In this document: piece by piece, positions 1 to 59,596 of the stretch
How the letters are laid out: every line of letters starts with the position of its first letter
Position numbering within the stretch: position 1 is the first letter of the stretch
Virus record (IMG/VR): IMGVR_UViG_3300021962_000117
Span: 1-59,596 of that record
Direction: 5' to 3' (one strand)
DNA length: 59,596 bases
Source of the DNA: a virus
Taxonomy: Duplodnaviria > Caudoviricetes
Program-made: the position numbers and the translations under genes
The notes under the pieces: model-generated
The model's database searches: none
Told to the model about the DNA's origin: nothing
Seen by the model: the letters and a program-made list of their open reading frames with translations, nothing else

Positions 1-1
1 G

Positions 2-2131
2 CACGACTATCGTTTTAATGACAACCAACAGTTCGTTGATATTAATACTCGTTTAGATTTTAAGATTAACGTTCCTACACTTTACTTTGGACGTTTTACT
101 GACCCAGATGCAAGGGCAGCAGATGGAGATAGTTCATCAACACTCAACGTAAGAGGATATGCTGGTGGTGTTCCTGAGACTAATGTAGTTCTTTCAGAGG
201 CACTTGCTTCCAAGTATGCTCTTGGTTTATTCACTGGTGCATCAAACTCTAATACTGGTATCAGTGCTGGTTGGTCAACCGATCCATTAACATACTATGG
301 TGGACAGGATGATGGTGATGGAGACTACACCATTGGTATGGCATTTATGTTCTCTGGTATCAGTGCTGGGGACATCGTAAATATCCAGTATGCTTATATC
401 TTTGGTCCTTCATCCTATGATGCTGCTGCTGGTGCTGTTGCTGCTGGTGCTGGGGGTGCTACATCATCCTCATTCACAGTTACTGATGTAGGATCTGCTT
501 CTGCTCCTACAACATCTGCACCAACAGTTACTGGAACTTCAACCACAGATGTAGTTACAACTTCTTCAACTGATGTGACTAGAACCGTTGAGGAAACTGA
601 TGCTGATGGTAACCCAGTCGTAAAGACTTATACTGATACTGTTACCACCACAACTACAACACCAGTTACAACTACAACCTATTCCGATGGTTCTACTACA
701 ACATCAGAAGGGACACCAACTTCAACATCAGCAGTCACTGGAAGTTCTCTTGGAGCAACAGCAGTTACAAGAACAGTCGTAACTTCATCTGATTCAACTG
801 CAAACACAACAGCAACAAGAACAGTTACGAGAACTGTAACCTCAACTGATGCTGATGGTAATCCAGTTGTTAGAACTTATACCGATACTGTTCTTGATAC
901 TACACCAGTTACTACTACAACAACCACATCAACACCAGTTACTACTGTTTATTATGCAGATGGAACAACAAGTGTTGTTGAGGGGACTTCAACTTCATCT
1001 TCAACTTCTTCTACTGGAACCACAAGTTCTTCCGTAGTTGCAACTTCATTAAATTCCACTGCAGTTACAGCACCTTCTATTGTAACTTCTGATGCACCAA
1101 CCGCAGGTCTTCCTGTTGTTAAGGTAAAACTTACTGAGCACACTGCATCCGAAAATGATGGTGTTCAAAAGATTGCTAGAAAGCATACCACCACAAAAAC
1201 AACTGGTATGACAAAGACAGTTGTAACAACACCAGTTACAACTACAACTGCTGCTGATGGAACTGAGACCGTCACAGAAGGAACTCCCACAACCACCTAT
1301 GAGTTCTGGAATGATGTTAAGATTTCATATGACTATGATTCACTTTATGGTCGCGTAGACCAACACGAAGTTCTTGATAAGATCTCTGGTGGATTACGTG
1401 GTATTCTCAATCACACACCATCCAGCGGTAACGATAAAGTAAGAGTATTCAGCAAGAACTATCTTGGATGGTCTAATGCTGACAATGGATATTATGGCAA
1501 AACCAAAATCTTTGGTGGTGGATTTGAGATTGATGTAAAACCAACTTGGACCGTTGGTGCTCAGTATAATAATATGAGTGTAAACCTTGATGGTTCTGAT
1601 AGCACTTCTAAACTCCGTGCAAATCATTATGGTGTGTTCAGTATGCTTCGTGGTAATACCTTATCACTTCGCACTAATGCTGGACTTGCACAAAATCAAT
1701 ATACAGTTTCCAGAAACGTTGCTGGTATCTTTAAGAATGATAGTGCAACGAATGGTCAAGAGTGGTGGGTAAACAACAGACTTTACTGGCACGCTAATAA
1801 GAACATTACTCCATTTGTTGGTTATACTGTTGGTGGATATCGTAGAGATGGTTTCATCGAAAGCGGTTCTATTCAGTCTGCAAGAAAGGTTGGTGAAGTC
1901 AATAAGACTACTCATACTGGTGAGGCAGGTGTTTCTATTACACATCGTTTCGGTGGTAAGAAGAATAATGACTTTGGTGTTGGTTTAGAGGCATCAGTAA
2001 ATACAAATGCTGATGTTCAAGTTGTTGCTGCTGTTGACTATAAGGAAACATTATTCCTTGAAGGTATCCATCAAATCCAAGATGGAATCAACAACTCAGC
2101 AGTTTCTGCAAAAGTCAAATTTAGGTTCTGA
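2..2131 (+). CDS. Autotransporter-like outer-membrane beta-barrel protein with Thr/Ser-rich stalk (5'-truncated by window edge)
   Basis: Frame is open from position 2 (HDYRFNDNQQF...), upstream of the track's 338 start. Long Thr-rich repeats are followed by ~280 aa of amphipathic beta-strands ending KVKFRF (terminal Phe beta-signal). Confidence 0.75.
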   Translation, partial: HDYRFNDNQQFVDINTRLDFKINVPTLYFGRFTDPDARAADGDSSSTLNVRGYAGGVPETNVVLSEALASKYALGLFTGASNSNTGISAGWSTDPLTYYGGQDDGDGDYTIGMAFMFSGISAGDIVNIQYAYIFGPSSYDAAAGAVAAGAGGATSSSFTVTDVGSASAPTTSAPTVTGTSTTDVVTTSSTDVTRTVEETDADGNPVVKTYTDTVTTTTTTPVTTTTYSDGSTTTSEGTPTSTSAVTGSSLGATAVTRTVVTSSDSTANTTATRTVTRTVTSTDADGNPVVRTYTDTVLDTTPVTTTTTTSTPVTTVYYADGTTSVVEGTSTSSSTSSTGTTSSSVVATSLNSTAVTAPSIVTSDAPTAGLPVVKVKLTEHTASENDGVQKIARKHTTTKTTGMTKTVVTTPVTTTTAADGTETVTEGTPTTTYEFWNDVKISYDYDSLYGRVDQHEVLDKISGGLRGILNHTPSSGNDKVRVFSKNYLGWSNADNGYYGKTKIFGGGFEIDVKPTWTVGAQYNNMSVNLDGSDSTSKLRANHYGVFSMLRGNTLSLRTNAGLAQNQYTVSRNVAGIFKNDSATNGQEWWVNNRLYWHANKNITPFVGYTVGGYRRDGFIESGSIQSARKVGEVNKTTHTGEAGVSITHRFGGKKNNDFGVGLEASVNTNADVQVVAAVDYKETLFLEGIHQIQDGINNSAVSAKVKFRF
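596..892 (+). repeat. Internal coding direct repeat (TDADGNPVV[KR]TYTDTV) in the autotransporter stalk
   Basis: actgatgctgatggtaacccagtcgtaaagacttatactgatactgtt at 596-643 and a near-identical copy at 845-892. Confidence 0.9.
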
Positions 2132-2165
2132 TATTAAGAAAATAATTAAAACCGAATATCCTGAC

Positions 2166-2193
2166 AAAGACTTTCTTCGGAGAGTCTTTTTTT
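2166..2193 (+). terminator. Rho-independent terminator
   Basis: aagactttc-ttcg-gagagtctt hairpin followed by a T-tract. Confidence 0.85.
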
Positions 2194-2219
2194 ATAGATA
2201 TAGTAGTTGCAAATACCTA

Positions 2220-2543
2220 ATGAAATTCTTTTTTGCACTTCTGGCTACACTTTTTCTTGCTGCACCTGCATGGGCGGTAGATATTCAAATGGGATCAAAT
2301 GGAAACTTGATTTTTGATCCAGCAGAGGTTACAATATCCGCAGGAGAAACAGTTCATTTTGTGAATAACATGCTCCCTCCCCATAATGTTATTGTTGAAG
2401 ATCATCCAGAATTATCACACGAAGGTCTTGCTATGTTACCAGGAGAAGATTTTGAGATTGCTTTTCCTGAAGCAGGAGATTATACTTACTGGTGTGCTCC
2501 TCACAAAGGTGCAGGCATGATTGGTACTATCCATGTCTCATAA
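2220..2543 (+). CDS. petE: Plastocyanin (AMG)
   Basis: Signal peptide MKFFFALLATLFLAAPAWA; copper ligands in PHNV and YWCAPHKGAGM. The true start is 2220, not 2007. Confidence 0.95.
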   Translation: MKFFFALLATLFLAAPAWAVDIQMGSNGNLIFDPAEVTISAGETVHFVNNMLPPHNVIVEDHPELSHEGLAMLPGEDFEIAFPEAGDYTYWCAPHKGAGMIGTIHVS

Positions 2544-2655
2544 TCACAACTATGAACCTATGCCTGCCTGGGTTATCTGGGCGGGTGTAGGATTGATGAT
2601 CTTTACAGTCATCATCTTTGTTATATTCACTTTATCTGTAATGTACTTTGGATGA
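2533..2655 (+). CDS. Small single-pass membrane protein (40 aa)
   Basis: Hand translation MSHNHNYEPMPAWVIWAGVGLMIFTVIIFVIFTLSVMYFG; overlaps the petE stop and the next start. Confidence 0.6.
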   Translation: MSHNHNYEPMPAWVIWAGVGLMIFTVIIFVIFTLSVMYFG

Positions 2656-2771
2656 ATCACTTTACCCACTTTACTCACATGATTATCTGTTGTTTCATAG
2701 GCGTTGGAGCGGGAGCTCTTGGCGTCTGGGTTTATCATAAAATCAAAGATAGCAAAGACCATAATCCATGA
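2652..2771 (+). CDS. Small single-pass membrane protein (39 aa)
   Basis: MNHFTHFTHMIICCFIGVGAGALGVWVYHKIKDSKDHNP; ATGA overlaps on both sides. Confidence 0.6.
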   Translation: MNHFTHFTHMIICCFIGVGAGALGVWVYHKIKDSKDHNP

Positions 2772-3436
2772 AATATACACACAATTATATGAAAATTTTT
2801 CTTGATACGGCTGACACTCAAATCATTCATGAGTGCTATAACACTGGACTAATAGATGGTGTTACTACTAATCCAACTCTTATTAAGAAGAGTGGAAGAA
2901 ACCCTGAATCTGTTTACGAAATAATCAAAGATATTGGTATTAAAAATATCAGTATGGAAGTTGTTGGAGATGAGGGAGAAATGTATCGTGAAGGAAAGCG
3001 TCTTTACGAAAAGTTTGGCGCAGTAACTACCATTAAAGTTCCTTGCACAAGACAAGGACTTGCTGTTTGCAAATCTCTTTCGGATCAAAATATCAGAGTT
3101 AACGTTACATTGATTTTCAGCATTGCTCAGGCAGTTTTAGCCGCTAAATCTGGAGCATCTTACGTCAGTCCTTTTGTCGGAAGATTGGATGATCAATCTG
3201 TTGATGGTCTCGATCTTGTCAAAGGAATTTCTGAGATGTATCGTCTTCATAATGTAAAGACGGAAGTTCTTTCTGCATCAATTCGTAGTGTTCATAAAGC
3301 AGTAAGATCTTGGTACAGCGGCGCTGAAATTGTAACTATGCCTCCAGAAGTATTTGATCAAATGTATGATCATATTCTCACTGATAAGGGAATGGAAATT
3401 TTTGAAAGGGATTGGGCAGAAGTTTTTAAACCATAG
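2768..3436 (+). CDS. talC: Transaldolase, TalC/FSA family (AMG); start may be 2789
   Basis: MKIFLDTAD, GVTTNPT, IKVP, VNVTLIFS, YVSPFVGRLDD, ASIR motifs. Confidence 0.97.
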   Translation: MKYTHNYMKIFLDTADTQIIHECYNTGLIDGVTTNPTLIKKSGRNPESVYEIIKDIGIKNISMEVVGDEGEMYREGKRLYEKFGAVTTIKVPCTRQGLAVCKSLSDQNIRVNVTLIFSIAQAVLAAKSGASYVSPFVGRLDDQSVDGLDLVKGISEMYRLHNVKTEVLSASIRSVHKAVRSWYSGAEIVTMPPEVFDQMYDHILTDKGMEIFERDWAEVFKP

Positions 3437-3461
3437 ACTATTCGTTCAATAGCACAAAAAA

Positions 3462-3468
3462 ATAAATA
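3462..3468 (+). promoter_or_regulatory. T4-type late promoter (ATAAATA)
   Basis: Intergenic ATAAATA just upstream of the HNH gene. Confidence 0.55.
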
Positions 3469-3481
3469 ATAGTAGTTGCAG

Positions 3482-3844
3482 ATGCTTATGCAATTACTTC
3501 CCTCCTCAAGAGACTATCTCTTTAATCTACACGCTTTCTCATCATCGGAAGCAAAAAGACTTTGGCGAAGGCACGTAAAGGAAAAATGGGAAGATAAATG
3601 TGCATACTGCGGATCTAGAGACAATATAACAATTGATCATATAGTACCACGAGCTAGAGGTGGATTAGACACGTCACATAACGTTGTGGCGTGTTGTAAA
3701 TCCTGCAATCAATCCAAAGGAATATATGATTGGAAAGAGTGGTTTGAACAACAAGAATTTTTTACAGAACAGAAACTGCATAAATTAGTACATTGGATTG
3801 ACGCACAAAAAAATGAAAAACTTAAACTTCACGGTATACTCTAA
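3482..3844 (+). CDS. HNH endonuclease
   Basis: CAYCG...TIDHIVPRARGG...NVVACCKSCNQSK. Confidence 0.92.
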   Translation: MLMQLLPSSRDYLFNLHAFSSSEAKRLWRRHVKEKWEDKCAYCGSRDNITIDHIVPRARGGLDTSHNVVACCKSCNQSKGIYDWKEWFEQQEFFTEQKLHKLVHWIDAQKNEKLKLHGIL

Positions 3845-4058
3845 AGATGGATGTCCCTATTGCACAAAAGTCTCTAGGGTGCTAGAATTATGTGATCTCA
3901 AACATGTGATTTACAAATTGAACGTTGACTTTGACAAATCTGAGTTTTATCAGAAATTTGGAGTAAATTCTACTTTTCCCCAAGTTCTTTGTGGAGAAGA
4001 ACATTTGGGTGGATGCACGGAAACCATGGAATTTTTGAAAGAGAATAATGTGGTATGA
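3813..4058 (+). CDS. nrdC: Glutaredoxin
   Basis: CPYC active site, TFPQV, LGGC. Confidence 0.92.
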   Translation: MKNLNFTVYSKDGCPYCTKVSRVLELCDLKHVIYKLNVDFDKSEFYQKFGVNSTFPQVLCGEEHLGGCTETMEFLKENNVV

Positions 4059-4414
4059 TGATAATGAATGAAATTTACGACATAGTAGAAAGTGCTATTG
4101 ACGTTGCTTTTTTGGATCAAAAATTTCTTTTGAAATTTTATGATTATTTGAAAGAACGAGATACAAAAAGAACAGAGATACTTGAGTTTATTCAAAGTCC
4201 AACTGCGAAAGAACTCAACGATCTGATTTTCGATCTTGATGAATACATCAAAGGCGGAACTGATAGTGAACACAAACAACTTCGTGAAGGATATGGACAT
4301 ATTCCAAAACCACAAGCAAGAAAAATAAAACAGTATCTCTTCACTATTCTTGAAGATGCCGAGAGGTATAGTAATGACCGAAAACCTGGAAGGAAAAAAA
4401 GAATCGCTAAATAA
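4055..4414 (+). CDS. Hypothetical cyanophage protein
   Basis: 119-aa ORF tightly coupled within the operon. Confidence 0.75.
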   Translation: MMIMNEIYDIVESAIDVAFLDQKFLLKFYDYLKERDTKRTEILEFIQSPTAKELNDLIFDLDEYIKGGTDSEHKQLREGYGHIPKPQARKIKQYLFTILEDAERYSNDRKPGRKKRIAK

Positions 4415-4616
4415 TATCAAAAGCAGTTCTCCTCAGTACATAGACCGAGGTGTAGAACTACTGATTAGAAACAAGAGGAGGAAAAGGGAAAAACCTAAAA
4501 CATTTCAAGTTGGGTTTGAGAAATTTTTCTCCATTTTTTCTAGAGAGATTCATCTCAAATTTAACTTTTTCTTGGATATAAGAAAAAATAACCTCTCTGG
4601 AGAAAAAAGATGTTAG
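4350..4616 (+). CDS. Hypothetical basic protein (start uncertain)
   Basis: Fills the gap between flanking + strand genes. Confidence 0.55.
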   Translation: MKMPRGIVMTENLEGKKESLNNIKSSSPQYIDRGVELLIRNKRRKREKPKTFQVGFEKFFSIFSREIHLKFNFFLDIRKNNLSGEKRC

Positions 4617-4831
4617 CAGTAACTCTCACCATTAGCACACTTGTTTCAATAATGTTCTTTTTTGTTGGAGGTGTGGTAGGATGGTTAGCAAAAGAGCATT
4701 TTTATAATACTCAGCCAGTTTATACTCATCCAGAGATGTTCGATGAAAATGGCAACATTCTTCCTGATGAAATTTTAGCAGTACGATTTGAAAACAATTA
4801 TGACGACTACGAAGAAGAAGACGACGACTAG
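4610..4831 (+). CDS. Hypothetical membrane protein
   Basis: N-terminal TM helix, HPEMFDENG motif, acidic tail. Confidence 0.75.
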   Translation: MLAVTLTISTLVSIMFFFVGGVVGWLAKEHFYNTQPVYTHPEMFDENGNILPDEILAVRFENNYDDYEEEDDD

Positions 4832-5372
4832 TAGCACAACAGCGTCGTTAGAACTCCCAATGAATCCTTTTGTGTATGAAATATTAGAACTTGCATCTAA
4901 ACAACGTTCTAATGCTAAGAAAGTAGAAGTTCTAAAAAAATATGAACATAACTCCCTAAAGTCTATTTTTATTTGGAATTTTGACGATACTGTTATTAGT
5001 ATGCTTCCAGAAGGAGAAGTTCCCTATGGAGATGCACAGGATCAATCTGTTTACAGTGGTACTCTTTCTGAAAATCTTTCAAGAGAATCTAGTGGAGGAG
5101 AATCTGCAACAGGTCAAGATTTAGATGGAAGAGGAAAAACTTCTCTTCGTAGAGAATGGCAAAATCTTTATCATTATGTACAGGGTGGAAATAATGGACT
5201 CTCTACAATTCGTAGAGAAATGATGTTTATTAACCTTTTACGAGGACTTCATCCTAAAGAAGCTGAGTTGCTTTGTTTGGTTAAAGATAAAAATCTTCAG
5301 TCAAAGTATAAAATTTCACATGACAATGTGAAAGAAGCATATCCAGATATTCAATGGGGCGGTCGTTCGTGA
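4800..5372 (+). CDS. Conserved T4-like phage hypothetical protein
   Basis: LPEGEVPY and RREMMFINLLRGLHPKEAE motifs typical of a T4-like conserved protein. Confidence 0.8.
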   Translation: MTTTKKKTTTSSTTASLELPMNPFVYEILELASKQRSNAKKVEVLKKYEHNSLKSIFIWNFDDTVISMLPEGEVPYGDAQDQSVYSGTLSENLSRESSGGESATGQDLDGRGKTSLRREWQNLYHYVQGGNNGLSTIRREMMFINLLRGLHPKEAELLCLVKDKNLQSKYKISHDNVKEAYPDIQWGGRS

Positions 5373-5743
5373 CAGTAGCAACGAAAGAGGAACCCAAAAT
5401 GGATATCCAAAGCAATAGATCAGATTTTGGAATAGAATATACTCCAGGAACATCAAACCCTAAAAAATATTCTTGTGAAATCCTTTTGGAAAAAACAACT
5501 TTAGAGGCAGCTAACGATAGATCATTTCCTAATGATGCGAAATTAATCTGGTATATTGTTGATGGTGTGCAATATATTGATCTGACTAGATGCCAAAAAA
5601 CATCTAAACTTTTTGATATGTACTATGATACATATGGACCTGGTTCTGTACAAAAAATAGATTTTGGGTATGGAAGAGTAAGTCCAAAATTGTGGGGAGC
5701 TAAAGTTTCTTCTGATAAGAAAAAAGGAAAGAGAGAACGATGA
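5369..5743 (+). CDS. Hypothetical protein
   Basis: GTG start overlaps the previous stop; LFDMYYD...IDFGYG motif. Confidence 0.7.
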   Translation: MTVATKEEPKMDIQSNRSDFGIEYTPGTSNPKKYSCEILLEKTTLEAANDRSFPNDAKLIWYIVDGVQYIDLTRCQKTSKLFDMYYDTYGPGSVQKIDFGYGRVSPKLWGAKVSSDKKKGKRER

Positions 5744-5934
5744 GTTATGGATTTGGTGGAGGAGGAAACGCGAAGGTCATTATTGATGACGATGAAGTGG
5801 GAAAACTCCTTAAGAAATATAAAAAGATAAAAAAATATATGAAGAGTTCAGTTTTTCAAGTAAGAACTATGAATGGTACTGAAAGAATGGTACAAGAACT
5901 TATTGATGAATATAACGAGAATCCTTTAGACTAA
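5740..5934 (+). CDS. Hypothetical protein
   Basis: Coupled by overlaps on both sides. Confidence 0.7.
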   Translation: MSYGFGGGGNAKVIIDDDEVGKLLKKYKKIKKYMKSSVFQVRTMNGTERMVQELIDEYNENPLD

Positions 5935-6260
5935 TGGGAAAGCACTATCTTTTAAATCTATATGGATGTTCGTATGAAAGACTGGACAATGAACAGTTTC
6001 TTATTCAACTTTTAGAAACATCTGCTATTTCTAGTGGAGCTAAAGTTCTTCATACGGTATCTCACAAATTTGAACCGCACGGTGTAACCGCGATATGTCT
6101 TCTTTCAGAAAGTCATATTAGTATTCATACTTGGCCTGAAGATGGAAAGGCAGCTGTAGATGTATACACTTGTGGAGAATGTGATCCAAAGATTGGATGT
6201 GATATTATTATCCAACAACTTTCGTCACAAAATCACACACTTAGTTATATTGAACGTTGA
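5934..6260 (+). CDS. speD: S-adenosylmethionine decarboxylase proenzyme (AMG)
   Basis: GKH...FEPHGVT...LSESHISIHTWPE...DVYTCG; ESH autocleavage site. Confidence 0.96.
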   Translation: MGKHYLLNLYGCSYERLDNEQFLIQLLETSAISSGAKVLHTVSHKFEPHGVTAICLLSESHISIHTWPEDGKAAVDVYTCGECDPKIGCDIIIQQLSSQNHTLSYIER

Positions 6261-6285
6261 CATATGCTCAAGTTTGTATTATGAT
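6257..6285 (+). promoter_or_regulatory. Sigma70-like (early) promoter
   Basis: TTGACA-N17-TATGAT. Confidence 0.7.
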
Positions 6286-6308
6286 TTGAAAAAGGTATAT
6301 TTTTTATC

Positions 6309-6551
6309 ATGCACTACAAACCCTATTCACAAGAGTGGCATAGATATCGCTATCTCAAAGAGGCAATCGATAAATACCTAGATGATGGTATTGATCCAAC
6401 CTTTATTATGGATGATATTCGTGATATTCTTCATATTCGTTCGGAATCGGCATATCAAGAATTTTATAGGATTAATCAACTAGAGAACTATCTATCGGAA
6501 GAATCTCATGCTTTCAACTACATACCGCCTGAGGCTAGAGTCGATTTGTAA
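6309..6551 (+). CDS. Hypothetical protein
   Basis: 80-aa ORF directly after the promoter. Confidence 0.7.
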   Translation: MHYKPYSQEWHRYRYLKEAIDKYLDDGIDPTFIMDDIRDILHIRSESAYQEFYRINQLENYLSEESHAFNYIPPEARVDL

Positions 6552-6822
6552 AAAAATCGCAAATAAGGATGAAGTATCTTTAACAGATATGGTTTGGGCA
6601 GAAAAACTTGCTAAGTCATACACAACTGCTAGAGAATGGTTAAACAAAGCTCGTCGTTATGCTGCTCAAGAAATTGAAGAGGGAAGCATGGATGATTTTA
6701 TGAATAGGATGGGACTAGGAGACCCCGACCCATCCAATTATAGAACGGGGTTTAGTGGTGCAGATGAAATCGTCGATTGGTTTAAGCAAGACAAATCAGA
6801 TGATTGGAGACAAAGAGATTGA
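6508..6822 (+). CDS. Conserved hypothetical protein (MLSTxYRLRL...DDWRQRD type)
   Basis: 104-aa ORF with motifs recognisable from cyanophage/cyanobacterial hypotheticals. Confidence 0.75.
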   Translation: MLSTTYRLRLESICKKIANKDEVSLTDMVWAEKLAKSYTTAREWLNKARRYAAQEIEEGSMDDFMNRMGLGDPDPSNYRTGFSGADEIVDWFKQDKSDDWRQRD

Positions 6823-7022
6823 CTTACGAAGAGTTTGTTAATAAAGGATCAGAACATTATATTGAAATGGCTCGCCTTATTGATATTAAACTCAAATATC
6901 GTATGGAATTTACTGATGATGAAAAAGAAATACAAGATCACATCTTAGAATTCCAACATCAAGTAAAACTTGATGAATTAAGAACTAAATTTGAAAAATG
7001 TTTTGACATAGAACAACAATGA
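6804..7022 (+). CDS. Hypothetical protein (start uncertain)
   Basis: ORF track; stop overlaps the next ATG. Confidence 0.65.
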   Translation: METKRLTYEEFVNKGSEHYIEMARLIDIKLKYRMEFTDDEKEIQDHILEFQHQVKLDELRTKFEKCFDIEQQ

Positions 7023-7189
7023 TTACTTTAATTAGTGGATGTATCCTAGCAGGATGCCTGCAAGATGTTCCTTATGTTGTAGGAGATCCTGTTCGTTATT
7101 ATCTAACACCAACAAGAAAAGAACGCATAGACAAATCTCAGTATTCATGCTATGTTAATGGTGAATTTTTCAAGTCCTGTCCACAATGA
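7019..7189 (+). CDS. Small Cys-containing hypothetical protein (56 aa)
   Basis: MITLISGCILAGCLQDVP...CYVNGEFFKSCPQ; ATGA-coupled; below the track cutoff. Confidence 0.6.
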   Translation: MITLISGCILAGCLQDVPYVVGDPVRYYLTPTRKERIDKSQYSCYVNGEFFKSCPQ

Positions 7190-7344
7190 GAGATAAGATT
7201 ATATTGATTCTTCCTTTCTTTCAAGTTATCATTGCACTGGTAACACTTTCTAAGATACCAGAGCCACCGCCACAGTATTTCTGTAAGCAAGCACAGGATA
7301 CTTATGGCAATTATGCAGACTTTATTATTTGTAATCCACAATGA
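7186..7344 (+). CDS. Small membrane-anchored hypothetical protein (52 aa)
   Basis: MRDKIILILPFFQVIIALVTLSKIPEPPPQYFC...IICNPQ; ATGA-coupled. Confidence 0.6.
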   Translation: MRDKIILILPFFQVIIALVTLSKIPEPPPQYFCKQAQDTYGNYADFIICNPQ

Positions 7345-7529
7345 AAGAACTCCTAACACATCATCAGTGGAAGTTAGTTTTCACTGCTGTCCGAAAGTAT
7401 CAACAAAACTATCCTCAGTCAGTTCCTTGCTACAAAGGAATGTATGCGGACTTGAGTTACATTCTTGACGTTCTTCAACCTATTGCATACGCCGAAACTT
7501 ATCATGATACGGACAACACTGAAAGTTGA
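7341..7529 (+). CDS. Hypothetical protein
   Basis: ORF track; ATGA overlap. Confidence 0.65.
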   Translation: MKELLTHHQWKLVFTAVRKYQQNYPQSVPCYKGMYADLSYILDVLQPIAYAETYHDTDNTES

Positions 7530-7650
7530 TGATGATGGAGTCATCACATTTCCTGATGAGTTGATGAAAGAGCTTGGATGGAAGGAAGGTGATGTGCTAG
7601 AATGGATTGACAACCAAGATGGTTCCTTTTCTCTGGTGAAACCCGAATGA
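7504..7650 (+). CDS. AbrB/MazE/SpoVT-family DNA-binding protein
   Basis: KVDDDGVITFPDELMKELGWKEGDVLEW matches the swapped-hairpin AbrB pattern. Confidence 0.8.
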   Translation: MIRTTLKVDDDGVITFPDELMKELGWKEGDVLEWIDNQDGSFSLVKPE

Positions 7651-8132
7651 CTTACGAAGCTACTGTTGAACTTAAGTTTGATGCTACTTGGACTCGCACC
7701 TATACTGGTGGGTTTGGATCTACTATTGATGATGATATGCTCCCCGAAGAGCATTATCTGATCACTGCACCTGCTGCTGATCTAAACTGCCGACAATACT
7801 TCAAACTATTTGAGAAGTTCCTGTTGTGTGTAGGTATGGATCCCGTATCTATTCGCAGTGGTGCTATGTCTCTTGTCTTTAATGATTATGTGAATGAAGC
7901 AGACCAACGTAAGGTATGTGCTGAGTATGAACTGACTATGGATGAAGATCTTCGTAAGAAGTATGAAGAATTCAAGGAAGCAGATGAAGCATGGGCAAAA
8001 CTGAATAAAGGTCCTATGGGCACAGTAATAGATTATTGTGAGATGGATGATAAAGAGAAATGTCGTGAATATAACCTGCGTGAGGCAGAATACTATGACA
8101 AGCGTGCTCAACTGGATTTGAAAACAACATGA
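7647..8132 (+). CDS. Hypothetical protein
   Basis: 161-aa ORF; ATGA-coupled. Confidence 0.75.
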   Translation: MTYEATVELKFDATWTRTYTGGFGSTIDDDMLPEEHYLITAPAADLNCRQYFKLFEKFLLCVGMDPVSIRSGAMSLVFNDYVNEADQRKVCAEYELTMDEDLRKKYEEFKEADEAWAKLNKGPMGTVIDYCEMDDKEKCREYNLREAEYYDKRAQLDLKTT

Positions 8133-8398
8133 AAATTATTCAATTTGGCACACGTCAAGATTACGGCACAGAATATTATATGACTGTGCTTACAACCAGA
8201 CAATATTCCCTACTTCAGGTAGCATTTGACATTGGTGAGTATGGTAATTGGATCGAGTTTCCATATCTTCAAATTTCTATGGGATATGGTAGACTGTTCT
8301 CATTCCTATTCTCTCTTGGTAAGTTGGGATTTACTTTTGATATCGCTGGTCGCAACTGGCGTGATGAATTGTTCTACATTCAATCAGAACAACTATGA
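8129..8398 (+). CDS. Hypothetical protein
   Basis: 89-aa ORF; ATGA-coupled. Confidence 0.7.
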   Translation: MKIIQFGTRQDYGTEYYMTVLTTRQYSLLQVAFDIGEYGNWIEFPYLQISMGYGRLFSFLFSLGKLGFTFDIAGRNWRDELFYIQSEQL

Positions 8399-8721
8399 AC
8401 TGGTTTGAATACTACATCAGACACTGTTGGTTCACTGGTTGGCAAAGCATCAATCATTCTTTCCGCAACTGGGCAGATTTGATGACTGGTAACTGGGCAG
8501 ATTATGGACTCATGTTCTATGATGATCCATATGAAGAATGCCGTGATTGCTTCTGGTCTTATCTGGGAGAAGATGATACTCTACCAAAAGAGTTTTTAGA
8601 AAATCTGTATGAAATGGCAGATCAAATTGAGCGTGGTGAAGTAGAACTTATTCCATATGATGTGAAAGATTTTGAAGAAGACATGGAAACTCTTGAAAAT
8701 TGGATAAAGGACAATGAGTAG
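8395..8721 (+). CDS. Hypothetical protein
   Basis: 108-aa Trp-rich ORF; ATGA-coupled. Confidence 0.7.
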   Translation: MNWFEYYIRHCWFTGWQSINHSFRNWADLMTGNWADYGLMFYDDPYEECRDCFWSYLGEDDTLPKEFLENLYEMADQIERGEVELIPYDVKDFEEDMETLENWIKDNE

Positions 8722-8893
8722 ATTTGTAAAGAACCCAGACGAAATCGTGCTAGAGGATGTTAGAATGTTTCACTACGAAACCATGGAGGAAGGACGTGCT
8801 GTGTGGATTGGTATCTACACCAATGATGGCAAGATCTACCACATGAATATCGGTGGAGACAATCTCAAAGTGTATTACTCAAACGAATCATGA
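8714..8893 (+). CDS. Hypothetical protein (59 aa)
   Basis: Hand translation MSRFVKNPDEIVLEDVRMFHYETMEEGRAVWIGIY...; fills the gap exactly. Confidence 0.7.
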   Translation: MSRFVKNPDEIVLEDVRMFHYETMEEGRAVWIGIYTNDGKIYHMNIGGDNLKVYYSNES

Positions 8894-9096
8894 CTTACGA
8901 CGATCTCTACTGTCATGTGCTAAACTATGTTGCCATGCCGCATACTACCATCACAGAACATGACAAACGCCGTGCATGTCTCATTCTAGGTGCATTTATG
9001 GAGTTTATTATGGATTGTACTGATGCTGGTATTGACCCACGCACACTTGATATGAATGGTATTATCAATGAGAAACTTGATGAGATTGGAGTATGA
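8890..9096 (+). CDS. Hypothetical protein
   Basis: ATGA-coupled ORF. Confidence 0.7.
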   Translation: MTYDDLYCHVLNYVAMPHTTITEHDKRRACLILGAFMEFIMDCTDAGIDPRTLDMNGIINEKLDEIGV

Positions 9097-9323
9097 CTAA
9101 CAAAACTTGGACAGTAATGAATGATCTGGAAGAAGCATTCAATCAAATCACTACATTCTCTTTCCTCCTTGAACAATTACAAGAAGCAGTAGATTCGGCA
9201 GATGCTCAACGCATTGTAGATACTACTGCTGCACTTAATGCCTTCTATCCTCCCTATTGTCAAAACTGGGATAACAAATTCTGCAAAGCATGGGACCATG
9301 TAGTTAAAGGAGAAAACAAATGA
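9093..9323 (+). CDS. Hypothetical protein
   Basis: ATGA-coupled ORF. Confidence 0.7.
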   Translation: MTNKTWTVMNDLEEAFNQITTFSFLLEQLQEAVDSADAQRIVDTTAALNAFYPPYCQNWDNKFCKAWDHVVKGENK

Positions 9324-9703
9324 CAATCCCTAATTTCAAATCCCAACCAGATTGGGAAGAGTTTACTAGCATGTTTGATGCACGGTGGCACTGTAAGAAA
9401 GCATTGCTAGATCGTGTGAAGGATGATATGTTTCCTGGCACATCATGGCACGGATTAACATCAGGTCACATGGAAGTCATCAACGACATCGTACAATCTC
9501 TTCTGTATGATGTAGAGTACACATTCAAAGATAAGTACCCAGAATACAAGAATGAGGATGATGAGATGTTCATCCCACGTCGTTCTTTCAAAGAGGATGT
9601 AACAGAAGCACTTAAAGATGCTCTAGGAACTGGTGGACAACAATTGGCAGAATGTCCTCCCTGTGAACCATGCGAACCTTGTGATCTATTCTCCCCAGAA
9701 TAA
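9320..9703 (+). CDS. Hypothetical protein with C-terminal CPPCEPCEPC tail
   Basis: RBS aaggag upstream; 127-aa ORF. Confidence 0.75.
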   Translation: MTIPNFKSQPDWEEFTSMFDARWHCKKALLDRVKDDMFPGTSWHGLTSGHMEVINDIVQSLLYDVEYTFKDKYPEYKNEDDEMFIPRRSFKEDVTEALKDALGTGGQQLAECPPCEPCEPCDLFSPE

Positions 9704-9786
9704 TGTATCAGAGTAAATATAGTGTGGTCCATAAAGATGGATCTGAAACCGAATATAAATGGTCCCAAACTAGAAGAAGGTTTATT

Positions 9787-10026
9787 ATGTCACAGACAAC
9801 AGTAATTTATTCTAATGGTAGCCAAGAATGCGAGCGGATGGCAATGCTCCTTGAATCTCTTGGTGGAGAATTTCATGAGTATCTACTGGGAGTAGATTTT
9901 AGTGATCGTCAATTCCGTGCTGAGTTTGGACCTGAAGCAACGTATCCACAATGTTCTATTGGATCAAAACATATTGGAAATATGAAAGAAACACTTCAAT
10001 TTCTAAAAGAGAAAGGACTTTTCTAA
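9787..10026 (+). CDS. Glutaredoxin-like protein with degenerate active site (SQEC)
   Basis: VIYSNGSQECER...ATYPQC...HIG pattern; RBS-like gaagg before ATG 9787 (track start 9703). Confidence 0.75.
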   Translation: MSQTTVIYSNGSQECERMAMLLESLGGEFHEYLLGVDFSDRQFRAEFGPEATYPQCSIGSKHIGNMKETLQFLKEKGLF

Positions 10027-10029
10027 AAC

Positions 10030-10045
10030 TGTATCATATTATACA
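10030..10045 (+). promoter_or_regulatory. NtcA-binding box
   Basis: TGTA-TCATATTA-TACA is a perfect TGTA-N8-TACA, lying 1 bp upstream of the -35 hexamer. Confidence 0.7.
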
Positions 10046-10046
10046 A

Positions 10047-10076
10047 TTGACAACGTATAGATAGTAATGGTATAAT
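10047..10076 (+). promoter_or_regulatory. Sigma70 promoter with extended -10
   Basis: TTGACA(10047-52)-N18-TATAAT(10071-76), preceded by TG-n; predicted TSS ~10081-10083. Confidence 0.85.
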
Positions 10077-10083
10077 AACCATG

Positions 10084-10332
10084 CGTTCATCCTATGACTA
10101 AAGCACTCTTGCTTTTAGCATGGGTTCCACTTTTTTCTGTTTCGACGCCACGACTTATTCAAAATCCATATCCTGTGACTATAAGTTGTGACGCAGCGTG
10201 GGAACTGATGGACATCGTTAAAAACGACGATGTAGTAAATCAAAGAAGAGAAGACCGATTGCTATTGGAACTCCGAAAGGATGTAGTTCAAAGGTGCTAA
10301 AATTAAATAGGACGCAAGTAAGTCGCGGAACG
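10084..10332 (+). ncRNA. Glutamine riboswitch-like aptamer unit 1 (glnA/Downstream-peptide type) with an ORF in its P2 loop
   Basis: CGTTC-A-TCCTAT[ORF]ATAGGA-CGC-AAGTA-AGTCG-C-GGAACG: P1 CGTTC/GAACG, P2 TCCTAT/ATAGGA. Confidence 0.7.
10094..10300 (+). CDS. Small secreted/membrane protein (C-x35-C) nested in riboswitch unit 1
   Basis: MTKALLLLAWVPLFSVS...ISCDAAWELM...VQRC. Confidence 0.75.
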   Translation: MTKALLLLAWVPLFSVSTPRLIQNPYPVTISCDAAWELMDIVKNDDVVNQRREDRLLLELRKDVVQRC

Positions 10333-10335
10333 GAG

Positions 10336-10533
10336 CGTTCATCCCAATGTTTTCAACAATTTTAATTTATGCAACATTGACTTGTTCTCAAGCCAATGCT
10401 CTGATCAATAAAGCCCAAAAGAACGAAAGTATTTCTGAACCTATTAGAAATGAAATAGTTCAAACTATTAAAGAATCTGCTTCAGATTCTTGTTGGGAGT
10501 TGAAAAATAGGGACGCAAACGACTGAAGGAACG
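10336..10533 (+). ncRNA. Glutamine riboswitch-like aptamer unit 2 with an ORF in its P2 loop
   Basis: CGTTC-A-TCCC[ORF]GGGA-CGC-AAA-CGACT-GAA-GGAACG; CGACT (10520-24) is complementary to AGTCG (10321-25). Confidence 0.72.
10347..10526 (+). CDS. Small protein (59 aa, C-x35-C) nested in riboswitch unit 2
   Basis: Hand translation MFSTILIYATLTCSQANALINKAQKNESISEPIRNEIVQTIKESASDSCWELKNRDAND; the stop codon lies inside CGACTGAA. Confidence 0.7.
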   Translation: MFSTILIYATLTCSQANALINKAQKNESISEPIRNEIVQTIKESASDSCWELKNRDAND

Positions 10534-10568
10534 GGAATTAACATTCTCATTTCTTTAGGAGAACAACC

Positions 10569-10736
10569 ATGAACACACTTCAACTGATTAAAGAGCAGCT
10601 TCAAAAAGCAAATGCTCTTCATGATGCTCAGATCTATCACACCACATACCGTGGTTGTGAGTTTAGAGTAGGCAGTCATGAACCAAAGGAGACACACGGT
10701 ACATTTCAGTATCGCGGACATACTTACAGTAAATAA
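10569..10736 (+). CDS. DUF4278-like small protein (two YRG motifs; family related to GS-inactivating factor IF17)
   Basis: MNTLQLIKEQLQKANALHDAQIYHTTYRGCEF...HGTFQYRGHTYSK; RBS aggag; sits downstream of a glutamine riboswitch, as DUF4278 genes typically do. Confidence 0.8.
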   Translation: MNTLQLIKEQLQKANALHDAQIYHTTYRGCEFRVGSHEPKETHGTFQYRGHTYSK

Positions 10737-10737
10737 A

Positions 10738-10762
10738 CAAAAGGACCTACGGGTCCTTTTTT
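10738..10762 (+). terminator. Rho-independent terminator
   Basis: aaaaggacc-tacg-ggtcctttt followed by a T-tract. Confidence 0.9.
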
Positions 10763-10792
10763 GTGTCTAGGTATAAACTAGTAGGCATTAAT

Positions 10793-10836
10793 ATTTGTTA
10801 AGGATTGCTGACAAATCATATACATAGTGATAGAAT
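10793..10836 (+). promoter_or_regulatory. Sigma70-like promoter with an inverted repeat over the -35
   Basis: CTGACA(10808)-N17-TAGAAT(10831) with TG-n; ATTTGTTA-N8-TGACAAAT palindrome at 10793-10816. Confidence 0.5.
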
Positions 10837-10904
10837 TAAAGGGTGAGAAAAGTGTACTGAAAATCGATCTACATTATGGTCAAATAATTATCGTGGAGGT
10901 TATT

Positions 10905-11087
10905 ATGCATAATCTTATTTCACATAATCAGCTAGCTGGCTGGAGACAAAGCGTTACACGATTAGATAAAACATTAGATAGGAGCATCGAAGAATCTGAT
11001 ATTCTTAATGATTATTACAATTGTTTAATTGAATGCGACGATGATCAAACGTCTTGTAAGCGAATTTGCAGGAGGATTTTGCAATAG
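10905..11087 (+). CDS. Small Cys-rich protein (Cx3C-x6-Cx3C)
   Basis: RBS GGAGGT before ATG 10905; DYYNCLIECDDDQTSCKRICRRIL. Confidence 0.8.
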   Translation: MHNLISHNQLAGWRQSVTRLDKTLDRSIEESDILNDYYNCLIECDDDQTSCKRICRRILQ

Positions 11088-11111
11088 TCATTGAAGAAAT
11101 TACAATTCTTC

Positions 11112-11146
11112 AGAGGGTTGACCACCCTCTTTTTTTTGTGTATAAT
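11112..11146 (+). terminator. Terminator overlapping a sigma70-like promoter
   Basis: agagggt-tgacc-accctct + T-tract; contains TTGACC-N17-TATAAT. Confidence 0.8.
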
Positions 11147-11169
11147 TAGTATGAGATGACGTTGTTCTT

Positions 11170-11352
11170 ATGGATAAAGAAAAACTTAAACTCATAATTA
11201 AAAATCTGGAGTCTCTTGTAGACTGTCTTAAATCTGAAGTTTATTCTGACATAGATTCATATGTAACAAAATCAGATGAGTATATTGGTAACCAGAATTT
11301 TATTTCGGATTATGATGAAATTTTTTATGATGATGACGGATATCCTGATTAG
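11170..11352 (+). CDS. Conserved cyanophage hypothetical protein
   Basis: MDKEKLKLII...LKSEVYSD...DDDGYPD. Confidence 0.75.
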   Translation: MDKEKLKLIIKNLESLVDCLKSEVYSDIDSYVTKSDEYIGNQNFISDYDEIFYDDDGYPD

Positions 11353-11360
11353 TAAAGAGT

Positions 11361-11546
11361 ATGTATGAATCTTTAAATTGCTTCGAAGAAGCATTAAAAC
11401 ATTTTGGGACAAGAGTCGATATGATTATTGCCTTGGAGATGTCACGAAGAATCACTCCAGAAGAATCATATCAACAAATTAAAACGGAACTCAAAGAACT
11501 GAAAAAGTGCCGTAAACAATTCAACAAAGGACATGAATGCGAATGA
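11361..11546 (+). CDS. Hypothetical protein
   Basis: 61-aa ORF overlapping the thyX start. Confidence 0.75.
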   Translation: MYESLNCFEEALKHFGTRVDMIIALEMSRRITPEESYQQIKTELKELKKCRKQFNKGHECE

Positions 11547-12184
11547 CTGCAGTAAAACTTATTTCTGTTACTCCTGATGCAGAGAAGCACATGGCATATT
11601 GTGCCCGTGTGAGTAACCCAAATAATCAAGAGAATGAAAATTTCTCTGGACTTCTCCGTTACTGCATTACGCATCAACACTGGAGTATCTTTGAACAAGC
11701 AACAATGACTCTGGAGATCAATACTACTAGAGGAATCGCAGCTCAAGTGCTCCGGCACCGTTCGTTCACATATCAAGAATTTTCACAACGGTATGCTGAT
11801 AGTTCTTTGTTGGGTGATACTATTCCACTTCCAGAACTGCGTAGGCAAGATACTAAGAATCGTCAGAATAGTATTGATGATGTAGATCCTTATACTGTTC
11901 AGAAGTATGAGATTCTGATGCAACATCATTTCAAAGAAGCAATGAATCTGTATCAGAAAATGCTTGATGACGGAATTGCAAAGGAGTGTGCTCGTTTTGT
12001 GCTTCCTTTGGCAACTCCCACCAGACTCTACATGACTGGCTCAGTTCGGTCATGGATCCATTATATTGATCTGCGGTCTGGTCATGGTACACAGAAGGAA
12101 CATATGGATATTGCGAATGGTGCTAAATCTATCTTCTGCGAACAGTTTCCTGCTGTTGCAGAGGCATTAGAATGGATCAAATAA
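11543..12184 (+). CDS. thyX: Flavin-dependent thymidylate synthase
   Basis: HWSIFE, RHRSFTYQEFSQRY, KECARFVLP, TQKEH motifs. Confidence 0.97.
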   Translation: MTAVKLISVTPDAEKHMAYCARVSNPNNQENENFSGLLRYCITHQHWSIFEQATMTLEINTTRGIAAQVLRHRSFTYQEFSQRYADSSLLGDTIPLPELRRQDTKNRQNSIDDVDPYTVQKYEILMQHHFKEAMNLYQKMLDDGIAKECARFVLPLATPTRLYMTGSVRSWIHYIDLRSGHGTQKEHMDIANGAKSIFCEQFPAVAEALEWIK

Positions 12185-12206
12185 ATACTCAATCATAGTT
12201 AAAATT

Positions 12207-12455
12207 ATGGCTACTTATCCTGTTATTAATAAACAAACTGGTGAACAAAAAGACGTTGTAATGAGCGTTCATGATTGGGATCAATGGAAACTTGATAATC
12301 CTGATTGGGACCGAGACTGGTCTGATCCATCTACCGCACCATATAGCGGTGAGATTGGAGAAGTCTATGACAAACTCAGGGTTAAACACCCTGGATGGAA
12401 TGATGTATTGCACAAAGCATCTAAAGTTCCTGGATCGAGAGTTAAGCCTGTATAA
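12207..12455 (+). CDS. Conserved cyanophage hypothetical protein
   Basis: MATYPVINKQTGE...PGWNDVL; ATAAATA late promoter at 12181. Confidence 0.8.
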   Translation: MATYPVINKQTGEQKDVVMSVHDWDQWKLDNPDWDRDWSDPSTAPYSGEIGEVYDKLRVKHPGWNDVLHKASKVPGSRVKPV

Positions 12456-12457
12456 TT

Positions 12458-13213
12458 ATGACAAGAAGAAAAAGAACCCTGAATAAGTCTGCGGGAATTG
12501 GATTAACTGCAAGACAACAAAAAAAGAAGAAACCAATTAATTTGGATTTGCTGAGAGAAGTAGAACCTCTAACACAAAATCAAGAAAGTCTTTTTGATTC
12601 GTATAGTGACGGAAAAAATATCGTTGCTTATGGATGTGCTGGTACAGGAAAAACTTTCATTACTCTGTACAATGCTTTGAAAGAAGTATTGGATGTCAAC
12701 AGTCCATATGAAAAAATTTACATTGTCAGATCACTTGTAGCAACTAGAGAGATTGGTTTTCTTCCTGGTGACCATGAAGACAAAGCAGACATTTATCAAA
12801 TTCCATATAAAAATATGGTGAAATATATGTTTGAATTGGAGGATGACTCTGCCTTTGAAATGCTATATGGCAATCTCAAATCTCAAAATACGATTAGTTT
12901 TTGGTCAACATCATTTATTAGAGGAACTACCTTAGATAAAGCAATTATTATTGTTGATGAATTCCAAAACTTAAATTTCCATGAACTTGATAGTATCATT
13001 ACTCGTGTCGGTGAAGATACAAAAATTATGTTCTGTGGAGATGCAACTCAGTCAGATCTTGTCAAAACTTCTGAGAGAACAGGAATCATGGACTTCTTAA
13101 AAATCATTGGTATTATGCCTTCTTTTGATATGGTTGAATTTGGTCTTGATGATATCGTCAGATCTGGTTTGTGTAAGGAATACTTAACTGCGAAGGCAGA
13201 ACTTAATCTGTAA
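12458..13213 (+). CDS. phoH: PhoH-family ATPase
   Basis: GCAGTGKT, IGFLPG, FIRGTT, IIVDEFQN, CGDATQSD, DIVRSG. Confidence 0.96.
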   Translation: MTRRKRTLNKSAGIGLTARQQKKKKPINLDLLREVEPLTQNQESLFDSYSDGKNIVAYGCAGTGKTFITLYNALKEVLDVNSPYEKIYIVRSLVATREIGFLPGDHEDKADIYQIPYKNMVKYMFELEDDSAFEMLYGNLKSQNTISFWSTSFIRGTTLDKAIIIVDEFQNLNFHELDSIITRVGEDTKIMFCGDATQSDLVKTSERTGIMDFLKIIGIMPSFDMVEFGLDDIVRSGLCKEYLTAKAELNL

Positions 13214-13222
13214 AATACTATT

Positions 13223-13906
13223 ATGCAATTTACTCATCATAATTTTCTAGGTGATCTTGAATTAAATAAAAAAGAAACTAATGGAATCCGTTTGTACAAT
13301 CTTCCTGATGGACAATGGGTTCCATCCATTACATCTGTAACTTCTTTTTATAATCGACAGATCTTTGCTGACTGGCGTAAGCGAGTTGGTATTGAAGAGG
13401 CAAACCGTATCACTAAAAAAGCAACTGCGCGTGGAACTGATTTCCACGAAGTAGCGCAGGCGTATCTTGAGAACAAAGAACTGAACTGGGATGACTATCG
13501 TCCTCTTTCTAAAATTATGTTTCATCATGCAAAGCCTTTTTTAGATAAGATAAATAACATACATGCCATTGAAAGAACCCTTTATTCAGAATACCTTGGA
13601 TTGGCTGGTAGAGTTGACTGCATAGCAGAGTACGAAGGAGAGTTGGCGGTCATCGACTTTAAAACATCTGAAAAGATCAAACCAGAAAAGTGGTTAGAGA
13701 ACTATTTTGTTCAGGAAACTTTTTATGCTGCTGCTTATTATGAACTAACAGGAATTACTGTAAAAAAACTTATCACACTTATGGTTACTCCTAGTGGTGA
13801 AGTAAAAGTATTTGACAAAAGAAACAAAGGGGATTATATTAAGTTATTAGTACGTTATATTAAAGAATTTGTACATCACAACACTAATCAAACCCATGGA
13901 GAATGA
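13223..13906 (+). CDS. PD-(D/E)xK exonuclease
   Basis: PSITSV, RGTDFH, LAGRVDCI, VIDFKTS, YFVQ motifs. Confidence 0.9.
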   Translation: MQFTHHNFLGDLELNKKETNGIRLYNLPDGQWVPSITSVTSFYNRQIFADWRKRVGIEEANRITKKATARGTDFHEVAQAYLENKELNWDDYRPLSKIMFHHAKPFLDKINNIHAIERTLYSEYLGLAGRVDCIAEYEGELAVIDFKTSEKIKPEKWLENYFVQETFYAAAYYELTGITVKKLITLMVTPSGEVKVFDKRNKGDYIKLLVRYIKEFVHHNTNQTHGE

Positions 13907-14153
13907 GTTAGAAAAAGCACTAGAGAGTAAATTTTTCTGTCCCTCCAAATTTGCTCAAGAGATTGAGTCTCTTGTTCTATTGGATGCCAATATGAATTAT
14001 ATTGATGCGATCATTCATTTTTGTGATTTGCATTCTATTGATCTGGAGTCTGTTCCTAAGCTCATCTCTAAACCTCTTAAAGAGAAACTAAAGTACGAAG
14101 CAATGGAACTAAACTTCTTGAAGAAGACCTCCAGAGCAAAATTGCCCTTTTAA
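13896..14153 (+). CDS. gp33: Late transcription coactivator gp33
   Basis: FAQEIE, YIDAIIHFC, LISKPLKEKLKYEA; gp33-gp59-gp32 synteny. Confidence 0.9.
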   Translation: MENELEKALESKFFCPSKFAQEIESLVLLDANMNYIDAIIHFCDLHSIDLESVPKLISKPLKEKLKYEAMELNFLKKTSRAKLPF

Positions 14154-14214
14154 TCCATTTTTGGGCGAAAAAAATTCCGGCAAAAATTTGACCCCTGTAA
14201 GATTTTTTAAAGTG

Positions 14215-14808
14215 ATGCCAGTTGATGCCTACCGTTGTTATTTGTCTTTAAAAAATCATTTTACTAAAGACAAATATGATTATCATAAGTATTGTGGAAA
14301 GAGTCGTGCCACTGTACAATCTTTTTATAAACGTAAAGATCGTTTTTGGTTTGAAAAAATAGCCAGAAACAAATCAGATCAAGAAGTTATTGAATTCTTC
14401 TTATCAAATTTTATTTCCTGCACAGATCCAGGAAAACTTTGGATTGGAGAAATTATTCGTGAAGGTGAAAGTAGATATACGGAATGGAAGAGAAGGACGC
14501 AATCTCTTTCATATATCTTCAAAAATGAAATGGACAATATCCTTGCAAATCAAGACTTAGATTCCATATTTTCAAAGAAAAGTGGACATCCAATTATTTT
14601 GAAAAAGTATTTGGGTGGAGAGGTCTCAATAGAATCTATGGTGATCTTGGATAAAATACTTGGATACAGACAAGAATTTGATGCTAATATTCAAGATCCA
14701 GTGTGGGAAACCGTAAGTTTGAGAATAAAAAAATATTCTTCCTTCCTAAATATCGATGTATTTCGTTATAAAAAGATTTTAAAAGAAATTGTTCTTGGAG
14801 TAGCATGA
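14215..14808 (+). CDS. gp59: Helicase loader gp59
   Basis: YLSLKNHFT...YDYHKY...FYKRKDRFWFEK. Confidence 0.9.
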   Translation: MPVDAYRCYLSLKNHFTKDKYDYHKYCGKSRATVQSFYKRKDRFWFEKIARNKSDQEVIEFFLSNFISCTDPGKLWIGEIIREGESRYTEWKRRTQSLSYIFKNEMDNILANQDLDSIFSKKSGHPIILKKYLGGEVSIESMVILDKILGYRQEFDANIQDPVWETVSLRIKKYSSFLNIDVFRYKKILKEIVLGVA

Positions 14809-15149
14809 GTTTTTTCGATTCCGATATTGTTAGATCAGAAATGACAGAAATTTCTGAAATGCAAGAAGAAATTTATAGAAATGTCTTTAAATTTCCTCAT
14901 ATGACTAAAGATGATAAATTGTCACATGTCGATCTGCTTGATCGACTTCTAGACAAGCAAAAAGTTCTCTATGCTCGTCTTAGTTTTTCTGACGATCCAG
15001 AAGCAATTGAAATGAAAAATCAAATTGTCGAATCTGCCAAAATGATGGGAGCGCCCGCTGACGTTGATATGAACGCAGTGTTTACTAATATGTCTAATAT
15101 GTTGGCGAGCATGAGAAAACAGATTGACATAACAGGTTCAGACCTGTAG
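14805..15149 (+). CDS. DUF1825-like hypothetical protein
   Basis: MSFFDSDIVR...KQKVLYARLSFSDDPEA. Confidence 0.75.
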   Translation: MSFFDSDIVRSEMTEISEMQEEIYRNVFKFPHMTKDDKLSHVDLLDRLLDKQKVLYARLSFSDDPEAIEMKNQIVESAKMMGAPADVDMNAVFTNMSNMLASMRKQIDITGSDL

Positions 15150-15152
15150 AAT
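15124..15152 (+). promoter_or_regulatory. Sigma70-like promoter for gp32
   Basis: TTGACA-N17-TAGAAT with TG upstream of the -10. Confidence 0.75.
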
Positions 15153-15199
15153 AACGAAGTACACACAAGCCAAATCCGTACAAATCCGAGGTAATCCGA

Positions 15200-16135
15200 A
15201 TGTCTTTCGCAAATCTGAAAAAGCAATCTTCTCTTGGTTCTTTGACTGCCAAGTTGGTTAAAGAAGTTGAGAAGATGAATACTACTTCTGGCGGTGCAGA
15301 TGAACGTCTCTGGAAACCAGAGATGGACAAAGCTGGTAACGGTTATGCTGTTATCCGTTTCCTGCCTGCTCCTGAAGGCGAAGACCTCCCCTGGGCAAAA
15401 ATGTATTCTCATGCATTTCAAGGTCCTGGAGGTTGGTATATTGAAAACTCTCTGACTACTGTTGGTCAGAAAGATCCTGTTTCTGAGCACAACCGTGAAC
15501 TCTGGAACAGTGGAAGCGATGCTGATAAAGACACTGTTCGTAAACAGAAGCGCAAGCTTTCTTACTATGCAAACATTTATGTTGTTCAGGACAAAGCAAA
15601 TCCCGATAATGAGGGTAAAGTTTTCCTGTATAAGTTCGGCAAGAAGATCTTTGATAAGATCATGGAAGCAATGCAACCTGAGTTTGAAGATGAAACTCCA
15701 ATCAATCCTTTTGACTTTTGGCAAGGTGCTAACTTCAAACTGAAGTTGAAGAAAGTTCAAGGTTATTGGAATTATGATAACTCTGAATTTGATGCAGTAT
15801 CTCCACTCCTGGACGATGATGATGCACTGGAAGCATTGTGGAAGAAGCAGTATTCTCTGACTGCTCTGACTGCTCCTGATCAGTTCAAATCATATGAGCA
15901 ACTTGAGAATCGTCTTCAGATGGTTCTTGGACAGAAGAGTTCTTCTGTTTCTCGTTACGACGAAGAGACTGATGATGAGGACAATGATCGTGGGTCCTAC
16001 GCTCCCGATTTCTCTTCACGTTCTCAGAAGTCTGAACTGCCAGATGATCTGAGCGAACAACTCAACAACCTTTCATCTTCTAGTGAAGATGAAGATGATG
16101 CTCTGAGTTACTTCCAAAAACTTGCTGATGCTTGA
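15200..16135 (+). CDS. gp32: ssDNA-binding protein gp32
   Basis: GNGYAVIRFLP, WYIENSLTT, YKFGKKIFDKI, acidic C-terminal tail. Confidence 0.96.
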   Translation: MSFANLKKQSSLGSLTAKLVKEVEKMNTTSGGADERLWKPEMDKAGNGYAVIRFLPAPEGEDLPWAKMYSHAFQGPGGWYIENSLTTVGQKDPVSEHNRELWNSGSDADKDTVRKQKRKLSYYANIYVVQDKANPDNEGKVFLYKFGKKIFDKIMEAMQPEFEDETPINPFDFWQGANFKLKLKKVQGYWNYDNSEFDAVSPLLDDDDALEALWKKQYSLTALTAPDQFKSYEQLENRLQMVLGQKSSSVSRYDEETDDEDNDRGSYAPDFSSRSQKSELPDDLSEQLNNLSSSSEDEDDALSYFQKLADA

Positions 16136-16807
16136 TTATTGATATAATCTAATATTATCTGCTGATTTTAAGGTACTGCTCTGATATTGAGTAGTACCTT
16201 TTTTATATGGTAAAATAGATTCTATATCATCAAGAGCTACCCTGAGATATTCTGGTTTTAGAATGTATATCTCTCTTTTTTTATTGTTGATATTATCTTC
16301 ATATTCGTAATTTGTAACTTCTTTTGCACAATCAGTTACAGTAACGTAACTTTGAAGGCGAATGTCCCAGAAAGAAATGCTATGATTGCTTTCTACCCTT
16401 AACCCAGATCTAAGAACTATTCCACCAATACTATTTTTAACTTCTTTTGATTCGTAATGGTGAGCCGAACCTATATTTTCATATGATCCATATTTTTCTA
16501 ATAAATAACGATCAAATTCATTTTGGGATAATGGCCATTCTGATTGAATGTTTAAAATATTATTAGATAGAAGAACAATCCAATCTAAATTAGAATCGTC
16601 GTAAAACTTATATGCTACATTATCAGGTCTTTCGTTTCCAAGAATAATATAAGTTTCAAAGAAAGCCGAGTTTCCTATAATATCTGGTCTCAATTTTGCT
16701 CTTCTAAAGAAGTTTTTTACGTTAATATATTCTGATACGTTTTTGGTATCAGAAAGTCTATTGACATAAGAAAAATCGGGAAGATTTCTAAAATAGGTCT
16801 TTGGCAT
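16136..16807 (-). CDS. gp53: Baseplate wedge subunit gp53
   Basis: YF..LP, ERPDNVAYKFY, DWIVLLSNNI...EWPL, HHYE. Confidence 0.88.
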   Translation of the reverse strand: MPKTYFRNLPDFSYVNRLSDTKNVSEYINVKNFFRRAKLRPDIIGNSAFFETYIILGNERPDNVAYKFYDDSNLDWIVLLSNNILNIQSEWPLSQNEFDRYLLEKYGSYENIGSAHHYESKEVKNSIGGIVLRSGLRVESNHSISFWDIRLQSYVTVTDCAKEVTNYEYEDNINNKKREIYILKPEYLRVALDDIESILPYKKGTTQYQSSTLKSADNIRLYQ

Positions 16808-16809
16808 TT

Positions 16810-18186
16810 TTAATATCCGATTGGATGTGCGTTCTTTTCATCATAATCATCAAAGTATATAGGTTCTAACTCACTGAAGTCTAATTTCATTTCATATGCG
16901 GTTAAATTTCCATCTGAGTGTGATGAGTATGTTCCATCAGGTATATAATTAATTGAACATTGGACCAAAGCACATTCTTTAATTCTGTTCATTCCAGGGT
17001 GCAATTCATTTTTGCTCACATATCTAACAGTAAAAGTATTTGGCGATTGTAAGAACAATCCTGTTTTTGTTCTTTTTGCTGCCATTCCTTTTTTGAAAAA
17101 GAAAATAATTTTTTTGATGGTTTCGGCTTCTGTTTTATTTCTAGCAGACATTCTAAATGTAAAAGTGAACGTTCTTAAAGATGGTCCATTGAACAAAAGT
17201 TCTAAGTTTGGATTTATAATAGATCCTGTCGTTCTTGATAAGATTGCATTTTTATCTGTTTTGGTCGCCGCTGATGAAAAGATCGATGCAATTGCTTTTT
17301 GAACATCTGATCTTCCTTCTGCACTCCCTAAAGCTTCCTCTGCTTTTTTTCCTATGTCTCCAATTGCTTCTCCAGGATTTCTTAAACCTTTTAAAAATAT
17401 ATCCGCTTGTGCTGCTTTTATTGGGTCCATTTCATTTTCCTGCCAATTGACTCGGTTCAAATCTGCAGCCGCACTTTGAATTGGCAGAATTACTGTTCCT
17501 TTGCTTTCGGCGGTATATGGGTCTCTTCTATCATCAAATCCGCTGAGACCACCGATACCTGAAACTTTATCTTTTAATTTTCTTGGAGAATATTCGATCA
17601 TTCTAAATTCCAAATGATCTTGCTTATCACTTATGTTTAGTGGATATTTTAAAGGTACTGCTCCAGCACCAGGCAATCCATAATTATCTCCTACACTTGC
17701 GGATGGAGCAAAAAAATCATTATTCTCTATATCAATAGATCCGCCATTTTGGTTTTCTGAATATTCTCCTTCTCCTGTCAATTCTTTTTGCAATTCTGGA
17801 TTTGCAAATTCTCCCCCAGCTTTATCTGCTGTTTGTTTTATAGCACTCTTTACTGATTGCTTAAACGCTTGATTATTTTTGTCATTTCCGTTTAATGATA
17901 ATTGAAATTTTTCCGACAATACTGCATTAGTATCTCCAGCTTTAACAGCCTTGCCATCCTTATCATAAAATTGCCATTTATTACCACCGTCTATACTTGT
18001 AGCAAGAACTTCATCTCCAAATAGTCCAGTAAAAAGACCACCACGTTTGACTAGGGTGTGTTTCAATGATCCTGGTACTATTACTCCACTATCATCAACA
18101 TCATACTGTACTTTAGCAGCATACTCTATAACATCACTACCAACTTTTGCTTTTGCAGGATCGCTTGTTAATTCTTTCTTCGCCAC
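16810..18186 (-). CDS. gp48: Baseplate tail-tube cap gp48
   Basis: LKYP, INPNLELLFNGPSLRTFTFTF, FSELEPI. Confidence 0.85.
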   Translation of the reverse strand: MAKKELTSDPAKAKVGSDVIEYAAKVQYDVDDSGVIVPGSLKHTLVKRGGLFTGLFGDEVLATSIDGGNKWQFYDKDGKAVKAGDTNAVLSEKFQLSLNGNDKNNQAFKQSVKSAIKQTADKAGGEFANPELQKELTGEGEYSENQNGGSIDIENNDFFAPSASVGDNYGLPGAGAVPLKYPLNISDKQDHLEFRMIEYSPRKLKDKVSGIGGLSGFDDRRDPYTAESKGTVILPIQSAAADLNRVNWQENEMDPIKAAQADIFLKGLRNPGEAIGDIGKKAEEALGSAEGRSDVQKAIASIFSSAATKTDKNAILSRTTGSIINPNLELLFNGPSLRTFTFTFRMSARNKTEAETIKKIIFFFKKGMAAKRTKTGLFLQSPNTFTVRYVSKNELHPGMNRIKECALVQCSINYIPDGTYSSHSDGNLTAYEMKLDFSELEPIYFDDYDEKNAHPIGY

Positions 18187-18205
18187 TTTTTAGAAATTAA
18201 CTTGT

Positions 18206-18553
18206 TTACTTATTTAGACGGAACTTGCCATACTGAACTGAGACCAAATCATCTAGTTCATCGTAATTTACAACATGCAGTTTTCCAATCACTTCTTCCC
18301 ATGTATATTGTCTCATTTGTCTCCAATGATAATTCAAACCTCTGAATCCCCAATTAAATAATTCCGTACATGCAATCAACGGAAATTCGTCATATTCAAT
18401 ATTAGGGGTTTTTGGTTGATATACGAATGTATAATAATTTCCTGGCTCTGGATATAAAACTTCTATATTTAAAGTTGCGATGATCATTTCCATCTGATCA
18501 TCTTGATTTTGTGATGCGTTTAACTCTTGTATTATGGGTTCGATGCGATTCAT
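18206..18553 (-). CDS. gp2: gp2-like DNA end protector (short form)
   Basis: YTFVYQPKT...YDEFPLI...GFRGLNYHW; adjacent to gp4. Confidence 0.7.
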   Translation of the reverse strand: MNRIEPIIQELNASQNQDDQMEMIIATLNIEVLYPEPGNYYTFVYQPKTPNIEYDEFPLIACTELFNWGFRGLNYHWRQMRQYTWEEVIGKLHVVNYDELDDLVSVQYGKFRLNK

Positions 18554-18993
18554 TAGACACCTAGATCGTCTTCTGTTACTATTTTAAATTCTATTCGTCT
18601 ATCAGCACAAAACTCTTTAGCAGCTTTCCATTTTGCCTGATTCACCGCATAAGTTTTTGCTTCAAAAATATAAGACTCAGTAATTCTTGACCTTTGTTTT
18701 GGGGGGATTGTTTGTTTCTTTGGTTTTACTTCAATCACGTATGTTCTTGTTTTTCCACTAGATTCTTTTACCTTGATCAAAAAATCTGGATAGTATCTAT
18801 GGATTTTATTGTCAATCGGAGACCTATATGGAATCCAAAACTCTTCACTCCCCCATTCTAAAATATTTTCATTTAGATCGCACCAAGAACAAAATTTTCT
18901 TTCCCAATTACTTCTGCATATTATATTATTTGGGTTGCCCTTGTATTTTTTGGGATAGGATGGAACGTATATGCTTTTCTTGCTATTCCCCAT
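18553..18993 (-). CDS. gp4: Head completion nuclease gp4 (TnsA-like)
   Basis: KYKGNP..I.CRS.WE, WGSEE, RYYPDF, EVKP, NQAKWKAA. Confidence 0.92.
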   Translation of the reverse strand: MGNSKKSIYVPSYPKKYKGNPNNIICRSNWERKFCSWCDLNENILEWGSEEFWIPYRSPIDNKIHRYYPDFLIKVKESSGKTRTYVIEVKPKKQTIPPKQRSRITESYIFEAKTYAVNQAKWKAAKEFCADRRIEFKIVTEDDLGV

Positions 18994-19024
18994 AGGTCTT
19001 ATACATAATATATACGTAAAAATC

Positions 19025-19032
19025 TATTTATA
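19025..19032 (-). promoter_or_regulatory. T4 late promoter TATAAATA for the gp4-gp2-gp48-gp53 operon
   Basis: TATTTATA on + reads TATAAATA on -, 32 bp upstream of gp4. Confidence 0.75.
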
Positions 19033-19033
19033 A

Positions 19034-19972
19034 ATGCCCGCTAAATCGGTAGAACAAATTACTAAAGCTATCTTAAACACCGCACAGACATCTCATTATA
19101 ATGTTTATATTGGGTTGCCTGCAAAAACTGAAGGTAGCGAAGAAATTACGTTGAATGAATATTTGAAAAATAATGGAATAATATGGGGTTCAGTGCAAGA
19201 AAATATTCAATTAGCTTGCAATGAAGCATCTCTTCCTGGTTCATCATTCGCCACTCATGAACTTAATAGTGATTATACTGGCGTGACTGAAAGACATGTT
19301 TATCGAAGAAATTATGATGGAAATATTGATCTAACTTTTTATGTCGTCGCTGATATTCAATCTCCATATTCGGTGATTAGATTATTTGAATCTTGGATGA
19401 GATATATTGGAAATGAAAGCACGGAAGGAGATAACAGCACTAGAAATAGAAATCATTTCTATGCAGCAAAGTACCCAGATGATTACTATGGCACTTTAAG
19501 AGTCAATAAGTTTGAAAGAAATTATAAGACCAACTTGACTTACGAATTTATAGGCGCATATCCTACCAGCATAGCATCTATGCCATTATCTTATGAATCT
19601 CCAAATGTATTAAAATGCTCGGTAACCTTTAGCTATATCCGCTATAACATCAATCAAGTTCCTGGAGAAAAAACTGCAAAATCAGCTCCAGAAAAACCAA
19701 ATCTTACAGCAGGAATTCAAGATTTATCATACAGTAATGGTGCTGCTCTGGATCTTTGGACCGCTGAAAATGGAAAACTTGTTTCTGAATGGGGACAACC
19801 ATATCAAAAAGAAATAGTAGATCTTTTCCAAAATCCTCAATATAATACAAATGGGTTATCTGGACTGAGTGCAAGTGGATTGAATTCTCAACAGACTCTA
19901 GATGAATTGTATGAAGCAGGACGTTCTGGTAGAATAAAGAGTGCTTCTGAGTTTATAGGACCTCTTCAATAG
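19034..19972 (+). CDS. gp54/gp19-like tail-tube initiator
   Basis: CNEASLPG, LTFYV, FESW, Y.FIGAYP.SI....LSY, TFSYIRY; divergent from gp4. Confidence 0.75.
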   Translation: MPAKSVEQITKAILNTAQTSHYNVYIGLPAKTEGSEEITLNEYLKNNGIIWGSVQENIQLACNEASLPGSSFATHELNSDYTGVTERHVYRRNYDGNIDLTFYVVADIQSPYSVIRLFESWMRYIGNESTEGDNSTRNRNHFYAAKYPDDYYGTLRVNKFERNYKTNLTYEFIGAYPTSIASMPLSYESPNVLKCSVTFSYIRYNINQVPGEKTAKSAPEKPNLTAGIQDLSYSNGAALDLWTAENGKLVSEWGQPYQKEIVDLFQNPQYNTNGLSGLSASGLNSQQTLDELYEAGRSGRIKSASEFIGPLQ

Positions 19973-19980
19973 CAACCATT

Positions 19981-20009
19981 AAAAAAGAGGGTCTTAATGA
20001 CCCTCTTTT
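19981..20009. terminator. Bidirectional terminator
   Basis: aaaaaagagggtc-ttaat-gaccctctttt between convergent genes. Confidence 0.88.
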
Positions 20010-20012
20010 AGT

Positions 20013-20258
20013 TTATGCTTTTTCTTTTTTAGAAGACTTAGAAGAAAGACCGTTAACTGCTGAAATCACAAGCATGTTTGAAAGGAGATACCACACTCCT
20101 TCAAATCCAACATTAATTCGATGCCTCATCTCTGCATGTTCGCTTTTAGCGGCAACCGCTTGCTCCAAAGCAAGATTATCATAGATAGCCCATGCTCCAA
20201 AATAAGCAGAGAAAGTAAGACCTTGGAGAAGAACGAGAAAGAAGAAAAGTTTTTTCAT
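20013..20258 (-). CDS. Hypothetical two-TM membrane protein
   Basis: 81 aa with two hydrophobic segments; own promoter and terminator. Confidence 0.75.
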   Translation of the reverse strand: MKKLFFFLVLLQGLTFSAYFGAWAIYDNLALEQAVAAKSEHAEMRHRINVGFEGVWYLLSNMLVISAVNGLSSKSSKKEKA

Positions 20259-20280
20259 TGCGGATTTGCTTTACTCCATA

Positions 20281-20339
20281 ATTATAGTCGGTAATCTCCC
20301 GATGCGCCAGGTCAGTGGACACTTTCCTCTTCTGGCACT
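20281..20339 (-). promoter_or_regulatory. Early-type promoter with GTGCCAG...AAAGTGTCCAC upstream element
   Basis: Minus strand: gtgccagaagaggaaagtgtccactgacc...cgactataat. Confidence 0.55.
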
Positions 20340-20377
20340 AGCATAAATAACTTCACTGAGACATGTTATTGGACATT

Positions 20378-21097
20378 ATGCCTTTACCAAAAATTGCAAC
20401 TCCGACATATGAACTTGAATTGCCTTCCACTGGAGAAACTATTCAGTTTAGACCTTTTCTAGTGAAAGAGGAAAAACTCCTTGTTATTGCTATGGAGAGT
20501 GAAGACAATAAACAAATTACAAATGCTCTTAAAAGCGTGATTAAAAATTGTATTCATACAAAAGGAATCAAAGTAGAAACTCTTCCAACATTTGATATAG
20601 AATATTTGTTCCTTAATATTCGTGGAAAGTCTGTTGGTGAAGAAGTTGAAGTAAACATTATCTGTCCTGATGATGGAGAAACTGAAGTTCTGACCAAAAT
20701 TAGTTTGGAAGATATTAAAGTCCAAAAATCAGATGATCATACAAATAAAATAAAGATTAGTGATGATCTGATGATGGAAATGAAATATCCTTCTTTGGAT
20801 CAATTCATTCAAAACAACTTTGATCCAGGCAATAAAAATGTTATGGAACAATCATTTGAAATGATTAGTTCATGTATAGATAAAATTTATTCTGAAGATG
20901 ATGTTTGGGCTGCAGGTGATTGCACAAAGAAAGAAATTTCAGATTTCCTTGACTCTATGAATTCATCACAATTCAAGAGTGTTGAAAGATTCTTTGAAAC
21001 CATGCCTAAACTTTCTCATACATTAAAGGTATTCAACCCTGTAACTAAAGTTGAAAGTGAAGTCACTCTTGAGGGATTAGCAAGTTTTTTCGGATAG
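20378..21097 (+). CDS. gp26: Baseplate hub subunit gp26
   Basis: MPLPKIATPTYELELPS, FRPFLVKEEK, LFLNIRGKSVGE, FFETMPKL; late promoter at 20343. Confidence 0.92.
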   Translation: MPLPKIATPTYELELPSTGETIQFRPFLVKEEKLLVIAMESEDNKQITNALKSVIKNCIHTKGIKVETLPTFDIEYLFLNIRGKSVGEEVEVNIICPDDGETEVLTKISLEDIKVQKSDDHTNKIKISDDLMMEMKYPSLDQFIQNNFDPGNKNVMEQSFEMISSCIDKIYSEDDVWAAGDCTKKEISDFLDSMNSSQFKSVERFFETMPKLSHTLKVFNPVTKVESEVTLEGLASFFG

Positions 21098-21099
21098 GT

Positions 21100-21288
21100 A
21101 TGGTTCATATGAACCTAACTGCATACTTTAAACTTAACTTTTCTCTCATGCAGTATCATAAATATTCACTAACGGAAATTGAAAATATGATTCCGTGGGA
21201 AAGAGATGTTTATGTCGCTCTCCTCCAACAGCATGTAGAAGAAGAAAATCTTAAAGCAGAGCAGCAGCAAACAAATGCCCGTTTCTAG
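21100..21288 (+). CDS. gp51: Baseplate hub assembly catalyst gp51
   Basis: NFSLMQYHKYSLTEIENMIPWERDVY. Confidence 0.88.
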   Translation: MVHMNLTAYFKLNFSLMQYHKYSLTEIENMIPWERDVYVALLQQHVEEENLKAEQQQTNARF

Positions 21289-24200
21289 GTCGAAGCAAAA
21301 AGAAACTATTGATGAAAGAATCCTCAGGATAATTGGTCTTGAGGATATTTTTGACATTGACTATGAAACTTATTTGACTTTATTGAAAGAAGCAATGGTA
21401 AAGGCAAGAATGCCTAGGACCAAACTTTCAACAGAGGAGTCAGATCTTTTGCTTGATGAATATCGAAGAGTAAGATCAAAAAAAGATAAAGGTAGATTTG
21501 AAGTTAAGAAGAAAAAAATAACAACATCTACATTAAGAGGAATACCTGCAACTAAACAAGCAGCAAAATCTAAACCAGTAAGAAAATTATCTCCGGCAAA
21601 AGAAAAAACTACTGCTATCACTATTGCTGGAGGTGGAGGTAAATATTCTCCACAATTAGAATCTGATGTTGCAAGTATCCTTGTATCAGTAACTTCTATT
21701 CTTGGCACATTAAAAGCACAACAAAGTTTTTTAAGAAATAGAACTTCTGGCGAGAATAGAAGATTAGAAAAAGAAAGAAGATCGAAGAGAGAAGGTAGTT
21801 TAGAATCAAAACAATTTAACCCATTAAAAAAAGTTGTAGATAGGATACTTAGTCCAGTAAAAAACATACTTGGCGGAATTCTTGATTTCTTCGTTAACAT
21901 GTTTTTGGGGAGAATATTTATTAAACTGATTGATTGGATGGCTGATCCAAACAATCGAAAAAAATTAACAAATACATTCCGTTTCTTAAGTAATTTTTGG
22001 CCTGTATTTGCAGCAGCCGCTTTAGGATTTGGAACAGGTTTAGTCGGATTTGCTGGAAAATTAATTTCAGTTTTGGGCGGATTTACAGTTAAATTATTAA
22101 GTCTTGCTCCTAGACTTGCTGCAGCTGCGCGGTTTGGTCGTTTTGGCGCGGCTGGAAAACTTGGAGCTGCTGCTGGGTTATTTACTTTTGGTGCTTGGGG
22201 TCCTGAAGTATTTCCAGGATTGACCGGCGATGATAAAGGTGGAGAGGGATTTGGACTTAGTGGTGGTGGTCTTGTTCCTGGTGTAGACTTTAGTAATATT
22301 GGTTATGGTTTTGGACCTGTAGGAACTGACACTGTTCCTGCAATGTTATCTCCTGGCGAATTCGTCATGAGTAAAGGTGCAGTTGATTTACTTGGATCAG
22401 ATGTTCTTGCACAACTTAATTCTCTTGGAGGAGGAACTAACAAACCAAGGCAACTAAGCGGATTAACATATGCCGCTGGTGGTGGATATATTAACAGAAG
22501 AAATAGAGGTTCCGGTTTTGGATCTCCCGCAGGTGGATATCCAGATCAAATTAATAGAGACAGTGATCTTGTTAAATTGGCTCACAGGTTCATTCCAGGT
22601 GCTAAACATATAGTTGGTCATGAATCCACATTAAATAAAACTTTTCTTGGCAAGAAAATAGATAGAAACACCGCTGCTTTACAGGAAAATACTAGAGTAA
22701 CGAGAGAAAATACTTCAGCAAGAAGAAGCGGAGGTGGCAGACCTGGCAGACCTGGATCAAATTTAGGTTCATTGGGTAGTGGTATTCTTGGATTAGCAGA
22801 GGGAATTAGAAATAATGCAGGTCCAGCATTTAGAGACACTGTAAAATGGTTAGCAACAAATAATCCACTCGCTCTTTATGGAGCAGGATTAGAAAAGAAA
22901 GCATCACAAGCAAGTGAAGCAGAGAAAGCGATTGCTAAACTGACAGAAGAAAGAATTAAACAGGGTTTAATTAATCCAGAAGGAAAAGGATTGACATATG
23001 AACTAGAAAAGAAATTTAGATCTGACAATGATCGAATTCAGGGAATGTTCGCACCTGGTCATGACTTATATAAAAATGTTGGAAAAAGAAATTTACTTCA
23101 AAGATTCTTAGATAGATCTAGAGGAGGAAGATTCCTTCAGAATACATATGCAGATATCCAAAATAAAGGTCTTGTTAGAAATCCTCTCCTTGAATTACTA
23201 AAGACTGAACAATCGGAAAAATTTGTCGAGAAAATTACTGCCGGAAGATTTAAAAATTTTGGAGCCACAATAACAGGTGGAGAAATGGCTTTGAAAGGAT
23301 TGGCAGGTCCCCTTGGAAGATTTTATAGAATTGAAGATCAAGGATCTATGGGAAGATACTTGAGACCTGCAATGATGGAAGCTCAAAGAAGAGGTCATAG
23401 TAGTGTTGGAAATACTCAATTAGGACAAGCGTTATATGATAAATTGCTCCCAAATAAAATGGCAAACCTCGCTTTTGGTAGATTCCATTTTAATGTCGAT
23501 TCCAAGGGAAGGGCAAGAGTTGATTCTGGAGAATCTTATGATGCTTCGGAATTAACGCCAGAAGGGTACCATAAGCAAGCACGTCAGCATATAGTTAATT
23601 TCGCTCAAATTCTTCAGGGCAAAAAGGAAGGAAATCCTATTGGAGAATTGTTTAATGCTTTTAGAATGAACAGATCTGCATACTTAGCAACTGGTCAAAA
23701 TAAAGGTTTAACTAATTTAAAACCGATAGGACTTGGACATGATCTTGGCAAAGGATTCTTGTCAACAACTTCAAAGGGAAAAGTTATTCCTAAAATGTCC
23801 ACAGAACAACTAGAACTCTTTAGAGCTGGTGGTGGAGGAGCTGCTCTCGATAAAGGAATGACCTTTGAAGCCATTTTGGAAAAAGGTAGAAAATTAAAAG
23901 GACGTGAAATAGAACACAGAAGACGTGTCGCTTTGGGTAGTGTTTTCAATCAACCTGGATCTAAAGGTTATTACTCATCTACTACTGGCCAATTCTATAG
24001 TAATTACAATCAAGCACTTCAAGACCCAAGAGTTAATGCTGGACATCAATTAGAACTTGCCAAACAGCAACTTAGCGGAAAAAGAACAGCTCCACCGCCA
24101 ATGTCTCCTATTTTTAATAGTAAAAATGTTACAGTGGTTAATGCTTCTGGCGCGGGAGCAGCAAAACCAGGAGATCCAAAATTCATTGGTCCTGTTCCTG

Positions 24201-24289
24201 GAAATGATAAACCTGCGGTCAAAGCAACTCCATCAGGATGGGATTGGGCGAGACAGCAGGTAATGAATGTTCTTGGAATGGGAGGTTAA
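21275..24289 (+). CDS. Large baseplate-hub/tape-measure-like protein
   Basis: 1004 aa after gp51; hydrophobic Gly/Ala helices; GTDTVPAMLSPGEFVM motif seen in tape-measure proteins. Confidence 0.7.
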   Translation: MPVSRSKQKETIDERILRIIGLEDIFDIDYETYLTLLKEAMVKARMPRTKLSTEESDLLLDEYRRVRSKKDKGRFEVKKKKITTSTLRGIPATKQAAKSKPVRKLSPAKEKTTAITIAGGGGKYSPQLESDVASILVSVTSILGTLKAQQSFLRNRTSGENRRLEKERRSKREGSLESKQFNPLKKVVDRILSPVKNILGGILDFFVNMFLGRIFIKLIDWMADPNNRKKLTNTFRFLSNFWPVFAAAALGFGTGLVGFAGKLISVLGGFTVKLLSLAPRLAAAARFGRFGAAGKLGAAAGLFTFGAWGPEVFPGLTGDDKGGEGFGLSGGGLVPGVDFSNIGYGFGPVGTDTVPAMLSPGEFVMSKGAVDLLGSDVLAQLNSLGGGTNKPRQLSGLTYAAGGGYINRRNRGSGFGSPAGGYPDQINRDSDLVKLAHRFIPGAKHIVGHESTLNKTFLGKKIDRNTAALQENTRVTRENTSARRSGGGRPGRPGSNLGSLGSGILGLAEGIRNNAGPAFRDTVKWLATNNPLALYGAGLEKKASQASEAEKAIAKLTEERIKQGLINPEGKGLTYELEKKFRSDNDRIQGMFAPGHDLYKNVGKRNLLQRFLDRSRGGRFLQNTYADIQNKGLVRNPLLELLKTEQSEKFVEKITAGRFKNFGATITGGEMALKGLAGPLGRFYRIEDQGSMGRYLRPAMMEAQRRGHSSVGNTQLGQALYDKLLPNKMANLAFGRFHFNVDSKGRARVDSGESYDASELTPEGYHKQARQHIVNFAQILQGKKEGNPIGELFNAFRMNRSAYLATGQNKGLTNLKPIGLGHDLGKGFLSTTSKGKVIPKMSTEQLELFRAGGGGAALDKGMTFEAILEKGRKLKGREIEHRRRVALGSVFNQPGSKGYYSSTTGQFYSNYNQALQDPRVNAGHQLELAKQQLSGKRTAPPPMSPIFNSKNVTVVNASGAGAAKPGDPKFIGPVPGNDKPAVKATPSGWDWARQQVMNVLGMGG

Positions 24290-24293
24290 TTAA

Positions 24294-27200
24294 ATGTTGC
24301 CAATCATTCTTAGAGGAGCTACGGCACTTAATAGAGCTAACACAGTAAGAAAAGCCTTAAGTGGTGGAAGTGGCGGGGGAAATAGAAATATTGGAGGAAC
24401 TGGAGGAACTGGAAGTAGAAATCAGACCAGTTCTATGACGGTTCGTCCCAAAACATCATTGATTCCATCATCAAACATATCCATCAATTTTTCCTCTGGT
24501 TCTGGAGGTTCTAGAACTAGTAATGCTAAAACAAATGGTCTTGAAAAAAATGTTAGATTGATTAAAATAACCGTAATCTCCATTGATAGAATTATTAAAT
24601 CAAATTTTATTTTGGAGCAGCAGGCAGAAAAAAGTAGAATACGAAGAGAAGAAGTTCTTCAAAGAAATAAAAGAGAATCTGATTTAGAAAGTAAGAAAAA
24701 ATCAGTTGATCTGACAGGAAATAAAGAGAGAAAAGTAAGAGTTCCTGGTCAAGGATTACTTGGTGGAATACTTGACTTTTTTGTTAACATGTTTTTGGGT
24801 TGGGCAACTTTAAAACTTCTTAAACATATTCCAACCATCACAAAAATATTAAAACCCTTAGCTTCGGCAGTTGATTTCTTTATAGATTTTTCTGGAAAAA
24901 TATTGAATGGATTGGTAACTTTTATTGACTGGGGAGTAAAACTTTATGATTGGTCACGATCTGGAGTTGGTAAAATCTTTGGCGATAATGGACTAAAAGT
25001 TTTTGATGGATTTATAAACACTATAACTACTGTAATGAATTTGGCGATTCTTGCTATGATGGCAGGAATCAATCCTCTCGATCCTTTTGGTAGAGGAAAA
25101 TCCAAAGGTGGACCTAAACCTAGACCAGGAAGAGGCGGCAGACCAAAAGTAACGACTAGTGGTGGAGGCGGTGCTGGTAGACCAAACATAAGAAATCCAC
25201 TTAGAAACAGACCAACTGTAACTCAAGGCGGTAAACAAGGAGGATTTAGATTTCCTGGTACTGGTCCTAAAGTAACTGGAGGATCTCAGCAATTACCAAA
25301 AGTTCCAAAAGGAATAAAAAATCTAAAAGGATTAAAGTCTAGTGGTCTTCTTGGATTGCTGTTACTTATTCCAACCATGTTTGAAGTTGGTGGATTGTTT
25401 CAGCAAGGTTATCGCAAAACTGCAATAAACGTAATAATTTCCACTCTTGCTGGAATTTCTGCTGGTAGTGCAGCTGCATCTGCGGTTGTTGCTGGTGCTG
25501 GTGCATTAGGTCTTACTGGAATTGGAATTCCTGCTGCTATTGCTCTTGCTCTCAGTAGTCTTGTTGCTGGTGGAGTTGCTGGATGGGCTGCATATGAAGC
25601 ATCATATAATACGTTAAAAGCATTTGGATTGCGTGATGATGATCCAGAACTTAAAAAGCAAGGATATTCTTCAGGTGGAGAAGTTGGAAAATCCAAGAAA
25701 AAACAATCGAAGAAAGATATTTCATATGTAGAACCAAGATATAAACCAGTAGAATTTGATGCGAAGAATAATGAGTTTTTTGGTGGAGTAGAATATAAAT
25801 TAGAAAATGGAGTAATGACAAAGGTCGATGCTCCAGAACAACAGCAAAAGACATCAAAACATCTTAAAGATTCTATACGCGAATATGGATCAACTGATTA
25901 TCTTGGTCCAATGTTCAACTTATACTCAAAGTCTTTGTTGGGCAAAAAACCTACCGAATATGATTATAGAGAAGCTGGGCAGGGCGTAAATGCTTGGTTT
26001 GCAAATGCATTGAATAGTGGAGATTTATCTTTAGCAGATATTCTTGTCAAAAAACAGTTTGACTTGACTACATGGTCAACTTCATCTTTAAAAGATATTG
26101 TTGGGGGTTCATCAAAAAGAACTGCCTCTTCTTATAGCGAAAGACAAAGAATGTTTTCTACTATTACTGGTGAAGCTTCACCTTTTATGGGTGGAGCTGT
26201 TACTGGTGGAGGAACATATTCTGGATCTGCCACTGGAGCAGGAATTTTAAGAAATGATCCAGCTTTCGTTCAGGCTGTAAACGAACTTGCAGTGAGACTT
26301 GGAGTAAATCCTGCAGAAATGCTTGGATTCATGGAGATTGAGACAGCAGGAACATTCAGTCCATCAATAGATAATGGTTTGGGGTATGTAGGATTAATAC
26401 AATTTGGACCAGAAGCTAGACAAGATTTAGGAGTAACTAAAGAACAACTCCAATCTATGTCAAGAATAGAGCAATTGAAGTGGGTAGAAAAATACTTTAT
26501 GAATGTCAATAAAATGGCTGGCAAATCAGTGTTTAGACCTGGAGGAGGAGCCAAAGCATCTGATTTATATACGGCAGTATTCTTACCGGCGTATGTTGGT
26601 GCTGATGATAGCACTGTTTTCCCACAATGGGCTTGGGCAGGAAATCCAGCTCTGAGAGATAGTTCGAGACCAGGAAGTCCAATCTGGAAAGGACATATTG
26701 GAAAACTTGTTCAACAAAGAGCGCAAAAATATGGAGCAAGTGGAATAACATTTACACCAACAGAAATGACTGCTGGTGGGGTAACTCCATATGGAGGAGT
26801 GGATTTATCTGGTGTTCAACAAGGAAATCCAGCAGAAGCAGCTAAGAGATTGCTTGCAGATTTTCCTCAGATCAAATCAAGAGGAAATAATTCACAAATT
26901 TTTGCAGCTGGTCTTGGGTATTGGTTGAAAAAGAATTTTGTTCCTCCAGCTAAAGATGCTCATCGTGCAGGTAGAGGAGATCTTGGAGATCCTGCCGGTG
27001 GAGATATGGAACATCCTGATCATGGAGGAGTTGTTGCATCTCATAGAGGAAAAGGTCATTATCAAGGAAAAGCACTTGATCTTGGCGGTATGGGAGCAGG
27101 TGCAGGAGGAGCTTATGCTGGCGATCAAAAATATATGTGGCCTTATATTGCTAAATTTTTAAAAATATATGGTCTCGATAAAGAACCATATGTTCCTCAA

Positions 27201-27626
27201 GTTATTTTCTCACAAGGAGAAAATTTCTCACCTAGAAAGATGGGAGTAATCGGACCTGATAGCGGACACAATGATCATATTCATATTGAGTTCCATAGAG
27301 GTGGATTTGTTCCTGGTCTTTCTGGACGTGAAATTGCATCTAAACTTTTACCTAAAGAATTTGTAGTTGACGTTGATTCGGCTAGAGCAATAGAAGAATC
27401 TTTCCCAGGATTGTTAATGGCAGTAAATCAAGCATCAAACAGGGAAGGAATTATAAAAGCAGTTTCGGAATACACATCAGTAAACTCTCCACAACTTCTC
27501 GTTTATAAAGAACAAGTTACAGACACCGTTTATCTTGATAAAGGTTCTTCATCAAGTATGTCTGAAGGATCAGCAACATCTAGCAATGTCGATTACTTTG
27601 GAATCCTTGATAGACTACCTGGTTAA
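24294..27626 (+). CDS. Large hub/tape-measure-like protein with lysozyme-like and peptidase-M15-like domains
   Basis: EMLGFMEIETAGTF...GYVGLIQFG (lytic transglycosylase-like); HRGKGHYQGKALD...HNDHIHIEF (Zn-peptidase-like). Confidence 0.72.
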   Translation: MLPIILRGATALNRANTVRKALSGGSGGGNRNIGGTGGTGSRNQTSSMTVRPKTSLIPSSNISINFSSGSGGSRTSNAKTNGLEKNVRLIKITVISIDRIIKSNFILEQQAEKSRIRREEVLQRNKRESDLESKKKSVDLTGNKERKVRVPGQGLLGGILDFFVNMFLGWATLKLLKHIPTITKILKPLASAVDFFIDFSGKILNGLVTFIDWGVKLYDWSRSGVGKIFGDNGLKVFDGFINTITTVMNLAILAMMAGINPLDPFGRGKSKGGPKPRPGRGGRPKVTTSGGGGAGRPNIRNPLRNRPTVTQGGKQGGFRFPGTGPKVTGGSQQLPKVPKGIKNLKGLKSSGLLGLLLLIPTMFEVGGLFQQGYRKTAINVIISTLAGISAGSAAASAVVAGAGALGLTGIGIPAAIALALSSLVAGGVAGWAAYEASYNTLKAFGLRDDDPELKKQGYSSGGEVGKSKKKQSKKDISYVEPRYKPVEFDAKNNEFFGGVEYKLENGVMTKVDAPEQQQKTSKHLKDSIREYGSTDYLGPMFNLYSKSLLGKKPTEYDYREAGQGVNAWFANALNSGDLSLADILVKKQFDLTTWSTSSLKDIVGGSSKRTASSYSERQRMFSTITGEASPFMGGAVTGGGTYSGSATGAGILRNDPAFVQAVNELAVRLGVNPAEMLGFMEIETAGTFSPSIDNGLGYVGLIQFGPEARQDLGVTKEQLQSMSRIEQLKWVEKYFMNVNKMAGKSVFRPGGGAKASDLYTAVFLPAYVGADDSTVFPQWAWAGNPALRDSSRPGSPIWKGHIGKLVQQRAQKYGASGITFTPTEMTAGGVTPYGGVDLSGVQQGNPAEAAKRLLADFPQIKSRGNNSQIFAAGLGYWLKKNFVPPAKDAHRAGRGDLGDPAGGDMEHPDHGGVVASHRGKGHYQGKALDLGGMGAGAGGAYAGDQKYMWPYIAKFLKIYGLDKEPYVPQVIFSQGENFSPRKMGVIGPDSGHNDHIHIEFHRGGFVPGLSGREIASKLLPKEFVVDVDSARAIEESFPGLLMAVNQASNREGIIKAVSEYTSVNSPQLLVYKEQVTDTVYLDKGSSSSMSEGSATSSNVDYFGILDRLPG

Positions 27627-27648
27627 ATATAATTAAGAGGTAATAAGT

Positions 27649-28977
27649 ATGACTACTAAAATAGCAAACAAACAGTTAGAAGCATCTAATATTAAGAAAT
27701 GCGTAGTTTACTCAAATTCTGGTAGCGATAGCGTTGATATTACTGGCGGTATCGTGGATCTAAAATATTATGAAAGTCTTTTAACTAACAGCATTAAAGT
27801 TGAAATCGCTTTTGCTGATACTGGATATACAATTAATGAGACTTCACTCATAGAAGGACTTCCTCTTGTTGGTCAAGAAAAAGTTGAACTTGAGTTAGAA
27901 GATAATCTCGAACAAACTAAAAAATTAACTTTGTATGTCAATTCTGTAAATACATCGGCAAACAGAACAAACAAGTATATTGCGAATTTAGTATTGGTAT
28001 CAAAAGAATTCATGATGAATGAATATGTTAGAGTTAAAAAAAGATATAATGGAAAAATATCAGACTCAGTAACTAAAATAATAAAAGACGCATACCCATT
28101 TGGATTAGGAGCAAGTATAGATTCCAATCTTGTAGAACAGACATCAAACGTTTATAATTTTTTTGGAAATAATAGAAAACCATTCTGGATTTTAAATTGG
28201 TTAGCTAAAAAATCTATTCCTCAATCTGGTGGAGGAAGAGGGCAAACTGCAGGATACTTCTTTTTTGAAACGGATAAAGGTCTCAATTTCAAATCAATTG
28301 ATTCTTTGATGAAAGAAAAGCCAGTGTTGACATTGCTCTATAATGAAACTGCGGATGAAAAAGGAACTAAACTTCCCGCTTCTTATGATGGAAAAATTAT
28401 TAGATTGTCAGTGGTTACTTCAGCACCAGACGTAAAGAGAAGATTGAGATCGGGAGCATACAACACTAAAATTATAACTTGGAACCCCCTTACGTTTGAG
28501 TTTAAAACCACCTATCAAAAACTAGGTGATAGTATTGAAACTGGAGGAAAAGAATATCAAAGTACTAATAATAGAGAATTTCCAAACAATCAAAACGAAT
28601 CTTCTACTAGAACAATTTGGGTTTTAGAAGATCCAGGAGTTCTTCCTGATGGAGATGTAAAAACACAGTTATCAAAATCAGACCAGAAAAACTTAGAAGA
28701 GACAGATATTCTCAATCTTTCTGGGATGAGATATAATTCTTTATTCAACAGTGTTATTGCTATAAACATAGTTGGAAATTTGAAGGTGAATGTGGGACAA
28801 ACTATTTTTGTAGATTATCCGAAAAATGAAATGTCCAAAAATCCAGATGTCGCAAGTCAACATGGAGGAAAATATTTGATTCTTGATCTGTGTCATTCTT
28901 TTGAAGGTTCTTCTACAATTACAAGTTTAAATCTTGTCAGAGAATCGTCGAAGAGAGATCCTTCTAAGAAGGCTTGA
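27649..28977 (+). CDS. Baseplate hub protein (gp27-like)
   Basis: YYESL, LPLVGQE, FFFETDKGLNFKSIDSL, GGKYLI..LCH; located before gp5. Confidence 0.7.
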   Translation: MTTKIANKQLEASNIKKCVVYSNSGSDSVDITGGIVDLKYYESLLTNSIKVEIAFADTGYTINETSLIEGLPLVGQEKVELELEDNLEQTKKLTLYVNSVNTSANRTNKYIANLVLVSKEFMMNEYVRVKKRYNGKISDSVTKIIKDAYPFGLGASIDSNLVEQTSNVYNFFGNNRKPFWILNWLAKKSIPQSGGGRGQTAGYFFFETDKGLNFKSIDSLMKEKPVLTLLYNETADEKGTKLPASYDGKIIRLSVVTSAPDVKRRLRSGAYNTKIITWNPLTFEFKTTYQKLGDSIETGGKEYQSTNNREFPNNQNESSTRTIWVLEDPGVLPDGDVKTQLSKSDQKNLEETDILNLSGMRYNSLFNSVIAINIVGNLKVNVGQTIFVDYPKNEMSKNPDVASQHGGKYLILDLCHSFEGSSTITSLNLVRESSKRDPSKKA

Positions 28978-29032
28978 GAAAAAAAATATAATAAAGTATA
29001 ATAAATAGTCACTAGAAAATTCCAATTCAATT

Positions 29033-29245
29033 ATGGAAAGTATCGAAAAGCATATTGAGGCAGATAAGAAAATACTTGAAGATCCTACAGTTTCTCCTCA
29101 AATGAGACGCCACACTCAAGACGAACTGCAAGAACTGGAAGCATATGCAGAGCGTCATCCAGAAGATCATCATGACCCAACTTCCCTAGAGTTGTATTGT
29201 GATACGCATCCGGATGCTTTGGAGTGTAGAGTATACGACGACTGA
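29033..29245 (+). CDS. cp12: CP12 Calvin-cycle inhibitor (AMG)
   Basis: LELYCDTHPDALECRVYDD C-terminus; ATAAATA at 29001. Confidence 0.95.
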   Translation: MESIEKHIEADKKILEDPTVSPQMRRHTQDELQELEAYAERHPEDHHDPTSLELYCDTHPDALECRVYDD

Positions 29246-31734
29246 TGGTAGAAGAAAGTTCTCTATTTAATCCTTACTTTTTAGGATCCTCCTTTAAATG
29301 GTGGGTAGCACAAATACCCGAAGATGGTACTTGGCGAGAAAATATATCACCACAATCTCACGAGGGAACTTCAACTCAAAAAGGTTGGGGATATCGATAC
29401 AAAGTAAGGATACTTGGTGTTCACGACAAGGATGAAGAGATAGTCAAATCTGAAGATCTCCCTTGGGCACAAGTAATGTATCCCGTTACTGCTGGTAGCG
29501 GTGGTGCTGGGGCAATGCAAAGTCCAAATATACGACAGGGAATGTTCGTAGTTGGATTTTGGATTGATGATCAGGACATGGAATATCCAATGATTATGGG
29601 TGTCCTTGGAAATAATAATCAGAACACAAAAAAGAACAGCAAAACAATATCTACTTCAGAATCTAATTTTGGTCCTGTTAGTGGATATGCAAAAGGAAAA
29701 AATCCAGACCCAAATGTTAGAGTCTCTGATGATCAACTAAAAACTGATGCACAAAGTTTTAAAGAAGATGTATCGGATATTCATGAAATAGTTTCAGCAA
29801 GCACTAAAAAACATAATCTCTATACAGGATATTCTATTCCTTTATCGTCTCCATTAAAAAAAGATAATACCGATATGTCATCGGTTTCTAAGATTATTGA
29901 TAATATCATTAACATTATTAATGATATTCAACATGCTATGGCAAGTCCTATAGATGCAGTAAGTAAGCACACTGATTGGGACATACCAAAAATTTTGAAG
30001 GATGCAACAAAACAAATTGGTGGATTCATAAAAAGTATTATTCAAGGCGTTCGCTCATTTGTAACAAAAACTTTCTCCAAAGGATTTTCAAAAACAGTTG
30101 AGAATGTTTTTCCTAATGATAGAGCGAAATTATTTGGTGTAAAATATGAAGCCTTTAAAGCAATGTCAGCGTCTTTCACTAAGATAATAGGAATGCTTCC
30201 TGATCTTATTGGAAAGTTTATGCAAGCATCTTTTGGAAAGTATTCTTCAACTCCTTCATCAGAAAGCAATATGATTTCTCCTCTTGGTAGAGATCCTCTC
30301 TCTGGTGTTCTTGAAGGAATTTCTGTCGGATCTATTGTTATCGATGGTTTAGGAAATATAATTGATGGTGCGTTAGAGAATGGAACTAAAATCGTAGGCG
30401 GAAATGTAGTCGTTCAAGAAAACTTAAATAATAGTTCAAGATATAATGCATCTATCGTCTGCAATGGAAATAATATTGTTTCCGGAAAAATAGAAGGAAA
30501 TAATAATAGTTCTGATGGCATTAAAATAACTGGAGGTTTTATTGTTGTTAGAAACAATGAAATACTGACAGCACCAGAGGTAGCTAGTAGACCACTTTCA
30601 GAACGTCCTGTAGAAAGATATGAAAGAAGAAAACAAACTAGAAAAAACAGACCAATTTGTTCTACAGAAGCTTTGGTAGGAAATATTCTAGGAACAGTTC
30701 TTCCAGAAATTACTTCTTCAACTCAAATTGCAGTTAAGGGCGTAGAATCTTTCATGATAGATTACTATGGCGATATTGCCATTCTTCCAAATGGATTAGA
30801 AACACTAAGTAAATCTGGGGTAGATCCTAGCATCTTTAAACCACAAGATCCTTTTGAAGGATACACAACCGCAACATCAGCGATATCCAATCAAACTCAA
30901 GGATCTGGAAATCAACCTGTACGGGTTTTGACTTCTATTAACGATAAAGTTCAAATAGGAAAAGATATTATCAATCGCACATATTCTGCGATTGAAACTT
31001 CTATTGGTGGCAATATTCCTGTCAACGAATTGGTCCGTCTTACTGGCGTAAATCCAACTATCTTAAATGCAGCTAACACTGTAATAAGCAAAGATGCTGA
31101 TGATGTTACGGTTGCTGGTGCAGCACTTCAAATCGCAATGGAAGCAGGAAATTTTGGCATCGATCCTGCTATTGCTGCCGCTGCTGTAAGTGGAGATTTT
31201 GAATCTCTTGCCAATCTAGGAGCACAATCATTACTAAACTTGAGTCCAGAAGTATCTTCGACAATAGGAGCAGCGCAGGGTATTCTGGAACAAGTTAAAG
31301 GATTGTTAGGGTCTTTTGGCGGGACCTTGGCAGAAGCCACTAAGTTTGTCAATACAGTAATAGACTTCTTTTCCTTTGAAGAAAAACCAGAAAGTCCACA
31401 AGGAACTTCATATAGATTCCATGATGGTACAGAAGGAGTTGGTCAGTCTGACATTGCAAACATGTTTAATGTTCAAGAAGCAGCAGCACTTACTCAAGGC
31501 ATAGAAATAGCGTTAGACGAAAATCCATTTGCTTCACCATCTCAAAGTGGATTATTTAATCCCTCTACAGGTTTAATCATGCAAGATTATGCTGGGATAA
31601 CTTATGATGGATCTTTCATCGAATCTTTAAAAACATCAAACGCACCTATATCTGTTACTGATGTTCCATATCCAAGTAATAAAAATACCGCACCTGTTAG
31701 TAAAGATGATAAAAATTCCACAAAACTTTTCTGA
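29245..31734 (+). CDS. gp5: gp5-like baseplate hub protein (N-terminal OB fold)
   Basis: RYKVRILGVH...DLPWAQVM...VVGFWID...PMIMGVL. Confidence 0.82.
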   Translation: MVEESSLFNPYFLGSSFKWWVAQIPEDGTWRENISPQSHEGTSTQKGWGYRYKVRILGVHDKDEEIVKSEDLPWAQVMYPVTAGSGGAGAMQSPNIRQGMFVVGFWIDDQDMEYPMIMGVLGNNNQNTKKNSKTISTSESNFGPVSGYAKGKNPDPNVRVSDDQLKTDAQSFKEDVSDIHEIVSASTKKHNLYTGYSIPLSSPLKKDNTDMSSVSKIIDNIINIINDIQHAMASPIDAVSKHTDWDIPKILKDATKQIGGFIKSIIQGVRSFVTKTFSKGFSKTVENVFPNDRAKLFGVKYEAFKAMSASFTKIIGMLPDLIGKFMQASFGKYSSTPSSESNMISPLGRDPLSGVLEGISVGSIVIDGLGNIIDGALENGTKIVGGNVVVQENLNNSSRYNASIVCNGNNIVSGKIEGNNNSSDGIKITGGFIVVRNNEILTAPEVASRPLSERPVERYERRKQTRKNRPICSTEALVGNILGTVLPEITSSTQIAVKGVESFMIDYYGDIAILPNGLETLSKSGVDPSIFKPQDPFEGYTTATSAISNQTQGSGNQPVRVLTSINDKVQIGKDIINRTYSAIETSIGGNIPVNELVRLTGVNPTILNAANTVISKDADDVTVAGAALQIAMEAGNFGIDPAIAAAAVSGDFESLANLGAQSLLNLSPEVSSTIGAAQGILEQVKGLLGSFGGTLAEATKFVNTVIDFFSFEEKPESPQGTSYRFHDGTEGVGQSDIANMFNVQEAAALTQGIEIALDENPFASPSQSGLFNPSTGLIMQDYAGITYDGSFIESLKTSNAPISVTDVPYPSNKNTAPVSKDDKNSTKLF

Positions 31735-31772
31735 TAAATATCAGAAAAGAGAATTATATTCTTTCTTAATCA

Positions 31773-34700
31773 ATGTCTAGTAGATTTAACTTGCTCAATT
31801 CTTTGGGTGGAGACAACAACCTAATAAGAGTCTCTAGAGTTGATGAGAAAAAAGGCATCATCTCAGATTTGACTGTAGAGCAGGCTAATCTCTGGTCATA
31901 TTCAAATCCAGGAGAAACTTACATCTTTATAGATGGTGATAATAATATTCATTATCTAGGAATAAATGAAGTCAATAAATTAAAAAATAAAAATTTAAAA
32001 CGAACTATCAAGTGCGATACTGGTGTAAAAGAGTGCGGTCCTCCAACAATTAAAATTTTTGGAGGAGGTGGAATTGGTGCGGTGGGAAATCCTATCATTA
32101 GTTCAACAGGAGCAATTTTAGCCGTTGATGTTGTTCATGGTGGATATGGATACAAATCGACCCCAAAAGCAATAGTACAAGATTTATGTGAACTTGGTGG
32201 AGGAGCAACTCTTCAGGTAACCCTTGGAGAGCAACCTATTTTTGAGGAGTATTTTGATGAAACGGAAGAAATATCTTTTCCAGAAATAGATGAAAACATA
32301 GTAACTCCTGGAAACAGTCCGAATTTTGATGCAAACGGAAAAGAAATAGGAACAGAGTTCAACCCAAGAAAATATTTTGCCGGATCTGATTCGATAGAAG
32401 CTGAAGAAGCAAAAGCAGGAGAATTATTTGATCCCATTCAGGAACAAATTGCGGCATATGAAAAATTAGTAAGATCAATTAAAAATCCTTGGTGGACAAC
32501 TAGAAGTGGTCAACCAGGGAAAGTCTCTATGAATGGAGAAACACTTTCTCAAGTTTTTCCTGTGATTATGCCTCCAGATTTGAGAAAGGCTTTTGAAGAG
32601 AATGGATCTACACCATGGGATTATTTCTTAGATCAGTATGGAATTTCTCCTACTCCACCTTCAGATATTCCTGGAAGTGATTTTTCAGGAAGATTATTTT
32701 CTCACGAATACTACATATATTTCCCCCTTGATGGTGATTATATTTTTAAAGGAATGTGTGATAATGAAGGTTTGGTTTACTTTGACTCTGAAAAAATTAT
32801 GGACGTTACCGGATTCGGTAAATTAAAAACCATAAAGAAAAACATCAAAAAAGGAATACATAAACTCAGATTAGATCTTTTAAATGTTCCTATATTTGAA
32901 ACAAATAGTATTAGAGATATAACAATTTTCGATACAGTTAAGTATATCGATAAAGCAGATAGAAAATTATATAGAGTTGATCCCACAAGTCGAGGAACAA
33001 AAAGTGCTAGTTTTATTTCTCAATATGGAGTAAGTCCATTTAGTTTCAGTACCCAAGAAGCACAAGAAAATAGTTTTGCCGGAACTCATGTTATCCGTTG
33101 GGAGTATATAGATTTTCCTGTGGATGGGGAATATGATGTAACTGTAGATTCTGATGATGATGTAACACTTTTTATTGGAAATCGTGAAGGAGGTGGAGCT
33201 AAAGAGATTGGAAATGGTCTAAGAGATGTTCGTCAAGGTGGAGATGAAACAATCATCAAGTATACTGGGTTCAGCTCTCCAGGTGTTCCGTATCCACCAG
33301 CAACTCAAACAATTTCATTGAAGAAGGGAAAATATAGAATTCGTGCTGAATTGACGCAAATTGATGTTGGACCATTGGGTAAAGGGAATCCAATGGCTCT
33401 TGCTATCGATATTAAATCCAAAAAGATAGAAAAAACTATTATATCTGCAAAGTCTTGGAATCAAAATCCAATGGCGATTGCTTTAGCTATTCAAGCTCCA
33501 GAACCCGGACCTCCTCCAATAGAAAATATTAAAAAAGAAGGAAGATGTAAAGACAATCCAATTTGGTCAACTAGACATCCTGGAGCATCTCAACAGTGGT
33601 ATCCTGTAGAAATTGCCAAAGACAAAGGAGGGAATCCTTATCTGAATCGTTATACTATGTCTCCAGTTCCTCCATTAGATACTCCTAACAGTGATGGATC
33701 TGGAATCGTATGGAGAAATGATTGGATTGTTGATATTCCTTACGCAGGAAAATATAGAGTTGATGGTGCAAGAAGACAAACTGCAAGAGTTTTAATTGAC
33801 GACAAAGTAGTAACTGGACTCACTGGACCATATGGGGGACCAGCATTGGAGTGGGTGCAGAAAAACTTTGCTGGATGGGATGATCCAAAAACAAACAATA
33901 GTCGCGTTGGAAGAAAATCTACTTTTGTCGATCTAGAGAAAGGACAGCATAAAATATCAGTAGAACTTGTAAATGTTCCTCAAGTTCAACAAGTTCTAAT
34001 TCATGAAGAAATTTTTGGAGCGCATTATTGGATCGGGAATGTTACTCCAAAGGCTAAGACTGTAGAAACTAAACGTGAAGAATGGGTTGTTGTTGATGAT
34101 GTTTTCATACCTCCCATTATCAGAGGAGGAAGAGGTGGTGATGGAAGTATCACAATAAAAAGTGATACAACGTTCCATCAATATCAAGAAGGAACTTATT
34201 ACAAGGGTAAGAGAATAAGAAATTTGGGAGATTGGAATGACACAAATCCAAACACAAATTATATTGAATGGGATAAAGATACTAGACTGACATTAGGTTC
34301 TTATCATTCAGGAAGATTTGGTATTAAGGTTTGGCAGAAAAGAACTGTTGCCTCTCAAGAAGTTAAAATTACGACAGAACAAACAGCATACACTAGAGAA
34401 GGTGTAACATATAGCGGACCACAGTTGATGAAATTTAATCATCCAAGATGGTCAAGCTATTTCAATAAATTTTCAGTATCTCCTTATTTTCCAGATTTAG
34501 ATTCGGAGAATCCGGAAATTTTAAATGAATTTGTTTATACCTGGAGTAATGTAAAATTTCCAGAGTCTACTCAATATGAGTTTTCATTCCTTTCAGATAA
34601 TACTTCGGAAGTGTTTATTGATGGAGTAAAGGTTTTAAATGGAAATGGATTCAATCAAAATGGTGATGAATGGAGAAAGGTTAATATTACTGAAGGACTT

Positions 34701-35519
34701 CACACAATACAAGTAAAGGTAATTAATCTTCCAGGGGGAGGAACTAATGGAACTATCTTCAGAAATAATCCTACAGGTTTATTGCTTAGAATTCGTGTTC
34801 CTAGATTACTTGATGGTGATGGAGCATCATGGAAAGAAAATCCCATAGGGGTTTCTGCTGCTTTGGTTGCTCCACCATGTCCTAAACCTGGCGGAGGAGT
34901 TGGAATTGTAACTTCTATTATTCCAATTGATCCTGGAAATGGATATATTCCTGTTGCAGGAAACAATACTTATAATGTTGGATTAGAACTTCAAGAAATT
35001 ATTCCAGTAGATCCAGGAAGAGGATATGAACTTGGACCTATTGATGTTGAAGGACCAGCACAGGCAGAGATTTGTGAGATTGGACCTAATGGAGAAATAC
35101 TGAAAGTTTGCGTGTCTCCAGGATTGGGATATGTTGATTATCCCTCCATAACTGTTCCTGCAGAAAATCCAGGATATAATGCAGTTTTAGTTCCAGTATT
35201 TAAAGTTATCAGAGATCCAATCTTTATTGATCAAGATAAGTTGGTTCAAGTAACTGATCTTGCTGGACTAAAACAAACAGGTTACGTTTTTGGTCGTCCT
35301 TACTATGGTGCTGTCTTCTACAAAGATGGCACTCGTTATGCTGGATACTACGAGACAGCAGGAGAGTTTGTTCAAGTCTATGATACTCTCAAAGAAAGTA
35401 TCGATTCTCAAGTCACTACTGCTCCATCTGCAATTCAGAGACAAGGTACAGATATTAGTTCTAATGATCCTAGACTAAATATTCCAAATACCCCTTCCAA
35501 TGGCGTAAATTTTAATTAA
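31773..35519 (+). CDS. Large virion protein with several PA14-like domains
   Basis: Repeated FP.DG.Y.F...D/DN...IDG...KG.H.I.V units separated by SW..NP...A motifs; ATAAATA at 31734. Confidence 0.7.
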   Translation: MSSRFNLLNSLGGDNNLIRVSRVDEKKGIISDLTVEQANLWSYSNPGETYIFIDGDNNIHYLGINEVNKLKNKNLKRTIKCDTGVKECGPPTIKIFGGGGIGAVGNPIISSTGAILAVDVVHGGYGYKSTPKAIVQDLCELGGGATLQVTLGEQPIFEEYFDETEEISFPEIDENIVTPGNSPNFDANGKEIGTEFNPRKYFAGSDSIEAEEAKAGELFDPIQEQIAAYEKLVRSIKNPWWTTRSGQPGKVSMNGETLSQVFPVIMPPDLRKAFEENGSTPWDYFLDQYGISPTPPSDIPGSDFSGRLFSHEYYIYFPLDGDYIFKGMCDNEGLVYFDSEKIMDVTGFGKLKTIKKNIKKGIHKLRLDLLNVPIFETNSIRDITIFDTVKYIDKADRKLYRVDPTSRGTKSASFISQYGVSPFSFSTQEAQENSFAGTHVIRWEYIDFPVDGEYDVTVDSDDDVTLFIGNREGGGAKEIGNGLRDVRQGGDETIIKYTGFSSPGVPYPPATQTISLKKGKYRIRAELTQIDVGPLGKGNPMALAIDIKSKKIEKTIISAKSWNQNPMAIALAIQAPEPGPPPIENIKKEGRCKDNPIWSTRHPGASQQWYPVEIAKDKGGNPYLNRYTMSPVPPLDTPNSDGSGIVWRNDWIVDIPYAGKYRVDGARRQTARVLIDDKVVTGLTGPYGGPALEWVQKNFAGWDDPKTNNSRVGRKSTFVDLEKGQHKISVELVNVPQVQQVLIHEEIFGAHYWIGNVTPKAKTVETKREEWVVVDDVFIPPIIRGGRGGDGSITIKSDTTFHQYQEGTYYKGKRIRNLGDWNDTNPNTNYIEWDKDTRLTLGSYHSGRFGIKVWQKRTVASQEVKITTEQTAYTREGVTYSGPQLMKFNHPRWSSYFNKFSVSPYFPDLDSENPEILNEFVYTWSNVKFPESTQYEFSFLSDNTSEVFIDGVKVLNGNGFNQNGDEWRKVNITEGLHTIQVKVINLPGGGTNGTIFRNNPTGLLLRIRVPRLLDGDGASWKENPIGVSAALVAPPCPKPGGGVGIVTSIIPIDPGNGYIPVAGNNTYNVGLELQEIIPVDPGRGYELGPIDVEGPAQAEICEIGPNGEILKVCVSPGLGYVDYPSITVPAENPGYNAVLVPVFKVIRDPIFIDQDKLVQVTDLAGLKQTGYVFGRPYYGAVFYKDGTRYAGYYETAGEFVQVYDTLKESIDSQVTTAPSAIQRQGTDISSNDPRLNIPNTPSNGVNFN

Positions 35520-35521
35520 TT

Positions 35522-36136
35522 ATGGCAACTCCAAAGAATAGTCCAAGCGCCAATAGTAGAGAGTCTTCAACAGCAAAATCTAATTTTCATACAACAAAAT
35601 TAGGACAAAAAGACGGAAACATATCTTTTGGTAGAATTAGCAAAGATGGAACTGTTATTAGTGATGTTGCTTTGCAGGGGGAAGATGGAAGACACCAATT
35701 AAGCCTCGATAAAGATGGTCCAAGAAAAGGATGGACATCTTCCACTAGTCCAGGAAATTTCCAGGTTATGTGTGGGCTTGATAAGGATGGAGAAACTGAA
35801 TCTCTAGTTCTATGTGCTCAAAATGGAAACATTGCTATCAGAGCTCTAAATGGTAGAGTAAGAATAGAAGGTTTGGACATTGATATAATTGCTAAAGGTC
35901 CGCAAGGAAATATTCATGTTGTAAGTAGTGAAGGAATAAAATTAGAATCAAAAAATATTGTAATCGATGCTTCAAATGCATGGAAAATTGCTTCTACTGG
36001 ATTGGGCGAGATTGTTGCCAATTCTACTTTAGAAATATACAGTTCTATGATTAGAGGAGTTACAGATGCTTGTGCCACAAAAGACAGCAAACTAGGTGGC
36101 AAAGATATTCAACAAAAAAATACAAAGTTGCAATAA
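35522..36136 (+). CDS. Probable gp5 C-terminal beta-helix-like spike protein
   Basis: Periodic strands (NGNIAIRALNGRVRIEGLDIDIIAKG...GNIHVVSSEGIKLESKNIVIDAS). Confidence 0.55.
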   Translation: MATPKNSPSANSRESSTAKSNFHTTKLGQKDGNISFGRISKDGTVISDVALQGEDGRHQLSLDKDGPRKGWTSSTSPGNFQVMCGLDKDGETESLVLCAQNGNIAIRALNGRVRIEGLDIDIIAKGPQGNIHVVSSEGIKLESKNIVIDASNAWKIASTGLGEIVANSTLEIYSSMIRGVTDACATKDSKLGGKDIQQKNTKLQ

Positions 36137-36188
36137 ACAATATAAAAGTGTATAATAAATACTCTATATCCTGATCTAATATTTAAAT

Positions 36189-36971
36189 ATGTCGATGCTG
36201 TTTGACGATGTTGCCCTTGGTGGTCAACTTTTTGTTGGTGCAGGAAAACCTATAGCTCTTGGTTTAGGTCCAGCAAAAGTTAGAGGATCAGCATTCATAG
36301 AAGGACCACAAATTGTTGGAGATCCTGGAGCATTCCCAGGAGTCTTAGCAACTTTGATGGTTGGACCATGCGTAAATTCAGATACTTCAGTTTTGCCCAT
36401 TCCTGGGTCATTGTGTTTTGGCGCAAATAATTCTCCATACTCTTTATTGGTGTCTGGAGACGCTGCTGTTTTTGAAAACTTTGATGTAAGTGGAACTATT
36501 AATGCTGGAAAAAATATAATTGCCAATGGAGAAGTTATGTCTCGTTGCGGAGGTCATATTCTTTCGGCAAAGAAAAATTTTGACATTCCCCATCCATCAA
36601 AACCAGGATATAGACTAAGACATACTTGTCCAGAGGGACCTTCCAATGACGTTTACTGTCGAGGAAGAGTAACGAAAAATGAGATAGTTCTTCCAACCTA
36701 TTGGAAAGATTTGGTTGATTACACAACTATCACCGTAACTTTGACTCCTATTGGTGCTCACCAAGATGTAATTGTCAAACGTTGGGATGAAGAGAAGGTA
36801 TATCTTCAAGCAAGACCAGGAATGCCTATCAACTGCTTCTACCAAATTTTTGCTACTAGATCTGATGGAGAAAGATTGATTCCCGAATACGAAGGAACCA
36901 GTCCAGAAGATTATCCTGGCAACAATGACGAATATTCAATCTCAGGATATCATTACGATAGGAAAAAATAA
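36189..36971 (+). CDS. Virion-associated hypothetical protein
   Basis: C-terminal FDIPHP...RLRHTCPEGP...VYCRG domain; ATAAATA at 36155. Confidence 0.75.
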   Translation: MSMLFDDVALGGQLFVGAGKPIALGLGPAKVRGSAFIEGPQIVGDPGAFPGVLATLMVGPCVNSDTSVLPIPGSLCFGANNSPYSLLVSGDAAVFENFDVSGTINAGKNIIANGEVMSRCGGHILSAKKNFDIPHPSKPGYRLRHTCPEGPSNDVYCRGRVTKNEIVLPTYWKDLVDYTTITVTLTPIGAHQDVIVKRWDEEKVYLQARPGMPINCFYQIFATRSDGERLIPEYEGTSPEDYPGNNDEYSISGYHYDRKK

Positions 36972-37690
36972 TGGCAAATTTTAGTTTTAATCACACTCCC
37001 GATGATGGAACTTGTGATCAAGGAATTTATGGCACAAAGAAAACTAATCTTCAGTATATTGCATATGCTTCAACTGGAGATATTGAGGATGATTATCCTG
37101 ACAATGCTTGTGATAGATTCATTCATGGAAATGCTCAGATCGATCAACTTCAAGTTAATACATTATTGGATGGCAATGGAACTGTAAACGTTGGCGGTGA
37201 TGTTAAGTCTAATGGAGGAGCGCACATTCTTTCAAACAAAAAGAATCTTCCATTTGATATGCCTCACCCTAATAAGAAGGGATGGAGACTTCGCCATGTT
37301 TGTATTGAAGGACCAGAAATCGCTGTTTACTGCAGAGGAAAAATTCCTGCAGATGGCATCATTAACCTTCCAACGTTCTGGGATGGACTTATAAATCCCG
37401 ATGATATGTCAATCAGTTTAACTCCGATTGGTTCATGGCAAGAACTCTTTGTTCAAGAAATTCGTTGGGGAAAGCAAGTTGTTGTCAGAAATAATGCTGG
37501 TGGTCCGATTAATGGTGATTATTATATCGTTGCCCGTAGACTTGATGATGACCTAATCGTTGAGTATGAGGGAGAATCTCATGAAGATTATCCTGGCGGC
37601 AATGAAGGATACTCTTTCAACTTCGAGCACAACTATGTTAAGGATCTGATTCAAAAATTTGTCGCTGAAACCCTTGACAAGGGATCCTGA
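36971..37690 (+). CDS. Paralogue of the preceding protein
   Basis: FDMPHP...RLRHVCIEGPEIAVYCRG...EYEG...EDYPG. Confidence 0.75.
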   Translation: MANFSFNHTPDDGTCDQGIYGTKKTNLQYIAYASTGDIEDDYPDNACDRFIHGNAQIDQLQVNTLLDGNGTVNVGGDVKSNGGAHILSNKKNLPFDMPHPNKKGWRLRHVCIEGPEIAVYCRGKIPADGIINLPTFWDGLINPDDMSISLTPIGSWQELFVQEIRWGKQVVVRNNAGGPINGDYYIVARRLDDDLIVEYEGESHEDYPGGNEGYSFNFEHNYVKDLIQKFVAETLDKGS

Positions 37691-37702
37691 TCATCCTATA
37701 AT
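37674..37702 (+). promoter_or_regulatory. Consensus sigma70 promoter
   Basis: TTGACA-N17-TATAAT. Confidence 0.85.
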
Positions 37703-37728
37703 ATGTGGGTAATCAAGGGACCTTCCCA

Positions 37729-37911
37729 ATGCAAGATGAATTTTTGACCAAGTGCGTTGTTGATCCGAGCACTCGTAAATTTTACATCTACTCTAATGAA
37801 GGAGATTCTAAAGTTGTAGACTGCGAAACCATGGATCAGTTTATGGGTGTTCTCTCATACATTCGCGAAAATTGCGATGAAGATGTTGTATCCTATGCAA
37901 ATCCTCTGTGA
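37729..37911 (+). CDS. Conserved cyanophage hypothetical protein
   Basis: MQDEFLTKCVVD...YSNEGD..VDC...QFM.VL. Confidence 0.75.
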   Translation: MQDEFLTKCVVDPSTRKFYIYSNEGDSKVVDCETMDQFMGVLSYIRENCDEDVVSYANPL

Positions 37912-37959
37912 TTGAACATCCACCATCACTCTACGAAGAAATCCTAAAGTGCTACGAAT

Positions 37960-38139
37960 ATGAGACCAGAAACAAGACACTCTATGGAAATGTTGTTCGC
38001 GGCAAAATGGAATTTGCCCAAAGCAGCGGCAAATGCGGGTCTGACCAACAAGGAGATGAAAATCACCTTTAACGAATATTGTGCTTTTCATCCACCTACC
38101 TACGAAGTCGCAACTGATGTTGTAAAAATTGAAGTCTAA
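37960..38139 (+). CDS. Hypothetical protein (59 aa)
   Basis: Hand translation MRPETRHSMEMLFAAKWNLPKAAANAGLTNKEMKITFNEYC... Confidence 0.7.
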   Translation: MRPETRHSMEMLFAAKWNLPKAAANAGLTNKEMKITFNEYCAFHPPTYEVATDVVKIEV

Positions 38140-38152
38140 CAAGACTTTTTTT

Positions 38153-38236
38153 GGGAGCGTGGCGGAAGTGGTAGACGCACCAGACTTAAAATCTGTTGGG
38201 AGTATTCCCGTGTCGGTTCAAGTCCGACCGTTCCTA
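38153..38236 (+). tRNA. trnL: tRNA-Leu (anticodon TAA)
   Basis: Acceptor GGGAGCG/CGTTCCT-A, D-loop GGAAGTGGTAGA, anticodon arm CAGA-CTTAAAA-TCTG, long variable arm, GTTCAA T-loop; CCA not encoded. Confidence 0.95.
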
Positions 38237-38256
38237 TATACTAAAAAGAAAATACG

Positions 38257-38535
38257 ATGGCACATAGGATAGAAACTTCTTATCGTTGGTTGATCAACTA
38301 TGAAGATAACACAGCAAAGTTGGTTTTAACCTATGGAATCAGAGGATTTGTTTTTACTTTTGATGATGTTGAAGATAAAGAAAATACAATAGAAGTTCAA
38401 AATATAGCAAATGAGCAACCTGAATTGTCACACGAAGAACTTTATAAGCAATCAGGTTACCTAATCATGGAAGAATGTCATCCATGTTTATTTGAAATGG
38501 ACATTGAGAATCCAGAAATGTTGCCAATAGATTAA
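38257..38535 (+). CDS. Hypothetical protein
   Basis: 92-aa ORF. Confidence 0.7.
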   Translation: MAHRIETSYRWLINYEDNTAKLVLTYGIRGFVFTFDDVEDKENTIEVQNIANEQPELSHEELYKQSGYLIMEECHPCLFEMDIENPEMLPID

Positions 38536-38536
38536 A

Positions 38537-38719
38537 ATGAAAATTAACTTATGGTATTCTAGTGGAATGGGACAATGGAGATGGACACTATGCGAAGAAA
38601 ATAACAAAGGAATTGACTCCAATCTTCAATATGCTGGACAACATCCATTTTTGCGTGAAGCAATGAACGATGTTGCTAACACTGTAGAATATATTTTAGA
38701 ATCAAAACAAAGTGAGTAG
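38537..38719 (+). CDS. Hypothetical protein
   Basis: MKINLWYS..MGQWRWTL...AMNDVANTVE. Confidence 0.7.
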   Translation: MKINLWYSSGMGQWRWTLCEENNKGIDSNLQYAGQHPFLREAMNDVANTVEYILESKQSE

Positions 38720-38729
38720 AAATACCTAA

Positions 38730-39344
38730 ATGAAATCTGATTTTTATATAGATAGAGTTAGTAAAGAAGAAGTAAAAGATCTTCTTTATAATCATCATTA
38801 TCTTAAAGATGAGTCCAAAGATTTCAAATCGGGGTATAACTATGGGCTTTTTAAACGGACTGAGTGGGAGTGTCCTCTTAGGATTGGCAAGTGTCTTGGC
38901 GCTTGCATTTTTACTGGTCTCCCTGTTCCAGAAATTGCCAGAGGAGCATTTGGGTTAGAAAGAAATCAACAGGAAGGTTTATTTGAACTTTCCCGTCTTT
39001 GTATGGATCCAGAAGTACAGAAAGAAGAATATAATATTACCTCTTGGTTTGTAAGTCGTTGTATAAGGAGGTTTAGGAAAGATGCCACAGTTCGTGCTAT
39101 TCTTAGTTACGCTGACTCTAATCACCACACTGGAACTATATACCGAGCTTGTAATTTCAAATATTATGGGTTAACAGATCCAAAAAAAGACTTTTATTAT
39201 GCTGATGGCACTAAACATTCTCGTGGCAGTGTTAGAGGATCTGAAGGAGAATGGAGAGATAGAAGCCGTAAACATAGGTATCTAATGGTTTTTGAATTTG
39301 GGTTAAATGTTTTGTGGAAAGAAGAAAGTTATGGTGTAATATAG
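38730..39344 (+). CDS. mom: Mom-family (GNAT-fold) DNA modification protein
   Basis: HHYL, FELSRL, SWFVSRC, ILSYADSNHHTGTIYRACNF.Y.G, KHRY motifs. Confidence 0.8.
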   Translation: MKSDFYIDRVSKEEVKDLLYNHHYLKDESKDFKSGYNYGLFKRTEWECPLRIGKCLGACIFTGLPVPEIARGAFGLERNQQEGLFELSRLCMDPEVQKEEYNITSWFVSRCIRRFRKDATVRAILSYADSNHHTGTIYRACNFKYYGLTDPKKDFYYADGTKHSRGSVRGSEGEWRDRSRKHRYLMVFEFGLNVLWKEESYGVI

Positions 39345-39405
39345 AGAATTTCCTCTTTTTCTCTTATGATAAATAATCTATAACGGAACTCTAAGCATTA
39401 ATAAG

Positions 39406-42400
39406 ATGGGTCTTTCCAGGTTAGATAATTTTTTAAAGAATGCTCGTGGTAACATTCTTTATGTAAACCCAAACGATTTAGATTCTACAGATAGTATCGA
39501 GAATCAGGGCAATTCACTTACTCGACCATTTAAATCTCTGCAGCGTGCTTTAATTGAAGCCGCAAGGTTTTCATATCAGAGAGGTTTGAATAACGATAGG
39601 TTTGGTCAAACCACAATTCTTTTATATCCTGGCGACTATCCAATTGATAACCGTCCTGGTTGGATTCCTGATGGAGTTGGCAACTTCAAATTACGAAATG
39701 GGTCATCCAGTAGTAATTTTTCTCCATGGGATTTAACAACCAACTACGATTTAACAGTTGCAGACAACGCACTGTATAAAATGAACAGTATCCACGGTGG
39801 AGTTATCATTCCCCGTGGTACATCTATTGTAGGTATGGATCTCAGAAAAACTAAGATCCGTCCTTTGTATGTTCCTAGTTCCACCAACGATAATATAGAA
39901 AACTCTGCCATCTTCCGTGTTACTGGAGGATGTTACTTCTGGCAGTTCTCTTTCTTTGATGGAGATCCCAACGGTCAAGTATATACTGATTATACTGATA
40001 CTAAGTTTGTTCCAAATTACTCCCACCACAAATTAACTTGTTTTGAGTATGCTGATGGATCCAATAATGTAAGCATCGCTGATGCTTTCATGACTTATAG
40101 TGCAGACAGAACTGATCTGGACATGTACTATGAAAAGGTTGGTCTTGCATATGGACAAGCTAGTGGAAGATCTGTTGAGCCAGATTATCCTTCTAGTGGA
40201 TTAGACATTCAACCGAAGGTTGATGAGCACCGTATTGTTGGATCTACAGGCATTTCTGTAGGTATTTCCAGCATTCGCTCTCATGATGGTTCAAGCACTA
40301 GCGTATCCACAACAAATATTACAGTAACAACTGATTCTGCAATAGATGGATTAGATGTAGATACACCTTTTAGAATTACAGGAGTTGTTGAAGATGGATA
40401 TAATGGTCAATATGTTGTCAGTGAAAAATTAAGTTCCACAGAAATTAAATATCAAGTCCAAAATCCACCTATTGAACCTTCTCCTACTTCAACTGGAGCA
40501 AATCTTTCACTGCAGTCTGATACTGTAACATCAGCATCTCCATATATTTTCAATATATCGATGAGATCTGTCTTCGGTATGAATGGACTTCATGCTGATG
40601 GATCAAAGGCAACTGGATTTAAATCCATGGTTGTTGCCCAATTCACTGGTATTGGATTGCAAAAAGATGATAGAGCATTCGTATTATACGATACAACCAC
40701 CGGAGAATGGAAAGATTCTACCAGTCCCGGAAATGCTACCTTAAGTAATAATTCCAAAGCAGTATACAAACCAAATTACGCAAACTACCATATCAAATGT
40801 TCCAATAATGCGTTCATTCAGAACGTATCTATTTTTGCTATTGGATATGCAAATCAATTCCTTTGTGAATCTGGTGGTGATATGTCAATCACCAACTCAA
40901 ACTCCAACTTTGGTGCTAAAGCACTTTTATCAAAAGGATTTAGAAAAGAAGCATTTTCTCAAGATGATATAGGATATATTACGCATATTCTTCCACCTAA
41001 AGAAATTGAAAATGAAAATGTTAATATTGAATTTAACTCTATTGATGTATCCAAAACTATTAGCGTAGGAAATAGCACAAGACTCTATCTCTATAATGAA
41101 ATAAACTCTGATGTTCCTCCAACCAATATTATTGATGGATACAGATTTGGTGCTAAATCCGGAGATACTCTTGATGTATTGATTTCCGTTGGTGGATCAA
41201 TTACTAAGTATTCTGGATCCATTTATATGGAAGGATCTAATGTTACTTCCAAAAAACTTTTCCGTGTCAATCAAAGTTCTGCAGGAGTCAATAGCGTCAC
41301 GAGTAATGTTGTTGAACTTACAGCAGCACATACATTATCAAACGGAGAGAGTATTAGAATTATATCCGAAAATGGAAGTCTTCCTGATGGATTAATTCCA
41401 AATAGAATTTACTATGCGATTACTAGCACATCGTTCTCTGGAATCACCACAAACACTCAGTTGAAAATTGCAAAAACACTGAACGATGCGGTAGCTGGAG
41501 AGCCAGTACCAATCAACGAAAAAGGTGGATCGATTAAAATCGAAAGCCGTGTGTCTGATAAGAGTGCCGGAGATCTTGGGCATCCACTTCAATACGACTC
41601 CGTAGAATCTCAATGGTACGTTACTGTTGGTTCCGATAATACAATTTATCCTACCATTGTTGGACTTGGAACAACTGCTCTTGGATCTGCGACTCCAAGA
41701 ACTTTCTTCACCAGACAACCAGATACAAGAAATGCAAATGACACTGTATACAGGGCTCGTTATGTAATTCCCGCTAATGCTGGAGGAGTTGTAGCAAGAC
41801 CACCTCAGGAAGGATTTATTCTTCAAGAATCAAACACTTCTATCGGTTCTACTACAGGAGAAGTTGAAACTTACTTTGGAACAGGTTCTATTAATAACGT
41901 AAATCAATTAAGAAACTTTAGATTAATTTCTAATGTTTCTTGGAGTGGTGGAAAGGTATATGTCACAACAGAACTTCCACATAACATCGAAGTTGGACAT
42001 GAAGTAGAACTTTATAATATTAAGAGCACTTCAAATACAGCAGGAACTCAAAATGTAGGATATAATAAATTATGGACTGTAAGCGAAGTTCCACATGCGA
42101 AGCAATTTGTTTTTGAATCTTCTGCTGATGAAGGTTCGTTTACAAACAATACAAATCAAAGAAATACAAATCTTCCATATTTCAAGAGAAAGAGATTCAA
42201 AGATACCTATGTTGTTTATAGGGTTGAAGAGGCAAAACAATATATTGCAGGTAGACAAGATGGTATCTACTATTTGACTTTCTTAAATTCCAGCAACTCT
42301 CCGACAGTAACACCATTTTCTACTAATAGATATCTCCAAAGTGTACAGGAATTTTTCCCACAAAACAATAAAGATAATCCTGTTTCTGATCCATTAGAAG

Positions 42401-45240
42401 CAAGATCCTTTGCAACTTCAGATCTGATTGGTAAAGTTGTTGTAAATGATGTTCAAAGTAGCATAACAAAAGAAACCATAAACAAACTTGTCGATGATAC
42501 AAAACTTGGTATTGGAGTTACTGATGTTATATCTTATGATCCAGGATTAGTTGGATCGGCACAAACTCATACACTTAGAACTCATGTAGATCATGGTCTC
42601 AATAGAATAACAAGAGTTAGTATTGCTAATAGTGGATCGGGATATGGATCTGGAATATCTGGAAATGTATACAATGCCACTCTTACTGGACTTGCTGGTT
42701 CCACAACAGGGCAATATGCTACAGCTAAAATTACTGTAGATGCCGCTGGTGGAATTACAGATATTAAGATCATGGATGGTGGTAGTGCTTATGCTGAAGG
42801 TAATACTCTTGCCATTACAGGCATCAGCACCTTTGCTCCATATTCACAGGCAACCGTTACTGTCAGCAAGATTTACAATAATATTGGAGATGTTATCGAA
42901 GTAGTTGGAATTAAGTCCGAATCAAATCATAAGTTTAATAGACTGTATAAGATTTCGGAAATTCCTGTAGGATCAGCTAGAAGTGTTACTGTTTTCTCCT
43001 ACGAATCAATTTCAGGAGTTACAACAACAGGTTTAAATGCCAGCTTTACATCTAACGCATATGCATACCTTACCGGACCCGCTTTGTCGATATCTTCTTT
43101 AGACTATAACAACACTGCTGGTATCGCTACTATCGTCACTGCGTCTAGACATGGACTTTCTGTTGACTCTAAAGTAAGAATTAATAGTTCCACAACTCTG
43201 TTTAATGGAGAATTCATTGTAAAGAGAAAGATTGACTTAGTTACTTTCTCTGTCGGCATTGGAAAATCTATTGCACCAACTTCTCTCTCAGGGACAGCGG
43301 AAGTATTTAAAACAGGAAGAACTTCTAGGGGTGGAGTTGTTAATGGTGATAATGAGAACCTGAATGGAAGAATGTCAATCGGTTACGCTGGCATCACAAC
43401 AACATTAGGATCTGCTATTGCTACGGCAACTGCGGAAAATATTAATATTACAAATGTAGGAAATCTCGATATCAACATCGGAGACTATCTGATGATTGAT
43501 AATGAAATCGTCAGAGTTAAAACAAATGTACCAAGTACTCCAACCAATCCTATAAATGTCTTCCGTGGTGTACTTGGAACAAGGGCAACAACACACTCAA
43601 CAAATTCCATTGTTACTAGGGTAAATGTTCTTCCTGTCGAACTGAGAAGACACTCTATTATGCGTGCTTCTGCACATACTTTTGAATATGTTGGATTTGG
43701 TCCTGGAAACTATTCTACTGCTTTCCCAGATAAACAAGATCGCTCTATTACTCCTGATGAAGAACTTCTAGCTCAATCTACTAGAGAAGATGGTGGAATT
43801 AACTTCTACACAGGAATGAACGATAGAGGAATTTCTTATGCTGGTAACAAGAAACTTAGTACTGTTACTGGACAAGAAGAAATCTTTGATACTCCTATCC
43901 GTACTGTAACTGGTGATGATATTGGAGTAATTCCAAACATCAACGTCATTAGTCCAATCGAAGGAATTTTCACACGTTCTATTAGAGTTGAAGGAGGAAC
44001 AGATAATAGCGCGTCATCCGAATTCAATGGTCCAGTAATCTTTAGTAATAAGATTACTTCTACATCTGAAAAAGGAATTGAAGGTGCTTCATTCTTCATT
44101 CAAGGTGATGCAACTGTTTCTAGAAAATATACTGTTGGAATTGCAACACCAGTTCTTTCTGGCACTCCTGGAGACGTAGTATACTTCGACAATCCATCTG
44201 CAGGTGGATATATTGGATGGGTCTATACTTCAAATCAAGACTGGTATCGTTTCGGCAATGTAAGTCTTTCTAAGAATCTTAACATCGCTCTGTTTGATCA
44301 GGTTGGAATTGCAACAACATCCCCAGGAGTCAACAGACTTCAAATAGGATCTGGTTCCAATTTATTTGCAGTAGATACCAATGGAGTTGGAATTGGAACA
44401 AGCGCAAATCTTTACAAACTAAATGTTCGTGGAAATACTAATATTTCTGGAACTTTATATGCTGGATACTTTGCAGGTGACGGATCTGGTATTACTAACC
44501 TCAACGCAGCTGCGCTTGGTTGGACTCAAGTTACAAATGGAATTTATAATTCAAATCTAACAAGAGTCGGTCTTGGAACAACAAACCCAAGATTTATCAC
44601 TGAAATTGGAGCTGTTGGAACTGGAGCAACAACGTTACATGTTAATGGATATGCTAACTTCGTTGGTTTCCTTTCTGCCACTAACCTAAGAGTTAGTGGA
44701 ATGCTAACGGCAAATGCATTTGACTTTAATTCTACTAGTGGTCAAATCAATGCTGGTGTCGGAACATTCACGAAGATTGTAGTTGGAACCGCAATTTCTA
44801 CATTCGGATCCAATGTCGGAATGGGTACAGAAACACCAAGAGCGAAACTTGACGTTGAAGGATCTGCTAGATTTAAATCATATTCCGAAGGTGTAGAGAT
44901 TCTTGATATCAGTTCTGGTGTAGTAACGGTAGACTTGTCTAAGGCAAATAACTTCACTTTAGAAGTTGATGCTGTTGTTGAGAAATTTGAAATTCTCAAC
45001 TGCCCATCAGATGCTACTTCTTGGATGGTCAAAATTGATCAAAACTCTACAGGTGGTTATTCCGTTGGCATTACTACATTCGTAGACAGTGGTGCCAATC
45101 CAATTAATCTCTATTGGCCAGGTGGAGGAGTTCTTCCTGGAGTGACAACTGAAGCATCAAGAACAGACATCTACTCGTTCAAAACGTTTGATGGCGGAAC
45201 AAACTGGTACGGATTCGTCGGAGGTCAGAACTTCTTATGA
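39406..45240 (+). CDS. Large virion structural/tail protein (1944 aa)
   Basis: MGLSRLDNFLK...PFKSLQRAL N-terminus, beta-helix-like region, VGIGT repeats, fibre-type C-terminus; ATAAATA at 39369. Confidence 0.85.
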   Translation: MGLSRLDNFLKNARGNILYVNPNDLDSTDSIENQGNSLTRPFKSLQRALIEAARFSYQRGLNNDRFGQTTILLYPGDYPIDNRPGWIPDGVGNFKLRNGSSSSNFSPWDLTTNYDLTVADNALYKMNSIHGGVIIPRGTSIVGMDLRKTKIRPLYVPSSTNDNIENSAIFRVTGGCYFWQFSFFDGDPNGQVYTDYTDTKFVPNYSHHKLTCFEYADGSNNVSIADAFMTYSADRTDLDMYYEKVGLAYGQASGRSVEPDYPSSGLDIQPKVDEHRIVGSTGISVGISSIRSHDGSSTSVSTTNITVTTDSAIDGLDVDTPFRITGVVEDGYNGQYVVSEKLSSTEIKYQVQNPPIEPSPTSTGANLSLQSDTVTSASPYIFNISMRSVFGMNGLHADGSKATGFKSMVVAQFTGIGLQKDDRAFVLYDTTTGEWKDSTSPGNATLSNNSKAVYKPNYANYHIKCSNNAFIQNVSIFAIGYANQFLCESGGDMSITNSNSNFGAKALLSKGFRKEAFSQDDIGYITHILPPKEIENENVNIEFNSIDVSKTISVGNSTRLYLYNEINSDVPPTNIIDGYRFGAKSGDTLDVLISVGGSITKYSGSIYMEGSNVTSKKLFRVNQSSAGVNSVTSNVVELTAAHTLSNGESIRIISENGSLPDGLIPNRIYYAITSTSFSGITTNTQLKIAKTLNDAVAGEPVPINEKGGSIKIESRVSDKSAGDLGHPLQYDSVESQWYVTVGSDNTIYPTIVGLGTTALGSATPRTFFTRQPDTRNANDTVYRARYVIPANAGGVVARPPQEGFILQESNTSIGSTTGEVETYFGTGSINNVNQLRNFRLISNVSWSGGKVYVTTELPHNIEVGHEVELYNIKSTSNTAGTQNVGYNKLWTVSEVPHAKQFVFESSADEGSFTNNTNQRNTNLPYFKRKRFKDTYVVYRVEEAKQYIAGRQDGIYYLTFLNSSNSPTVTPFSTNRYLQSVQEFFPQNNKDNPVSDPLEARSFATSDLIGKVVVNDVQSSITKETINKLVDDTKLGIGVTDVISYDPGLVGSAQTHTLRTHVDHGLNRITRVSIANSGSGYGSGISGNVYNATLTGLAGSTTGQYATAKITVDAAGGITDIKIMDGGSAYAEGNTLAITGISTFAPYSQATVTVSKIYNNIGDVIEVVGIKSESNHKFNRLYKISEIPVGSARSVTVFSYESISGVTTTGLNASFTSNAYAYLTGPALSISSLDYNNTAGIATIVTASRHGLSVDSKVRINSSTTLFNGEFIVKRKIDLVTFSVGIGKSIAPTSLSGTAEVFKTGRTSRGGVVNGDNENLNGRMSIGYAGITTTLGSAIATATAENINITNVGNLDINIGDYLMIDNEIVRVKTNVPSTPTNPINVFRGVLGTRATTHSTNSIVTRVNVLPVELRRHSIMRASAHTFEYVGFGPGNYSTAFPDKQDRSITPDEELLAQSTREDGGINFYTGMNDRGISYAGNKKLSTVTGQEEIFDTPIRTVTGDDIGVIPNINVISPIEGIFTRSIRVEGGTDNSASSEFNGPVIFSNKITSTSEKGIEGASFFIQGDATVSRKYTVGIATPVLSGTPGDVVYFDNPSAGGYIGWVYTSNQDWYRFGNVSLSKNLNIALFDQVGIATTSPGVNRLQIGSGSNLFAVDTNGVGIGTSANLYKLNVRGNTNISGTLYAGYFAGDGSGITNLNAAALGWTQVTNGIYNSNLTRVGLGTTNPRFITEIGAVGTGATTLHVNGYANFVGFLSATNLRVSGMLTANAFDFNSTSGQINAGVGTFTKIVVGTAISTFGSNVGMGTETPRAKLDVEGSARFKSYSEGVEILDISSGVVTVDLSKANNFTLEVDAVVEKFEILNCPSDATSWMVKIDQNSTGGYSVGITTFVDSGANPINLYWPGGGVLPGVTTEASRTDIYSFKTFDGGTNWYGFVGGQNFL

Positions 45241-47249
45241 GAATAGCAAAGAGTCTCCAAACAAGTTTAGAATTAAATGGACCCATTATTTCATGGGTCA
45301 CTCACCCATCATCAGTATCGGGAGCAGATGGCACAAGTCTTACTTTTACTGGACTAGCCACTGCTACCTTTCCAGTTCAAGATCCACCTATAGTAGCTGC
45401 TAATGATGGATACTTATCTTATAGATGGTATGAAGTTGGAATTGGTTCTTTAACTGACGGAGGAAGAATTAGTGGGGCTGGAACTACCATCCTCACTATT
45501 TCCAATCTTGATTCTCCTGGAGATTCTGGAAGACAATTTTATCTCACGGCGGACTATGCTCCGTCTGCATATTCTCAACCAGTTGGTTCTGCAGTCACAG
45601 TTGGTACTGCAAGATCAACTGGTAATGCTTTAAATGAAAATTATCATTCCAATATTGCGACGATAACGGTTTTCCCCGAAATTCAAATTACAGGACAACC
45701 CTCACCATTAAGTATTGCTCAAGGTCTTACTGGAATATTTAATGTTACAGCATCTCTTACAGATTCTTCTCAAGGAGCAGAATCTTATAGATGGCAAATA
45801 AACCAAACTGATATTTCCGATGGAACTATCAACCATGGAGATGGAAAGACTACAGTAATCTCTGGATCTGGAACAAACAGACTTGTAATAGTATCCGACT
45901 ATATTTCTGAAAGAAGAGTTCGATGTAAGGTAACTCATCCATTATCAGGAAATAGTCCACAATATAGTAGCAATGTTCGTTATGATGTTGTAAGTGCAAG
46001 ACAAATTGTAAACTTCGAATACATCAATCAAGGATCTGCTGTTTTAAATGGAACTGATTCCATTAATTTTTTTGATACTGATCAACACGTACTTGATGCT
46101 AACAATCCTGCCATTACAGGTATTGTTAGATTTTATGCACCAGAGAGAGATGTTAGAATAATTATGCATCTATATGCAGCAAAAGGGTATAGTGCTAATG
46201 GTTATTCCGGTGGAGAAGGAGGATATTCTAAAATTAGATTCACTATTAAACAGGGCGAAGAATATATTTTAAATAATATTCCACAGGCTAATAGTAGTGG
46301 TTCTATTTTCTTGTATCATAAGCAAAGTTTACTTGCTGTTTCTGCTGCAGGAGGAAGTGCTGGAAGTTCTGGAAACGGAGGTCCTGGTGGAGGAGTAGGT
46401 GTTGCTGGTGGAGCTGGTTCTGGTCCTGGTGGTGGAAGTGGTGGAGTCTTATGGCAAGCAGGAACTTTACCTTTCCCAGGAATTTTTGGATCTAGCGCAG
46501 ACTTTTTTAATCAACCAGGATTTTTGCTTGATGGAGATACTATTGCAAATGCTCCTGCTGGTGGTAGAATTATTCCTTGTCCTAGAGGAGGATATTATAG
46601 AAGAGCTGGATATGCACCTTGTCAAGAAGTAGGTAATCGAATTTTTTATAATCCTGAGGGAGTTCCTACTAATGGAACCGCAGAACTTTCTTCCGGTTTT
46701 AAAGCTGGATACGGAATCAGAAACACTGCAGGAAAAGGAATTAATAATGGAGGAGTTGGTGGCAATGGAGCCACTGGTGGAGCTGGTGGAAACGGCGGCG
46801 GTGGCGGTGGCGGTGGATCAGGATATAATTCTGGAGGAGTCGAAGTTCTGGAAGCAACTCAAGGTGGAAACACTGGTATTGCTAAAGTTATTTTTGAACT
46901 TGGGGACGAAAGATTCATTGAAGAAGATGTGACGTTTACTGCTGCTCTCGAAAGTGGACCAGATCATTTTATAACATTTACATTGCAAAGTGGCGAAGGT
47001 CCAGCAACTATGAAATTCGGTGCTTCTTCTTTTGGAGGAGAATTGGGGAATGTTGTAAAACAGATAAGACGAGGATCTATCTATAAAGTAACAGATCAAT
47101 CTGGTTCATTAAGAATGAATGGAGCACAGTTGGGATTAGAAGATTTTAGTTCTGATGATGTACTTAATAACTATGATGATTTGACTATAACTGTAGATAA
47201 AGGAAATATTCTCGAAAGAGATGGAGGATTCTGGTACGAGTTTTTCTGA
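45237..47249 (+). CDS. Ig-like and glycine-rich tail-fibre/adhesin protein
   Basis: Two Ig-like repeats (SYRW...LTISNL; ITGQP...SYRWQ...RCKV) followed by Gly-rich motifs. Confidence 0.75.
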   Translation: MRIAKSLQTSLELNGPIISWVTHPSSVSGADGTSLTFTGLATATFPVQDPPIVAANDGYLSYRWYEVGIGSLTDGGRISGAGTTILTISNLDSPGDSGRQFYLTADYAPSAYSQPVGSAVTVGTARSTGNALNENYHSNIATITVFPEIQITGQPSPLSIAQGLTGIFNVTASLTDSSQGAESYRWQINQTDISDGTINHGDGKTTVISGSGTNRLVIVSDYISERRVRCKVTHPLSGNSPQYSSNVRYDVVSARQIVNFEYINQGSAVLNGTDSINFFDTDQHVLDANNPAITGIVRFYAPERDVRIIMHLYAAKGYSANGYSGGEGGYSKIRFTIKQGEEYILNNIPQANSSGSIFLYHKQSLLAVSAAGGSAGSSGNGGPGGGVGVAGGAGSGPGGGSGGVLWQAGTLPFPGIFGSSADFFNQPGFLLDGDTIANAPAGGRIIPCPRGGYYRRAGYAPCQEVGNRIFYNPEGVPTNGTAELSSGFKAGYGIRNTAGKGINNGGVGGNGATGGAGGNGGGGGGGGSGYNSGGVEVLEATQGGNTGIAKVIFELGDERFIEEDVTFTAALESGPDHFITFTLQSGEGPATMKFGASSFGGELGNVVKQIRRGSIYKVTDQSGSLRMNGAQLGLEDFSSDDVLNNYDDLTITVDKGNILERDGGFWYEFF

Positions 47250-47291
47250 CGATAAATAAAATATAAACATAGGGGTGGAGAGTGAAACCCA

Positions 47292-48977
47292 ATGGCAATC
47301 AATAAGAATTTTGTCGTCAAGAACGGTTTAGAAGTAAACAATACTTTACTTGTTGCCGACTCAGCAAATAATAAAGTTGGTATCGGTAGTACGATTCCTG
47401 CCTTTGAATTGGATGTCATTGGCGGTATCGGTGCTACCGATATTATTATTTCCGGTTTAGCAACAGTAACTACAGAACTGAATGTTGGTACTAATGGTTC
47501 AGTTCTTACTGTTCTTGGAATTGGCGGATCTGTTGGTGTTGGAACTGCTCTACCAGCATATCTCTTAGATGTCAGAGGAACTGGGGCAGGAACAACTTCG
47601 CTTTATGTTCAAGGTGATGCGGATATTAGCGAAAGACTCTATGCTAAGAGTATAGAAGTTATCGATTTAACCGTAACTGGAGTAGGAACAATTCCTACTA
47701 TCGACGTTACTGCTGCAACAATCGACAATCTTCAAGGAACTAACCTAAGTTTTAGTGGAATTGCTACAGTCTCTCAAGACTTATATGTCAGCAGAAATGT
47801 AAACATCACTGGCATAACCACACTTCAAGATAATTTATTTGCGACTAACCTCCAGATTGATAACGTTACCGTATCTGGAATCACTACAACAAATACTATA
47901 AGTATTGGGTCTACTCAAATTGTATCCAATGAGAGACAACTTCAAAATATTGCTTCTCTTGATGCAACAACCACCGCGACAATAGAAGCAGCAGTAGCTA
48001 ATGCTCCTAATACTCAAACAGATCTAAATGTAACCGGTATTACTACTTTAGGTGATGATACTTCTATTGGTGGAAATCTGAGTGTAACTGGATTCAGCAC
48101 GATTAGTGGTTATCTTGACATCAACAATAGTGCAGATATTAGCGGAGACCTAAGCGTATCTGGAGTAGTCACTGCTACGGCTTTTGTTGGAGATGGATCT
48201 CAACTTACTGGTGGTGGAATCGGAATCCAATCAACAGGATTTTCTGTTGGATATGGAATTACGACTCTTAATTTTAGAGGATCTGCGGTTTCTACCGTAG
48301 AATCAAATGAAGTTCTTGGCATTACAACAATTACTCTTGTTGGCGGAAGCGGCGGTGGTGGAGCTGCTGGCGATGATGGTCAAATTCAATATGCCACTAG
48401 CGGAAGTCTTGATGCTTCACCAGATTTGGTATTTGATGGAGGAACAATCAACATCAAGGGAACTGATGTTGGTATTGGTTCAACCGCTATCTATGCATTA
48501 AATACAGGAGCACAATTCTTTACTGTAGACACTTCCGATGTTGGAATTAAGACTGCAAGTATCGGCATCGGCACAACTGCTCCATTATACAAACTGCATG
48601 TTGTTGGTGGAGGAACTTCTCTCGGTGGAGATGTCTTCATCAACGAAGATGTTGTAATAGGCGGAAATACAAATATTACTGGAGTATGCACAGCACAAGA
48701 TTTTGATTCTCTTTCTGACGTAAACTATAAGACAAATATAGAAACAGTATCAGGTGCATTAACTAAGATAGAACAGATGCGTGGAGTTCGATTTGATTGG
48801 AAAGACTCCGGTCAACCATCTTTCGGTGTTGTTGCACAAGAACTTGAACAGGTTCTTCCGGAACTGGTCAGAGGAAGTGATCCAAGAACCGTAAATTATA
48901 ATGGCATTATAGGTGTTTTGATTGAGGCTATTAAAGAACTTAGTGAGGAAGTCCGTACTTTGAAAGGTGAAAATTGA
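47292..48977 (+). CDS. Tail fibre with C-terminal intramolecular chaperone (peptidase S74)
   Basis: NKNFVVKNGL N-terminus, VGIGT/SGITT repeats, SDVNYKTNI...GVRFDW...GVVAQE...VNYNG...EAIKEL. Confidence 0.9.
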   Translation: MAINKNFVVKNGLEVNNTLLVADSANNKVGIGSTIPAFELDVIGGIGATDIIISGLATVTTELNVGTNGSVLTVLGIGGSVGVGTALPAYLLDVRGTGAGTTSLYVQGDADISERLYAKSIEVIDLTVTGVGTIPTIDVTAATIDNLQGTNLSFSGIATVSQDLYVSRNVNITGITTLQDNLFATNLQIDNVTVSGITTTNTISIGSTQIVSNERQLQNIASLDATTTATIEAAVANAPNTQTDLNVTGITTLGDDTSIGGNLSVTGFSTISGYLDINNSADISGDLSVSGVVTATAFVGDGSQLTGGGIGIQSTGFSVGYGITTLNFRGSAVSTVESNEVLGITTITLVGGSGGGGAAGDDGQIQYATSGSLDASPDLVFDGGTINIKGTDVGIGSTAIYALNTGAQFFTVDTSDVGIKTASIGIGTTAPLYKLHVVGGGTSLGGDVFINEDVVIGGNTNITGVCTAQDFDSLSDVNYKTNIETVSGALTKIEQMRGVRFDWKDSGQPSFGVVAQELEQVLPELVRGSDPRTVNYNGIIGVLIEAIKELSEEVRTLKGEN

Positions 48978-49018
48978 TAAATAAATTTATCTAACCCTAG
49001 CCGAGTGGTAACACGAAG

Positions 49019-49453
49019 ATGGCAATCAAAGTCTCAGGAACAACTGTTATTGATGACAGTAGGAGTATTATAAATGTTGGTGTGGCGACTGTTGGTCTGC
49101 TCACAGCAACAAGTACTCAGACCGAAAACTTAAATGCGAGTGGTATAACAACCATCGCTAACTTAAATTCTACCTCTTCGTCTTCTACGAATTTAAATGT
49201 TAGCGGTATTTCGACGCTTGGAATTGCCCAAGCAACTTCTTATACTGGAGATGGATCACAACTTTCCGGAATTAATGTCGGTGTTACTTCAGAAGGATCT
49301 CTGATTGGTTATGGATTTACCACAATTAACTTTGTTGGTACAAGTAACAGTATCAGAGCAGAAGGCACTACCGTCCACGTTAAAATTTCCGGTGGCGGTG
49401 GTGGTGGCGGCTCACCAGCACAGTCTTTCGTTTACGCATCAATCTTCGGTTGA
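49019..49453 (+). CDS. Short fibre-like protein
   Basis: MAIKVSGTTVIDDSR, SGITT repeats, GDGSQL; ATAAATA at 48977. Confidence 0.8.
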   Translation: MAIKVSGTTVIDDSRSIINVGVATVGLLTATSTQTENLNASGITTIANLNSTSSSSTNLNVSGISTLGIAQATSYTGDGSQLSGINVGVTSEGSLIGYGFTTINFVGTSNSIRAEGTTVHVKISGGGGGGGSPAQSFVYASIFG

Positions 49454-49489
49454 TCTCATATAAATTAATAAACAGGAGTTTCTACAAAA

Positions 49490-49861
49490 ATGGCTGCACC
49501 AAATTTAGCTAACACATCAAACATTCTTGCAAGACAGACCGCAGTTGGTCTCAATACTACTGCTTATGTTGGAGTTGTAACCAACACTGCAGACTCGGGC
49601 AAGGTTTTAAGAGTAGACAATATCAGAATTACCAACGTACAAGGGACATATGCAACTAACGTAACCGTTGGTTGGTCTACTGTTGGTGCTGCAACAACAT
49701 ATAGAGTTGCATCCACAATGCCAGTTCCAGCGGATTCTGCTCTGATCGTCGTAGACAAAGACAGCGGACTTTACTTAGAAGAAAATCAGAATATCATCGT
49801 AAAGGCAGATAACGCCGATTACTTAGAAGTTCTTGTTAAGTATGAAGAACTTAGCGCATAA
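49490..49861 (+). CDS. Small virion protein
   Basis: RBS aggag; MAAPNL...VPADSAL...LYLEE...YEE. Confidence 0.8.
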   Translation: MAAPNLANTSNILARQTAVGLNTTAYVGVVTNTADSGKVLRVDNIRITNVQGTYATNVTVGWSTVGAATTYRVASTMPVPADSALIVVDKDSGLYLEENQNIIVKADNADYLEVLVKYEELSA

Positions 49862-49916
49862 TAGAAAACAATTATAAAAAACAACACTTTCGTATAAGGT
49901 ACCAAAGGAGACGAAG

Positions 49917-52900
49917 ATGAGCGCACCTCAAGGCGGTTATATTGGAAACACACCCCAAAATTGGGAACCAGGCAAAAGACCTGGTGTGTGGAAAGCTAAG
50001 GATATTCAGGCACTCCAAAAAGAGGGAGAGTTAACTCGTACAGCTTGGAGTTTAAAATCTGCCAAATATCGACCACCGTTCAAGTCATTTGATGTAAAAC
50101 AATACGAAAATCAACCTACCTGCGTTATTCTCAATAGCGCAGGTACAAAAATGTATGTAGTTGGACGACAGAATGTAAAAATTCTTCAGTTCAGCCTTTC
50201 TACTGCATGGGATATTACATCTGCTACATTTGATAATGTAGACTTTGATATTAGAGATTATGAATCGTCTCCAACTGAACTTGCTATTAATGAAACTGAT
50301 GATAGAATCTTCTTCGTTGGTACCGAAAGAGGAAATCTCTATCAAATCGATCTGACCACTGCTAGTGATCTTTCTACAGGAACTATCGGAAGTTTTGCTC
50401 CTTTACAAAGTGCAGTTCCCGATATCGATGGAATTTACTTCAGTTCTGGTGGCGGAAGCCTTTTCGTAGTATCTAGAACTGATGATAGCATCACCACATT
50501 CACTTTATCTACTGGATTTGATGTAACAACAATTACAAACAAATTCCAATCAACTTCAAAGAAAACTGTAGGTCTTTCCACAAACCTCGTCCTGGATCCA
50601 ATCACCCGTATGCGTGCCACCTTGAACGGTGTTACGGATATTGGTACTCCACATGGACAGGGTGACTGGAATGATGCCAGAACTACTAGTGTATGGTTTG
50701 ATCCTACAAACGTAAGACCAAAGTCCGTTTCTTTCAATGATGATGGAACCATTCTCTTCATTCTTGGTGACAATGGAGAACTGTATACTTGGTATCTTGG
50801 TACAGCATACGTTCCAAACTCCGGTTCTTTCAATAGATTCGAAACAACCAATCCACTGATTCTTGACGAAACATTAGAAAGCCCTCAGTCTCTCTTTATG
50901 AGACCTAATGGTTTCAACTTCTATATTGCAGACTCCAATGGAATTATTGCACAGTATGATCTGCCTGGAGCGTTTAACGTTGATAGACTTTCCTATAATT
51001 TTGAACGTAGACTTTATGTAGGAAACAGTCCACAGGACGTTCAAGTTTCTCCTGATGGTAAGACAATGTTTGTTCTTACCACTGATGGAAATTACAGACT
51101 CAAAATGTATAGGACTTCTCGTCCATTTGATTTTGGTACTTTGTTGACTGATCCCAGAGATTTTGTCTTCAGCTATAATGGAGAATATCTCTATATTTGC
51201 GATAACTCAAATATTTTCCGCCATGAACTTTCAACTCCTTGGGATATCAAAACCGCAACATACACAGGAAATAAGTTCAGAACAAGTGATTCTCCTTTAA
51301 GTGAAGGAAACCTTGAAGGTATCACTTGGAAAAATGATGGAACAAAATTGTGGATTTGTGGATATGGTCAAGATAGAATTTATGAGCTTGACCTTGCTAC
51401 CCCATGGGACTTAACAACAATATCATATAATCTTGTTTATCAGAGCACTACAAGCGAAGGAACACCAAGAGATATTGGCATTTCTACAGATGGTACAACT
51501 CTTTATTATGCTGGTGAAAGATATATTAGAATGTTCTATCTGACAACACCATGGACTCTTGCAGATGGAGTTAGTCAGTCAGATTACACTGTAGATACTC
51601 AAAGTCTCAGAGGTCCAGGTTATTATTATATTAGATCTGCAAAATGGTCTAGAGATGGTAAGAGAATGATCATCTCTTATGGAGATGGTAACAGTTGGAA
51701 TATAAGTGTACACCAGTACCGTACACAGTGGGCATTCCACCTAGACAATAACAGCCATGATAACCCACAAGGTCTCGCATTTAGCGAAGATGGCACATAT
51801 ATGTACACTACTGATTATGATGACCATAGAGTATTCCAGTGGCATCTTTCAGAACCTTGGGAACTAAATTCTGCTGGTTTTGTAACCTATTTCCAACTCA
51901 ACGATACAAGCAGAGAGAACCACTCTGGTCAAATTTACAATAGATATCCAAATAATCCAAGAGGAGTTGGAATCAGTAGCGATGGTGGCAAACTCTTTGT
52001 TCAGGGAAATAGCATCGTTTCTCAATTCTCACTGACAACATCTTTCTATGTTGACTCTGTTGGTGTAGGTACCACTGGATATTATTCCCAGGATGATGAC
52101 GGCGACATGAGAGATCTGTGCTTCTCCTCTGATGGTAGAAGACTGTTCATGATCGGTGAAGGATATCAGAGACTATATGAGTTCCCTCTAAAAAATCCTT
52201 ATGATATTGACCCAACAACATCATTACGACACCCTGATATTGTGGCTGTCGTTGGTATGGGCACATCCACGTCTATTTCTCCAAGTGGACAGTATGGAAC
52301 AGAAAACGATATTAACGCTTGTGCCATCAGCACCGCAGGCGATTATTTCTATATTACTGGCCTTTATAACTATTCCGTATATCGTTATTCCTTAGGAATT
52401 GCAAACAGTATTAAGTCGATGTCTCATGACTCGACATTTAAATTCTGGAATAGCTATTTGGGAGATAAAGAATATTATCCTAGAGGACTTGCATTCTCCA
52501 CAGATGGCAGAAACATGTATGTTGCTGGCAGTTATTTTGGTGGTGAAGTCAAGCAGTATAGATTAAGAAACGCATGGAGTATTTCTACTACTAGCGATCT
52601 TCAGAATCCAACCGTTTCCTTTGGTGGCACAATGCCACTTTGTCAGTTTAAGTATGAAGAGTCTCTGGATGTTGGCAAGCCTCAATATGGCAACTTTGAG
52701 TCTCAAGAACAGAACATGATTAACATCATTCAAAGAAATGATGGATATCCTCAAATTAAGGGTGTTGGATTTGGATCAACTGGACGCGAACTTTATGTAA
52801 TGGGTTGGAATGAGGGTCTTATGAGAATGTACCCTCTCAGCACTTCTAATCATGTTTATTCAGCTGGTTTCTCTTCAGAAGTAGCATACGATACTTATTA

Positions 52901-55900
52901 CTATCCTGGTGTTGGTCTTGTTACTTCATGGGGATGGAGAACTGGACAGGCTGGAGCAGGAAACTGGTATGGCGGAGATCCACAACAATGGAGAGATGGT
53001 TACAGCGAATCTGAAGCTCGCGGACTCTATGTAAGACCTGATGGTCTTAAGTTCTATATTGTTGGTTCATCTGCAGATAGAGTATATGAATATAACATCT
53101 CTACTGCAACTCCATGGAACATTGATACTCTTGGTTATCACACCATGACTGATTATGGTCGTGGAACATATAGCAATTTTGGTATTGATATCTACGGTTA
53201 TGGTAAGTCTGGTCTTGGAACTACTACTGCATATCTGGGTGCAGCAGGAATTTATGAAGCTTCTGGTATTGAATGGAAACCAGATGGATCCAAGATGTAC
53301 ATCACTGATTCCTACTCTAGATCAATTTGGCAGTTCGAAGTTGGTATTCCTTGGAATGTTGGTACTGCAAACACAGGACAGGAGACAAGATACTATAGAC
53401 GATCTGAGCAAGGTGGAGATCCAGGAAACAGCGGCGGTGTAGGATTCTCTACCGTTGGTGTGGCGAAGTCTTTCATGTTGGACCTCAATTGGAATAATAA
53501 TACTGCTGGTGGTCGAGCACTTGAATATCAACCACGATCTATGAGATTCAACCTTGACGGTACTTTAATGTACGTCATTGGTGTAGGATCCGATAGACCA
53601 TTCGTATTTGAACTGGATACTCCATGGGAAATTGACACCGCAAGATATAGAAATCAAAAACTCACCACCCAATTCCAAAGAACTAATGCTGATGGAACTG
53701 GATTCCCTGGTATTACAACTGTAGAGGGCAATCCATATGGTATGGCTTGGAGTAGAGATGGTAAGCACCTCTATATTACAGGCAATAATGGTTATGTTTA
53801 TGACTTTGAAAATGCTCTTGCATGGAACACTGATTACGAGACAGATTACAGTGTTCAGGCTGGATATGGCAACAGTATGCACTTCTTCGAAAGTGGATTT
53901 AACAGAAAAGCATTCCCATCTGGTATTACTACTGCAACAGACGTTCAGTATAATCCAGACATGGATAAGATGATTGTTGTTGGATACTCCAACTCTACTG
54001 GTTCTGAAGTCAAGCAATATGGAACTGGAACATCTCTGGGAAGAGGTGACTATCAAGGAACCTTAGCTCTTGGTCATGTAAGCACTGGACAATCATACAT
54101 ATTCCAACAGTTTACTGGATCAGACGGATCTATTCGTGGATCTGCATTCAGTACAGATGGCAAGTACTATTATCATGTTGGAAACTCTCGTGATAGAGTA
54201 TTCAGATATGAACTTCAAGTTCCTTGGAACATTAATTCGTTTATATTCGGATACGATCCAGCTCGCGTTGGTTACGGTACAACTTCTGATAGTGGAACCG
54301 TTGGTGTTACCTCCTTCTATGTTGGAAGTCAAGAAGGCAATCCATATTCCATGACTTTCAACTATGATGGAAGTAAGATGTACATTGGTGGCGCAAACCA
54401 TCGCGTATATCAATATAATTTACCACAAAATCATTATTGGGGCATTACTAGTGCCGTTTATTCGACAAATATGTATGCTGGTAGTGAAGGAACAGAGATT
54501 CAATCTATTGCATTCTCCACATCTGGTAAGAGATTGTATGTTGCCACTCACAGCAACAGCTGGGTAAGACAGTATTGGCTTGATAATGCATGGGAAGTAA
54601 ATACCAGCAATGCTGGTGGAGAGGGTAACCTCAAATTCGGTACTTTTGGAGAAAATCCAAGATCGTTTAAGTGGAATAATGATGGAACAAAACTGTTTGT
54701 ACTTAGTGATGCTAAGAAAGAAGTTATTGAGTTCAATCTGCATTATCCATATGACATCTTAAGATCTCAGGAGCATGTTTCCGCTGCAGGAACAACACCA
54801 GTTAATAATGTTGTTGGTCTTGGAACAACTGGATTTAGTGTCTCTGATGCAGATGCGACCAACCTTGGTGGACTTGCGTTTAATGCTGATGGAACCAAGA
54901 TGTATGTTGTTGGTTTTGGTTCTACTACCATTACCCAATATGGTCTGTCAACTGCATTCAACGTAAGAAGTGCTTCCTTCGAGAAGACTAAGGGTCTTTA
55001 TCCTGATGGTTTACTTCCAGAAGAAATTGGATTCAACTCCACTGGTTCCAAGATGTATATCTTGGATAGAAAGTTAGACTATCTCGTAGAATATAATCTT
55101 GGTACTAATTATGATATTGATACAGCAGATTTAGGACACGTTGGTTTTGCATCTACCGCTACATATAGCGTACTGAACTTTGATACCGTTACTGCTGGTA
55201 TTGCTCTTACGAATAATAATACCGATCTTGTACAAGTCAACTTAACATCTGGCGCAGCTAGCTGGAGTCAAAGTGCTATTGCTGCTGGTTCTAGTTTCGG
55301 TGCTCCATTCACAATGGAATATCGAGTCAGAGCAAATGGAAGTGGCGATTATCAGAAGATGGTCGGTCTTACCACCATTGGCGATCCTGCTACTTACACT
55401 GGCGGACCTGGCCAGCAAGGTACAATCTCTCATGGTTTCTATCACCAAAACCACAACAACTTAGGTGGTGGCGGAATTACCATTAGAACAAAACACCACA
55501 CAAATCCATCTCAAAGTGTTGATGCTCTTGGAAGTGGTTGGCGTGTTGGTAATGAAGATATCTTCAGAATTTCTTACGGTGTTGATGGATATGTTAGACA
55601 CTTCATCAACAAGGTAGAAGTTCAAAGAGTCTATGTTGGTGCTGGCATGTCCTACCATGTTGGTGCATACTTCGATACCAATGGTGCTCAGTTAGATGAC
55701 ATCCGCATCACTAATACTGGATTTACTACATCCTCCGATGGATATGGTAACGCATTCTACATGGGTAGATTTGAAAGTGACCCAAGAGGATTCTGCATGT
55801 CTGACAATGGTATCCACCTGAATATGGTTGGAAACCAACAGAATAGAATTTACAGATTCATTCTTGACGACGACTATAGAGTTGGTAGTGCTCTGAGTGT

Positions 55901-58900
55901 TGGTATCGATACTTACAGAGGAGTCCATTCTAATGGATATGGTTCTGTTGGCAACCTTGAAGGTACCACTCGCGCTGTTGGATTCAACACCAATGGTACT
56001 AAGGCATTCATCCTTGGAGACAGTGATAGACTCTGGCAGTTTGATTCTGCTATTAAGTATCAACCAAACAACGTACATGGTCCAGAAGGTTATTACTTTA
56101 ATACCTGGCCAGGTGACTTCGGTTCTCCATATGAAGTCAAGTTTAGACCAGATGGCAAGGTCATGTATGTATATGAAAGTGGAAACAGACTCTTTACATA
56201 TACATTAGATAGACCTTGGGATCTCACATCCGTAAATCAAGATCAAACCGATAGTAGAGCTTATAGATCTACACCATCTTCGGAGTATACATTTGATTAT
56301 GAAGTTTACACTTTTGATGTTAAGCATGACACTCAAGATACTATTTTCTTCACATCCAGATTTGGAAATGTGTATCAAATGCCAGCAAACCCACGTTGGT
56401 TGACTCCTACAGATCAACAAATTCAACACCTTGGATTTGCAAGTGAAGGTAAGATCGCATATGTAACTGGCATTCAATCTGCAGCGATTACAAGATACGA
56501 TCTTTCTACTCCATACGATATTAGAACTGCAGCAAGAAGTAATGATGGTCAGCAGTTCTATACCTATAGTGAAGTTCAAAAGAACCCACTTAAGTATAGA
56601 AAGCAAAAGTTTGATCCATTGTACAATAACAATAGCGGAAATAACGCTATTTGGAGAGAGCAAAACTATCGTAGCCTTTCATTCAACTACGATGGAACTA
56701 AGTTGTATGCTCTTGGACAAGATACTGATACTGTATTCCAGTATGATCTTTACAAGCCATATGACACAACAACAAGAGTTTCCCTTGGTGGTACTTACTA
56801 CATTGGTTATCAAGAAATTGAACCAGAAGCAGTTGACTTCAAGCCAGATGGATCGAAGATGTATATTGTTGGAACAAGTTCTGACAGAATTTTCCAATAC
56901 GATCTTGGTCAACCATGGGAAGTTGCTAGTGCCTCTTACAATGGAACTCTGACAAGAACAACTTCTCCTGCTCTTGATTATGCATATGCATCTCTGATTA
57001 CTGAGGATACAGAACCAAGAGAGTTTATCTTCAACTATAATGGAACTAAAGGTTTCATGATTGGTACACAGAGAAATACTGTTTATGAGTACAATCTGTC
57101 AACTCCATGGGATGTTGAAACTCTGGTAGCAACTGCAAATACCTTCACCGTTGTTGATTATGAAAGAGCATCACAAGGTCTCTTCTTCAAACCTGACGGT
57201 TCTGAGATGTATGTTGTTGGTTATGGTACCACTGCTACATATACCTCCGGACTCACCAGTGCAATGGTTTCCGCTGGTATTGCAACAACCATGGGCAACC
57301 GTCCTGGTAATGTATTCCAGTTCTCCCTTGCATCTAATTGGAATATTACATCTGCATCGTTTACAACTAGCTTCTACGTTGGCGATCAAGAGAATCAACC
57401 AACTCAGGTCAACTTTAGTTCTGATGGAACAAGAATGCTTATCATCGGTCAAGAAAGAGACCGTATGCAGACGTATGATCTGACAACTGCATGGCAACTT
57501 GACACTGCGGTTTATGAACCATTCAACTATAACAATTATAATGATAGTCAAGGTTCCTCTGATAACAGACCACAATCTTTTGGAATTAGTACAACAGGTA
57601 AAGACCTCTACATGGTCGAAGCGAATAATGAAAGAATCAGACAGTATGCACTTTCTTCGCCATATCAAGTAAGAAACCTTGATACAACCCCAAGAGCTTT
57701 CTACTTCAAACCAGATGGTCTCAGAGTTTACATTGTAGGTTCCTCACATGCTAGAGTATATTCATTCACTCTGACCACCGCATATGATCTGAGAACAATG
57801 ACCTTCGATGGTGGTTACTTCTATGTTAGCCCCGAATTAGGCACTCCAACTGGCATCTTCTTTGAGGATGATGGTCTTACAATGTACGTTAGTGGACATA
57901 GTGGCAGATTACATCAGTTCAACTTAAATACAGCATGGGATATCAAGAGCACCAAGAACTATAGAGAAACTGGTAGTGGAAATTATTACAACTCTATTGC
58001 TGGTATTGCTACAACATCATTCTCACTCACCAATAACCGTGGTTCATCGCCATATGGTCTTGCATTCAGCACTGATCGCTCTAGATTCTGGTGGTTAGAT
58101 GGTGCTAATAGCAACAACGCTGTATTTGAGCATTATAGACAAACAACCACAGGTATTACTAGTGCATACTGGTATGCTAATTACGATAACTATGATCAAT
58201 ATCCTCAAATTGATCGCAGAGGTTATGTTGATGGAGACGCTGACGACAGACTGTCGTTCCACATGAGACATATGTATCCAAATAGTCCAGAATTTATTGG
58301 ATTTGGATCTGAAGGTAAGATCATGTATGTCATGAACGACTCTCATGATATGATTCACCAATATCATCTCCCAACTCCATATAGATTAAACTTCTATACA
58401 GAAAGGCCATGGGATTGCGGATTCTCTACTGATGGTCAATATTTCTATGTCTTAGGTGACGACACCAAGAGAATTCATCAAATTGGTGTTGCTGGTACTG
58501 GAGATGCATATCATCTTCATGGTCATGGAAATGGAAGAGGTTACGATATTGTACACTCCACTTATGATGAAGCAGATTACCTCAATCTTGATATTGATAT
58601 TGAGAATGATTTCAGATCATTCGCCTTCAAACCTGATGGCACAAAACTTTATGCATTAGGTCATCAAAGAAAGAGACTGTATGAATACACTCTCTCTACT
58701 CCATGGAAGGTTAATACTGCTGGACTTGGAACAACAAGTTACTACATGTATTACACAGACCAAGAGGATAATCAACCTGGTGGCACTGTGCCAAACTTAG
58801 GTTCACCTTATGGTCTGAGATTCCATCCAGATGGAACCTATATGTACTGTGTTGATTGGGATAACTATAGATTCTTACAGTGGGAGTTCCAAACTCCTTG

Positions 58901-59596
58901 GGATATCAGCACCTTAGGATTTAAGACTGATTACTACATTGGAGATTTCCGTTATCACTTTAATAGCGTAAACCAACAGTTGAGACCAAGAACTCTTGGA
59001 TTCAGCACCTATGGCGATAAGATGTTCTTTATTGATGGCAATCAAAGTCATGTGGTTTCCTTCACTCTTGATACTGCATGGGAAATTGGTTCTGTTGGTG
59101 TTGGCACAACATTCTTCTATGTTGGTAATACGGAAGGCAGTCCATATGCACTTGGATTCTCTACTGACGGCACAAGATTCTTCGTTGCTGGTCATGATAG
59201 AAAACTGCTTCAGCAGTATGACATGGGCAACCAGTCCACTGCTCCAGGTATTTCCTCTGCATGGAACGTTGGTATCGCAACTACAGCACTTTGGCATGGT
59301 AGAAAATGGATTCCTGGTGCTGGCGATGGTATGAATGGTATTGGTAGATCAATGTCTCTTGAAGGACCAAGTATCGCAGGAACATTCTTTATTGGACCTT
59401 GGGAAACCAATCCAAGATCTCTACACTTCTCTCCAAATGGAGATAGATTCTGGGTTGTTGGACAACAATCCAATTATGTTCGCGAATTTAGATTCGACAT
59501 ATCTAAATGGGACTTGAGATGGTCTAATAATAATAGTGTTCTGACGGCAGGTAGTACAACATGGCAAACCAATCATCCAACTTACGGTCATGCCGA
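49917..59596 (+). CDS. Giant beta-propeller repeat protein, >3,226 aa, 3'-truncated by window edge
   Basis: RBS aaggag, ATG 49917 (MSAPQGGYIG...). No in-frame stop found to the window end, which explains its absence from the track. About 48 repeats of P..h.F..DG.KMYVVG....h.QY.L.TPWDI. Confidence 0.9.
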   Translation, partial: MSAPQGGYIGNTPQNWEPGKRPGVWKAKDIQALQKEGELTRTAWSLKSAKYRPPFKSFDVKQYENQPTCVILNSAGTKMYVVGRQNVKILQFSLSTAWDITSATFDNVDFDIRDYESSPTELAINETDDRIFFVGTERGNLYQIDLTTASDLSTGTIGSFAPLQSAVPDIDGIYFSSGGGSLFVVSRTDDSITTFTLSTGFDVTTITNKFQSTSKKTVGLSTNLVLDPITRMRATLNGVTDIGTPHGQGDWNDARTTSVWFDPTNVRPKSVSFNDDGTILFILGDNGELYTWYLGTAYVPNSGSFNRFETTNPLILDETLESPQSLFMRPNGFNFYIADSNGIIAQYDLPGAFNVDRLSYNFERRLYVGNSPQDVQVSPDGKTMFVLTTDGNYRLKMYRTSRPFDFGTLLTDPRDFVFSYNGEYLYICDNSNIFRHELSTPWDIKTATYTGNKFRTSDSPLSEGNLEGITWKNDGTKLWICGYGQDRIYELDLATPWDLTTISYNLVYQSTTSEGTPRDIGISTDGTTLYYAGERYIRMFYLTTPWTLADGVSQSDYTVDTQSLRGPGYYYIRSAKWSRDGKRMIISYGDGNSWNISVHQYRTQWAFHLDNNSHDNPQGLAFSEDGTYMYTTDYDDHRVFQWHLSEPWELNSAGFVTYFQLNDTSRENHSGQIYNRYPNNPRGVGISSDGGKLFVQGNSIVSQFSLTTSFYVDSVGVGTTGYYSQDDDGDMRDLCFSSDGRRLFMIGEGYQRLYEFPLKNPYDIDPTTSLRHPDIVAVVGMGTSTSISPSGQYGTENDINACAISTAGDYFYITGLYNYSVYRYSLGIANSIKSMSHDSTFKFWNSYLGDKEYYPRGLAFSTDGRNMYVAGSYFGGEVKQYRLRNAWSISTTSDLQNPTVSFGGTMPLCQFKYEESLDVGKPQYGNFESQEQNMINIIQRNDGYPQIKGVGFGSTGRELYVMGWNEGLMRMYPLSTSNHVYSAGFSSEVAYDTYYYPGVGLVTSWGWRTGQAGAGNWYGGDPQQWRDGYSESEARGLYVRPDGLKFYIVGSSADRVYEYNISTATPWNIDTLGYHTMTDYGRGTYSNFGIDIYGYGKSGLGTTTAYLGAAGIYEASGIEWKPDGSKMYITDSYSRSIWQFEVGIPWNVGTANTGQETRYYRRSEQGGDPGNSGGVGFSTVGVAKSFMLDLNWNNNTAGGRALEYQPRSMRFNLDGTLMYVIGVGSDRPFVFELDTPWEIDTARYRNQKLTTQFQRTNADGTGFPGITTVEGNPYGMAWSRDGKHLYITGNNGYVYDFENALAWNTDYETDYSVQAGYGNSMHFFESGFNRKAFPSGITTATDVQYNPDMDKMIVVGYSNSTGSEVKQYGTGTSLGRGDYQGTLALGHVSTGQSYIFQQFTGSDGSIRGSAFSTDGKYYYHVGNSRDRVFRYELQVPWNINSFIFGYDPARVGYGTTSDSGTVGVTSFYVGSQEGNPYSMTFNYDGSKMYIGGANHRVYQYNLPQNHYWGITSAVYSTNMYAGSEGTEIQSIAFSTSGKRLYVATHSNSWVRQYWLDNAWEVNTSNAGGEGNLKFGTFGENPRSFKWNNDGTKLFVLSDAKKEVIEFNLHYPYDILRSQEHVSAAGTTPVNNVVGLGTTGFSVSDADATNLGGLAFNADGTKMYVVGFGSTTITQYGLSTAFNVRSASFEKTKGLYPDGLLPEEIGFNSTGSKMYILDRKLDYLVEYNLGTNYDIDTADLGHVGFASTATYSVLNFDTVTAGIALTNNNTDLVQVNLTSGAASWSQSAIAAGSSFGAPFTMEYRVRANGSGDYQKMVGLTTIGDPATYTGGPGQQGTISHGFYHQNHNNLGGGGITIRTKHHTNPSQSVDALGSGWRVGNEDIFRISYGVDGYVRHFINKVEVQRVYVGAGMSYHVGAYFDTNGAQLDDIRITNTGFTTSSDGYGNAFYMGRFESDPRGFCMSDNGIHLNMVGNQQNRIYRFILDDDYRVGSALSVGIDTYRGVHSNGYGSVGNLEGTTRAVGFNTNGTKAFILGDSDRLWQFDSAIKYQPNNVHGPEGYYFNTWPGDFGSPYEVKFRPDGKVMYVYESGNRLFTYTLDRPWDLTSVNQDQTDSRAYRSTPSSEYTFDYEVYTFDVKHDTQDTIFFTSRFGNVYQMPANPRWLTPTDQQIQHLGFASEGKIAYVTGIQSAAITRYDLSTPYDIRTAARSNDGQQFYTYSEVQKNPLKYRKQKFDPLYNNNSGNNAIWREQNYRSLSFNYDGTKLYALGQDTDTVFQYDLYKPYDTTTRVSLGGTYYIGYQEIEPEAVDFKPDGSKMYIVGTSSDRIFQYDLGQPWEVASASYNGTLTRTTSPALDYAYASLITEDTEPREFIFNYNGTKGFMIGTQRNTVYEYNLSTPWDVETLVATANTFTVVDYERASQGLFFKPDGSEMYVVGYGTTATYTSGLTSAMVSAGIATTMGNRPGNVFQFSLASNWNITSASFTTSFYVGDQENQPTQVNFSSDGTRMLIIGQERDRMQTYDLTTAWQLDTAVYEPFNYNNYNDSQGSSDNRPQSFGISTTGKDLYMVEANNERIRQYALSSPYQVRNLDTTPRAFYFKPDGLRVYIVGSSHARVYSFTLTTAYDLRTMTFDGGYFYVSPELGTPTGIFFEDDGLTMYVSGHSGRLHQFNLNTAWDIKSTKNYRETGSGNYYNSIAGIATTSFSLTNNRGSSPYGLAFSTDRSRFWWLDGANSNNAVFEHYRQTTTGITSAYWYANYDNYDQYPQIDRRGYVDGDADDRLSFHMRHMYPNSPEFIGFGSEGKIMYVMNDSHDMIHQYHLPTPYRLNFYTERPWDCGFSTDGQYFYVLGDDTKRIHQIGVAGTGDAYHLHGHGNGRGYDIVHSTYDEADYLNLDIDIENDFRSFAFKPDGTKLYALGHQRKRLYEYTLSTPWKVNTAGLGTTSYYMYYTDQEDNQPGGTVPNLGSPYGLRFHPDGTYMYCVDWDNYRFLQWEFQTPWDISTLGFKTDYYIGDFRYHFNSVNQQLRPRTLGFSTYGDKMFFIDGNQSHVVSFTLDTAWEIGSVGVGTTFFYVGNTEGSPYALGFSTDGTRFFVAGHDRKLLQQYDMGNQSTAPGISSAWNVGIATTALWHGRKWIPGAGDGMNGIGRSMSLEGPSIAGTFFIGPWETNPRSLHFSPNGDRFWVVGQQSNYVREFRFDISKWDLRWSNNNSVLTAGSTTWQTNHPTYGHA

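Follow-up and report, generated by a model that had tools for sequence, protein, structure and literature searches.

Putative glutamine-riboswitch-type aptamers in tandem, with small protein genes nested in their P2 loops, in a T4-like cyanomyovirus fragment

Riboswitch aptamers are usually treated as compact non-coding leaders. Protein ORFs in the peripheral loops of a structured RNA are a feature of group I and group II introns, in which a helix closes across the ORF; such introns occur with and without their ORFs, which can pass from one host to another, and the proteins encoded are homing endonucleases or maturases that serve the intron. In leader-peptide attenuation and in translational riboswitches that bury the Shine-Dalgarno site or the AUG (SAM-II, preQ1-II), ribosome position and RNA folding exclude each other, and in the SAM-II and preQ1-II type the start site lies in the ligand-stabilised helix. 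Two types of glutamine riboswitch are relevant here, Glutamine-I (glnA RNA, RF01739) and Glutamine-II (Downstream-peptide motif, RF01704). A tandem arrangement is described for glnA RNAs (Weinberg 2010). Glutamine-II is reported from marine picocyanobacteria, upstream of short DUF4278-like ORFs, as an ON switch (Klaehn 2018; Huang 2019). According to the same authors both types are ON switches for IF17-type genes, the DUF4278/IF17 gene class is associated with glutamine riboswitches (Klaehn 2018, PMC6212724), and the ligand stabilises the CGUUC/GAACG helix (Klaehn 2018, PMC6212724; Huang 2019, PMC6698751). The ligand-contacting, conserved nucleotides of Glutamine-II are described as clustered in this helix and its third strand (Huang 2019, PMC6698751). 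The survey of McCown 2017 (PMC5473149) gives only two glutamine aptamers in cyanophage genomes and presents phages as rare users of riboswitches, and in the relevant parts of two cyanophage genome papers the glutamine riboswitch figures only as an Rfam-type feature (PMC9964418, PMC9602691). In the literature that our search covered, no published description of genes inside a riboswitch aptamer was found.

The stretch of DNA analysed here (the window, 59,596 nt; IMG/VR record IMGVR_UViG_3300021962_000117) is a fragment of a T4-like cyanomyovirus. A self-contained unit was located between a glutaredoxin-like gene and thyX, with thyX and phoH just downstream. It is one short transcription unit, all of it on the plus strand, in which a promoter is followed by two aptamer-type units (A and B), a small gene (ORF3) and a terminator. 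The blastn relatives of the query region, which also spans the neighbouring ORF3, were Synechococcus and Prochlorococcus phages (413 phage records). The promoter is of the sigma-70 type (TTGACA-18-TATAAT with TG, 10047-10076; 12/12 consensus matches) and its equivalent is kept in most relatives. Since 7 nt separate its end from unit A, transcription probably begins at the first P1 strand or immediately upstream of it. The -10 box itself lies inside a DNA palindrome (window 10067-10082), whose arms covary among relatives (L005-L123) around a fixed TATAAT; examples are GGTCTATAATAGACC, GAGTTATAATACTC and GGGACTATAATGTCC in relatives and ATGGTATAATAACCAT in the window. In a minority of relatives a TATAAATA box (T4-late-like) and a GNRA-type hairpin stand in place of this palindrome.

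Unit A (10084-10332) reads CGTTCA-TCCTAT at 10084-10095 and ATAGGA-CGCAAGTAAGTCGCGGAACG at 10307-10332. Its P1 is formed by 10084-10088 with 10328-10332, the P2 arms are 10090-10095 and 10307-10312, and the core CGCAAGTAAGTCGCGGAACG occupies 10313-10332. A 3-nt linker, GAG, separates it from unit B (10336-10533), which reads CGTTCA-TCCC at 10336-10345 and GGGA-CGCAAACGACTGAAGGAACG at 10510-10533. Here P1 is 10336-10340 with 10529-10533, P2 pairs 10342-10345 with 10510-10513 and continues in 10350-10357 paired with 10499-10506, and the core is 10514-10533. Both units share the layout CGTTCA / P2 / GGACGCAA..GGAACG, with P2 loops of 211 nt (unit A) and 164 nt (unit B). The initial annotation had described this pattern as occurring twice, back to back, and the description was borne out. 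Two matches to the 5' half, CGTTCATCC, were found in the 59.6 kb, where 0.22 were expected and 1 of 100 shuffles reached two; the 3' half, GGACGCAA-N8-12-GGAACG, was likewise matched twice (0.00 expected; 0/100 shuffles). All of these matches fall at the locus and nowhere else.

Each P2 loop carries an ORF, and the start codons were found where the initial annotation had placed them, in the 5' P2 arm or 1 nt after it: the ATG of ORF1 (68 aa, 10094-10300) overlaps the arm of unit A and that of ORF2 (59 aa, 10347-10526) follows the arm of unit B by 1 nt. The further claim that a whole gene lies within each P2 loop needs amending for ORF2, whose reading frame continues across the 3' P2 arm and CGCAAACGAC of the core up to a TGA (10524-10526) inside the conserved CTGAAGGAACG. 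A GGAG at 10332-10335 in the A-B linker, 11 nt upstream of the ORF2 ATG, is likely to be the Shine-Dalgarno site of ORF2, and the 5' strand of the unit B P1 lies between this GGAG and the AUG. Directly 3' of the unit B P1 there is a spacer hairpin (10534-10549), a stem of the GGG..CCC type that covaries among relatives and may act as expression platform; next come a pyrimidine tract and AGGAG (10557-10561), then ORF3 (55 aa, 10569-10736) and finally an intrinsic terminator with a 9-bp stem and a T run (about 10739-10770). In about one third of the relatives the spacer hairpin contains an additional module, some 30 nt long, consisting of ACGGATCC, a covarying GAAA-loop hairpin and AGAAGGTTAA (L010, L022, L030, L074, L096, L099, L118 and others). 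It is absent from the window and may be a further regulatory element.

This layout can be set against the systems named above. In contrast to the group I and group II introns, the host RNA here is a putative metabolite sensor located in the leader of an mRNA, and the sensor helix includes the start and stop codons. Unlike in attenuators and riboswitches of the SAM-II and preQ1-II type, the translated ORF lies inside the aptamer and not after it; its product is a conserved protein of 50-75 aa, and the same sensor also precedes a second gene.

In order to identify the aptamer type, Rfam models were used. No Rfam glutamine family was matched in the window at the gathering cut-offs, at E ≤ 10 on 9950-10800 or in the searches with RF01739 and RF01704. 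This silence is expected from inserts of 164-211 nt and was not counted against the aptamer reading. The sole gathering-level match in the window was a tRNA gene with a 12-nt variable-arm insert (38153-38236, 51.7 bits). Natural compact homologues at the same locus, which have a short P2, were used as loop-free versions: in phage Bellamy units A and B both have a P2 of tetraloop size, and in S-MbCM7 unit A is compact and unit B is loaded. Outside P2 the window units are identical, letter for letter, to compact units of this kind. Unit A matches the compact units of L004 (RF01739, 30.4 bits) and L124 (37.2 bits), and unit B matches the compact unit B of Bellamy (34.5 bits) and of L134 and L137 (36.0 bits). 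When 13 further compact loci were scored with RF01739, five passed the gathering cut-off of 35 bits (46.4, 37.2, 36.0, 36.0 and 35.6 bits) and six more gave 27-35 bits. Counting the 34.5 and 30.4 bits given above, the values under the cut-off were 34.8, 34.5, 34.1, 31.7, 31.6, 30.4, 28.3 and 27.4 bits, so that many compact homologues fall just short of it. With RF01704 the compact homologues reached 24-32 bits (best 32.1), under its cut-off of 33 bits. The claim that the two halves are those of a glutamine aptamer is thus supported by empty-loop relatives, which match Rfam Glutamine at up to 46.4 bits.

The alignments made by cmscan retain P1, P2 and ACGCAA, plus GAAGGAACG in unit B. Of the joining strands in the RF01739 consensus (ACGGAAGUA, P3 and GAAG), unit A has ACGCAAGUA and is without GAAG, and unit B has ACGCAA and GAAGGAACG and is without GUA and P3. 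In compact and window-type units P3 is lost or reduced to 2 bp. P1 CGUUC/GAACG, which RF01739 requires, is present in both window units, and both carry a C where the Glutamine-I consensus has a G (ACGGAA). The likeness to Glutamine-I thus comprises P1, a P2 placed right after CGUUCA, the ACG.AA(GUA) strand and, in unit B, GAAGGAACG. The units differ from Glutamine-I in having a gene 50-75 codons long within P2, no P3 or one of only 2 bp, and aptamer helices that incorporate start and stop codons together with a Shine-Dalgarno site; the window units are invisible to Rfam. With Glutamine-II they share the core CGUUCA..CC/GG..CGCA..GGAACGG, and the parts that correspond to its ligand-contacting cluster are the invariant parts of these units; unlike in Glutamine-II, for which no nested genes are described, its 3' pseudoknot hairpin is unmatched here. 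Units A and B are probably minimal aptamers of the glutamine-riboswitch type, composed of P1 CGUUC/GAACG, a P2 hairpin and an ACGCAA third strand.

The distribution of the arrangement was then evaluated. An exact search for the unit B core returned at least 119 viral contigs, and 121 loci, including the window and four named phages, were parsed as an RNA-core sample. Unit A was empty and unit B loaded in 59 loci, both were loaded in 40 and both empty in 7; B was loaded with A not seen in 13, A was loaded with B empty in a single locus, and A was empty with B not seen in another. Since this sample had been picked by its RNA core, the count was repeated anchored on the ORF3 protein. Among 80 such loci, the 70 with at least 650 nt upstream were counted: A empty and B loaded 29, both loaded 22, A loaded and B empty 12, both empty 3, a single unit 3 and none 1. 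A recognised unit therefore precedes ORF3 in 69/70 loci, and all four empty/loaded combinations occur.

Anchoring on the nested proteins was carried out with internal peptide motifs. The family found in unit A (A1) is encoded by at least 423 viral contigs and that of unit B (B1) by at least 580, and the best 80 loci per family were examined. Both aptamer halves were found in 79/80 of these loci for A1, the remaining one being cut by the contig end, and in all 79 assessable loci for B1, 12 of them with a one-letter core variant. In the unique units the 5' half was exact in 63/63 (A) and 58/61 (B), the ATG lay at offset 10 in 60/63 and 59/61, and the stop was at a fixed place in 61/63 and 61/61, respectively. 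When 185,579 prokaryote genomes were searched for the B1 family, only two MAG contigs were found, both with the whole phage cassette.

The homologues with empty loops that had been sought were thus found, Bellamy (both units) and S-MbCM7 (unit A) among them. The initial annotation had spoken of riboswitch loops used as gene slots, a fair description given that the loops are either empty or filled with genes of different families. Load state was found to differ in 7 pairs of loci with at least 93% ORF3 identity. In one comparison, L136 (A empty, B loaded) and L137 (both empty) share an ORF3 with 99.4% identity and a nearly identical spacer, and are unrelated upstream of the unit B core. The recombination joint falls at the conserved unit B 3' core (L136 1140-1520 against L137 570-770). 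This break suggests that slots are exchanged by recombination at the cores. In two loci, L039 and L052, the unit is a hybrid: the 5' half leads into an ORF of the A1 family, and a B-type core stands at the end (inserts of 389 and 321 nt). Both are probably fusions of units A and B.

The nested ORFs were examined as protein genes. Median dN/dS was 0.31, 0.22 and 0.20 in three length classes comprising 38, 13 and 24 unique sequences, and variation was highest at third codon positions, then first, then second. In the alignments indels stayed in frame, and Cys, Trp and Pro were found at invariant positions. These patterns indicate that the nested ORFs are genes under purifying selection. Mean pS was 0.47-0.63, so that synonymous sites are nearing saturation while the aptamer halves stay nearly invariant. 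ORF1 belongs to the A1 family as a divergent member with a shortened C-terminus: it is 21-31% identical to 24 members, it conserves both Cys of the A1 pattern PY..SC...C, and it was without a Pfam or PHROG match. Its stop lies 7 nt before the 3' P2 arm, which is atypical for the family; in a typical unit A one P2 arm contains the start codon and the other the stop codon. ORF2 belongs to phrog_504 (B1 family; E = 1.3e-14) and ORF3 to phrog_545 (E = 2.2e-28), both of them PHROG families of unknown function.

A hydrophobic N-terminus and two cysteines are common to all the nested families. The predicted model of ORF2 is a two-helix hairpin with adjacent cysteines (pLDDT 73.6). No functional match was obtained when its fold was searched against the PDB (best E = 1.5), and the ESM Atlas search gave unnamed viral clusters only. 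Comparison of the A1 and B1 profiles (probability 7.4%, E = 0.0048, 27 columns) did not demonstrate common ancestry. The in-core stop of unit B was seen to vary between TGA and TAA (CTGAAGG against CTAAAGG) in L158, L165, L172, L175, L192 and others. Empty units can carry the A variant too, which indicates that either G or A is tolerated at this core position.

Pairing across the inserts was assessed in the relatives. P2 directly follows CGUUCA and has covariation support, although its helix spans 164-211 nt and not a tetraloop. In 38 loaded A units 94.9% of the cells were paired, against at most 53% when the partner was slid. One P2 pair was UA in 20 units, CG in 17 and UG in 1, and another was UA in 18, CG in 8 and other in 12; the covariation score was 0.161 vs 0.099, and none of 500 shuffles was as high. 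On the 3' side the covarying letters belong to the stop codon (TAA, TGA or TAG), and those with which they pair precede the ATG, which means that coding constraint alone cannot explain the covariation. Compact units showed many P2 pair types and rich covariation. The proposed check of P1 and P2 in homologues thus came out in favour of P2, which covaries across inserts of about 200 nt; P1 never varies and is uninformative in this respect. A reading of the arms as a MITE or as terminal inverted repeats was considered and rejected, the basal pairs being the aptamer's own P2, present and covarying in empty units as well.

Cognate 24-nt arms were more stable than non-cognate ones both in unit A (-15.2 vs -9.7 kcal/mol) and in unit B (-12.1 vs -9.6 kcal/mol), with 0/2000 permutations as low in either case. 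The closing of P2 was then evaluated with the arms kept and the interior of the insert shuffled, for 31 A units taken from 38 and 41 B units taken from 100. The closing probability of A units was 0.88 with the native insert and 0.32 with the shuffled one, the native value being higher in 30/31; for B units it was 0.76 and 0.33, native higher in 38/41. The exception among the A units is that of the window (0.44 native vs 0.49 shuffled). With a divergent ORF1, an early stop and a P2 that closes no better than with shuffled inserts, the window unit A is a weak case. Minimum-energy folds close P2 in both window units (z = -3.0 and -3.2). Taken over the relatives, these data make it likely that the RNA is selected to close P2 across the nested gene.

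ORF3 carries YRG repeats and is DUF4278-like (IF17-like). Its own match to DUF4278 (E = 0.0039, 18 bits) is under the cut-off of 25.3, and 25 of 35 ORF3 homologues reach DUF4278 at E ≤ 0.01, all the scores shown being under the cut-off. By analogy with cyanobacteria, ORF3 is the gene that tandem aptamers conventionally control. The state of the linker follows that of unit B: it starts with GAG in 93/94 loci with a loaded B vs 1/7 with an empty B in the RNA-core sample, and in 35/37 vs 5/13 in the ORF3-anchored set. All four sequence runs compared with the window consisted of contigs. Two metatranscriptome libraries contained contigs over the region, one of which (381 nt, 1 difference) covers 10335-10715; given that DNA carry-over is possible, they are weak evidence of expression and no proof of transcription. 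Other metagenome and metatranscriptome contigs skip exactly the two P2 inserts (10092-10310 and 10341-10514) and have 4-12 different letters joining the flanks. They come from compact-loop relatives that occur in the same samples and are not products of splicing.

The explanation that we consider probable, on the strength of the comparisons above, is that both units are working aptamers whose fold hides the nested starts, glutamine turning the nested genes off and the IF17-like ORF3 on. Expansion of each P2 hairpin would have made room for a small gene whose product has a hydrophobic N-terminus and two cysteines. Glutamine would stabilise P1 and P2 and bury the nested start sites, and the folded state would release ORF3 as in the cyanobacterial ON switches; the direction of regulation is given by analogy only. 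Ribosomes on a nested gene would melt P2, and those on ORF2 would melt the core and P1 too, with the terminating ribosome of ORF2 sitting on both. Because nested translation would have to melt the sensor helices, translation and ligand sensing may be mutually exclusive, and the positions of the start codon, the stop codon and the Shine-Dalgarno site point to such a competition between ribosome and aptamer fold. Recombination at the invariant cores may, in turn, fill and empty the loops and exchange their contents between phages.

Other explanations were weighed against the same data. The aptamers might be relics in which gene insertion destroyed sensing, their halves persisting as recombination joints or translation signals. 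The break at the unit B core, the load states that change between close relatives (the 7 pairs with at least 93% ORF3 identity) and the lack of an Rfam match in loaded forms agree with this idea, which is nevertheless unlikely: the halves are nearly invariant next to ORFs whose synonymous sites are near saturation, a dead aptamer would need neither P2 arms that covary across the insert nor native inserts that favour closure, and recombination joints leave the complementarity of the arms unexplained. A slightly smaller chance is given to a glutamine-riboswitch fold that senses another ligand, a protein or nothing, or that merely provides translation-blocking helices. Cores that deviate from the Rfam consensus (ACGCAA for ACGGAA; P3 or GAAG missing) and Rfam scores around the cut-off could be understood in this way; against it, the glutamine contacts described for Glutamine-II (CGUUC/GAACG helix and third-strand CG; Huang 2019) are retained without exception, the Glutamine-II consensus itself has C at the variant position and the downstream gene is DUF4278-like, as in cyanobacteria.

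It is also conceivable, if improbable, that the locus forms one nested aptamer from the 5' half of A and the 3' half of B, with a long P3 insert between them, or toggles between this and the tandem fold. The best Rfam match (46.4 bits, L185) is this hybrid alignment, A and B have the same P1 strands, and the two units together supply all the consensus segments. Such a hybrid would, however, span more than 400 nt in loaded forms; taken by itself, each unit scores 36-37 bits, ORF3 is in some loci preceded by a single unit, and in variant cores (L124, L161) each unit has its own small P3. The alignment in question (L185 1353-1442) joins the two halves as one Glutamine aptamer and scores above either unit alone. 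As a separate observation, the inner strands GAACG-GAG-CGTTC (window 10328-10340) could pair together into an alternative fold. Finally, the inserts could be non-coding RNA expansions whose open frames are incidental. ORF1 is without a family match, but the dN/dS of 0.20-0.31 with codon periodicity, the conserved Cys, Trp and Pro positions, the indels in threes, the phrog_504 match of ORF2 (E = 1.3e-14) and the fixed start and stop positions make this highly improbable.

A further step beyond the explanation considered probable, to which we would give rather less than an even chance, is that each aptamer is a two-output, translation-coupled switch that toggles two sets of small proteins, its loop being an exchangeable slot and its core a recombination joint. 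In the absence of glutamine, ribosomes would enter the nested gene and keep the sensor melted while translating. If this were true, phage riboswitches would be common and hidden from covariance-model searches. With a gene occupying P2, most copies escape detection by Rfam, and in the GenBank records of the four named phages the nested ORFs are hypothetical proteins or are unlisted, with no RNA feature. That aptamers can tolerate inserts of 140-220 nt matters for the design of riboswitch searches, and the natural series of empty and loaded loops offers ready-made experimental controls. If the units sense, they would represent a new riboswitch wiring, in which the sensor encloses one regulated gene and precedes another, so that opposite outputs from one ligand and a direct coupling of translation and sensing become possible. 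Such a layout would link cyanophage infection to the glutamine and nitrogen status of the host.

Follow-up and report, generated by a model that had tools for sequence, protein, structure and literature searches.

A cyanophage leader RNA that appears to carry one glutamine-sensing aptamer inside another, with a common helix and swapped strands

Nitrogen status matters for phage yield when marine Synechococcus and Prochlorococcus are infected. In the account of Klahn 2018, glutamine riboswitches are linked to DUF4278/IF17-like genes and an ON switch is reported. Tandem occurrence of glutamine aptamers has been noted (Weinberg 2010), and 157 glutamine doublets were counted by Sherlock 2022. As for phages, the survey of McCown 2017 gives two aptamers in two cyanophage genomes. 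The role of the junction strand and of the long-range linchpin is described in Huang 2019, where the glutamine-II crystal is a domain-swapped dimer with a hybrid P1-equivalent helix. Such a dimer shows that two glutamine aptamer cores can physically exchange strands. ORFs in the loops of structured RNAs are documented as well (PMC4801052).

The locus described here lies in a 59,596-nt stretch of phage DNA, the whole of which is called the window. Region 10084-10534, at the start of a phage transcript, probably forms a nested glutamine riboswitch with two ligand sites. The split elements of the original prediction were checked at their coordinates and all are present: CGTTC (10084-88), GGA-CGC-AAGTA-AGTCG (10310-25), GAACG-GAG-CGTTC (10328-40) and GGGA-CGC-AAA-CGACT-GAAG-GAACG-G (10510-34). 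The prediction had divided loop E and P3 between two apparent units, and AAGTA-AGTCG (10316-10325) together with CGACT-GAAG (10520-10528) indeed makes up one loop E and one P3. AGTCG and CGACT are perfectly complementary, as had been remarked, and are two halves of one P3 helix, called helix X below. Likewise, the reading of AGUA and GAA as loop-E strands agrees with the RF01739 consensus for AAGTA and GAAG.

GGAACGG has two copies in the region and one elsewhere in the 59.6-kb window, and the same holds for CGTTCATC. The split layout was found again in 298 parsed elements (262 unique) of phage contigs and is far beyond chance. The unique elements were parsed from cyanophage contigs, with IMG/VR and phage loci as sources, and are nearly always located upstream of a small YRG-repeat, DUF4278-like gene. 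Part of the region was matched in 415 phage records by distant BLAST. With these records and the 262 unique elements, riboswitches may be far commoner in cyanophages than the survey of McCown 2017 suggested. A scan of genome contigs gave no true element among the matches listed, all of which were chance matches. The features of the region are collected in Table 1.

Table 1. Features of the leader region, with positions in the window
Feature	Position	Strand	Remarks
Sigma-70-type promoter	10047..10076	+	TTGACA, 18-nt spacer, TG-extended TATAAT; 12/12 hexamer matches
Outer P1, 5' strand CGTTC	10084..10088	+	Probable partner 10529-10533, by elimination from inner P1 and outer linchpin covariation
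P2, 5' strand TCCTAT	10090..10095	+	Partner 10307-10312 across ORF1; 6 consecutive pairs
ORF1	10094..10300	+	68-aa small protein, two Cys, within P2 loop
P2, 3' strand ATAGGA	10307..10312	+	Partner of 10090-95
Junction strand 1, CGC	10313..10315	+	Third base is the outer linchpin C, putative partner G 10534
Loop E, 5' strand AAGTA	10316..10320	+	RF01739 consensus match
Helix X (outer aptamer P3), 5' strand AGTCG	10321..10325	+	Partner 10520-10524; covariation
Inner P1 hairpin	10328..10340	+	GAACG 10328-32, loop GAG 10333-35, CGTTC 10336-40
P2', 5' strand TCCC	10342..10345	+	Partner 10510-10513 across ORF2
ORF2	10347..10526	+	59-aa small protein, phrog_504 (E=1.3e-14), within P2' loop
P2' 3' strand GGGA 10510-13, junction strand 2 CGC 10514-16, AAA spacer	10510..10519	+	
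Helix X, 3' strand CGACT	10520..10524	+	Covariation
Loop E, 3' strand GAAG	10525..10528	+	RF01739 consensus match
Predicted competing hairpin	10525..10556	+	GAAGGAA + GGGAAT with ATTCTC + TTTCTTT; -10.0 kcal/mol
Outer P1 3' strand GAACG 10529-33 and outer linchpin G 10534	10529..10534	+	
Shine-Dalgarno AGGAG 10557-61 and ORF3 10569-10736	10557..10736	+	55-aa YRG-repeat protein
Intrinsic-terminator-like hairpin, then T run	10739..10760	+	End of transcription unit

Two architectures had been offered for this layout: a nested one, in which the linker GAACG-GAG-CGTTC folds on itself and the outer CGTTC pairs with the last GAACG, and two interlocked aptamers side by side. Covariation favors the former, while the latter is broken by natural variants. 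Changes of the inner P1 are compensated as the self-folded linker demands in 6/6 cases and changes of the outer linchpin in 21/21, although these events come from few lineages and are not many independent ones. A hairpin joins the middle GAACG (10328-32) to the middle CGTTC (10336-40), and six unique relatives carry compensatory changes from G-C to A-U or C-G. The scan that yielded them left the first base of the middle GAACG free. It found AAACG in four unique elements and CAACG in two, with CGTTT and CGTTG as the respective partners in the middle CGTTC. Since these variants leave the first CGTTC and the last GAACG unaltered, compensation occurs in the middle CGTTC only (6/6 variant unique elements). 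For second-base variants of the middle GAACG, the scan gave no true element among 66 matches.

The linchpin pair of a glutamine-I RNA, which joins the first junction strand to the 3' end, is present as C10315 with G10534; in 21 unique relatives it is reversed, G-C taking the place of C-G. Junction strand 1 reads CGC in 241 unique elements, where the 3' base is G, and CGG in 21, where it is C. In all of the latter, the change is compensated after the last GAACG only (21/21); their junction strand 2 is still CGC and the base after the middle GAACG still G. Overall, junction strand 2 is CGC in 261 of the 262 unique elements, and the first nucleotide of the inner hairpin loop is G in 260/262. We infer that C 10516 would pair with G 10333 as the inner linchpin, if the loop of 3-4 nt that holds this G allows it.

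The outer P1 is invariant in the unique elements (262/262). No direct covariation was found there, the scan for last-GAACG variants having given no true element among 37 matches. Its pairing would follow by elimination from the covariation of the inner P1 and the linchpin: the first CGTTC and the last GAACG would pair because the middle strands pair with each other. The nested reading thereby provides the enclosing CGUUC/GAACG P1 of glutamine-I (10084-88 with 10529-33). In the 33-sequence alignment, all inner P1 and linchpin variants are changed on both sides under the nested model, none is unpaired, and the sole unpaired cell is one at the invariant inner linchpin. Under the side-by-side model, the same alignment has nine unpaired cells and zero compensation, and every inner P1 or linchpin variant is an unpaired cell. 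The paired fraction and the covariation score observed on this alignment were each reached by 0/500 shuffles.

The original prediction depended on AGTCG and CGACT changing together among homologues. This they do, both in 89 unique elements and in the 33-sequence alignment, and helix X covaries across four sequence classes. In the first 89 unique elements, 461/534 cells are canonical against a shuffle mean of 405.5, a count reached by 0/2000 shuffles. Position 1 is G-C in 65 of these elements, A-U in 16 and G.U in 8; position 4 is C-G in 85 and A-U in 4; position 6 is G-C in 72, U-A in 12 and C.A in 5. One A-U case occurs at position 5 (L594), and position 3 is usually mismatched (canonical in 21/89, A.C in 63). 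Class D, the most abundant, is a self-paired near-palindrome with two A.C mismatches. An alternative register in class B, where GGCGG overlapping GGAACG would pair with CCGCC, was rejected on inspection of the class lists; it is absent from classes A, C and D and broken in several class B variants. The loop-E strands flank this P3 as in glutamine-I (10316-20 and 10525-28 around AGTCG/CGACT), and what closes helix X is a second junction instead of a loop. The 3' strand of loop E is GAAG in 221, AAAG in 40 and CAAG in one of the 262 unique elements. AAGTA was fixed in the search patterns; its invariance in the relatives is therefore no independent observation.

P2 lies right after CGUUC-A, again as in glutamine-I (6 bp, 10090-95/10307-12), and covaries strongly in the relatives. 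This covariation is long-range, across ORF1: TCCTAT/ATAGGA in the window stands against TCTTA/TAAGA in one relative (L001), and another (L002) covaries likewise. P2' covariation is present in the 89-element pair table; in the window, P2' has four pairs, an A.A mismatch and then two further pairs. Each P2 pairs with its own partner in the 89 elements. A local circularly permuted fold of 10310-10345, with P2-type pairing of the 3' strand of unit 1 and the 5' strand of unit 2, was discarded. Such cross-pairing is poor, positions 3-5 being canonical in 49, 52 and 24 of 89. All pair counts come from anchored parsing and the compact 33-row alignment. The 89-sequence MAFFT alignment was left out of them, as the 5' strand of six ORF1-bearing rows was misplaced (window included) and two others were shifted.

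Standard riboswitch models mostly miss the nested layout. No Rfam family, glutamine families included, matched the window at E<=10, because both P2 loops hold ORFs (200-nt and 160-nt inserts); the window falls short of the RF01739 gathering threshold of 35 bits. With Infernal, whole compact relatives align to RF01739 as one aptamer with an insert of 52-53 nt in P3. Two of the seven compact relatives pass the threshold, at 45.7 and 40.9 bits, and the other five score 31.2-33.4 bits. RF01704 gave 18.2-28.9 bits in relatives against a threshold of 33 and had no match in the window, where no H-type pseudoknot of the glutamine-II kind and no local 3' hairpin was found.

RNAalifold recovered the outer P1, P2, inner hairpin and P2' from 33 compact elements, and nearest-neighbour energies favored the nested over the side-by-side fold in 89/89 elements. 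The MFE structure of 10084-10536 contains 5/5 bp of the outer P1 and 4/5 of helix X. The inner P1 (5/5 bp) and P2' (4/4 bp) are formed in both window MFEs, and P2 is missing from both (0/6 bp). Folding of the full window transcript gives an MFE that lacks the outer P1, P2 and helix X and has the competing hairpin in their place (7/7 bp).

The variants and energies bear directly on the other ways of reading the locus. Two ordinary aptamers might stand side by side, each CGTTC pairing with the GAACG that follows it, bridged in trans by AGTCG/CGACT as a pseudoknot helix. Both pairings are possible, since all four P1 strands are identical in 256/262 unique elements. Moreover, on RF01739 the compact unit 1 of S-MbCM7 by itself reaches 30.4 bits and an isolated unit 2 reaches 31-33 bits in four relatives, and glutamine doublets are taken as separate, pseudo-cooperative riboswitches in the description of Sherlock 2022. 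Nevertheless, this arrangement is broken by all natural variants, with C.A or C.C and G.G or U.G at the P1 ends in six unique elements and G.G plus C.C at both linchpins in 21. Its predicted energy is the higher one throughout, and RNAalifold does not recover it. On geometric grounds alone, the arrangement would further require junction strand 1 to occupy the groove of its own P1 and the five bases that follow to build loop E at the opposite end of helix X. Such an arrangement is thus improbable. A somewhat better candidate, if still an unlikely one, is the use of both folds, the original prediction having also suggested two exclusive folds as the switch: side-by-side or unit-1-only pairing would come first, and strand exchange to the nested fold, or its block by glutamine, would be the switch. 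In ORF-bearing elements, up to 200-450 nt separate the transcription of unit 1 from that of the last GAACG, so the first CGTTC would initially pair only with the first GAACG. The identity of the four strands suits this proposal too, and the AAACG/CGTTT variants still permit a U.G pair in one side-by-side helix. The selection visible in the sequences is, however, for nested pairs only. Furthermore, the inner hairpin forms once the second CGTTC is made and is present in the MFEs of 49/63 compact and 25/26 ORF-bearing elements, and a separate, predicted hairpin before the Shine-Dalgarno sequence that competes for the outer 3' strand would already be a conventional platform.

That the complementarity is incidental, reflecting protein-coding constraint at the ORF2 C-terminus or protein-binding repeats with no RNA structure, is hardly credible. 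CGACT-GA does lie inside ORF2 in the window, and ORF2 relatives usually end ...WDAND. Yet the strings and their complementarity persist in the 94/262 unique elements that have no loop ORF at all, helix X changes sequence class while staying complementary, and compact relatives score above threshold on an Rfam structural model.

In the nested reading, the transcript would run from the promoter (10047-76) to the terminator (10739-60). Its start is predicted from the promoter position at about 10083-85, at the first aptamer strand, and the relatives have the same promoter-to-CGTTCA spacing. The outer aptamer would be a three-way junction of the glutamine-I (glnA) type, with the first CGTTC and last GAACG as P1, 10090-95/10307-12 as P2, AAGTA/GAAG as loop E and helix X as P3. 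At its far end, helix X would open into a second three-way junction, a circularly permuted aptamer. This inner aptamer would have the GAACG-GAG-CGTTC hairpin as P1, 10342-45/10510-13 as P2' and the second CGC as junction strand. Each aptamer would thus take the 3' strand of its P1 from the apparent other unit, and one helix would be common to both. Every ligand-contacting position listed in Huang 2019 is kept in both cores of the parsed elements. Two glutamine sites are likely, because both cores keep all glutamine-contacting nucleotides of the solved structures. The shared helix may be a route to cooperativity. Two complete cores are present, with one predicted expression platform.

The 3' strand of the outer P1 and loop E would alternate between the aptamer and a hairpin abutting the ORF3 Shine-Dalgarno sequence. 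This hairpin with the pyrimidine tract is likely the expression platform, judging from the predicted folds. It takes up the outer aptamer 3' strand and ends one base 5' of the Shine-Dalgarno sequence. An analogous helix is predicted in 180/216 unique tails and ends 1 nt before the Shine-Dalgarno sequence in 158 of those. Once the first 11 tail nucleotides are removed, at least 3/4 of the Shine-Dalgarno sequence is paired in the MFE of 131/216 tails. Simple anti-Shine-Dalgarno logic would predict an OFF switch, opposite to the reported ON behavior of the cellular relatives. By homology with cyanobacterial glutamine riboswitches, glutamine would instead turn ORF3 on.

ORF3 is presumably the regulated gene. 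It matches phrog_545 (E=2.2e-28), and the YRG motif occurs in 232/235 parsed downstream ORFs. Against DUF4278 (PF14105), ORF3 scores 18.0 bits (E=0.0039), under the cut-off of 25.3 bits. Five ORF3 relatives reach 16.8-25.0 bits, with DUF4278 as the top Pfam match in 5/5, all under the cut-off. "DUF4278-like" therefore denotes resemblance, not family membership.

Complete genes are found inside the aptamer loops of 168/262 elements, and the P2 loops that hold ORFs measure 140-245 nt. The loop ORFs of the window, ORF1 and ORF2, are coding and real small genes. Among three relatives, codon-position differences in ORF1 are 13/6/38, with 36 synonymous versus 17 non-synonymous codon changes; ORF1 has no Pfam or PHROG match. 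ORF1 and ORF2 were considered as paralogues, but the BLASTP match was too weak (E=0.008 over 34 residues). The ORF1 start codon has its first two bases in the 5' strand of P2, and TCCC, the 5' strand of P2', ends one base before the start codon of ORF2. The last codons and the stop codon (10524-26) of ORF2 are encoded by the aptamer 3' half. As the start codons of ORF1 and ORF2 lie in or adjoin P2 strands, sensor folding and loop-gene translation should exclude each other. In infected marine Synechococcus and Prochlorococcus, such loop genes could couple translation to metabolite sensing on one RNA.

A wider proposal is advanced tentatively, being rather doubtful as a whole: a two-site cooperative sensor, made by a P1 strand exchange that sets one aptamer within the P3 of another, with P2 loops as landing sites for small genes, ribosome-ligand competition, a gene toggle set by the ligand, and cyanophage glutamine riboswitches that are undercounted. 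If true, ribosomes would contend with the ligand for one RNA, because the loop genes begin in P2 strands and ORF2 ends in helix X. High glutamine would then hold the RNA folded, shut off the loop genes and switch the IF17-like gene downstream. One short mRNA would then toggle between gene sets, as set by the ligand. Glutamine riboswitches would also be common in cyanophages and undercounted because standard models miss the nested form.

Compared to glutamine-I (glnA RNA motif, RF01739), the outer aptamer has the same order of parts, CGUUC-A-P2-ACG(C/G)-AAGUA-P3-GAAG-GAACG with a capping long-range pair, and the same genetic context with a DUF4278-like gene. In contrast, the nested RNA has no hairpin as P3 but a helix that ends in a second, complete aptamer core, and its P2 loops can hold 140-245 nt with ORFs. 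Its linchpin is mostly C-G, as in glutamine-II, and not G-C. With glutamine-II (Downstream-peptide motif, RF01704), it shares the ACGCA junction strand, GGAACGG, the C-G linchpin, the start at the transcript 5' end and a small YRG peptide downstream. Unlike glutamine-II, it is without an H-type pseudoknot with a local P2 hairpin. The nested RNA may be seen as the natural intramolecular counterpart of the domain-swapped dimer in the glutamine-II crystal, its exchange being intramolecular and fixed by selection instead of a crystallisation artefact.

As in the glutamine doublets, each leader has two glutamine aptamer cores. The doublets are, however, separate and pseudo-cooperative by their published descriptions, whereas the nested cores are interleaved, with a common helix and one apparent platform. 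Rather than as beads on a string, a widespread "tandem" riboswitch might accordingly be read as one aptamer enclosing another, the two exchanging strands and having a helix in common. In the nested form, cooperative sensing of glutamine would have a concrete basis that mutants could test. The tandem glycine riboswitch, as it has been described, also combines two homologous amino-acid aptamers with one expression platform and inter-aptamer contacts. Its aptamers are nonetheless side by side and linked by tertiary contacts, with no P1 strand exchange or shared Watson-Crick helix.

Homing-endonuclease ORFs are lodged in the loops of group I and group II introns. There, as here, a peripheral loop of a functional RNA fold tolerates a whole translated gene. 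In contrast to the introns, the host RNA here would be a metabolite sensor with start codons in its P2 strands, so that sensing and translation could be coupled.

Judged from its sequence and from its relatives, the element at 10084-10534 on the + strand appears to be a glutamine riboswitch of new architecture, a variant that is common in cyanophages. Every coordinate and complementarity in the original prediction was correct when re-read on the + strand of the window (see the table). The halves of loop E and P3 are indeed divided between the two apparent aptamer halves: AAGTA occurs in unit 1 only and GAAG in unit 2 only, each beside one strand of the shared AGTCG/CGACT helix (helix X). The window itself is a fragment of a T4-like cyanomyophage, with thyX and phoH just downstream of the element. 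In a distant BLAST search, the DNA relatives of this region were all Synechococcus or Prochlorococcus phages.

Features of the locus on the + strand of the window
Feature	Position	Strand	Remark
Sigma-70-type promoter, perfect	10047-10076	+	12/12 matches
CGTTC, then A	10084-10088	+	read from sequence
TCCTAT (P2 5' strand)	10090-10095	+	ORF1 start codon at 10094
ORF1	10094-10300	+	inside P2 loop
ATAGGA (P2 3' strand)	10307-10312	+	read from sequence
CGC (junction strand 1)	10313-10315	+	read from sequence
AAGTA (loop-E 5' strand)	10316-10320	+	read from sequence
AGTCG (helix X 5' strand), then C G	10321-10325	+	read from sequence
Inner hairpin: GAACG, GAG, CGTTC, then A	10328-10332, 10333-10335, 10336-10340	+	read from sequence
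TCCC (P2' 5' strand)	10342-10345	+	read from sequence
ORF2	10347-10526	+	inside P2' loop
GGGA (P2' 3' strand)	10510-10513	+	read from sequence
CGC (junction strand 2), then AAA	10514-10516	+	read from sequence
CGACT (helix X 3' strand)	10520-10524	+	read from sequence
GAAG (loop-E 3' strand)	10525-10528	+	read from sequence
GAACG, then G (outer P1 3' strand and linchpin base)	10529-10533, 10534	+	read from sequence
Pyrimidine tract		+	read from sequence
AGGAG (Shine-Dalgarno, SD)	10557-10561	+	read from sequence
ORF3	10569-10736	+	read from sequence
Terminator-like hairpin	10739-10760	+	sequence scan

Some other features of the window were recorded. An ORF upstream of the promoter (9703-10026) has a weak glutaredoxin match under the cut-off (E=0.042). 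Directly past the terminator, a second promoter-like site (10808-10836; 10/12 matches, TG-extended) overlaps the start of an 86-aa ORF (10827-11087) for which no family was found. The sole Rfam match at gathering threshold in the window is a tRNA of 84 nt whose variable arm is long (38153-38236, 51.7 bits).

The split layout is widespread. BLAST matched 415 phage records, mostly over 10310-10736, and the layout was present in all four records examined. Among the matches listed in a pattern scan of IMG/VR, 109 of 120 were true elements and 11 were chance matches. Anchored parsing of all loci and the window gave at least 298 elements, at least 262 of them unique; the parser dropped elements truncated at contig ends and those lacking three consecutive P2 pairs, and the loci of a genome-contig scan, all chance matches among the matches listed, were omitted. 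Metatranscriptome contigs from three libraries contain conserved segments, although DNA carry-over is possible and such contigs are uninformative on transcript ends or levels. One of them (X7, record 26) matches 10335-10715 with one difference. Apparent "joints" in the contig-to-window alignment are relatives with compact loops and were found in DNA runs too. In metatranscriptome run X19, the summed contig word-depth over 10311-10357 and 10499-10545 is very high, which sums many relatives and is no measure of expression but suggests a high abundance of the element in this RNA library.

In the proposed architecture, the outer aptamer would form a glutamine-I three-way junction of P1, P2, loop E and P3, the latter being helix X. 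X would lead into a further three-way junction at its far end, with P2' and the hairpin GAACG-GNN(N)-CGTTC as the other two arms and ACGC-AAA as junction strand. This inner core would be a circularly permuted aptamer in which a loop closes P1 and the "P3" is open. Among the 262 unique elements, its CGUUC and GAACG are invariant save for a covarying first pair, the junction strand CGC is kept in 261, and the first base of the hairpin loop is G in 260; this loop has 3 nt in 149 elements and 4 nt in 102. The conserved positions are those named by Huang (2019) as forming the glutamine pocket, and we therefore infer two candidate ligand sites.

The original prediction allowed for two folds. Either two interlocked aptamers lie side by side (first CGTTC with middle GAACG, second CGTTC with last GAACG), or one aptamer is nested in the other (first CGTTC with last GAACG, the middle strands forming the inner P1). 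Because 256 of the 262 unique elements have identical P1 strands in all four places, most sequences fit either fold; the two folds can be told apart by variants of the inner P1, by the outer linchpin and by formal pair counts. A scan in which the first base of the middle GAACG was forced to differ and the fifth base of the next CGTTC was left free gave seven true elements among 118 matches. These variants pair AAACG with CGTTT (4 unique) or CAACG with CGTTG (2 unique), and the first CGTTC and last GAACG stay constant. In solved structures, a pair joins the third junction-strand base to the base that follows GAACG (Huang 2019). This capping long-range pair, the linchpin, is swapped in the outer aptamer of 21 unique elements: junction strand 1 carries G and the last GAACG is followed by C, a link between junction strand 1 and the 3'-most strand. 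In the same 21 elements, junction strand 2 keeps its C, and the middle GAACG is still followed by G.

Formal pair counts were made on 33 compact elements drawn from 65 class representatives. Under the nested model, the inner-P1 pair is G-C in 31 and C-G in 2, the outer linchpin is C-G in 31 and G-C in 2, and neither has any unpaired cell; overall 95.5% of cells are paired, a score reached by none of 500 shuffles. Under the side-by-side model, the variants of the same elements become 2+2+3+2 unpaired cells without compensation. RNAalifold on this set returned outer P1, P2, the inner hairpin and P2'. Nearest-neighbour energies preferred the nested fold in 89 of 89 elements, with means of -26.3 vs -18.8 kcal/mol for 63 compact elements. 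Outer P1 showed no variation in the variant scan or the 262 unique elements, hence no direct covariation was found there. The nested alternative is supported, and the side-by-side interlocked reading is not. In one locus (L306, oriented 4724 onward), junction strand 2 is TGC rather than CGC together with a CAACG/CGTTG inner P1, and its inner site may be degenerating.

Helix X was counted from the loop-E side in the first 89 unique elements. Positions 2 and 5 are G-C in all 89. Position 1 is G-C in 65, A-U in 16 and G.U in 8; position 4 is C-G in 85 and A-U in 4; position 6 is G-C in 72, U-A in 12 and C.A in 5. Position 3 is canonical in only 21 (A.C 63, U-A 17, A-U 4, A.A 4, U.U 1). Canonical cells number 461 of 534 vs a shuffle mean of 405.5, and none of 2000 shuffles reached this value. 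Four sequence classes exist: A (AGUCG/CGACU, the class of the window), B (GGACGG/CCGCCC), C (GGAAGG/CCUUCC, a perfect 6-bp helix) and D (AGCCGACU with an identical near-palindromic copy, 6 pairs and two A.C mismatches). In 13 class D elements the string is AGUUGACU, which converts an A.C to A-U and a G-C to G.U, and a further locus (L594) has AGUCA/UGACU. Since pairing beats the shuffles and the classes change with complementarity kept, helix X is real, although position 3 is mostly mismatched and class D is imperfect. Class D was traced from two loose-end variants when metagenome contigs were aligned to the window, and it is very abundant (two pattern scans with at least 120 matches each). 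This commonest class (L466-type loci) consists of a near-palindromic 8-mer and its identical copy, with symmetric A.C mismatches. Most classes have a mismatch at position 3; the A.C pairs may be protonated, or a non-canonical geometry may be conserved.

Genes occupy both the P2 and the P2' loop in the window. Among the 262 unique elements, loops exceed 100 nt in P2 in 75, in P2' in 147, in both in 54 and in neither in 94. The 34 loop ORFs analysed (13 P2, 21 P2') come from the first 89 unique elements. Their ATG starts 3-5 nt past CGTTCA without a Shine-Dalgarno sequence, so the start codon lies within or beside the P2 5' strand. In 16 of the 21 P2' ORFs, the stop codon occupies one fixed place where helix X ends, 13 nt downstream of the start of junction strand 2. 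The loop ORFs are coding, because third-position differences dominate in six of six family subsets. The codon-position differences are 13/6/38 for the window type of ORF1 (36 synonymous vs 17 non-synonymous codon changes) and 239/100/286 for the 55-aa set of ORF2. The products belong to several families of 50-68 aa that share two cysteines and a short hydrophobic stretch at the N-terminus. ORF2 is a member of phrog_504 (E=1.3e-14); no family was found for ORF1 in Pfam or PHROG. Most ORF2 relatives end in ...WDAND, encoded by the aptamer 3' half. P2 covaries across ORF1 (TCCTAT/ATAGGA in the window, TCTTA/TAAGA and TCTTATG/CATAAGA in two relatives, L001 and L002).

The presumed regulated gene, ORF3, is conserved in type. 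In 232 of 235 unique elements with a parsable downstream ORF, its product is roughly 40-55 aa long and carries one or more YRG motifs; 229 have two motifs. DUF4278 is the top Pfam match for ORF3 and five of five relatives, every score being below the cut-off. The gene differs in a few elements: in L112 (12858-12956) the riboswitch is followed by a lysine-rich 33-aa ORF instead of the usual YRG peptide, and in L120 (1577-1714) by a different YRG protein.

Folded alone, 10525-10583 is predicted to form a hairpin (-10.0 kcal/mol) from GAAGGAA and GGGAAT on one side and ATTCTC and TTTCTTT on the other, stopping one base short of the SD. The equivalent helix is the minimum free energy (MFE) structure in 180 of 216 unique tails, and in 158 of those it ends 1 nt upstream of the SD. 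In the MFE structure of the full window transcript, this hairpin is formed and outer P1 is absent. As the hairpin uses the outer P1/loop-E 3' strand and competes with outer P1, this is likely the switching strand. Homology argues for an ON switch, cellular glutamine riboswitches in such a context being described as ON switches for IF17-like proteins (Klahn 2018). Simple anti-SD logic would argue for an OFF switch, because an aptamer holding its 3' strand frees the tract, which pairs weakly with the SD (predicted -3.0 kcal/mol in the window; SD paired in 131 of 216 tails). In some elements (L193, L224, L259, L292, L483), a further conserved hairpin separates the pyrimidine tract from the aptamer 3' end, and their GAAG-to-ATG distance is 66-76 nt vs 39-47.

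Neither Rfam glutamine model matched the window, even at E<=10. Unit 1 is compact in related phages, with a P2 loop of 4 nt in S-MbCM7 and about 20 nt in Syn1, and that of S-MbCM7 scores 30.4 bits on the glutamine-I model RF01739 (threshold 35). In the RF01739 consensus, AAGUA and GAAG are the two strands flanking P3. With Infernal, three loci (L112, L011, L235) align to this model as one aptamer with a P3 insert of 42-53 nt (45.7, 40.9 and 31.8 bits). A nested, strand-swapped or ORF-bearing glutamine riboswitch was not described in the full-text literature searched, though Ames and Breaker (2011), Ren (2015) and supplements may hold one. Two features had no earlier report in the literature searched: one aptamer nested within another through exchanged P1 strands, and the presence of translated genes in aptamer loops. 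McCown (2017) gives just two glutamine aptamers, in two cyanophage genomes. Sherlock (2022) lists 157 doublets and 4 triplets of glutamine riboswitches, classed as pseudo-cooperative; further papers cited are Buchholz (2022), Rivas (2020), the S-CREM1 paper and a 2025 structural-variant paper. An exchange of P1 strands is sterically possible, as shown by crystals of the glutamine-II RNA, in which it forms a domain-swapped dimer containing a hybrid helix equivalent to P1 (Huang 2019; 2020 review of RNA dimers).
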